From Anaerolineales bacterium (GTDB lineage: Bacteria; Chloroflexota; Anaerolineae; Anaerolineales; Villigracilaceae): 34,711 nucleotides of DNA. Shown here one piece after another: positions 1 through 34,711 of this stretch. The position numbers and the translations under genes are program-made. Numbering within the stretch: the first letter of the stretch is position 1; each line of letters begins with the position of its first letter. A model generated the notes under the pieces. That model worked only from the letters and a program-made list of their open reading frames with translations, was not told where the DNA came from and made no database searches. The DNA lies in contig DASTJG010000112.1 of NCBI GenBank assembly GCA_035716785.1, positions 1-34,711 of the forward strand. The letters are read 5' to 3'.

Positions 1-2
1 TT

Positions 3-824
3 GATATCTCCGGTAGTATGGACAAGGGTAACAAGATCGGGGCTGCCAGGGATGCTGCGAAGGCCTACGTCAATGGAATGCGTGCAGAGGATCAGGCGGG
101 TGTGATTACCTTCGATACGCATGTGTATCGTGTTCAGGATGTCACGCCGGACAAAGCGGTGCTGACCGCCGCTATTGACGGGTTGAAAACCGGCAGCGAT
201 ACTGCCATGTATAATGCCATCCTGGAAGCTACCAAGGCCCTCGAAGGCATTTCGGGCCGCAAAGCGATCCTTGTGCTGTCAGACGGATTGGATAACCAGA
301 GCAGCGCCACTGAGGAAGACATCGTGAACAATGTCGGTCCCAGCGGGCTAACGGTGTCCGCGATCGGTTTTGGCGAGCCTGGCGTAAGTGGACAAGCCGG
401 TATTGACGAGACCGGGTTGAAGTCGTTGACCGGTCGCACGGGCGGCCAGTATGCTTACGTTACCGATGCAGCCACCTTGACCTCCATCTATCAACAGACT
501 GGACAGGGATTCCAGAGCGAATATGCTGTAACTTATGTTTCTCCTGCTGCGTTAAGAGACGGTGTTAATCGTAATCTCACTGTTTCGTTGTCTGGTACCC
601 CGGTGACTGCCGAGGGAAGATACAATCCCGGTGGTGTTCTGCCTGAAGTCGCAAGCAGATCATGGAACACATTCGGGATCATCCTGGCAGGATTGGTGGT
701 CTTGTTACTGGTTCCAATGTTGTTTGGCTTTGCGGGACGGCTATTCGCCGGTGGAAGATCTGGTGGTGGCGGGGGACGTTCTTTTGGAAAGTCCAGCGCA
801 AAAGGACGGATCAAACTGAAGTAA
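3..824 (+). CDS. VWA-domain membrane-anchored protein, 5' truncated by the window edge
   Basis: Frame is open from the window edge. Bases 3-20 read D-I-S-G-S-M (MIDAS DxSxS), followed by TAMYNAI and VLSDG. C-terminal TM helix and Gly/basic tail. Confidence 0.85.
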   Translation, partial: DISGSMDKGNKIGAARDAAKAYVNGMRAEDQAGVITFDTHVYRVQDVTPDKAVLTAAIDGLKTGSDTAMYNAILEATKALEGISGRKAILVLSDGLDNQSSATEEDIVNNVGPSGLTVSAIGFGEPGVSGQAGIDETGLKSLTGRTGGQYAYVTDAATLTSIYQQTGQGFQSEYAVTYVSPAALRDGVNRNLTVSLSGTPVTAEGRYNPGGVLPEVASRSWNTFGIILAGLVVLLLVPMLFGFAGRLFAGGRSGGGGGRSFGKSSAKGRIKLK

Positions 825-828
825 ATGG

Positions 829-863
829 AAGACGGTGGCGCTATCAGCGCCACCGTCTTTTTT
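829..863 (+). terminator. Rho-independent terminator after the VWA gene
   Basis: AAGACGGTGGCGCT-atc-AGCGCCACCGTCTT followed by a T run. Confidence 0.85.
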
Positions 864-880
864 GATCCACTGCTAACGCT

Positions 881-1186
881 TCATTTTCCGGACCCCGGGC
901 CGGTTGCCGATAAAATAAAACCATCGTGCCATTCTGGGTCATCCATCAAAAAAGAGCGGAAGACCAGGTAACGCTCATGCTGTTCAGCGCTATCTGCATT
1001 CGCCATATATGTTTCCTTATCTTTGAAGATCGCCACTAAATAAAATTCATCCGGATCACTCTCCACTTGGAAATAGTAATCTGCCACCCAGCCTGAGATG
1101 GGCTGATCGCCAAAACCATCCATGGCTTTGACGAACTCATCTTTTACCCCGGGCCTGATGCGGAAGCGTGCGATTGTTCCATACAT
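881..1186 (-). CDS. Antibiotic biosynthesis monooxygenase (ABM)-like dimeric alpha/beta barrel protein
   Basis: 101 aa. N-terminal ARFRIRPG and ABM-like pattern. AAGGAG SD upstream. Confidence 0.7.
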   Translation of the reverse strand: MYGTIARFRIRPGVKDEFVKAMDGFGDQPISGWVADYYFQVESDPDEFYLVAIFKDKETYMANADSAEQHERYLVFRSFLMDDPEWHDGFILSATGPGSGK

Positions 1187-1233
1187 ATAAAGCTCCTTTT
1201 GACGTGATTATATCGCTACCGGTTCTGAGGAAT

Positions 1234-1262
1234 CAAAAGAGACGACCAATGGCCGTCTCTTT
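1234..1262 (-). terminator. Terminator downstream of lexA
   Basis: Minus strand AGAGACGGCC-att-GGTCGTCTCT-TTT (one G:U pair). Confidence 0.65.
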
Positions 1263-1278
1263 ACTATTCTACTCTTTT

Positions 1279-1965
1279 TTAGGCAGCCAGCGGTTTATCC
1301 ATCCGGCGGATGACCATGACCACCTTGCCCTTGATCTCGAGGGGTTCGCTCTTCTTGACGAAGATCGGCTTCATAGTCGGGTTGGCAGGTTGCAGGCGAT
1401 AGCGATCCTTTTCCTTGAAGAAATATTTCAGGGTCGCCTCATTATCGCGGGGCAGCCAGACAGCAACCATCTCACCGTTGCGTGCATCTGTGGCCGGCTT
1501 GAGGACGACGATATCGCCGTCGTTGATCATTGCATCGATCATGGACTCCCCCTTGACTTCCAGGGCATACAGGCTATCGCCTTTTTCCTTCGAGGGGAGC
1601 AGACTGCGCGCAATGTCCACAGCATTTGCTTCACTATCAGACATATAGCTGACGTTGGGATCAAGCTCAGGAAGGGGGAGACCCGCAGCAATGGGTCCGA
1701 GAATGGGGATGCGTAGTGTATCCGCCGATCCGTTAAACCCCGCGAGACGCACACCGCGCGAGATCTTGCGGTCGCGCTCGATCAATCCCCGTTTCTCAAG
1801 TTGATCAAGATAATAATTCACAACAGAAGTGGATGAAATGCCGGTTTTCTCACCGATTTCACGGATTGAGGGAGGATACTTGTTCTCGCGTTGATACACC
1901 TGCAGGAACTCAAGAATCCTCTGGTGGCGTTCTCCGAGACCTTTGCTTTTACGAACCATCATCAT
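1279..1965 (-). CDS. lexA: LexA SOS repressor
   Basis: N-terminal wHTH (YPPSIREIG...STSVV), Ala-Gly cleavage site (IAAG), catalytic Ser (GESM) and Lys (ATLK). AGGAGG SD. Confidence 0.97.
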   Translation of the reverse strand: MMMVRKSKGLGERHQRILEFLQVYQRENKYPPSIREIGEKTGISSTSVVNYYLDQLEKRGLIERDRKISRGVRLAGFNGSADTLRIPILGPIAAGLPLPELDPNVSYMSDSEANAVDIARSLLPSKEKGDSLYALEVKGESMIDAMINDGDIVVLKPATDARNGEMVAVWLPRDNEATLKYFFKEKDRYRLQPANPTMKPIFVKKSEPLEIKGKVVMVIRRMDKPLAA

Positions 1966-2025
1966 AGCTACCTCCTGCCCAAACGCAGGGCATGCGCGAG
2001 CATTCTTCGCTCATTTGTGCTATGA

Positions 2026-2054
2026 ATGATAACCGAACGTCTGTTCTGTGTCAA
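2026..2054 (-). promoter_or_regulatory. lexA sigma70 promoter with an SOS box (2035-2046) in the spacer
   Basis: Minus strand TTGACA-17 nt-TATCAT. The spacer contains GAAC-AGAC-GTTC, the Gram-positive/Chloroflexota-type LexA box. Confidence 0.9.
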
Positions 2055-2077
2055 GCTTTATCGGACCGAATTTCTCC

Positions 2078-3064
2078 CTAAACCCAGGTGCGGCGGCGCA
2101 TCCAGAGATACATAATAAATGGCATGATAAATATGACAGCCAGGGTCAAATAGAAGATTGGATTGGTTGTCCAGGCTTTCAGGTTGCCGAGCGACTCGAA
2201 GAAGTTCATCCCAAAGAAGCCTGTGACAAAAGTGAGTGGCATAAATAAGGTAGTGATAAGGGTCAGCGTTTTCATCACTTCATTCATGCGGTTATTGATG
2301 ACGGACAAATACGTATCCAGCACGCCGCCGACAAGATCACGCAGACTTTCGTTCAGATCATGCAAACGGACAAGATGGTCATAGATATCGCGGAAAAAGA
2401 TGCGGTCTTTTGGGTCGATCACCTGATAATCGTCGCGAGCGAGTTTGTTCAGCACTTCGCGTTGAGGGAGCACGATCCGTCTCATCGCTACTAGAACGCG
2501 TTTTAGCGCAAACAGCCTTTCGAGAGTCCGAGGTGAGGGGCGGTCAAAGATCTGGTCCTCGATCTGGTCAATGGCTTCGTCAATTTTTTCAACGGCAGGC
2601 ATATATCCAGCTACCAGGTTGTCAGTAATCTTGTAAAGAAGATGATCGGCTCCCTGCTGCACGTTGCGCTCATCGCGGTCACAGGCAGCCCAGGTATCAT
2701 CAATGGCTGAGATAAGATGATCGTGGTGTGTAACAATGTAGTTTTTTCCCAGGAAGATATCCAATTCATCCACTTCGGTTTCCCACGCATCGCCATTCTC
2801 GTTCGCGTTCATATAGTTGAACACGATGTAAAGATAATCTCCCCAATCATCAAGCTTGGGGCTATGAGTTTCCTGCAAGGCATCGTCAATTGCCAAGGGA
2901 TGGAACTGGAAGTCTTGTAAGATGGGGAGGCAGGTTTCAGGCAATTCACTGACAAAATCCACCCATAAAAGTCCCTGTTGGTTTTGGATCAATTCAGGAA
3001 ACTTCTCGGGCGGCAGGTCCTTTTGAATAGGGGTGCCAGGAACGTAGTAGAGTGAACGGATCAT
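2078..3064 (-). CDS. corA: Magnesium/cobalt transporter CorA
   Basis: FHPLAIDD, GFFGMNF (GMN signature), two C-terminal TM helices. ATG at 3064 follows AAGGTGA; in-frame GTG at 3070 is the alternative start. Confidence 0.95.
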   Translation of the reverse strand: MIRSLYYVPGTPIQKDLPPEKFPELIQNQQGLLWVDFVSELPETCLPILQDFQFHPLAIDDALQETHSPKLDDWGDYLYIVFNYMNANENGDAWETEVDELDIFLGKNYIVTHHDHLISAIDDTWAACDRDERNVQQGADHLLYKITDNLVAGYMPAVEKIDEAIDQIEDQIFDRPSPRTLERLFALKRVLVAMRRIVLPQREVLNKLARDDYQVIDPKDRIFFRDIYDHLVRLHDLNESLRDLVGGVLDTYLSVINNRMNEVMKTLTLITTLFMPLTFVTGFFGMNFFESLGNLKAWTTNPIFYLTLAVIFIMPFIMYLWMRRRTWV

Positions 3065-3169
3065 AGTCACCTTGATAGAGGAATTTTCGAATTAAAATCA
3101 CTTTTCTTGATATTTTCTTTGTGAAATTTCAATTATTTTCCAGTCATATTAATAAAATTGATAGATCGC

Positions 3170-3197
3170 TTGACAAAATAAAGATTCTGCCTATAAT
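3170..3197 (+). promoter_or_regulatory. Consensus sigma70 promoter for the DUF2089 operon
   Basis: TTGACA-16 nt-TATAAT in a very AT-rich divergent intergenic region. Confidence 0.7.
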
Positions 3198-3323
3198 ATT
3201 TTAAAAGATTGACAAATTGTTCAAAATAAGAAAATATAGTGCTACAAGGCTTGAAAAATTTGAATTCAATTTTCTGATTATAAGCCTTCTCAACAGACGT
3301 GATTAATTTTCAGGAGATTTGAG

Positions 3324-3707
3324 ATGTACTCTGCACCAACTCGTTGTCCCGTTTGCCGCTCGGAATTGACAGTCACCCGTTTGCACTGTCCCTCCTGTGA
3401 TACTTCCATTGAAGGACAATTCACTGGCGGTCCGTTTGCTCACCTGACTGCCGAGCACCTGGATTTTATCGTGACCTTTGTCCGTTGCGAAGGAAAGATC
3501 AACCGCATGGAAGATGAACTCGATCTTTCCTACCCGACGATCCGGAACCGTTTGCACGAGGTGATCCGCGCTATGGGCTTTGAACCCGGCAAGGATGAAG
3601 TGGTCGAGGTTGGCCCGGAACGACGCAGTTCGGTCCTGGCGGATCTGGAAACGGGCAAGATCTCAGCCGACGAAGCGATGCGTTTATTGCGCGGCGAAGA
3701 GGAGTAA
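3324..3707 (+). CDS. DUF2089-family zinc-ribbon/HTH regulator with C-terminal SHOCT-like module
   Basis: CPVC...CPSC ribbon, LSYPTIRNRL HTH, C-terminal VLADLETGKISADEAMRLL. Confidence 0.85.
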   Translation: MYSAPTRCPVCRSELTVTRLHCPSCDTSIEGQFTGGPFAHLTAEHLDFIVTFVRCEGKINRMEDELDLSYPTIRNRLHEVIRAMGFEPGKDEVVEVGPERRSSVLADLETGKISADEAMRLLRGEEE

Positions 3708-3710
3708 AGC

Positions 3711-4811
3711 ATGTCCAGGACAATTTCGGCCGGAAAATTCCCAAAGATCAAAATCGATGCCATTGATGGTGACCTCAGCGTAGTGGGTTGGGATGCTGAG
3801 GAGATTCTTCTCAAAGCGGACGAGGATGAACTCAGCCTCCAACAGAACGGGGATGAGGTTATCTTCTCCTGTACGGACGATGTCTCCTTGCGTATTCCCA
3901 GAGACGCCTCGCTCTTCATCCAAAGAGTGGGAGGGGACGCGGCTCTGAAAGGCGTGACCGGAAATATTGAGATCAAGGAAATCGACAATGACCTTTCCAT
4001 CCGCGATGCCGGGATGGTGGCAATCGATACTGTTCAGGCAGATTTTAGTTTGCGTGGTGCAAAAGGGAACCTCTACATCAAGAATGCCGGCGGCGATGTT
4101 TCCATCCGTGAAGTGGAAGGAAACATCATGCTGGAGTCAGTGGCGGACGACCTGGCACTGCGCGGCTCACGCGGGAACGTCAAGGTCAATGTTGGGGAGG
4201 ACGTGGTCGTTTATCTGGAACCGAAGGCAGATGAAGAATATTCCATCACGGCAGGTGATGATATTCTGCTTGTGTTGAAACCCAATGCCAATGTCACCCT
4301 GACCATGCGCGGTGATGAGATCGATGTATCCTGGCCCGGCGTTGAAAATCTGGAAGATGTAACCGAACGGGTCCTGGTGCTGGGCGATGGGTCGGCAAAG
4401 ATCACGCTGAGTGCGGGCGGTGACATCCGTGTGACCAATGATGCCGAGGCAGGCAACTCCGCTGAGGACTTTGGAAATTTTGCCGGAATGAATTTCGACT
4501 GGTCCGGCTTCGGCGAGCGGATCGCGCGTCAGGTGGAGCAGGCGACTGCCCGCACTGCCAAGCGTGCGGAGGAAGCTGCCCGCCGCGTGGAGCGCCACGC
4601 AGAACGACATGCCCGTCGCTGGCGAGGCAATGTGAAAGTCGGTCGTTGGAACTGGGATATCAATTCGAAGGGTGTTCCTACACCGCCCACGCCTCCTTCC
4701 GAGCCGGTGGCAGAAGAAGAGCGCATGGCGATTTTGAAGATGCTGGCGGAAAAGAAGATCACAGCCGAACAGGCTGAGCAACTGCTGAATGCCCTGGAAG
4801 GAGGTGGGTAA
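3711..4811 (+). CDS. DUF4097-type beta-strand-repeat protein with coiled segment and C-terminal SHOCT-like module
   Basis: Repeated xxGD/DD beta units (GGDAAL, GGDVSI, ADDLAL, AGDDIL). C-terminal EERMAILKMLAEKKITAEQAEQLLNALE. Confidence 0.75.
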   Translation: MSRTISAGKFPKIKIDAIDGDLSVVGWDAEEILLKADEDELSLQQNGDEVIFSCTDDVSLRIPRDASLFIQRVGGDAALKGVTGNIEIKEIDNDLSIRDAGMVAIDTVQADFSLRGAKGNLYIKNAGGDVSIREVEGNIMLESVADDLALRGSRGNVKVNVGEDVVVYLEPKADEEYSITAGDDILLVLKPNANVTLTMRGDEIDVSWPGVENLEDVTERVLVLGDGSAKITLSAGGDIRVTNDAEAGNSAEDFGNFAGMNFDWSGFGERIARQVEQATARTAKRAEEAARRVERHAERHARRWRGNVKVGRWNWDINSKGVPTPPTPPSEPVAEEERMAILKMLAEKKITAEQAEQLLNALEGGG

Positions 4812-5434
4812 TGTCTTCTGAAGAACGCAAGAAAATTTTACAGATGGTGCAGGATGGCAAGATCTCTGCCGAGCAGGCCGCGAGCCTGATGCGCGCCCTC
4901 GAAGAGAACGCGGCTGAGGCGGAACTCGAAGTGGTTGAAATGGGGACCGGTGCCGGCGGGGAAAGAAGCGAAGCCCCCGAGTTCGAAGAGGTCAAAGCCC
5001 GCGCCCGTAATTTTGCAATGATCCCCTTATGGGTGGGCGTCTTCCTCACCGTGCTCAGCGCCTGGGGCGTTTATTCGATCCAGCAAAATGCAGGCATGAA
5101 TTTTTGGTTCTTTTGTTTATTCGTTCCTTTGTTGCTGGGTATTTTATTGATCGCGCTCGGCGCGAGCGGTCAGAGTTCAAAGTGGTTGTATGTCAACGTG
5201 GATCGGCGCAATGCACAGGATTGGCCGCGAAACATTACCCTTGGGTTTCCGCTGCCTCTGGGACTGGCGGCCTGGTTCCTGCGAAATTTTGGTCATAACA
5301 TACGCGGGATGAAACATACCAGCGTGGATGAGATTATTCAAATACTGGATGCAACCGGAAAATCTGGTGCGCCTCTCATCATCAATGCAAGTGACAATGA
5401 AGATGGCGAACACGTGCAAGTCTACATCGGTTAA
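4811..5434 (+). CDS. Membrane protein with N-terminal SHOCT-like (YvlB-type) module
   Basis: N-terminal EERKKILQMVQDGKISAEQAASLMRALE, two TM helices, C-terminal DGEHVQVYIG. TAATG overlap with the upstream gene. Confidence 0.75.
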   Translation: MSSEERKKILQMVQDGKISAEQAASLMRALEENAAEAELEVVEMGTGAGGERSEAPEFEEVKARARNFAMIPLWVGVFLTVLSAWGVYSIQQNAGMNFWFFCLFVPLLLGILLIALGASGQSSKWLYVNVDRRNAQDWPRNITLGFPLPLGLAAWFLRNFGHNIRGMKHTSVDEIIQILDATGKSGAPLIINASDNEDGEHVQVYIG

Positions 5435-5445
5435 GGAGGTGTGAG

Positions 5446-5826
5446 GTGGCTAGTTCAGAAGAAAGAATGAAGATTTTGAAAATGATCGAAGAGGGGAAAC
5501 TCAGCGCGGAGGAAGGGACGAAGCTGCTCGCAGCGTTAAGTGACAAGCGGCCGCCAACCCCACCGCGCCCGCCGGGAATGCCCGGTGGCGCACGCTGGCT
5601 GCGCATCCGCGTGACCGATATTCGCACGGGCCGTTCGAAGGCCTCTGTGCAGATCCCGCTGGCGCTCGTGGACACGGGCATGAAGATCGGCGCGCACTTT
5701 GCACCGGAGGTCGAAGGTGTGGACATGTCCAATGTGATGGAGGCTGTGCGCTCAGGCGTAACAGGCAAAATCATTGATGTGACAGATGAAGAGGACGGCG
5801 AGCACGTAGAGATTTATGTGGAGTAA
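5446..5826 (+). CDS. Soluble SHOCT-like-domain protein (DUF2089-operon associated)
   Basis: EERMKILKMIEEGKLSAEEGTKLLAAL, WLRIRVTD...VQIPL, C-terminal DGEHVEIYVE. AAGGAGGT SD, GTG start. Confidence 0.8.
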   Translation: MASSEERMKILKMIEEGKLSAEEGTKLLAALSDKRPPTPPRPPGMPGGARWLRIRVTDIRTGRSKASVQIPLALVDTGMKIGAHFAPEVEGVDMSNVMEAVRSGVTGKIIDVTDEEDGEHVEIYVE

Positions 5827-5869
5827 GTAGTAGGCTGCCTCACTCATATAATTGACCACGTGAGAGGTC

Positions 5870-5904
5870 GTCGAATAATCCCGCCTGGCGCGGGATTGTT
5901 CGAC
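5870..5904. repeat. Long inverted repeat (REP-like or terminator-like hairpin)
   Basis: GTCGAATAATCCCGC-ctggc-GCGGGATTGTTCGAC, 15-bp stem with one G:U, no clear U tract. Confidence 0.6.
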
Positions 5905-5956
5905 TCTTGAAGATATGTTATCCTGCCGGGACCTTTAGCATATTTGGAGAGAGTGA

Positions 5957-7294
5957 ATGCAGAGTACAAACCGCCCAACCGGAATGTTTGGCTTCACCAT
6001 TGTCTGGCTCGGACAGATCGTTTCCGTCCTGGCCACGAATATGAGCGCGTTCGCGTTGACGATCTGGGTTTTTGAGAAGACGGGCAGCGTTACCGCGCTT
6101 GCCTGGGTGCAGGTATTTTTTATCACGCCTTTATTGGTCATCAGCCCGTTAGCGGGCGTGATGGTAGACCGACACAATCGCAAATTAATGATGATGCTGA
6201 GCGACCTGGCGGCGGGAGTGGCGACCATTGCCGTTCTCGTTTTACAGGCATTGGGCGTTTTGGAAGTATGGCATCTTTATGTGGCGGCAGTCTTCCAGGG
6301 GCTGGGAAATGCTTTTCAGTGGCCCGCTTATTCAGCGGCGATCAGCACCATGGTTCCCAAGGAACAGTATGGACGCGCGAACGGCATGATGTCGCTCATT
6401 GACATGGGACCGGGGGTCCTCGCGCCTTTGCTGGCAGGCGCGCTCCTGCCGATCATCGGCTTAACTGGAATTTTGTCACTGGATGTCGTTACATTTGTGC
6501 TTGCAATTCTGGTCCTGTTCTTCGTTCACATTCCGCAACCGGCGCGTACGGTGGAGGGCGCGCAGGGGCAGGGCAGCATTTTGAAAGAAGCGTTATTTGG
6601 CTTTCGCTATATCTTCGCGCGACCGAGCTTGTTGGGCTTGCAACTGGTGTTTCTTTTTGGCAATTTTTGCACGGGGATTGCCTTTACCGTGTTCGCCCCA
6701 ATGATCCTGCTGCGCACAGGCAATGACAGCGTCAGTCTGGGGCTGGTTCAATCCGCGGGGGCGATCGGCGGCGTAATTGGGGGGGTAGCGATGAGTGCCT
6801 GGGGAGGCTTCAAGCGCAGAGTCCACGGCGTGCTGGCCGGCTGGATCGTATCCAGTTTCTTCTTCGCATGGGTGGGGGTGGGAACTTCCCTGCCACTTTG
6901 GATCGCTGCGTCTGTTCTCTCTACGATTTTGTTCCCATTGATCAATGGCTCGAATCAGGCGATCTGGCAGGCCAAGGTCGCGCCAGATGTGCAGGGACGT
7001 GTATTCTCGGCCCGCCGGTTGATCGCCTGGCTGCCCAATATTATCTCTCCCCTGATCGCAGGGACTCTGGCGGACTATGTCTTTGAACCGGCGATGCGTG
7101 CACCGGGCGGGCTCGCCTCGCGGCTTGGCTGGCTCGTTCCTCCGGGACCCGGAGCGGGGACCGGGCTCCTGATCGTTCTCGGCAGCCTTGGCGGAATCCT
7201 GGCTGGGCTGGCGGGGTATTTCATTTATCCGATTCGACATGCAGAGGAAATCCTGCCCGACCACGATACTATGACCGCGGCTGAAACAGTGTAA
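5957..7294 (+). CDS. MFS efflux transporter (DHA3/MefA-EntS-like)
   Basis: WLGQIVS, GVMVDRHNRK (motif A), VAPDVQGRVFS, about 12 TM helices. Confidence 0.9.
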   Translation: MQSTNRPTGMFGFTIVWLGQIVSVLATNMSAFALTIWVFEKTGSVTALAWVQVFFITPLLVISPLAGVMVDRHNRKLMMMLSDLAAGVATIAVLVLQALGVLEVWHLYVAAVFQGLGNAFQWPAYSAAISTMVPKEQYGRANGMMSLIDMGPGVLAPLLAGALLPIIGLTGILSLDVVTFVLAILVLFFVHIPQPARTVEGAQGQGSILKEALFGFRYIFARPSLLGLQLVFLFGNFCTGIAFTVFAPMILLRTGNDSVSLGLVQSAGAIGGVIGGVAMSAWGGFKRRVHGVLAGWIVSSFFFAWVGVGTSLPLWIAASVLSTILFPLINGSNQAIWQAKVAPDVQGRVFSARRLIAWLPNIISPLIAGTLADYVFEPAMRAPGGLASRLGWLVPPGPGAGTGLLIVLGSLGGILAGLAGYFIYPIRHAEEILPDHDTMTAAETV

Positions 7295-7355
7295 AAGCGA
7301 TTTTTGCCCTGATATTTTTGAAACGACTTTACAAGAAAAGTGTAAACTTTAGGGG

Positions 7356-7384
7356 TTGTCTTCGTTGTTTCGCTGTGATATGCT
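7356..7384 (+). promoter_or_regulatory. Putative promoter of the second MFS gene (probably leaderless)
   Basis: TTGTCT-17 nt-TATGCT with TG extension, ending 7 nt before GTG 7392. No SD. Confidence 0.45.
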
Positions 7385-7391
7385 CTCATAA

Positions 7392-8852
7392 GTGATGCGG
7401 AGATTAAACTTTCGTTTTCAACGCCCCAATGGGATGACGGGACTTTTTATCATCTGGCTGGGCCAGATGATTTCTGGTATTGCCTCCAGCATCACGGCAG
7501 TTGCCTTACCGATCTGGATATTCAGTATCACAGACAGCGGTGCCGCGGTTGGGTGGATGGAATTTTTCTACTTTGGTTCCTACATTCTGACTGTACTGTT
7601 CGCCGGCATTCTAATAGACCGCAGCGACCGGAAAACGATGATGCTCATGTACGATTGCCTCTCGCTTTTCGGAATGACTGCTTTGCTGGTCCTTCAGACT
7701 CTGGGGCTTTTGGAAGTCTGGCATCTGTACATTGTCGCCGTCCTTCAGGGTGTCGGCTTTGCGTTTCAATCCCCTTCCTACACAGCTGCCATTACGACGA
7801 TGGTGCCTCGCCAACAGTATATCCGTGCCAATGGACTCCTGTCACTGCTAAGTGATTTTCCGGGTATTTTTGGACCGCTTCTGGGAGTCGTGACATATAC
7901 CATCCTTGGGCTGAGCGGAATCCTGGCTCTTAATTTGATCGCTTTCGTAATTTCGATCGGTCTCCTGCTTTTTGTCGAAATCCCTCCTGCTCCGCGAACC
8001 CTGGAAGGAGAACAGTCCCATAAAAAGTTTTTGAGCGAAGCTATCTATGGGGTTAAATACATCTTCCAGCGCCCCGGCCTGCTGGGATTGCAGTTGATCT
8101 TTCTTACTGGAAATTTGTTTTCTGGAATTGCCTTATCGGCAGCGGCGCTCTTTCCCATGCTCCTGCTGCGTACGGGCAATAACCCTGTAATTCCAGGGAT
8201 CATTCAGTTTGCAGGTGCGCTGGCAGCGGTTGTGGCGGGTATTTTCCTGACCACCTGGGGAGGGATCAAGCGCCCGGCGCGTGCCATTATTTTGGGATGG
8301 ATCATTTCCAGCCTTTTCGGCATGACGTTGCTTGGAATGGGGCAGGTCCTGGTGGTCTGGTTGATCGCCATCGTTGTCGATTCAATTTTTGATCCCATTG
8401 TCAGCGTTGCCATGGATGCCTTGTTGCAGGCAAAGGTGCCGCCGGACCTGCAGGGACGCGTCTTTTCTGCCAGTGACTTTATTGCACAGGCAATGATCCC
8501 ATTTGCCGGACTGCTGGCTGGTTATTTTGGTGACAAGGTCTTCGAACCAGCTATGAGCACTGGTGGCGCGCTCGTGAATACATTTGGCTGGCTGGTAGGT
8601 ACGGGGCCCGGTTCCGGTTTTGGTTTATTGATCCTGCTTTGCGGCGTCGGCGGAACCTTTATAGGCATTGCCGGATATTTCACCTCCTCGATCCGGGACG
8701 TGGATCAGCTTCTGCCGGACTTCCAGCGTGTTCCTCCCATCGGGATGATCAAGCGGTTTCAGCCCCTGCGAGTAAGAAAAAACACTCGTAAGACCAAAAA
8801 GATCAATCGCAGATTCTTGCGAGGGCGCACTCCTTTACCACCTGGTGAATAA
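7392..8852 (+). CDS. MFS efflux transporter, paralog of the upstream gene, with basic C-terminal tail
   Basis: WLGQMIS, GILIDRSDRK, VPPDLQGRVFS. Collinear with 5957..7294. Start GTG 7392 or ATG 7395. Confidence 0.88.
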   Translation: MMRRLNFRFQRPNGMTGLFIIWLGQMISGIASSITAVALPIWIFSITDSGAAVGWMEFFYFGSYILTVLFAGILIDRSDRKTMMLMYDCLSLFGMTALLVLQTLGLLEVWHLYIVAVLQGVGFAFQSPSYTAAITTMVPRQQYIRANGLLSLLSDFPGIFGPLLGVVTYTILGLSGILALNLIAFVISIGLLLFVEIPPAPRTLEGEQSHKKFLSEAIYGVKYIFQRPGLLGLQLIFLTGNLFSGIALSAAALFPMLLLRTGNNPVIPGIIQFAGALAAVVAGIFLTTWGGIKRPARAIILGWIISSLFGMTLLGMGQVLVVWLIAIVVDSIFDPIVSVAMDALLQAKVPPDLQGRVFSASDFIAQAMIPFAGLLAGYFGDKVFEPAMSTGGALVNTFGWLVGTGPGSGFGLLILLCGVGGTFIGIAGYFTSSIRDVDQLLPDFQRVPPIGMIKRFQPLRVRKNTRKTKKINRRFLRGRTPLPPGE

Positions 8853-8871
8853 AGAACATTCGTGAAAAACA

Positions 8872-8911
8872 AAAAATGACCCACCTCGAAATATGGAGGT
8901 GGGTCATTTTT
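8872..8911. terminator. Bidirectional terminator between the convergent MFS and degV genes
   Basis: AAAAATGACCCACCTC...GAGGTGGGTCATTTTT. Confidence 0.9.
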
Positions 8912-8929
8912 CTTTCGATTTAACCTGTG

Positions 8930-9793
8930 CTAGCTGATCAAATCTTCCATCAGTTCCATTGGGACAACTGCCACACCGACGATGCCTGGACCGGTATGTA
9001 CTCCCAACACCGGGGAGATCCGGTTGACTTCCAGTTTGGCGATATTCAATCTTGCCTTGAGCTCATTCGTCATCACCTCCGCTTTTTCGGCGAAGCGACC
9101 ATGCAGGACGGTAACCCACATGGGCGTATGAGCATATTTGTTGAAAAGGTATTCGGCAATCGCATTGATGGATTTTCCAATGGTGCGCCCCGTGCAAACC
9201 GTGCTGTACTTCCCGTCAGTATCCACCCGGATGACCGGCTTGAGATTGAGCAGGGCACCGGCTATGGCTTTGACGCGCCCAATGCGGCCGCCGCGCGCCA
9301 GGTACTCAAGTGTATCCAGGGTGTAAATAACTTCGGTCTTTTCGCGGATCTTTGCCAGTCGTTCCTGAATGGTGTGCAGCGCCCAATTTGCCCTGGCTCC
9401 CATGGCAGCCGCCATGACCTGGAAACGCTCGCCGCCGGAGAGGGTCAGCGTATCCCAAAACGTGACATTCGCTTCGTTCTTGACCTGCTCGCCGCCGTCG
9501 CGCGCCGAATTGATCGTGCCGCTCAAGCCTGACGAAATGTGAACCGACAAAATGTCCTTTTCCACCTGCGCGATCCTGCGATACAGCTCGGCAAAAAGCC
9601 CGCTGGAAGGCTGCGCTGTGGTTGGGATGGCAGGCCGCATAGCTTCCAGGCGATTGTAGAAATCATCTGCTGATATTTGGATGGCGTTCACCTCTCCTTC
9701 CGGGAATTGAATATAGAGAGGCGCTTGTGTGATATCCAACTCCTCTAATTCCTCTGCAGACATGTCTGCCGCGCAATCTGTCACGATCTTCAT
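8930..9793 (-). CDS. DegV/FakB-family fatty-acid-binding protein
   Basis: MKIVTD, PTTAQPS, HISSGLSGT, LEYLARGGRIG, LGVHTGPG. Confidence 0.95.
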   Translation of the reverse strand: MKIVTDCAADMSAEELEELDITQAPLYIQFPEGEVNAIQISADDFYNRLEAMRPAIPTTAQPSSGLFAELYRRIAQVEKDILSVHISSGLSGTINSARDGGEQVKNEANVTFWDTLTLSGGERFQVMAAAMGARANWALHTIQERLAKIREKTEVIYTLDTLEYLARGGRIGRVKAIAGALLNLKPVIRVDTDGKYSTVCTGRTIGKSINAIAEYLFNKYAHTPMWVTVLHGRFAEKAEVMTNELKARLNIAKLEVNRISPVLGVHTGPGIVGVAVVPMELMEDLIS

Positions 9794-9826
9794 TTGAGTC
9801 TCCTCTTCGGTTTCTTTTGCCTTATT

Positions 9827-10408
9827 TCATTTCATCAAACTATTCACCAGCATGGTTGTACTTCCGAGTGCCACTTTCTCCCAGTTCGCGCCTTTTGGGT
9901 CGAGCAGGCTCTGCAGCAGTAATCCCATAGCTGTGGCTACGATCATACGTGATGCCAGCTCAGGATCCACTTCCACAAATGAACCTTCCTCCACGCCTTT
10001 TTTGATTAACGAGGTGAAGTACTTGTGGTAACGGCGGTAGGGAGCAATGCTGGCCTCCCAGATCTTTTTATCGCGGCTGGCTTGCAGCGAAAATTCAAGC
10101 AACATGGGCAGGCTTTCATTTGCCGTTTTGAATATGTAGGGGAAGGCCTCGGTCATCTGCACAAATGTTTCAGGAGCGGTCTTATCTTTCGAGGCTTCGA
10201 TGGCATTGTCGATCGTTTGCAGCCAGCTATCGAGCAGCGCCAGGAAAAGCGCCTGCTTGCTTTCAAAATGATGATAGAACGCGCCTTTGCTGATGCCTGC
10301 TTCTGTGCAAATATCATCCACGCTGGCTTTGTTGTAGCCATGAGCAGAAAATAACTTGAGGGCTGATTCAAGAATTCGAGAACGGGTTTCTTCACTTCTT
10401 TGTTGCAT
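9827..10408 (-). CDS. TetR/AcrR-family regulator
   Basis: RILESALKLF...SVDDIC...GISKGAFYHHFESK. Start moved to ATG 10408 because the longer ORF runs through the promoter/operator. Confidence 0.92.
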   Translation of the reverse strand: MQQRSEETRSRILESALKLFSAHGYNKASVDDICTEAGISKGAFYHHFESKQALFLALLDSWLQTIDNAIEASKDKTAPETFVQMTEAFPYIFKTANESLPMLLEFSLQASRDKKIWEASIAPYRRYHKYFTSLIKKGVEEGSFVEVDPELASRMIVATAMGLLLQSLLDPKGANWEKVALGSTTMLVNSLMK

Positions 10409-10436
10409 AGAGTTCGACTTTAGGCACGCGGGAATA

Positions 10437-10484
10437 AAACCGACCAGTCGGTTTGTTTTTACTGCCAAACGTGTACGCTGTCAA
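10437..10484 (-). promoter_or_regulatory. tetR promoter and palindromic operator
   Basis: TTGACA-17 nt-TAAAAA, followed closely by AAACCGAC-N2-GTCGGTTT (10437-10454), a typical TetR-family operator. Confidence 0.75.
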
Positions 10485-10512
10485 GATAAAAAATAGGCGA
10501 TTTTGTTAAATG

Positions 10513-10540
10513 CCAGTGGACAGCTAAGGCTGTCCACTGG
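10513..10540. repeat. Perfect 12-bp hairpin at the end of the CMD/DUF2892 unit (REP-like or terminator)
   Basis: CCAGTGGACAGC-taag-GCTGTCCACTGG. Confidence 0.6.
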
Positions 10541-10571
10541 TGCGCGGTGAGCAGTTGTGCTCGAACTGCCC

Positions 10572-10781
10572 TTATTTCCTGCGTTCCAATTTTTTCCTCA
10601 GGCCCAGGGGGCGCAGGATCAAATCTGCGGGACACCAATCTGTGATCACACTTTGCAGGGTCATCACACCGACGAAAATGGCCAGCGCAAGTCCAGCGGG
10701 TAAGTTGACCCAATAGGCAATGGCGGCTGCAATGAGGATCATTACGCCCCGGAACAAATCTCTTCCGGTTTCCAGGTACAT
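10572..10781 (-). CDS. Small membrane protein, DUF2892/YgaP-like (69 aa)
   Basis: Two TM helices followed by TDWCPA..L..LG. ATG 10781 follows AGGAGGAG/AAGG. Confidence 0.7.
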   Translation of the reverse strand: MYLETGRDLFRGVMILIAAAIAYWVNLPAGLALAIFVGVMTLQSVITDWCPADLILRPLGLRKKLERRK

Positions 10782-10785
10782 GACC

Positions 10786-11178
10786 TTACTCCTCCTGAGT
10801 ACCAGCAAGTGTTCCAAATGGCTTGCCCCGCGCAGCCAGAAGTGCACGCGTGAGCAGGATCAGGCCCCAGCCGGTCAGCAGGATCGCGAAGATTATCCAA
10901 TCGAGATCGGCGGATGGGAAAACCCGTCCCAACCAGGGACGCGCGAACTCGAGTCCGCCCCAGGCCAGGATCAGGATGCCCAGGACCGTGTTGTCACCCT
11001 TCGTGGGAAGCTGGTTGAGCGACCGGATGATATTCGCCCCCAGCAGGATCAAGCCCGTTCCAACCAGCCCGGTACCAAAAGGCAGGAAATCGAACAGGAT
11101 GGTCATACCCCAGAGGATGGCAAGCAGCCCCCAGCCGACTCTTTCGATGTTTTCATTCAAAATTTCTTTGTTATCCAT
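10786..11178 (-). CDS. Hypothetical integral membrane protein (about 4 TM helices)
   Basis: 130 aa, hydrophobic, tightly packed in the operon, GAAGGA SD. Confidence 0.7.
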   Translation of the reverse strand: MDNKEILNENIERVGWGLLAILWGMTILFDFLPFGTGLVGTGLILLGANIIRSLNQLPTKGDNTVLGILILAWGGLEFARPWLGRVFPSADLDWIIFAILLTGWGLILLTRALLAARGKPFGTLAGTQEE

Positions 11179-11196
11179 TTTGTCCTTCCATTTTTC

Positions 11197-11460
11197 TTAC
11201 AAAGAACCACACCCACAGCCGTCATCCGTCACTGCGACGGGCAATGGGAAGGCAGTATTCAGCTCCGAGGCGAACTTGTCCATTTTGGACGCCGCGCCTT
11301 TGCGGACCCGTTTCCCGACTTCGATCGCTTCGGCGATCTCCCGCTCGTCGGCTCCGCTTTTGCGCGCCATCGTTACCGCGGATTGCAGGCAGGGCTGACA
11401 ATTTGCGCTGACCGCGGCGCCCACCGCGATCAAAGCCTGTATTTGACTTTTTAATTCCAT
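11197..11460 (-). CDS. Carboxymuconolactone decarboxylase/AhpD-like protein with CxxC and C-terminal GCGCG
   Basis: ALIAVGAAVSANCQPCL...ARKSGA..EIAEAIEVG. AAGGAG SD. Confidence 0.85.
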   Translation of the reverse strand: MELKSQIQALIAVGAAVSANCQPCLQSAVTMARKSGADEREIAEAIEVGKRVRKGAASKMDKFASELNTAFPLPVAVTDDGCGCGSL

Positions 11461-11534
11461 GTAACGTCATCTCCTTTTTACCCCGCACGCCACATATTCT
11501 TTCTTCACGAAGCGTGCAGAGTTCTTCACCCCTA

Positions 11535-11562
11535 TTGACGAGTCTCCAGAAAAAAAGATACA
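11535..11562 (-). promoter_or_regulatory. Putative ECF-sigma promoter for the CMD unit
   Basis: Minus strand TGTATC-16 nt (T7 tract)-CGTCAA, immediately downstream of the ECF gene terminator. Confidence 0.6.
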
Positions 11563-11573
11563 CCCCAAAGAAT

Positions 11574-11611
11574 AAAAGACGTCACGGGTTTCTAAAACCT
11601 GTGACGTCTTT
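11574..11611 (-). terminator. Terminator after the ECF sigma gene
   Basis: Minus strand AAAGACGTCACAGGTTT-tag-AAACCCGTGACGTCTTTT. Confidence 0.85.
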
Positions 11612-11612
11612 C

Positions 11613-12191
11613 TTAAAAATTCTTCAACTCCGGTAAGAACTCATTCTCTTCGAGCCAGTACGATTCGCATTTGGTACCTAGCTCTTCTTTGAGCCGTTCT
11701 CTCGCGCGATGGAGCCTGATCTTGACCGCGCCGGAAGAGATCCCCAGCGTTTCGGCAATCTCGCTGTCTTTCAGTCCTTCGAATTCGCTCAGGACAAGGA
11801 CCACTCGATAATTTTCAGGCAGTTTCTGGATAAAGCCCTGGATGCACTCGTTCATTTCCTTGCGGAATATCTGAGGCTCAATCAGGGGAGTCCTCTCTCC
11901 CGTCGCGGCATCGCGATCTTCCAGTTCAGTTTCCTCGCTTGTCGAACAGTCATGAACGATCTGTTTGTGGGACGGACTTCGCAGTCTGTCCAGGGCGGCG
12001 TTGGTCGCGATGCGATAGATCCACGTGGATAGCTGCGACTCGCCTCGAAAGTCCGGCACCGCCTCACTGACTTTGATCAGGACTTCCTGGGTCAGGTCTT
12101 CAGCCTCCGCCTCACCGACAAGGCGTGTCAGGTAACGAAGAATTTTCGGCTGAAAGGCTTCGTAGATTTTGGGGAAATCAAGATCGTTCAT
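11613..12191 (-). CDS. ECF sigma-70 factor with short C-terminal extension
   Basis: Region 2 (AEDLTQEV, FRGESQLSTWIYRIATN) and region 4 (EIAETLGISSGAVKIRLHRAR). Confidence 0.93.
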   Translation of the reverse strand: MNDLDFPKIYEAFQPKILRYLTRLVGEAEAEDLTQEVLIKVSEAVPDFRGESQLSTWIYRIATNAALDRLRSPSHKQIVHDCSTSEETELEDRDAATGERTPLIEPQIFRKEMNECIQGFIQKLPENYRVVLVLSEFEGLKDSEIAETLGISSGAVKIRLHRARERLKEELGTKCESYWLEENEFLPELKNF

Positions 12192-12219
12192 ATTTCCAAA
12201 AGACAGGTGATAGTCACGT

Positions 12220-13032
12220 TTAGGCAGGCTTATATGCTGTGATCTTTGCGCTGTAGACTGCTTTGTAAATATCGTCGCGGGCGATGGTTTTTAGTTCGAC
12301 TACGTCTCCCATGTCGGCAATTGCAGAGTCAACTGTTTCCTTGTCGAAGAAGACAGGGGTGATGGAAATATTCGTAAAGCCGATCGCTTCCATCATGGCG
12401 ATGTAATCCTTTGCTTCGACCGCGCCCGCCACACAGCCTGCCCAGGCGCTCAGACTTTTCTTGATCGGCTCCGGTAACGGACCATCGGTCACAATATCAG
12501 AGACGGCGAATTTAGCGCCGGGTTTTAGTACGCGGAACGCTTCGGTGAAAACCTTGGATTTATCCGGGGCAAGGTTGATGACGCAGTTTGAGATAATAAC
12601 ATCGACACTGTTGGAATCGACCGGCAGATCTTCGAGATAACCCTGGCGAAATTCCACGTTCTGGATGTTCAAGCGCTTCGCACTGGACCGGGCGCGCTCG
12701 ATCATTTCGGGAGTCATGTCCACGCCGATGACGCGGCCCGTCTCGCCGACTTTTTTCGCGGCGAAGAAGCAGTCGAGTCCCGCGCCCGAGCCGAGGTCGA
12801 GGACAGTCTGTCCAGGTTGCAACGAGGCGAGCGTGATCGGGTCGCCGCACCCGTAGCTGACGCTGGTTTCACCATCGGGGAGGGTGGCAAGCAGATCTGC
12901 CGGGTAGAGGTTGCTGTCGGTGCTGCAGCAATCAGAGGTGGAGTCCGGTCCGCAGCACGAAGCGTTGCTCTTGATCCGTTCGGCATAGTGCTTTTGAACC
13001 GTCTCATGAATGGGGGTTGGGGTTTGTGTCAT
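12220..13032 (-). CDS. arsM: Arsenite S-adenosylmethionine methyltransferase
   Basis: N-terminal CC..CC, SYGCGDP, VLDLGSGAGLD, ISNCVINL, WAGCVAGA. Confidence 0.93.
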   Translation of the reverse strand: MTQTPTPIHETVQKHYAERIKSNASCCGPDSTSDCCSTDSNLYPADLLATLPDGETSVSYGCGDPITLASLQPGQTVLDLGSGAGLDCFFAAKKVGETGRVIGVDMTPEMIERARSSAKRLNIQNVEFRQGYLEDLPVDSNSVDVIISNCVINLAPDKSKVFTEAFRVLKPGAKFAVSDIVTDGPLPEPIKKSLSAWAGCVAGAVEAKDYIAMMEAIGFTNISITPVFFDKETVDSAIADMGDVVELKTIARDDIYKAVYSAKITAYKPA

Positions 13033-13061
13033 TTTTTTCTCCTTTTATTGTAATCCTTTAC

Positions 13062-14084
13062 TCAAATTACGAATAAGTTGTAAATGAAACCGAGCACGAT
13101 GGAACCAAGCCAGAGCGTGCCAATTACGATGCCAATGACCCGCCAGCGGGCAATCGTGAACATGCCGCCCAGTGCACCGATCGATGTCCCCGCGCCTGTG
13201 ATCAGAAACGCGAGCGCCGCGCCCTGGCTCATCCCGCTTTCGAGCATGGCACGGACCAGAGGTAAAGAGGCTTCCGAGTTGATGTAGAAGGGCAAACCGA
13301 GAGTCGCGGCGAGTGGAATGCTGTAGGCGTGACCAGCGCCAAACAGACTGGTGATCCAGGCAGTCGGGATTAGCCCGTTGAGCACATATCCGACGAATGT
13401 GAATCCGAAGAAAAGTAGCAGCAGACGTTTGCTGATATCGTACATCTCCTGAACGAATGCACGCAAGGTGACCTTGGGTTTGGCGGATGCAGGTTGAGCG
13501 ACAACGGGCGCTTCTGTGCGGTTCGATGAGCAGCCGCACTGCCCTGCTTCAGCCGCAGGTTGTGCGACCGTCGGCAATTCAATGGGAGCGGGTCCGCCCA
13601 TGATGCCCAGTGACATGGGCGGTTGAGAATCAGCCATGCGGGCCTGGTTCACCAGCCAGCCGCGTGCTTCGGCAAAACTGGCAATGGCGCCGCCTGCCAG
13701 ACCGAGGAGGATGGAAGAAATAAAGAATGCGATGGCGAACGGCCAGCCAAAGATCCCCGCGCTGTAGAAGAGACCTTCGGGGGAAGTAAGAGGCGAGGAG
13801 ACGATGAAGGCAACGATCGGCGCCCAGGGAATCGTGGATGCCATCATCCCCAAAACGATTGCGGTCGTACCACAGGAGCAGAACGGCGTCCCGACGGCGA
13901 TCCCTGTGGCCATGAGCACGCTGTTTTTCGTGTTGCGGTGCAGGAAACGCGCGATTGTCTCCTGGTCCATATAGAATTTGAGCGCCACACTGACAACGAT
14001 ACTGATCAAAAGCAGGTACCAGTTGTGCGCGAAGGTCCCAATGACTTTTGTAAATGCGTCTACGAGAAGAGGTGTGATTTCCAT
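13062..14084 (-). CDS. arsP: ArsP/DUF318-family permease
   Basis: TPFCSCG motif, SSPL, two hydrophobic halves joined by a CGC-containing loop, adjacent to arsM. Confidence 0.82.
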   Translation of the reverse strand: MEITPLLVDAFTKVIGTFAHNWYLLLISIVVSVALKFYMDQETIARFLHRNTKNSVLMATGIAVGTPFCSCGTTAIVLGMMASTIPWAPIVAFIVSSPLTSPEGLFYSAGIFGWPFAIAFFISSILLGLAGGAIASFAEARGWLVNQARMADSQPPMSLGIMGGPAPIELPTVAQPAAEAGQCGCSSNRTEAPVVAQPASAKPKVTLRAFVQEMYDISKRLLLLFFGFTFVGYVLNGLIPTAWITSLFGAGHAYSIPLAATLGLPFYINSEASLPLVRAMLESGMSQGAALAFLITGAGTSIGALGGMFTIARWRVIGIVIGTLWLGSIVLGFIYNLFVI

Positions 14085-14124
14085 TTTTCATCCTTGTCTT
14101 CGATGATTGCATTGAGTTTTGGTA

Positions 14125-14145
14125 ATTATATAGAAGTTCGTCTAT
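14125..14145 (-). promoter_or_regulatory. ArsR-type operator overlapping a TATAAT -10 element upstream of arsP
   Basis: Minus strand ATAGACGAACTTCTAT-ATAAT, the same arrangement as at the arsR promoter. No good -35 seen. Confidence 0.75.
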
Positions 14146-14180
14146 GTATTCGCTTAAAAAAATTCGTACCGATAAGTTCG

Positions 14181-14205
14181 CTCTGCAGCGCTAAGCGCCA
14201 CAGAG
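14181..14205 (-). terminator. Hairpin just after the Cys-rich micropeptide (3' stabiliser or weak terminator)
   Basis: Minus strand CTCTGTGGCGC-tta-GCGCTGCAGAG pairs fully with two G:U pairs only on the minus strand. No adjacent U tract. Confidence 0.5.
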
Positions 14206-14213
14206 GTCTTTCC

Positions 14214-14291
14214 TTAGCAGCAGCCACCGCCGCCGCAACTGCATTCGCCTTCCCCGCAACCGCAGTTATTGAGAACATTCAGTTCATTCAT
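14214..14291 (-). CDS. 25-aa Cys/Gly-rich micropeptide MNELNVLNNCGCGEGECSCGGGGCC (metallothionein-like; not in the ORF track)
   Basis: Full-length SD AAAGGAGGTGA 5 nt before ATG. Six Cys as CxC, CxC and CC. Stop is TAA. Lies between hgcB and arsP. Confidence 0.75.
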   Translation of the reverse strand: MNELNVLNNCGCGEGECSCGGGGCC

Positions 14292-14336
14292 GACATTCAC
14301 CTCCTTTCCTGATTTGATCTCCGGTAGCAATAAAAA

Positions 14337-14609
14337 TCATCCGCAGCTGCAGGAAGCTTCCTTTTGGCCGCGTAGTGCAGCGTTGATCATCGCCGCCGCA
14401 CAGCCGACTCCGCTTTCCACGCGAATGGCGCTGGTCGGGCAATTCAACTGACAGGCTCCGCACTCCATGCAGGCCTGCGCATTGACAAGGTGAGCCAACC
14501 TGCCCTGCATCTCAAATGTTCCGTGTGGACAGACATCCGCGCAGACGCCACAGCCGATGCAGGCGGATGGGTCATATTGAAGCGTGTTGGTTTGATAAGC
14601 ATTGAACAT
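14337..14609 (-). CDS. hgcB: Mercury methylation 2[4Fe-4S] ferredoxin HgcB
   Basis: CIGCGVCADVCP, CMECGACQLNCP, GVGCA, C-terminal CSCG. Starts 11 nt after hgcA. Confidence 0.95.
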   Translation of the reverse strand: MFNAYQTNTLQYDPSACIGCGVCADVCPHGTFEMQGRLAHLVNAQACMECGACQLNCPTSAIRVESGVGCAAAMINAALRGQKEASCSCG

Positions 14610-14620
14610 GGGAACTCCGA

Positions 14621-15589
14621 TCAGCGTACAAAGATGAGTGCAATGTTGAGAAGAACGCCGGCGCCGAACATCCAGGCCATGGCGGGAATGTACCGGGCAA
14701 TCTCACGTCGCACACCACTGCGCGAAGTGAACGTGGTCGAGCCGGTAAAGTTCAACGTCAGATAGGCCGTGATGGGCGGGAGCAACAGAGCATACATTAA
14801 TGCCCAGGCGCTTCGCAGCCATAATTCCGAGTCGGGTAGTTTGAGAAACGCGGAAATTGCAAATGGAATGGCGATGATGCCCCCCAGGATGAATCCCTTC
14901 GTGCTAAAGTCATGAGTGGGGATCCATGGCAGAAGGATAGGGAAGAGAACCACTCCCGCCAGGATGGCTGCAACCGGGCCGTATGCGCCGATCACCGTGA
15001 GTAACAAAAGCAACAGAAGAACGGCGACCAATTCAATGGGGATCAAGGCAATACGATCTCTCAGGGTAAAGCGGACGCGCCGCATTGCGGGAGTGGCTTT
15101 GCGTGTTTTCAAATACTCGGGGAGATCTTCTGCGCGCACCGGTCCATACTCGACCTTGAAGTGAGCGCGCTGTTTGACTTCGTGCGCGGCAACGCCGGGC
15201 GCTCCCAGCTGTGGCAGAATCAAGACCCGATGATTGACAACCTCGTGCAAGCGTGTCGCTTCGATGCGTCTGACCAGTTCATCCGTTCCGAACGTCCCTT
15301 TTCCCGCCGCGCACCAGACATTGACGCCTTGTGTGTCGAGCACAAGGATGTAGCTGTCAATGCCTTTCATTGAAGAACGCAGCGCGTCGAAGCTAAGGGT
15401 GTAATTGGCTGTGACAAGAACAGGTGAGTCGGGTGTGGGGCTTCCGAGCGAATAGAGTCCCGGTTTGACGCGGTGTTCCATGCGCCTGACTGACCAGCGT
15501 GCGAGGATATGATCCCAGATATTGGCAAAGGTCAATTTGCTCGTGGTTGGTCTGGTCGCCGGTAGTGCGTTGGTATCTGTTTCTGCCAT
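14621..15589 (-). CDS. hgcA: Mercury methylation corrinoid protein HgcA
   Basis: Cap-helix NVWCAAGKGTF, TANYTLSFD, PQLGAPG, YGPVRA, C-terminal TM domain with NFTGSTTFTS. ATG 15589 follows AGAGG. Confidence 0.97.
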   Translation of the reverse strand: MAETDTNALPATRPTTSKLTFANIWDHILARWSVRRMEHRVKPGLYSLGSPTPDSPVLVTANYTLSFDALRSSMKGIDSYILVLDTQGVNVWCAAGKGTFGTDELVRRIEATRLHEVVNHRVLILPQLGAPGVAAHEVKQRAHFKVEYGPVRAEDLPEYLKTRKATPAMRRVRFTLRDRIALIPIELVAVLLLLLLLTVIGAYGPVAAILAGVVLFPILLPWIPTHDFSTKGFILGGIIAIPFAISAFLKLPDSELWLRSAWALMYALLLPPITAYLTLNFTGSTTFTSRSGVRREIARYIPAMAWMFGAGVLLNIALIFVR

Positions 15590-15607
15590 TGTGCCTCTAT
15601 TTATCAA

Positions 15608-15623
15608 ATAGATATCCGTCTAT
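15608..15623. promoter_or_regulatory. ArsR-type operator directly upstream of hgcA
   Basis: ATAGA-tatccg-TCTAT, 18 nt before the hgcA ATG. Confidence 0.75.
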
Positions 15624-15638
15624 ATATTCGGATAAAAT

Positions 15639-15670
15639 GAGTGGGATTCGCTTAAAGCAGAATCCCACTC
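15639..15670 (-). terminator. Hairpin between arsR and hgcA (attenuator or weak terminator)
   Basis: GAGTGGGATTC...GAATCCCACTC followed by ATTTTAT on the minus strand. Confidence 0.6.
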
Positions 15671-15672
15671 GA

Positions 15673-15984
15673 TTAGTTTTCCATACTTTTCTTGACGACT
15701 TCGGTTGTCTCTGTCTCGGGCGCGAACTTGATCATTAACTGTCCACAGCAGACCGCGAGATGTTCCTGATTCAGTTCATAGAAAGTTTGTTTGCCTTCTT
15801 CACGAACATTCACAAGATCGGCCTCACGCAAGATCGCCAGGTGGTGAGAGACCGTGGGTTGAGAGACATTCATCTTCTCGACGATCTCATTGACCGACAG
15901 CCAGTTACAACAGCACGCGCTCATGATCTTCTGGCGTGTCTCATCGGCGATCGCTTTGGCAAAGATGACAGGATTTGTTTTCAT
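15673..15984 (-). CDS. arsR: ArsR/SmtB-family metalloregulator
   Basis: KAIADETRQKI, SQPTVSHHLAILREADLV. Cys clusters CCC and C-terminal CCG. Confidence 0.93.
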   Translation of the reverse strand: MKTNPVIFAKAIADETRQKIMSACCCNWLSVNEIVEKMNVSQPTVSHHLAILREADLVNVREEGKQTFYELNQEHLAVCCGQLMIKFAPETETTEVVKKSMEN

Positions 15985-16031
15985 AGACGTTTATCTATTT
16001 GAGATTATATCGAAGTTTGTCTATTTGTCAA
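15983..16031 (-). promoter_or_regulatory. arsR promoter with two operators
   Basis: TTGACA-16 nt-TATAAT. ATAGACAAACTTCGAT (16009-16024) fills the spacer and ATAGATAAACGTCTAT (15983-15998) overlaps the start codon. Confidence 0.85.
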
Positions 16032-16035
16032 GAGA

Positions 16036-16076
16036 GAAAAAGTCTCCGAAGATGCCCAGAAAGCGGAGACTTTTTC
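16036..16076 (-). terminator. Terminator after the EamA gene
   Basis: GAAAAAGTCTCCG...CGGAGACTTTTTC. Confidence 0.75.
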
Positions 16077-16093
16077 TTATCCTGAATTTTTAG

Positions 16094-17005
16094 TCAGCCG
16101 GACGTGGCCTGTTGTCCTTCATGGACCTCTGGTTTCTTTGGCTCCCAATTTGCGATGGCAAGGCTCGAAACAATCAGGGCCGCACCAGTGAGCAACTCCC
16201 AGGTAAGTTGTTCCTGCAGGAAAAGGACACCCAGGATCACGCCGCCCAAGGGGAAGAGATACGTCACCATCGTCGTGCGCGTGGGTCCGATTTCATGGAT
16301 CAGGTAGTAAGCCATCACAAAGGCCAGTCCTGATCCAAAAATCCCGAGCCAAAGCAAGGCTACCCAGGTGATTCCCAATTGCGGCACTTTGACTGGACTC
16401 TCGAACAGGAATGTCGCCAGCCACATGGCTGCAGAGGCGGAGACCAGCGGCCCCGCGCTGCGCAGAATCCCTGGTGTATCTTCTGTGACCTTACGCGCGT
16501 AGACGGAACTCACCGCATAAAAAACAGATGCCAGAATGACAGCGGCCTGTCCGAGCAGGGAACTGGTCGAAGCATGGATGAGATCTCTGCTCATCAAAAC
16601 GACCACGCCTGCAAACCCGGTTAGCAACCCCAGGACCTTTGGCAGCGTGATCTTGTCGTCGTGCAGCAAATAGTGAGCGATCAAAATGGTGAAGAGCGGC
16701 ACGGTCGCGTCGAGAACAGAGGCGACAGCTGAATCGATGAACTGTTCCCCCCATGAGATCAGGAAGAATGGAATGGCGATGTTCGTGAATCCAAGCAGTA
16801 TCAAAGGTACCCAGGATCTAAAACTGCGCGGCCAGGAAACGCGTTGGATAAGGATCACGGCGAGACCAAATAAAAGTCCGAACAGGGCCCGAAACGCGAC
16901 CAGCGTAATAGGACCGATCTCCTGCACAGCGATCTTGATCCACATAAAGGAGGAGCTCCAGATCGCGCCCAGCAGAATAAAGACGAGCCAATGTTTGAGT
17001 TTCAA
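16094..17005 (-). CDS. DMT/EamA-family transporter
   Basis: IWSSSF, PFFLISWGEQ, two EamA repeats, about 10 TM helices. TTG start after AAGGAG. Confidence 0.92.
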   Translation of the reverse strand: MKLKHWLVFILLGAIWSSSFMWIKIAVQEIGPITLVAFRALFGLLFGLAVILIQRVSWPRSFRSWVPLILLGFTNIAIPFFLISWGEQFIDSAVASVLDATVPLFTILIAHYLLHDDKITLPKVLGLLTGFAGVVVLMSRDLIHASTSSLLGQAAVILASVFYAVSSVYARKVTEDTPGILRSAGPLVSASAAMWLATFLFESPVKVPQLGITWVALLWLGIFGSGLAFVMAYYLIHEIGPTRTTMVTYLFPLGGVILGVLFLQEQLTWELLTGAALIVSSLAIANWEPKKPEVHEGQQATSG

Positions 17006-17018
17006 TTAAACATCTCCT

Positions 17019-17528
17019 TTAACCTATAAGTTGCTCGGTATTATTCATTTGCGCGGCCTGCCACGGCTGGGTTACGAAATGACGAGGCTGGTAGGTGCCA
17101 GGCACATCGCCGAAGATGGTGAACCGGTTCCAGGCATTGATGGTTACGATGGCGATCATCAGCTTGACCATCTCTTCATCGCTGAACTGCCCCCGCGCCT
17201 GCTCATAGATCTCGTCTGGCACTCGTCCGTCTGCAATTAAAGTAACGGCTTCTGTAAATGCCAAAGCAGCGCGCTCCCGGTCGGTGTAATAGGGTGTTTC
17301 GCGCCACACACTGAGGTTATACAGTCGCTGTTCGGTTTCGCCCCCGCTGCGTGCATCCTTGCTGTGCATGTCAATGCAATAAGCGCAGCCGTTGATCTGC
17401 GAGGCGCGTAGTTTGATCAGCCCTAACAGGGCTGGCTCCAGTCCGCAATTTTGACTGTAGTCATCCAACGCATTCATCAGGTGTAATCCCTCGGGAAGAA
17501 CCTTCGAATAATTAATTTTTTGTTTCAT
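17019..17528 (-). CDS. AhpD/carboxymuconolactone decarboxylase family protein
   Basis: LRASQINGCAYCIDMH, WRE, ERAALAFTEAVT, INAWNR. Confidence 0.93.
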   Translation of the reverse strand: MKQKINYSKVLPEGLHLMNALDDYSQNCGLEPALLGLIKLRASQINGCAYCIDMHSKDARSGGETEQRLYNLSVWRETPYYTDRERAALAFTEAVTLIADGRVPDEIYEQARGQFSDEEMVKLMIAIVTINAWNRFTIFGDVPGTYQPRHFVTQPWQAAQMNNTEQLIG

Positions 17529-17593
17529 TAAATTTGCTCCTCTTCTAAATTGATTAAGAGCAAATATAGAATATCCATGGCCCTTTTACAAGA

Positions 17594-17624
17594 ACCACTT
17601 CGTGACCAAACTGTGGTACCACTT
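17594..17624 (-). promoter_or_regulatory. Putative MocR/GabR binding direct repeats upstream of the AhpD gene
   Basis: Minus strand AAGTGGT twice, 24 nt apart, between the MocR gene and the ahpD-eamA unit. Confidence 0.55.
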
Positions 17625-17642
17625 TGATTCTTTATGGAATGT

Positions 17643-19115
17643 TCAAGCAGAGCCTAATAATGCCCCCAGGCGCCGGACACCTTCTTTTATTTCCCGCACA
17701 CTGAAGCCCCCATAACCCAGCAACAATCCTTTGCGTGGAAGTGGTTCGATACTAAAACTTGAAATCGGCGTAAGGTTCAAATCGTAATCTGCTGCTTTGT
17801 TTACCAATGTCCAATCGTCCATTCCCTCTGGCAGCCAGCCGACACAGTGAATCCCTGCTTCGGGTGAGTCAATCATCAATGGCAGTTCCCTGGCAGCATT
17901 CAGCAGCGTATTGCGCCGCTCGGCATACAACGTTCGCATCCGCCTGAGATGCCGTCGGAAGTGACCTTCTGTGATGAAATTCGTCAGCACAGCCTGCTCC
18001 AGCATGGGAGAATGAATATCGATGAGGCGACGCACTTTCAGAAATGAATCGACCAGCAGAGATGGCAGGATCATATAGCCAACGCGCATGGATGGAAAGA
18101 GTACTTTACTGAAGGTCCCAATGTAGATCACACGGTCCGCATCGTCGAGCCCCTGAAGAGTGGCCAGCGGACGCGAGGCAAAGCGGAACTCACTGTCATA
18201 ATCGTCTTCGATAACATAGGCATTGGCACGTTTTACCCAGTCCAACAGCGCCAATCGCCGCGCGAGCGACATGGTCACTCCCAGAGGAAACTGATGCGAC
18301 GGGGTGAGATAAACCAGCCGTGCCTCCGGTGCGCGTTCCATCCCAATATTAACCATCAATCCTTCCTCATCGATGGGAACGGGAATCACCTGTGCGCCTG
18401 CGCCGAGGAAAGCGCCGCGCGCGCCGGGGTAGCCAGGATCCTCCAGCCAGACCGGATCGCCAGGGTTGATCAACATCCGCGCAGCCAAGTCGAGAGCGCC
18501 CTGCGAACCGGGAACGATCATCACCTGTTCGGGGACACAATGTACCTGGCGGGAGACCGAGACATGAGCAGCGATCGCTTCCCGTAACGGTCGGTAACCC
18601 GCCGAATCCTGATACAAAAAAGTACTTGCAGGCATCCGCCTCGCCTGACGAACAACCAGCCGCGACCAAAGTTGATAGGGAAAGACATCCAGAGCCGGCG
18701 CCTCGGGCATAAATGGACGCGGTGACTTGCTTGCGGATGGAGATTGCGAAACAGCGATCTGGGCTTGGGCGCGTTTGGAGAAAAACGGTTGAGGCGATGC
18801 CGTGGGACGGCCCCGCGCAATTTTCGGCTGAGGAGGCTGCGGCGCTGTCAACAGTAGATCAGGCAGGATATGTGCGACAAACGTCCCGCTGCCTCCCCGG
18901 CTTTCCAGATATCCCTCCGCCAGCAACTGCCGGTAGGCGTTGAGCACTGTGTTGCGCGAGATGTTCAACTCGTCTGCCAGCGCCCGCGTAGATGGAAGCT
19001 TCATCCCATCCTTCAATTCGCCGGAGAGGATCGCAGCGCGCATGTGAGCGTAAAGCGCCTGATAAAGGGGGGCATTGGAAGCAGGCTGGAATGGATTGCC
19101 TTTAAAAATACCTAT
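17643..19115 (-). CDS. MocR/GabR-family PLP-dependent regulator (start uncertain: first ATG 19043, frame open to ATA 19115)
   Basis: PLYQALYAHMRAAILSG..LPSTRALA..SRNTV wHTH, TPSHQFPLG, EDDYDSEF, GTFSK. Confidence 0.9.
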   Translation of the reverse strand: MGIFKGNPFQPASNAPLYQALYAHMRAAILSGELKDGMKLPSTRALADELNISRNTVLNAYRQLLAEGYLESRGGSGTFVAHILPDLLLTAPQPPQPKIARGRPTASPQPFFSKRAQAQIAVSQSPSASKSPRPFMPEAPALDVFPYQLWSRLVVRQARRMPASTFLYQDSAGYRPLREAIAAHVSVSRQVHCVPEQVMIVPGSQGALDLAARMLINPGDPVWLEDPGYPGARGAFLGAGAQVIPVPIDEEGLMVNIGMERAPEARLVYLTPSHQFPLGVTMSLARRLALLDWVKRANAYVIEDDYDSEFRFASRPLATLQGLDDADRVIYIGTFSKVLFPSMRVGYMILPSLLVDSFLKVRRLIDIHSPMLEQAVLTNFITEGHFRRHLRRMRTLYAERRNTLLNAARELPLMIDSPEAGIHCVGWLPEGMDDWTLVNKAADYDLNLTPISSFSIEPLPRKGLLLGYGGFSVREIKEGVRRLGALLGSA

Positions 19116-19187
19116 TGTTCACCCTTTCGTGTAAAAGATATTCTATCTCAACCATTACCAATTCCAGTTCGAATGGCTTCCCTAAAG

Positions 19188-19219
19188 TACTTGACAAAGT
19201 CAAGTATTTTGTATATCAT
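19188..19219 (+). promoter_or_regulatory. marR promoter with palindromic operator over the -35; leaderless mRNA likely
   Basis: TACTTGAC-aaa-GTCAAGTA. TTGACA-17 nt-TATCAT ends 6 nt before ATG 19226. Confidence 0.8.
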
Positions 19220-19225
19220 GAGCAT

Positions 19226-19660
19226 ATGGCACAAAAGCAGGAATTCATTGAGAGAATCAGAAGCTTCAACCGTTTCTATACAAATGTCATTGGCTTGCTC
19301 GACCGGCGTTTCCTTGATACTCCATTTTCGCTTACAGAGGGACGTGTCTTATATGAAATAAGTCACATGGAGGAATGCTCTGCCAGGAAAATCATGGAAC
19401 ATATTGTGATCGATGAGGGTTACCTGAGCAGGATCATTCACAAATTTACCAGGCAAGATCTGATCAGGAAGGCTCCATCGCCAAAGGACAAGCGCAGGCA
19501 TGTCATCCAGCTGACTGAAAAAGGGAAAAAGGAATTCTCGAAACTAAATGAGAATTCAGACAAACTGATCTCTGAATTAATCGAAAAGTTGTCCGATCAA
19601 GAAGTGGAAGATCTTACCCGCATGATGGGAAGGATCTATGAATTGCTGGATAAAGATTGA
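19226..19660 (+). CDS. MarR-family regulator (YbfA N-terminal type)
   Basis: IRSFNRFYT..IGLL, SLTEGRVLYEI, IDEGYLSRI, DKRR..LTEKG. Confidence 0.9.
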   Translation: MAQKQEFIERIRSFNRFYTNVIGLLDRRFLDTPFSLTEGRVLYEISHMEECSARKIMEHIVIDEGYLSRIIHKFTRQDLIRKAPSPKDKRRHVIQLTEKGKKEFSKLNENSDKLISELIEKLSDQEVEDLTRMMGRIYELLDKD

Positions 19661-19706
19661 CGCTGGTTGAAATTGCCAGCCTGATTGCAACAAGGAGATG
19701 AGCCCG

Positions 19707-20210
19707 ATGAAAAAAAATCTTTCCCTGGAAGATATTTCCATTCGCACGCAACTTCGCCCTGGCGATATCGGATATGTCATTTATCTACATGGAGACCTCT
19801 ACGGAAGGGAATATGGCTATGGCATTCCATTTGAGTCGTATGTTGCCAGGGGCTTGTGCGAGTTTTATGAAAAATATAATCCGGAAAGAAATCGGGTCTG
19901 GGTTTGTGAACATCACGACCGCATGGTCGGTTTCCTGCTGTTGATGGATCGGGGCAAAGCTGCCCAGCTGCGCTATTTTTTGATCCAGCCGGAGTATCGC
20001 GGGATTGGACTGGGGTCAAAGCTTATGAGCCTGTATATGGATTTTCTACGGGAATGTGGATACCGGGCATCCTACTTATGGACAACGCATGAACTAGGCA
20101 CTGCTGCATTTCTTTACAAGCGGGCCGGATTCAAGCTGACGGAGGAGAAGGAGTCGGCTGCTTTTGGAAAACCGTTGAAAGAACAAAGGTATGATCTGGT
20201 GTTTGCATAA
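19707..20210 (+). CDS. GNAT-family N-acetyltransferase (YbfA C-terminal type)
   Basis: PGDIGYV, AQLRYFL, YRGIGLGSKL (motif A), LWTT, LYKRAGF. AAGGAG SD favours ATG 19707 over 19698. Confidence 0.9.
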   Translation: MKKNLSLEDISIRTQLRPGDIGYVIYLHGDLYGREYGYGIPFESYVARGLCEFYEKYNPERNRVWVCEHHDRMVGFLLLMDRGKAAQLRYFLIQPEYRGIGLGSKLMSLYMDFLRECGYRASYLWTTHELGTAAFLYKRAGFKLTEEKESAAFGKPLKEQRYDLVFA

Positions 20211-20274
20211 TTTTTTCAAAACTACCCTGTTTGCCCCGGCGACACTCCCCGGCACCGACCAACCGGGGCGGTGT

Positions 20275-20425
20275 GCACCCGATTTGCTTGGCAAATCGTG
20301 CGTTCGGTGCAGTGCAGGTGAAGCAGCCGGGGTTGCGAGCCTTCGAGAAGCAATCCCACTTACCATGTATGAGATTGCTTCGTCGCTGCGCTGCTCCTTG
20401 ACAGTCTCATAGTATTCGCAATGAC
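20275..20425. repeat. Composite degenerate palindromic repeat (REP/RPE-like)
   Basis: CGATTTGC/GCAAATCG hairpin plus CGGTGCAGTGCAGG, then TTGCGAG..GAAGCAATC...GATTGCTTCGTCGCT...CGCAATGAC. Confidence 0.55.
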
Positions 20426-20447
20426 AAGGAATAAAGGAGATTTTCTT

Positions 20448-20756
20448 ATGATTGCTCGAATATGGCGAGGGTCCGCCATACCTGAAAAAGCGGAGGATTA
20501 TATAAAGCATCTTCAAAATTCTGTTCTCCCTGAATTACGCCAGATCGATGGATTCCGAGGCGTTACCCTGATGCGACAGGACTCAGCCGAACGCGTCGAA
20601 TTCATCGTTATGACTCTCTGGGAGTCAATGGATGCCGTCCATAAATTCGCGGGGGAGAATGCAGAAGCGGCTGTTGTCGCACCGGCAGCGCAGCCACTCT
20701 TTCGAGAATATGATTCGACCGTCAGACATTTTGAAGTTGTGTTAAATACGCAGTGA
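20448..20756 (+). CDS. ABM-family monooxygenase-like protein
   Basis: MIARIWRG, GFRG, EFIVMTLWESMDAVHKFAG, VRHFEV. AAGGAG SD. Confidence 0.85.
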   Translation: MIARIWRGSAIPEKAEDYIKHLQNSVLPELRQIDGFRGVTLMRQDSAERVEFIVMTLWESMDAVHKFAGENAEAAVVAPAAQPLFREYDSTVRHFEVVLNTQ

Positions 20757-21632
20757 TCATTTGTCTTCGGCGTGATCTTCAATCTGTTTTCTCAGTCCCA
20801 AGTTCTTGGCCACAACACGATCGATGAGGCGTTTTGGCATGATCCTGGGAAGGATGCGGCTGATAAAACTCCCTGGCGCCAGAGCATAGCGGACACGCGG
20901 CCTGGGCGTTGTCAGCGCGTGCCAGACGATTTCTCCCACTCTTTCTGCGGGGAGTCCGTTCCTCCCATTTTTGACCATAAATTTTTGAACATGGCGGGCG
21001 GGTTCGACATATTCGGTGTTCGCATACGCGGAGAGATCCAATTGCTCAGCTTTATCCCAAATAGGCGTGGCGATCGCACCGGGCGCCACAATGATGACGT
21101 CGATTCCGTACAGCATTAACTCCCGCCGCAGGCTTTCCGAGAAGCCCTCCAGTCCATGCTTTGAGGTCACATAGGCACCGACAAAAGGAAACCCAAACTT
21201 TCCGCTGGTGGAGCTGATGTTGATGATGCGTCCGGGTTTACCCCGCAGGGAACGGTCGGCACCGAGCAGAGGCACGAAAGCTTTCGTGACGCTCAACACG
21301 CTGACCAGGTTCACTTCCAACTGGTGCCGAAAATCGTCGGTGGATTGGTGGATTAACGGGGCCGGGACGGCGATCCCGGCGTTGTTCACCAGCCCGGACA
21401 GGATCTCGCCGTTGAGCTGCTCACGGACTTGATGCGCGGCGGCCCGGACGGCCGGTTCATCGGTCACATCGAAGAGCAATGGAACGAAATGTTCGCCAAA
21501 CTCTTTGGAAAGCCGTTCCGCGTCCTGGGTCTTGCGCACACTGCCGAAAACCCGGAAGCCGCGCTCGATAAGAAGTTTTGTGATCGCCCAACCGATCCCG
21601 GTTGAGACGCCGGTTACTACGACACTCTGCAT
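20757..21632 (-). CDS. Short-chain dehydrogenase/reductase
   Basis: TGVSTGIG, LVNNAG, YVTSK. Start set at ATG 21632 because the longer ORF overlaps the LysM gene. Confidence 0.93.
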   Translation of the reverse strand: MQSVVVTGVSTGIGWAITKLLIERGFRVFGSVRKTQDAERLSKEFGEHFVPLLFDVTDEPAVRAAAHQVREQLNGEILSGLVNNAGIAVPAPLIHQSTDDFRHQLEVNLVSVLSVTKAFVPLLGADRSLRGKPGRIINISSTSGKFGFPFVGAYVTSKHGLEGFSESLRRELMLYGIDVIIVAPGAIATPIWDKAEQLDLSAYANTEYVEPARHVQKFMVKNGRNGLPAERVGEIVWHALTTPRPRVRYALAPGSFISRILPRIMPKRLIDRVVAKNLGLRKQIEDHAEDK

Positions 21633-21754
21633 ATCCTGTCCTTTCCTCATTTTCTCGTCAGAGTTTCCATATGATAATTCACACTCATTACAAAAGCAAA
21701 GAAGCCCGGTTTCAATCAGGGCTTCTTCTCTTCTTATGTGGCAATGGAGTAGTA

Positions 21755-22501
21755 CTACCAGGTGCCGAGGGCCGGTTTTGTGTAGAACTTGCCGAGTTGA
21801 TCTCGCACCAGCATCCAGCCGGAGGTGTATCCCTTCACGGCCGGGTAGAGATGAACTTTTACCCACGCTTTCCCTTTGCTGTCGGTGAAAACCGAGGCGG
21901 GATCATAGAGCCAGGAACTGCCGTCGCGCCCCGAGGCAATGATCCTGCCGTTCGGTTCGGCGCGCACAAAGAGTCCGTATGTGTAGTCGATCTTTAGGGT
22001 GGCGTAAGTATCGATCGGTGACGAAGTAGGTTGGCAGTTACAGCAGTTGCAGGGATCTACGGGTGGAGGGGTGTAAATGGGCGTAGGAATTACCGCACCG
22101 GCGGGCAGATTGATCACCTGCCCGGCGTAGATCAAGCTGGGGTTGGTGATCTGTGGATTGACTGCCAGGATCGAACTTACGCTGCATCCGATGCGGGCGG
22201 CAATCTTCCCGATGGTATCTCCCTGCTGTACAACATACGTGCCGCCATAGGACGGGGCAGGGACGTATCCGGATGGAATGTAAAGCACCTGTCCCGCGTA
22301 GACCCACCAGCCAAGCCCCGGATTCGCGGACTGAATAGCTGTGACCGTGGTGCCGCAGCGCTGCGCGATCCCGCTCAGTGTGTCGCCCCACTGGACCGTG
22401 ATATAGCTCGGGCAGCCAGACCACGCGGAGGCGCCGCTCATCGGGGCAAATGAGACGACCAGGATCATAAGGACAACCAGCGTTTGGAAAATTCGTTTCA
22501 T
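21755..22501 (-). CDS. Secreted protein with two LysM domains and an SH3b-like C-terminal domain
   Basis: Signal peptide MKRIF..ASA, VQWGDTLSGIA and YVVQQGDTIGKIA, LFVRAEPNG. AGGAG SD. Confidence 0.88.
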   Translation of the reverse strand: MKRIFQTLVVLMILVVSFAPMSGASAWSGCPSYITVQWGDTLSGIAQRCGTTVTAIQSANPGLGWWVYAGQVLYIPSGYVPAPSYGGTYVVQQGDTIGKIAARIGCSVSSILAVNPQITNPSLIYAGQVINLPAGAVIPTPIYTPPPVDPCNCCNCQPTSSPIDTYATLKIDYTYGLFVRAEPNGRIIASGRDGSSWLYDPASVFTDSKGKAWVKVHLYPAVKGYTSGWMLVRDQLGKFYTKPALGTW

Positions 22502-22691
22502 TAGGCATTCTCCTATTTGCTCCCGAACTGAAATCGAACTAAACTCGTCGGAAAGCAAATTGACACTTCGTATATGCATAGAATACTCAAAAAAAGCGGC
22601 TTGTCAATAGAGAACAGGGGGGATAAGTTCTAAAGGTGCTCTGCGAAAAGCGTAACCTGCGATCATCCATCAAGGCCAGATTTCTGTTTCC

Positions 22692-23489
22692 TTATTTCAC
22701 ACCTGGCGAAGGAGCATATTTCTCCAGCAATTCTTCCACTTCTTTTGCCTTGTCTACAATTTCGGAACTCTCAAAGTGTTTGATTTCGAATAAATGGGTC
22801 AACTGTGCATATAACTCAGACAATCCTAGAATCTCTTCCACCTGTTCCCGTATCCATTTGTTATAGGCGATCGGGTAAGTCCGGTGGGCGATGAACAAGG
22901 CCTGCAAAAATTCCTGGTAGGAGTTGTAAAGCCGGTCAAAGGACTGGAAGTACAATCCTCGCTCGATATAAAGTGAAATGTGATGTAAATTATTGAGGCA
23001 GAACCAGCGCACTCGGTCCAGTCTTTGCTGGCGCAACTCCTCAGAGTAGTAGGGCAGCCATTGTCCCTTGAGCTGCTTGAAATAGTCGCTGCCCTCCCAT
23101 AGGGGGACACTGTACGCCAGGAAGTTCCCGATCTGGATCTCGAAATCGTCCGGTCCGGCCGCCTCGTCCTGTTCACCTGGTATGAAAACACCATTGATAA
23201 ATCCGGGATGTACGACGGAATACTTGCCAGCCTGATACAGGGCTTTGATCGTTCGATCTGACGTCTCGAATTCCTCCCAGCCTGCTTCCAAGTCCTTCAA
23301 TGGGGAGCGCGATGGATCGGGTTTGGCAAGTACGATAATGTCAAGGCAACTATCGCGCGTTGCCCTGCCGCGTGCGCATGAATTGACCAGTAAGACGGCG
23401 TCAACTTTGTAATTCGACACGAAAAAATCAACGATAACATCTGCCGCGGCTTGATGCTCCAGGGTTGGATACGTCGCCTGTAGTTGCAT
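22692..23489 (-). CDS. Nucleotidyltransferase-fold protein with variant motif
   Basis: VLLVNSCARGRATRDSCLDIIV aligns to hGSxARG....SDhD. Helical C-terminal domain with YNKW. Confidence 0.7.
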   Translation of the reverse strand: MQLQATYPTLEHQAAADVIVDFFVSNYKVDAVLLVNSCARGRATRDSCLDIIVLAKPDPSRSPLKDLEAGWEEFETSDRTIKALYQAGKYSVVHPGFINGVFIPGEQDEAAGPDDFEIQIGNFLAYSVPLWEGSDYFKQLKGQWLPYYSEELRQQRLDRVRWFCLNNLHHISLYIERGLYFQSFDRLYNSYQEFLQALFIAHRTYPIAYNKWIREQVEEILGLSELYAQLTHLFEIKHFESSEIVDKAKEVEELLEKYAPSPGVK

Positions 23490-23529
23490 GCTCTCTCTCC
23501 TCTACGTTGGTTTTGTAATTGTACTTACC

Positions 23530-23552
23530 GTAGGTCACATCGCAGATGTGAC
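23530..23552. repeat. GTAG-type REP-like hairpin
   Basis: GTAG-GTCACATC-gca-GATGTGAC. Confidence 0.55.
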
Positions 23553-23565
23553 AACTTCCTGAAAA

Positions 23566-24063
23566 CTAAGAATCTAACACCTCCAATGTGATTTCACCCT
23601 CCGTTGCACCAAGTGTGGCTGTGATGGTCCAGCAGCCCGGTTCCGGGAAGTTGAAGCCTGTTCCCCATTCCAAGCCCGGGCGCTCCCAGGTGGACTCTGG
23701 GTGAAATGTAGGTCCCCAGATCGGCTGAACAATAGTCCCCTCTTCATTGTGAGCCTGAAAATGAACCTCTGTCCCTGGCTCCGGGGCGTCAATCCGCCAG
23801 ACGATTTTCAACTCCTCATTTGCATGTGCCTCACCGAAAAACAACAAAGCCCAGATCTCACCCTCTGAATTCATCGTTGCCTGAATCTCAGGAAAGCTGT
23901 TGGGGGATTCCTGAATCTGAGAGGGCTGACAAACAGGTTCTGTCGTGGTCGGAGCAGGCTCCACAGGCAGAGTCTCCGCGCGTTCGAGATTTGGCATACA
24001 TGCTGCAACGAGAATCGAAACAAAAATAACTGTCAGTCGTCGGTACAGAATTTGCTTAACCAT
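23566..24063 (-). CDS. Hypothetical lipoprotein
   Basis: Lipobox VAAC, Pro/Thr linker, C-terminal FPEPGCWTI beta domain. Confidence 0.7.
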   Translation of the reverse strand: MVKQILYRRLTVIFVSILVAACMPNLERAETLPVEPAPTTTEPVCQPSQIQESPNSFPEIQATMNSEGEIWALLFFGEAHANEELKIVWRIDAPEPGTEVHFQAHNEEGTIVQPIWGPTFHPESTWERPGLEWGTGFNFPEPGCWTITATLGATEGEITLEVLDS

Positions 24064-24116
24064 AATCGTTGATCGACCTTTCTCACACCGATAAACAGGT
24101 CATGTCCGTGACATTT

Positions 24117-25904
24117 CTAATCCACTGTCAACGTCTTCGACAAATTCCTCGGGAAGTCCGGGTCGAAGCCGCGCATGACGCTCATGTGATAGGAGAGCAT
24201 CTGCAGCGGCAGGACACCCAGCAGGGCGCTGATTTGTGCGTCCGATTTGGGGAGCACAATTACATCGTCGGCGTTGGCGCGCAGGCGCGGGTCCTCCTCC
24301 GCGATGACAATTGCGCGTGCGCCGCGGACCTTGACTTCGTTGATGCCGCTGATGATCAACGGTACATCTTCGGGACCTGCTACAAAAATGATCGGGAAAC
24401 CCTTGCTCACCGCGGAGAGCGGTCCGTGTTTGAACTCGGTCGAGAGCATCCCTTCGCAATGGGCGTAGGTGATCTCCTTCAGTTTCAATGCGCCTTCCAA
24501 CGCGATGGGGTAGGTCGCGCCATAACCAAGACAGTACATATCTTCCCATTGGTTGATGTCTTTTGCGATGGCTTCCACCTGCTTGCCAATGGCGCCCATG
24601 GTTTGTTCCATCAATTCCGGGATGCGCTCCAGTTCGCGCGCCTCGCGTCCTGCCATACGATAGGCGAGATACAGAAATGTGATGACCTGGTTGGTGAACG
24701 TCTTCGTCGCGGGAACGCTGATCTCGTAGCCGCAGCACAGGGGCAGGCAGAACGAGGTCGCTTTGGTCAGCGTGGAGCCGATCACGTTGGCGAGTCCATA
24801 ACAGTCCATGCCGCGCTTCTCGGCGGCTTCCAGCGCGTTCAAGACATCCTTTGTCTCGCCCGACTGGCTGACGAAGAGCCCCACATCCTCATGTCCCACC
24901 GCGGGCGCGTACTGCGGGATGAACTGCGGCGCCAGCACAGGGATGGCAGGTTTGCCTGCCAGCTGCGCGAAATAGACCGAGCCTGCCAGCGCGGCGTGAT
25001 AGCTTGTACCACAGGCGATGAAGTACAAATGGCGCGCCCGCTTCATCTTATCCACCAATTGTTCAACCTCAGGGCTGCCGTCGAGCAGATGCAAAAGCTC
25101 GCGCGCCACTTGCGGCTGCTCGTGGATCTCCTTCAGCATGAAGTGGGGATAGCCACCTTTCTGCACGGCGTCCATCGACTCAGTCACCTCTTCGGGTGCT
25201 CGTTCGATCAGCTTTCCATCCTTCACCGAGCGGACCTCCACGCGGTCCGCCCAGAGCGTGACGATCTCACCGTCCTGTGGGCGGATGATCGTGCGTGTCA
25301 GCGGCAGGATCGACGGCAGGTCGGACGAGACGCATGTGAAGCCCTCGCCAATGCCCACCACCATGCCCGAGCCCTTTTTGAAGGCATAGAGTTTATCGTC
25401 GTTTGCGCGCCCGATGACGAAAGCATAATCGCCCTGCAGGTCGCCGTACGCCAGGCGGATCGCGTCGATGAACTGGTAGCCGCGATTGATATACCGCTCC
25501 ACCGCGTGGACACAGGTCTCGCCATCGTTTTGCGAACGGACGGTCATGCCCTCGGCGATGAACTGTTCACGCAGCTCGACGTTGTTCACCACATTGCCGT
25601 TGTGCGCGCCGACCATGTCACCATCTGAATCAATATGTGGCTGCGAATTGACCTGTGAGGGTTCTCCGAACGTTGCCCAGCGCAGCTGTGTAATGCCGCG
25701 CTGTCCGGTCATCTCGGCGAAGCGATATTTTTCCGACACCGTCTCCACTTTGCCAACATCTTTACGCAGATCGATCGTGCCATTGTTCAACGTCGCCGCG
25801 CCGACCGAGTCATAGCCGCGGTAGGTGAGTCGCTGCGCCGCTTCGATCAAAATGGGTCCCAATTTTTTTTCTTTGTTCGTTACGTATCCGAAGATACCGC
25901 ACAT
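24117..25904 (-). CDS. glmS: Glutamine--fructose-6-phosphate transaminase (isomerizing), divergent type
   Basis: MCGIFG, YRGYDS, RWAT, HNG, ACGTSYHA, SQSGETKD, ALKLKEI, EFKHGP, PRNLSKTLTVD. Confidence 0.93.
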   Translation of the reverse strand: MCGIFGYVTNKEKKLGPILIEAAQRLTYRGYDSVGAATLNNGTIDLRKDVGKVETVSEKYRFAEMTGQRGITQLRWATFGEPSQVNSQPHIDSDGDMVGAHNGNVVNNVELREQFIAEGMTVRSQNDGETCVHAVERYINRGYQFIDAIRLAYGDLQGDYAFVIGRANDDKLYAFKKGSGMVVGIGEGFTCVSSDLPSILPLTRTIIRPQDGEIVTLWADRVEVRSVKDGKLIERAPEEVTESMDAVQKGGYPHFMLKEIHEQPQVARELLHLLDGSPEVEQLVDKMKRARHLYFIACGTSYHAALAGSVYFAQLAGKPAIPVLAPQFIPQYAPAVGHEDVGLFVSQSGETKDVLNALEAAEKRGMDCYGLANVIGSTLTKATSFCLPLCCGYEISVPATKTFTNQVITFLYLAYRMAGREARELERIPELMEQTMGAIGKQVEAIAKDINQWEDMYCLGYGATYPIALEGALKLKEITYAHCEGMLSTEFKHGPLSAVSKGFPIIFVAGPEDVPLIISGINEVKVRGARAIVIAEEDPRLRANADDVIVLPKSDAQISALLGVLPLQMLSYHMSVMRGFDPDFPRNLSKTLTVD

Positions 25905-25928
25905 TTATTTTTTCTCCTTGATTATTTT

Positions 25929-25975
25929 GTAGGGGCGAGACCCTCTCGCCCGGGGCGGGATCACCCCGCCCCTAC
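25929..25975. repeat. GTAG-type REP element
   Basis: GTAGGGGCG-agaccctctcgccc-ggggcgggatcaccc-CGCCCCTAC. Confidence 0.8.
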
Positions 25976-25979
25976 GATA

Positions 25980-26405
25980 TTATTCCAACTTCAAATTCCC
26001 ATTTTCATCAAAAGGAAAGAACGGGTTATAGGCAACCTCCCAGCAGTTCCCATCGGGATCGGCAAAGTAGGAGCTATACCCGCCCCAAAACACCTTTTGC
26101 GGTTCTTTGAGAATTTTCACGCCTTTCGCTTTCAGGTCGCGAATGATCTCATCTACTTCTGTTTCACTCTGGGCATTGTATGCCAGCGTAAATCCAGCAA
26201 AGCCATTTCCTTCAGATGGGACAAGAGCATCTTTCGCCAGTTCTTCGCGCGGAAAGAGTGCCAATACGACTCCGCCTGCCTGAAAGAATTTAATATCGTC
26301 ATTGCTGGCACCAGCTGCCTTCCAGCCCAGGATTTGAGAGTAGAACTCATGGGAACGTTTGAGATCGCTCACGCCCAATGTGACGATATGTAAATGCTGA
26401 TTCAT
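25980..26405 (-). CDS. VOC-family (glyoxalase/bleomycin resistance) protein
   Basis: VTLGVSDL...FY, FWGGYSSYFADPDGNCWEVAYNP. Confidence 0.93.
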   Translation of the reverse strand: MNQHLHIVTLGVSDLKRSHEFYSQILGWKAAGASNDDIKFFQAGGVVLALFPREELAKDALVPSEGNGFAGFTLAYNAQSETEVDEIIRDLKAKGVKILKEPQKVFWGGYSSYFADPDGNCWEVAYNPFFPFDENGNLKLE

Positions 26406-26423
26406 GAATACTCCTGCTATGTC

Positions 26424-27578
26424 TCAATTATCCCATGGAGCGACGCCACGCCCATGTTCGCTTCCCAGTGACCTGTGAATGGTCTCCGCTAAATCGGGCA
26501 TGACCTCGGCTGTAGCCGCGAGCAGACCGAAACAACCCGCGATCATCATGTCGCCGAAGGGTGTGGCGAAATATGCGCGTAGGGGCGAGTCATGACTCGC
26601 CCCTACAAATAATGAACGCCTCGGCCCCGTAACCACCACATCAAAATCATCTTTGCCGAATTCGAACCTTTCCTGTGAATACATCAATGCGCCGTGCCCC
26701 ATGTCGTTAAAGACATCTTCATGTTTTAGTGTGCTATCTGCCAATGCATGCAACAGCGACTCCAGCTTGGGCAGATCGATCTCGCCGGTATGGTGTTCGA
26801 AGACGCCTTCGACCCCTTTCTCGCCCAGACGGAAGGCCAGCGTATGGAAATTCCCTACGTTGCAAATGATCTTCTGTGTGCGTGCAGCGACAACCGGGTC
26901 GAAGTCTGCGCCCAGGATCGCGGCCGGTGCGGTATCCATCACGACCAGCGGACAAGGCAGCTCACCGGCCGAGTCCGCGACGGATTGCAGACGGCTCATG
27001 ATTTTGGGAATATCCGAGGAGAGAAAGGCAAAAGATGAAAGAGAATTCTTTGCCCGGATGCGTTCATCGAGATAATCAAATCTGAATTGACGGTCTGAGA
27101 CCCCCGCGGGTGCATTTCCATGGTCAAAGACGGCCACTGCAATAGCTTCCAGGTCGTTCAGGGATACACCGTAATCTCCAAATGTTTTTGAGATTGAGGG
27201 AAAATCGAAATCACGAAGCTCAAGACGATAGACCGTGGACGATAGACCATTCGCTTCATCGTCTGAAATTATTTTGATGCCCAGCGCCTCTACTTTATCC
27301 AATTCATCGTTGAGTGTGGTCGCGGCGGAGGGTGTCATGTAAACAGAAATCCCGGCACGCGCGGCTTCCTCAATTGCCCAGGCGGAGGGTCCACCTCCCA
27401 TTTGGTGGCCGGTGAACAGGAGCGGAGTCCGCGCCGAAAGCGCCTGCTTGACGCGGCGATGGATCATCATCGTGGGGGAGGGCAGGATGAGCTTATAGCC
27501 GTTCTCGATATCGAGTTGGGAATCGTAGAGGAAGATGTCCTGTGTGCCTGTACCGATATCTACCGTTAAAATTTTCAT
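26424..27578 (-). CDS. DUF1786-family protein (ASKHA-like fold)
   Basis: MKILTVDIGTGTQDI, LPSPT, MGGGP, DHG, MDT, NVGNFHT, FEHHT, TGPRR, GDMMIAGCFGL. Confidence 0.85.
   Translation of the reverse strand: MKILTVDIGTGTQDIFLYDSQLDIENGYKLILPSPTMMIHRRVKQALSARTPLLFTGHQMGGGPSAWAIEEAARAGISVYMTPSAATTLNDELDKVEALGIKIISDDEANGLSSTVYRLELRDFDFPSISKTFGDYGVSLNDLEAIAVAVFDHGNAPAGVSDRQFRFDYLDERIRAKNSLSSFAFLSSDIPKIMSRLQSVADSAGELPCPLVVMDTAPAAILGADFDPVVAARTQKIICNVGNFHTLAFRLGEKGVEGVFEHHTGEIDLPKLESLLHALADSTLKHEDVFNDMGHGALMYSQERFEFGKDDFDVVVTGPRRSLFVGASHDSPLRAYFATPFGDMMIAGCFGLLAATAEVMPDLAETIHRSLGSEHGRGVAPWDN
26579..26606. repeat. Perfect 28-bp GTAG REP palindrome inside the DUF1786 CDS
   Basis: GTAGGGGCGAGTCATGACTCGCCCCTAC, same ends as the intergenic REP at 25929. 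Confidence 0.85.
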
Positions 27579-27608
27579 AGCAAGCTGTAGTGATCACTTA
27601 AGTCGTCA

Positions 27609-28481
27609 CTACACCTCAATGCCAAGCCACTGGCGGATGAAGTATCCGATCACGAATGAAAATGCAGCCACGCTGAGGCTGAGAACTGCCATTTCGGTAA
27701 AGCGTGCCCGGAAGGATTCGCCCTTGGCAACTGAGATGTAGTAATTGAACACAGCAATAATAATCACTGCAATGGTCAGCGTGATGATCAGGTCAAGAAT
27801 GTAGTTTTCAAACAACAGATAGGGGAGCACAAGCAGTGCCACTGTAATGATATAAGCGATTCCCGTGTAGATCGCGGCCCGCACGGGATGTTTGCTTGTT
27901 TCTTCGGAACGTGTGGAGAGGTACTCAGAGGCCGCCATGGATAGTGATGCCGCAATCCCGGTGATCAGCCCGGAAAGGGCGATCAACTTCACATCCTGCA
28001 GGGCAAGCGTCAGCCCGGCGAGCGCGCCGGTCAACTCTACCAGCGCGTCGTTGAGCCCGAGCACGATGGACCCCGCATAGCGCAGGCGCTCCTCATCCAG
28101 CATGCCAATGAGCCGCTCCTCGTGCACATCCTCTTCATGCTGAAAATTCGCGGCTTCAGGAATGGCATTCGAAACGCCTGCATAATTCTTTTGCGCCATC
28201 TCTTCACCTCGTTCCATCAACTTGATGCCAAAGGTGAAGCCAAACGCAACACTGATGAAATAATAAAACCAGACGAAGAACCAGCGCGGCTGGATATCCT
28301 GATTGGTATATTTCTTCCAGCCATTGTAATGACGCAGTTCATCCTCAGCGATCTGCTCGATGATTTTTGCGTTCTCGGGTGATTTAATCTGCTTTGCCAG
28401 ACGCTTGTAAATGTGATACTCGGTGATCTCTGTTTGTTGAAAGTTCAGGACCTGCTTGCGAACACTTTCAGAAAGTTGCAT
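27609..28481 (-). CDS. VIT1/CCC1-family Fe/Mn transporter with N-terminal ferritin/rubrerythrin-like domain
   Basis: EITEYHIY, DELRH, EDVHE, VLGLNDALVE, SLSMAASEYLS. AAGGAG SD favours ATG 28481. Confidence 0.9.
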   Translation of the reverse strand: MQLSESVRKQVLNFQQTEITEYHIYKRLAKQIKSPENAKIIEQIAEDELRHYNGWKKYTNQDIQPRWFFVWFYYFISVAFGFTFGIKLMERGEEMAQKNYAGVSNAIPEAANFQHEEDVHEERLIGMLDEERLRYAGSIVLGLNDALVELTGALAGLTLALQDVKLIALSGLITGIAASLSMAASEYLSTRSEETSKHPVRAAIYTGIAYIITVALLVLPYLLFENYILDLIITLTIAVIIIAVFNYYISVAKGESFRARFTEMAVLSLSVAAFSFVIGYFIRQWLGIEV

Positions 28482-28683
28482 ATAACTGTTCTCCTTCATT
28501 TGGATTTCTGTATTGTAAGCTATTTTGAACTTTCCTTTTTGCTTTCAGCGTTTCCTTCTTATGGCCATTTCTACATCGGGGTGTCAAAATAATAGCGTAA
28601 GAAACTGGCGACTTTTATCCTTCCGCATCCTGGAAAAAGATTATATGATTAGCGCGCCATTCAACGTACCCCAGGAGGAACCT

Positions 28684-29463
28684 ATGCAACGCAAAAACCA
28701 AATTCATATTGTGTCATTTGTTTTAGTGTTAATTTTAATCTCTCTCGCCTGTGCCACCTCTCAGCCGACACCTACAAATACACCCAGGCCAACAGCCACG
28801 GAGACCGCTACCCCAACAAAGACTCTCAGGCCATCTCCAACTTCGCGTCCCACAAAGACGCCCAACTTTGGTTTGACCGAGCAGGCAGAAGAGTGGAATG
28901 CTGAACTTGATGAATATGTTGATTTGGGCTACCTGGAACCCACCGAAGGAAAATTCATGAAATTTGATGATTTTCAACAGGAATGGGCGCAGCTGGGCTG
29001 GTATGACTCGTGGCTCAAAAATTTTCAGATCAGTGACTTTTACCTCAGCGGTCATCTCAAATGGTCCAGCGCCTATCGCAGCGCGGATGTCTCTGGTTGT
29101 GGATTTGTCTTTGCGTTGGATGATAAGAGTTATGACCAGTATGCTGTATTTCTCGACCGGTCACAGGTCTATTTTGTCGTAACCGAGGACGGCTACTACA
29201 GGCCATTTAAACCGACCCGCGGGACCGGGCTGGTAAAGTTCGGGAATCCCGCAGATCAACCGGTTGAAGCGGATTTCACCCTGATTGTGCAGGATGCTTA
29301 TGCCCATGTACTGGTGGATGGCAAGCTGGTTGGTGAATATTCTTTATCACAAAGCCGGATGCGCGGCTATTTTGGCCTTTCCCTGCTTTCAGGCACCAAT
29401 AAGGATTATGGGACGCGCTGTGAAATGACAAATCTCCATGGCTGGTATTCAAACGAAGAATAA
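28684..29463 (+). CDS. Hypothetical lipoprotein with Pro/Thr-rich linker and beta-sandwich domain
   Basis: AGGAGG SD, lipobox SLAC, PTPTNTPRPTAT linker. Confidence 0.75.
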   Translation: MQRKNQIHIVSFVLVLILISLACATSQPTPTNTPRPTATETATPTKTLRPSPTSRPTKTPNFGLTEQAEEWNAELDEYVDLGYLEPTEGKFMKFDDFQQEWAQLGWYDSWLKNFQISDFYLSGHLKWSSAYRSADVSGCGFVFALDDKSYDQYAVFLDRSQVYFVVTEDGYYRPFKPTRGTGLVKFGNPADQPVEADFTLIVQDAYAHVLVDGKLVGEYSLSQSRMRGYFGLSLLSGTNKDYGTRCEMTNLHGWYSNEE

Positions 29464-29486
29464 CTGAATATCTTGATCATTAGTTC

Positions 29487-29522
29487 AACAAGCCTCTACG
29501 AGGGAGTCGTAGAGGCTTGTTT
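29487..29522 (+). terminator. Terminator after the lipoprotein gene
   Basis: AACAAGCCTCTACGA-gggag-TCGTAGAGGCTTGTTT. Confidence 0.8.
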
Positions 29523-29620
29523 GGTTTCCCTGTATTGCACCATTTTGTTTATTCCCATAATTTCGGAGTAGCGGTATCATATTGGTGTTATCCTTTCAAA
29601 ACTGATATGGAGTTTCCTGA

Positions 29621-32600
29621 ATGTCTACCCTCGCGCTGACGGAACTGCTTGCCAGCTACGTTCCCAGGCTCATTCAAAACAGAGTTGCCGCAGACCCATC
29701 GCCTATTGAGGCGCCTGTTGCAGAGCGATTTCAAGCCGCCATTCTGTTTGCCGATATTTCAGGCTTTACGCTCCTGACAGAACGTCTGGCTGAAGAGGGA
29801 CCCACGGGCGTCGAGACCCTCGCACGTATTCTCAACGAATATTTTGGTCTGTTAATCGATATCATCCACGCCTATGGAGGGGATGTTGTGAAGTTCGCGG
29901 GCGACGCGGTGATCGCGGTTTGGCCTGTTGTCCCAGATCTAGCCTCCAACACAGCTTCATCTCTCACACCGGATACCGTTTCACGGGCGGATCAATGGCA
30001 ATGGACGATGCGGGCCGCGGAATGCGCGCTCGAAGTCCACAAGCGATTGACTAACTATGAAGTCGAGAATGCCAACCTTTATCTAAAGCTCGCTGTCAGT
30101 ATGGGGATGATTAGTACCGCACATGTAGGCGGGGTATTTAATCGTTGGGAATTCATGATGACAGGCACGCCTCTCGTCGAACTGGGTATTGCCAATAATC
30201 TTGCCAAAGCAGGTGAAATTCTTGTCACGCCTTCTGCGTGGAAATTGATCAGGAACGACTGCAATGCCGAGACAATGGAATTCGAACTCAAGGACACGAT
30301 TGCACAGGGTGGGCGCCTCGAAGCCCTCAATAAACCCTCCTCCATTTTCGGCTTGCCGAAAAAACCTGTCATTCCCGAAGGGGCTGAGAATTCACTCCGC
30401 CCGTATATTCCCGGCGCAGTGATCAACCGCCTGACGGCCGGCCAGGGCAGCTGGATCGCAGAGCTGCGGCGTGTGACCGTCCTTTTCATCAACCTGCCTG
30501 ACCTCGATCAACACACGGAATTGGAGAATGAACAAAATATCGCACGGCTGGTGCAGAAGTCCGTGTATCGCTATGAGGGCAGCATCAACAAGATCAACGT
30601 GGACGATAAGGGTATCACCATTGTCGCAGCTCTCGGGCTGCCTCCTTTCTCACACGAGGATGACCCTGCCCGGGGTGTGCAGGCTGCCCTGATGATCCGC
30701 AAGGAACTGACGAACCTGAACATTCGCAGCCATATTGGAATTACGACCGGCCATATTTTCTGTGGCTCGATCGGAAATGATGCCCGTCGCGAGTATACGA
30801 TCATTGGTAATGCCGTGAATCTCTCGGCGCGCCTGATGGGGGCGGCTAGCAGACAGGATGAGTTGATCGTGAAACACGGGATTCCGATCCTGTGTGACCG
30901 TCTGACATATGACAGCGCGAAGGGCGCGGTGGAGTTCGAGTCGATCCTGTCTCAACAGGTCAAGGGGCGGGCGGAGCCGGTGGAGGTTTTCCATCCGCTG
31001 GAGCTCAAGAAGAGCGTGATCCGCCCGAAGACCGAGTTGATCGGCCGCCAGGAGGAAAAGGCAATGATTGCCAACGCCCTGCAGGAGCTGGCGCGCGGCG
31101 CGCTGCATCAGACGATCCTGCTGCAGGGGGAAGCCGGGATTGGCAAATCGCGTCTCTTCGAGGACCTTGTTCGTCAGGCAGAAACATTGCACGTGAAGAT
31201 GTTTCTGGGCAGCGGGGATACCATTGAAAAGTCGAATCCCTATCATGCCTGGCGTCCCATCTTCAACAGGATTTTTGAAATTGAGGAACTGCTAACCAAC
31301 GGTGATGCCACGGAAGAAGCGCGCCTCGCGCTCCAGAACAAGGTCACTGAAAAACTGACAAGGATTGACCCCGACCTGGCACGTTACGCTCCACTGGCAG
31401 ATGTGGTTCTGCCGATCTCCTTTGATGATAACGAACTGACTGCGGCCATGTCCGGTGAGATTCGCGGTGGGAACGTGCGTGAGTTGTTGACCCGCTTGCT
31501 GTCTTTTGAGGCGAGCCAGGCGCCCCTGCTGATCGTGATGGAGGACTTACACTGGTTCGATTCCGCTTCCTGGGCATTGCTGGTGGATGTCCAGCAAAAG
31601 GTGCAGCCGCTTTTCCTGGCCTTGAATACCCGCCCGCTGCCTGAGCCGGCGCCGATGCAATTCAGACAGATCATCGATACGCCGGGCGCACGCCTGGTGA
31701 AGCTGGAAGCCATGATGCTCGATGACGTGGAAGCACTGGTGTGTCAACGCCTCGGCGTCAAGTCGGTGCCGCAGATGGTGGGCAGGTTGATCCGCGAAAA
31801 GTCGGAAGGGAATCCCTTCTTTGCCGAGGAACTGGCCTATGCTTTGCGGGACTCGGGAATCCTGGTGATCGAGAATCAGGAATGCCGGGTGGATTCACGG
31901 TTCGCAGATGTCGAAGGCGTCACGCTCCCGGATACGCTTCAGGCCGCCATCACGAATCGCATCGACAGCCTCGACCCTGCCCAGCAGCTGACGCTTAAAG
32001 TCGCCAGTGTGATCGGACGCATCTTTGCTTTCCGTGTCCTGCAGGCTGTCCATCCCATCGAGGCCGATAAACCCGCCCTATACGACTGTCTGGAAACCTT
32101 GACGCGTCTGAGCCTGACCCTGGTTGAATCTGAAGCGCCGGATCTTGCCTATGTTTTCAAGCATGCCCTGACACAGGAAGTGGCATACAACCTGATGCTT
32201 TTCTCCCAGCGCCGGCAGTTGCACCAGGCAGTGGCTGAATGGATCGAGAAGAACTACGAAAAGAATCTCGAAGCCTATTACGCACTTCTGGCTCATCACT
32301 GGTCTCAGGCAGCCGAAACGACGGAAGCGCTGCGCAACACTCACGCTCTCCTCAAGGCGGTGGAGTATCTCGATAAGGCCGGTGAACAGGCCATGCAGAA
32401 CTATGCCAATAAGGAAGTGATCCAATTTTTCAGTCAGGCTCTTGAGCTGGATGGAAAGCTGTCGGGACCCGAAGTCGGTCAGGTAGCGCGCGAACGGCAA
32501 ATCCGCCGGGCGCGCTGGCACAGCCGGATCGGCCTGGCTTATTACGGCATCGGGTCCCTGCCGGATTGCGAGAAGCATGTCCGTGAAGCTCTGGATCTGC

Positions 32601-33913
32601 TGGGATATCCCATTCCGAAATCCAGGACACAGTTTGCCCTGGGGTTGCTGCCTCAAGTTCTTCGGCAGGCGTTCCACCGTTATTTCCCCAGGCACTTTAT
32701 TGGGTTGCTTAAAGGACAGGAACGGGAGACCGCCATTGAGGTATCACGTCTTTATGAATTGATGGGCAGAAGTTATTTCTATTCGCAGGAAACACTCCCC
32801 ATCATGTATTGTGTCCTGCGCTTGGTGAACATTGCGGAACGGGCAGGCCCATCTCCGGAACTGGCATCTGCTTATGCAGGCCTGGCGATCCTGGCGGGTT
32901 TTGCTCAATTACATTCCCTGGCAGATATTTATGTGGAACGGGCGCTGGCGGTTGCCGAAAGCGTGAATCAGCCATCCAACCTGATCACCGTGGGAGTGGT
33001 GACCAGTGTTTATCAAATTGCAGTTGGAAAGTGGGATGAGATCCGCACCCGGGCAAAGGAAGCCAGGGCGATCTGTGAGCAACTGGGCGACTATCGCCAA
33101 TGGGGAGATAGTATGGAAATATTGGGCGAGAGTGCGTTGATCTCAGGTGACATTCCGTACGCCCTCGACGTTCTGAAAACATTACTAGAAGATGCGCGTC
33201 AAAGACGAAACCCTTTACAAGTCTGCTGGGGACTATTTGGCGTTGCCGCCATCAAGATCCGGATGGGGGAGGAAGCAGCGGCAATCCCGATGCTGGAGGA
33301 AGAGCTTCAGATCCTGGAGGAGCTTCCCAATCTTGCCTCCTCGATCAATGCAAATGGATCGCTGGCTTTGGCTCATCTGCGCCTTGGCAAATACGAAGAT
33401 GCGCTTACCTATGCGGACCGGGTGATCGACCTGGCGGCGAACAAATCTCCAACGGTTTATTCCATGGACATCGGGTTCGTTGCCGCGGCGGAGGTGTATT
33501 TTGTGCTGTGGGAAAAGGCGCTCCGGAACTCGAGCCGGGGATTGGACGCTGCCCAACACAGACTATATGCCGAAAAGGCAATCAACCTCCTGCGCAATTT
33601 CCAGAAGGTCTTCCCGATCGGACAGGCTTATACATATTATTACCAGGGCTGGTACGAAGAGTTGATCGAAAAGCCTCAGCTGGCTGTTAGATCCTGGCGC
33701 AGGGGATTGGACGCTGCCCGGAAGTTCAATTTACTTTATGAAGAAGGATTGATCCGGGTCAAATTGGCATCTGCCTTGCGTGACAATCCTGCTGAGTCTC
33801 GAGAACATTTGGAGCGAGCCATCCAGATCTTCGAGAAGATGGGCGCAGCCCACGATCTGCGATTTGCGAAGTGGGCCTGGGAGAGTCTCAATGCGAAGGT
33901 TCCGGTGGCTTAA
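29621..33913 (+). CDS. Soluble adenylyl cyclase-like protein: tandem class III cyclase domains + STAND/AAA NTPase + TPR-like repeats
   Basis: C1 FADISGFT and VKFAGDA; C2 DDKG and YTIIGNAVNLSARLM; Walker A GEAGIGKS; Walker B IVMEDLHW; GNPFF; FKHAL. Confidence 0.92.
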   Translation: MSTLALTELLASYVPRLIQNRVAADPSPIEAPVAERFQAAILFADISGFTLLTERLAEEGPTGVETLARILNEYFGLLIDIIHAYGGDVVKFAGDAVIAVWPVVPDLASNTASSLTPDTVSRADQWQWTMRAAECALEVHKRLTNYEVENANLYLKLAVSMGMISTAHVGGVFNRWEFMMTGTPLVELGIANNLAKAGEILVTPSAWKLIRNDCNAETMEFELKDTIAQGGRLEALNKPSSIFGLPKKPVIPEGAENSLRPYIPGAVINRLTAGQGSWIAELRRVTVLFINLPDLDQHTELENEQNIARLVQKSVYRYEGSINKINVDDKGITIVAALGLPPFSHEDDPARGVQAALMIRKELTNLNIRSHIGITTGHIFCGSIGNDARREYTIIGNAVNLSARLMGAASRQDELIVKHGIPILCDRLTYDSAKGAVEFESILSQQVKGRAEPVEVFHPLELKKSVIRPKTELIGRQEEKAMIANALQELARGALHQTILLQGEAGIGKSRLFEDLVRQAETLHVKMFLGSGDTIEKSNPYHAWRPIFNRIFEIEELLTNGDATEEARLALQNKVTEKLTRIDPDLARYAPLADVVLPISFDDNELTAAMSGEIRGGNVRELLTRLLSFEASQAPLLIVMEDLHWFDSASWALLVDVQQKVQPLFLALNTRPLPEPAPMQFRQIIDTPGARLVKLEAMMLDDVEALVCQRLGVKSVPQMVGRLIREKSEGNPFFAEELAYALRDSGILVIENQECRVDSRFADVEGVTLPDTLQAAITNRIDSLDPAQQLTLKVASVIGRIFAFRVLQAVHPIEADKPALYDCLETLTRLSLTLVESEAPDLAYVFKHALTQEVAYNLMLFSQRRQLHQAVAEWIEKNYEKNLEAYYALLAHHWSQAAETTEALRNTHALLKAVEYLDKAGEQAMQNYANKEVIQFFSQALELDGKLSGPEVGQVARERQIRRARWHSRIGLAYYGIGSLPDCEKHVREALDLLGYPIPKSRTQFALGLLPQVLRQAFHRYFPRHFIGLLKGQERETAIEVSRLYELMGRSYFYSQETLPIMYCVLRLVNIAERAGPSPELASAYAGLAILAGFAQLHSLADIYVERALAVAESVNQPSNLITVGVVTSVYQIAVGKWDEIRTRAKEARAICEQLGDYRQWGDSMEILGESALISGDIPYALDVLKTLLEDARQRRNPLQVCWGLFGVAAIKIRMGEEAAAIPMLEEELQILEELPNLASSINANGSLALAHLRLGKYEDALTYADRVIDLAANKSPTVYSMDIGFVAAAEVYFVLWEKALRNSSRGLDAAQHRLYAEKAINLLRNFQKVFPIGQAYTYYYQGWYEELIEKPQLAVRSWRRGLDAARKFNLLYEEGLIRVKLASALRDNPAESREHLERAIQIFEKMGAAHDLRFAKWAWESLNAKVPVA

Positions 33914-33922
33914 GTGTAATTT

Positions 33923-34531
33923 CTAACGGACCATTCCTTTCCACAACTGGACCAATCCAAAACAAAATAAGGCAATTGCGGAAACGCCCAACAGGATGCG
34001 ATTCATCCGTGGACCCAACTGGCGCGCCAGGCCAAACACGATGATGGTCATGCAGAAACCCAGGATCATGGTCGCGTAAAAGCCCAGGAGAAACCCCAAT
34101 CCGTGGATGGGTCTTTCGCGCCAGCCTGCTAAAAGGATCGGACCCGTCACCAGGCTCCAGAAAATATAGGGGTTGGGATTCAGCGTGTTGATCAACGCGG
34201 CTTTGAGAACGCTTTGTTGAGTCCCTGTTTCTGAAGAGGAAATGTTCGGATCAAACTGTTTCCAGGATTTATAGGCGTTGTACGCGAGATATAAAACAAA
34301 TAATCCCCCGGCGATATACAGAAACCGTTGCAGCCAGGCCGGGACCTGACTGAGCACCAGCAGACAAAGGGCAATGATCGGCCCGTCGCTGACCAGCGGG
34401 GCAAGCGAGGCGGGCAGAGTCTGTTTCCAGCCTCTGGTCAGGGTCTGGGAAATAATGTAGGTTTGGAAGGGTCCGGGCTGGACGGCCGCGGCAAACCCAT
34501 AGCCGATGCCCTGTACGATGTAGAGCCACAT
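33923..34531 (-). CDS. LysE-family exporter
   Basis: AAAVQPGP, SDGPII, LNPNPYIFW, about 6 TM helices. Confidence 0.88.
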   Translation of the reverse strand: MWLYIVQGIGYGFAAAVQPGPFQTYIISQTLTRGWKQTLPASLAPLVSDGPIIALCLLVLSQVPAWLQRFLYIAGGLFVLYLAYNAYKSWKQFDPNISSSETGTQQSVLKAALINTLNPNPYIFWSLVTGPILLAGWRERPIHGLGFLLGFYATMILGFCMTIIVFGLARQLGPRMNRILLGVSAIALFCFGLVQLWKGMVR

Positions 34532-34534
34532 AAG

Positions 34535-34711
34535 TTATAGGTTACGCTCGTGAAGCCATTTCAAGATGTGATCCGCCACGGTTCTCCAGCCCGCTTCAAG
34601 CATCAGGTCGTGGGCCATTTGCGGATAAAGGATCGCTTCGATGTTGTATGCCCGCGCTGTTTTTTTCTGCTCTGCGACTGTGAAGATGCGATCGTTTTCA
34701 GCGCCGATCAC
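34535..34711 (-). CDS. Alpha/beta hydrolase, C-terminal fragment (continues beyond the window)
   Basis: Manual translation VIGAENDRIF...YPQMAHDLMLEAGWETVADHILKWL shows the catalytic Asp and His contexts. Confidence 0.8.
   Translation of the reverse strand: MIGAENDRIFTVAEQKKTARAYNIEAILYPQMAHDLMLEAGWRTVADHILKWLHERNL

Follow-up and report, generated by a model that had tools for sequence, protein, structure and literature searches.

A conserved cysteine-rich micropeptide gene behind hgcAB belongs to the arsenic operon and may work like an ArsR-controlled metallothionein

What is a short, cysteine-rich open reading frame (ORF) doing directly behind hgcB in an Anaerolineales bacterium, where an initial annotation saw a third component of HgcAB? 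We addressed this question in a window, by which we mean the whole 34,711-nucleotide stretch of DNA that was analysed. Its minus strand carries, in this order, a promoter, arsR, hgcA, hgcB, the peptide ORF, the gene for an ArsP_1 permease, arsM, an ECF sigma factor gene and a small gene of the CMD family:

15983..16031, minus strand: sigma-70-type promoter, 12 of 12 consensus (16031-16004), with two operator copies (16009-16024 and 15983-15998)
15673..15984, minus strand: ArsR/SmtB-family repressor with CCC and CC motifs (NF033788, above cut-off)
15639..15670, minus strand: terminator-like inverted repeat past the arsR stop, read directly from the sequence
15608..15623, no strand: operator-like palindrome ahead of hgcA; in relatives the equivalent copy abuts the peptide Shine-Dalgarno (SD) sequence
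14621..15589, minus strand: hgcA, taken from its ATG (the ORF finder start is a TTG at 15607; NF040863, above cut-off)
14337..14609, minus strand: hgcB, product ending CSCG (NF040864, above cut-off)
14297..14307, minus strand: SD AAAGGAGGTGA, 5 nt ahead of the peptide ATG, with AAAGGA invariant in 14 aligned loci
14214..14291, minus strand: 25-codon micropeptide ORF rich in Cys, Gly and acidic residues, six Cys, stop included in the coordinates (sequence, conservation, synonymous excess)
14181..14205, minus strand: 11-bp hairpin, 8 nt past the peptide stop (fold scores, pairing conservation in relatives)
14130..14145, no strand: operator-like palindrome ATAGAC-N4-TTCTAT over a TATAAT, ahead of arsP, conserved in relatives
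13062..14084, minus strand: ArsP_1-family permease (PF03773)
12220..13032, minus strand: arsenite methyltransferase ArsM (NF008823, above cut-off)

The peptide, MNELNVLNNCGCGEGECSCGGGGCC*, is encoded on the minus strand from 14291 to 14214, and the plus strand reads differently; the initial annotation had described a 25-residue Cys-rich ORF at 14214..14291 correctly, leaving its strand unstated. Its further observations, that the ORF lies 45 nt past the hgcB stop, that all six Cys fall within the last 16 residues and that HgcB ends in CSCG, were also borne out by the sequence, and the 45-nt gap holds no terminator. The SD had been called the most complete in the window: it is indeed strong, with a 10-nt anti-SD match, but shares the rank of longest with one at 5432. 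The hairpin was rightly tied to the minus strand, its 11 pairs giving a z of -3.39 there (14205-14181) against -1.66 on the plus strand. No U-run stands directly behind it and it is absent from the terminator scan list; its likely role is to protect the 3' end of the mRNA or to terminate weakly. Longer peptide starts (TTG at 14330, GTG inside the SD) were ruled out, since only the ATG is conserved, as was a selenocysteine reading, TGA occurring in 2 of 42 copies and there at the stop position.

Is this ORF a gene at all? A DNA search of 61 genomes, 36 of them from the same genus, revealed matches to the region in 17 of the 36 same-genus genomes; the part with SD and ORF was matched in 15, hgcB in none of these 15, and the ORF is intact in 14. 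Fourteen of the same-genus positions are directly behind arsR and one is behind arsM. A profile search gave matches in 17 of 300 family genomes and 13 further intact copies, and an insensitive phylum-wide profile search gave matches in 4 of 351 genomes; at one profile match (L115, genome G636) our script found no SD-led ORF. The 42 distinct Chloroflexota copies are 21-28 codons long, hold 5-8 Cys each, consist of 26% Cys, 22% Gly, 17% Asp plus Glu, about 1% aromatic residues and 0.3% His, and stop with TAA (33), TAG (7) or TGA (2). Among them pS is 0.65 and pN 0.21 (pairwise and uncorrected, the copies being non-independent kin), and identity at the three codon positions is 0.85, 0.89 and 0.65, third positions varying most. 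In 14 aligned loci, 96.8% of the hairpin cells are paired, and in 4 of the 11 pairs both partners vary. SD, start, Cys pattern, stop and hairpin thus recur in relatives with mostly synonymous changes, so that the check for conservation in related loci suggested by the initial annotation came out positive for ORF, SD, Cys pattern and synonymous variation alike; since kin are non-independent, counts of loci overstate. Judged from sequence comparison, the ORF is a genuine gene for a Cys-rich micropeptide, conserved and unannotated. In RNA libraries X7, X8 and X9, contigs from relatives span the ORF region; level and strand are not readable from them and DNA may be present, so they are no proof of expression, and the runs examined hold 0.05-0.20 of the words.

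The gene is dispensable, because one same-genus copy is frameshifted (L036, around 1518-1600) and two ars operons of the genus (L048 and L049, both 1440-1535) run from arsR through the operator to arsM without the peptide module. In L036 the arsP behind the peptide is split too, and the frameshift represents either an assembly error or decay; the L048/L049 arrangement looks as if the module had been lost or gained between operator repeats.

The usual layout in relatives is arsR, operator, SD, peptide, hairpin, operator and arsP/arsM. In the present genome hgcAB sits between the operator and the peptide SD, which abut in relatives, and because of this position and the terminator-free gap behind hgcB, the peptide is likely co-transcribed with hgcAB here, as a passenger. 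The palindrome ATAGAC-N4-GTCTAT is present in four copies in the window with at most one mismatch (promoter spacer, arsR start, before hgcA and before arsP), and the 5.3-Mb genome has three matches to its strict form, all of them at the peptide locus; from this pattern we infer that the four are candidate ArsR operators. The copy directly before hgcA, one of the set at 14130-16024, is a candidate ArsR operator for hgcAB, and an exact-pattern palindrome also lies near hgcAB in many of 80 metagenomic hgcB loci. In an ArsM tree (FastTree) the present genome nests among hgc-free relatives, and its ArsP is closest to that of an hgc-free relative, so the peptide-arsP-arsM part looks resident in the genome. 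The arsR gene may have arrived together with hgcAB: a quick ArsR tree (102 columns, no clade test) places the ArsR of the window on the hgc-linked side. At the far end of the operon, 11197-11460 (minus strand) encodes an 87-residue CMD/AhpD-like protein with a Cys-rich tail, weakly resembling the AhpD part of ArsM fusions and the GSU3128 family. Such a gene recurs behind the sigma gene in hgcAB loci, and the ECF sigma gene closing the window operon recurs beside hgcAB/arsM in several loci.

Similar peptides were also found beyond this clade. A pattern scan of the GTDB collection returned 56 loci, a partial sample, the pattern being blind to four-Gly forms such as the window's own; 15 of the 56 were chance matches and two, ending in CGGGGC, were dropped, which left 39 SD-led, in-frame peptides ending in CGGGCC. 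Sources outside Chloroflexota are records titled Trueperaceae, Gemmatimonadota, Actinomycetota, Thermoanaerobaculia and Fibrobacteria, plus two Oscillospiraceae, and we take the non-Chloroflexota CGGGCC peptides to represent five further phyla. An ArsR-family gene neighbours the peptide at 28 of the 39 loci, arsM/arsP at 2, a metal-type MerR gene at 3 and an ECF sigma gene at 2, no regulator being found at 4; as background, 0.7% of random 5.1-kb windows of the present genome (G000) contain an ArsR match. Five loci (L055, L062, L063, L088 and L097) are two-gene arsR-peptide pairs, and in four actinobacterial ones (L075, L078, L083 and L101) arsR is divergent, three of these four with a similar palindrome just ahead of the SD. 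ArsC-like, ArsN1-like and MIP channel neighbours outside Chloroflexota all fell below cut-offs. The N-terminus is not conserved across phyla, and cross-phylum homology of the CGGGCC peptides cannot be proved, these being 17-28 low-complexity residues selected by their own ending. In an Actinomycetota sample the form proved rare (1 of 401 genomes, the centre genome itself), and a class-wide pattern hitting 202 of 401 genomes was rejected as noise from out-of-frame Leu runs plus TGG.

Several of these loci have settings of their own. At L061 (2124-2578), L064 and L087 (both about 2050-2593) similar peptides overlap the 3' end of metal-type MerR genes rather than following arsR, and in Thermoanaerobaculia (L070, 2512-3115; L093, 2515-3118) the peptide lies directly ahead of a SigZ-like ECF sigma gene. 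At L104 (2801-3721) the place that arsR takes in relatives, just ahead of the operator-like palindrome of the peptide, is occupied by an IS1595-type transposase. The two Oscillospiraceae (L051 and L058, both 2504-2572) share a conserved, SD-led Cys peptide of 23 residues, with no metal genes found nearby, which is probably another small-protein family.

Database searches returned no Pfam family at E<=1 for the 43 of 54 peptide members scanned, no NCBIfam match for 17 members, no PDB match for the peptide and, in Rfam, two sub-threshold matches, both away from it. Ten exact peptides were absent from a set of 15 billion proteins; a profile search of a protein collection recovered two members, both unnamed, and the openly accessible literature yielded no description of the peptide. 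By composition it has the traits of the metallothionein class, being small, gene-encoded and very Cys-rich with CxC and CC motifs (21-28 residues, 26% Cys, about 1% aromatic), and it is found beside an ArsR or MerR gene with operator-like palindromes, which may place it under a metal(loid)-sensing regulator. Membership in the BmtA/SmtA family is not seen: there is no profile match, and the peptide is not a protein of 50-70 residues with His ligands.

We therefore turn from what the gene is to what its product might do. We consider it moderately likely that the peptide is an ArsR-controlled, micro-metallothionein-like thiol sink, inducible and acting ahead of ArsM and ArsP, with As(III) or MAs(III), as the neighbouring genes suggest, the likely ligand; that it binds metal(loid)s at all is plausible. 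We prefer an inducible sink because what regularly accompanies the peptide is a metal(loid) sensor, because Cys makes up a quarter of the peptide residues, spaced by Gly and acidic ones, and because the arrangement would follow the smtB-smtA logic (PMC12193353, in the part covered). ArsR, predicted to sense As(III) or MAs(III), would bind the palindromes and switch the peptide gene on; the strong SD and the 3' hairpin would yield many peptide copies per mRNA; and the 5-8 Cys on a flexible Gly/acid backbone would bind about two three-coordinate As(III), or Cd, Zn, Cu or Hg. The cytoplasm would in this way be buffered up to the point of methylation by ArsM and export by ArsP. The estimate of two rests on analogy: ArsR holds As(III) via three Cys, according to the part of 10.1101/2022.10.17.512643 covered, and six Cys would therefore hold about two As(III). 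Against a sink speak the three loci beside MerR-type regulators, the two ahead of an ECF sigma gene and the four where no metal regulator was found, together with the lack of His and of a metallothionein profile match.

The initial annotation had instead read the peptide as a dedicated third component that delivers Hg(II) to HgcAB or takes up methylmercury, and the locus itself invites this idea: the ORF follows hgcB so closely and without a terminator, the same junction recurs in L124, L125 and one contig of run X1, and the peptide is also joined with hgcAB in L084, L092 and L131. Moreover, neither where the Hg(II) comes from nor which thiol frees methylmercury is established (PMC7305189, as far as covered). 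However, hgcA was found in none of the 29 genomes matching the peptide ORF (the ORF was confirmed as intact in 27; 16 are clean and at least 90% complete), and across 401 genomes of the order the same hgcA profile scored above its cut-off in 5, so the search is able to detect the gene; the other true hgcAB loci of the order, four of four, lack such an ORF behind hgcB. The small-ORF scan downstream of hgcB that the initial annotation had proposed likewise went against it: among 80 metagenomic hgcB relatives (63-90% identity), 67 had at least 300 nt downstream, and 3 of these 67 (L124, L125 and L131) carry the peptide ORF, 64 being without it; a looser scan of the same loci that did not require an SD added no further ORFs. 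An ars gene is present in 34 of the 67 loci, 31 of them without the peptide. The idea that the peptide supplies the CC missing from HgcB finds no support either. Among 49 loci whose HgcB has no CC in its last 14 residues, 46 lack the peptide and 3 have it; and either C-terminal Cys of ND132 HgcB could be mutated singly with activity kept (PMC7305189, in the part covered), so that one such Cys suffices, and the CSCG tail, with its two, needs no supplement. Between hgcB and the peptide SD, L084 and L131 have a hairpin and an operator, neither of which stands there in the window, L124 or L125, and the window peptide shows no visible difference from the copies that hgc-free genomes carry. The peptide follows the arsenic operon, not hgcAB, and the Hgc link is incidental; a dedicated HgcAB component is accordingly very unlikely. 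A narrower version, which we regard as doubtful, supposes that in a single Anaerolineae clade (the present genome, L124 and L125) a gene-encoded arsenic micro-metallothionein became part of the hgcAB transcript and there brings Hg(II) to HgcB or takes methylmercury from it; if so, arsenic exposure would induce hgcAB and supply its thiol shuttle. Two side observations may be added: within the order, 37 of 401 genomes carry open frames of 414-602 residues with an HgcA-like part below the HgcA cut-off (L006-L030), and a YedF-like sulfur/selenium transfer protein, also below cut-off, is encoded near the arsR-hgcAB-peptide locus L084 (890-1246).

The delivery to ArsM that was also suggested at the outset is a more serious, if still unlikely, alternative, in which the peptide is a chaperone that supplies ArsM with As(III) or ArsP with MAs(III), or adjusts ArsR by withdrawing arsenic from it or donating arsenic to it. 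HgcB and MerA hand off metal through a terminal CC borne on a flexible tail (PMC7305189, in the part covered), and arsM or arsP lies behind or ahead of the peptide in most Anaerolineae loci, for which such delivery keeps some standing; it is not general, since many loci consist of regulator and peptide only, with no arsM or arsP, while the N-terminus is unconserved across phyla and arsR-arsM operons exist without the peptide (L048, L049). Could the ORF act in cis, as a Cys-sensing leader that attenuates arsP/arsM? Such attenuators exist among mycobacterial polycysteine short ORFs (10.1101/834739, in the part covered), and a covarying hairpin stands 6-19 nt behind the Cys-rich ORF, upstream of arsP/arsM, in many loci. 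We nevertheless hold this to be improbable, only slightly less so than a dedicated HgcAB component: an attenuator should always precede its regulated gene, but at 28 of 61 loci the 500 nt downstream contain none of seven query genes (at L100, one of the 28, an ArsR escaped the query), and seven lie behind arsM/arsP at the operon tail; the gene downstream comes with an operator and a -10 box of its own, its SD about 90 nt past the conserved, local hairpin; and the ORF is SD-led rather than leaderless, its Cys spaced as CxC and CC rather than in one run. A RiPP precursor would explain a short, Cys-rich product with a semi-conserved N-terminal stretch in Anaerolineae, yet no radical SAM, DUF692, YcaO or similar maturase was found among 30 window proteins and 93 flanking ORFs, and we give this origin almost no weight. 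A chance ORF or untranslated element, to which the L036 frameshift might point, is just as hard to credit in view of the synonymous excess, the in-frame length changes, the interchangeable stops and the invariant SD and ATG.

What would an ArsR-controlled thiol sink mean for arsenic and mercury biology? Operons of the ars type are described in terms of sensing, reduction, methylation and efflux, and to our knowledge a dedicated gene-encoded As(III) sink is not one of their standard parts; titles and abstract openings in the openly accessible literature likewise revealed none. At 25 residues the peptide would be cheap to synthesise and could yield a compact arsenic or mercury binder. Our data also put forward a specific candidate sequence for the operator through which ArsR would control hgcAB in Chloroflexota. 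Through the likely co-transcription with hgcAB, an effect of the peptide on mercury methylation is possible in one small clade, where we would predict arsenic to turn on mercury methylation together with a strong thiol that competes for, or carries, Hg(II), a prediction relevant to the influence of arsenic on methylmercury formation in soils and sediments.

How does the peptide compare with known systems? The arsenic metallochaperone ArsD is also an ars-operon product that binds As(III) through vicinal Cys; it is a folded protein of about 120 residues that serves ArsA, whereas the peptide has no ArsD match and no arsA was found among the window proteins scanned. MymT, the mycobacterial Cu(I) metallothionein, is about twice the size of the peptide, and its context is copper, whereas that of the peptide is ArsR and arsenic; the two have no sequence match. 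They are alike in being small and Cys-rich, MymT being a cytoplasmic sequestering protein (PMC11672702, in the part covered). The mycobacterial attenuators are likewise short, Cys-rich and unannotated ORFs ahead of other genes (10.1101/834739, as far as covered); they are leaderless, whereas the peptide gene is SD-led, often last or alone in its unit, and linked to a repressor. That arsR, arsM and other ars genes lie beside hgcAB has already been described (PMC7438021; 10.1101/2022.10.17.512643), and the portions of these two accounts that were covered mention no micropeptide or operator sequence, the words "operator" and "palindrom" having no occurrences in the latter. The peptide gene described here is conserved, unannotated, 25 codons long, Cys-packed and part of the arsenic operon. 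Set against SmtA, it is shorter (21-28 against 56 residues), lacks His and a profile match, and belongs to arsenic operons, whereas SmtA binds Zn. The divergent smtB-smtA layout is one that we take L075, L078, L083 and L101 to match. As in SmtB-SmtA of Synechococcus and in BxmR-BmtA, a small Cys-rich product with CxC and CC motifs goes with an ArsR/SmtB-family repressor (PMC12193353, in the part covered). By this analogy, the peptide would work like an ArsR-controlled metallothionein, while being neither a BmtA/SmtA member nor an Hgc component.
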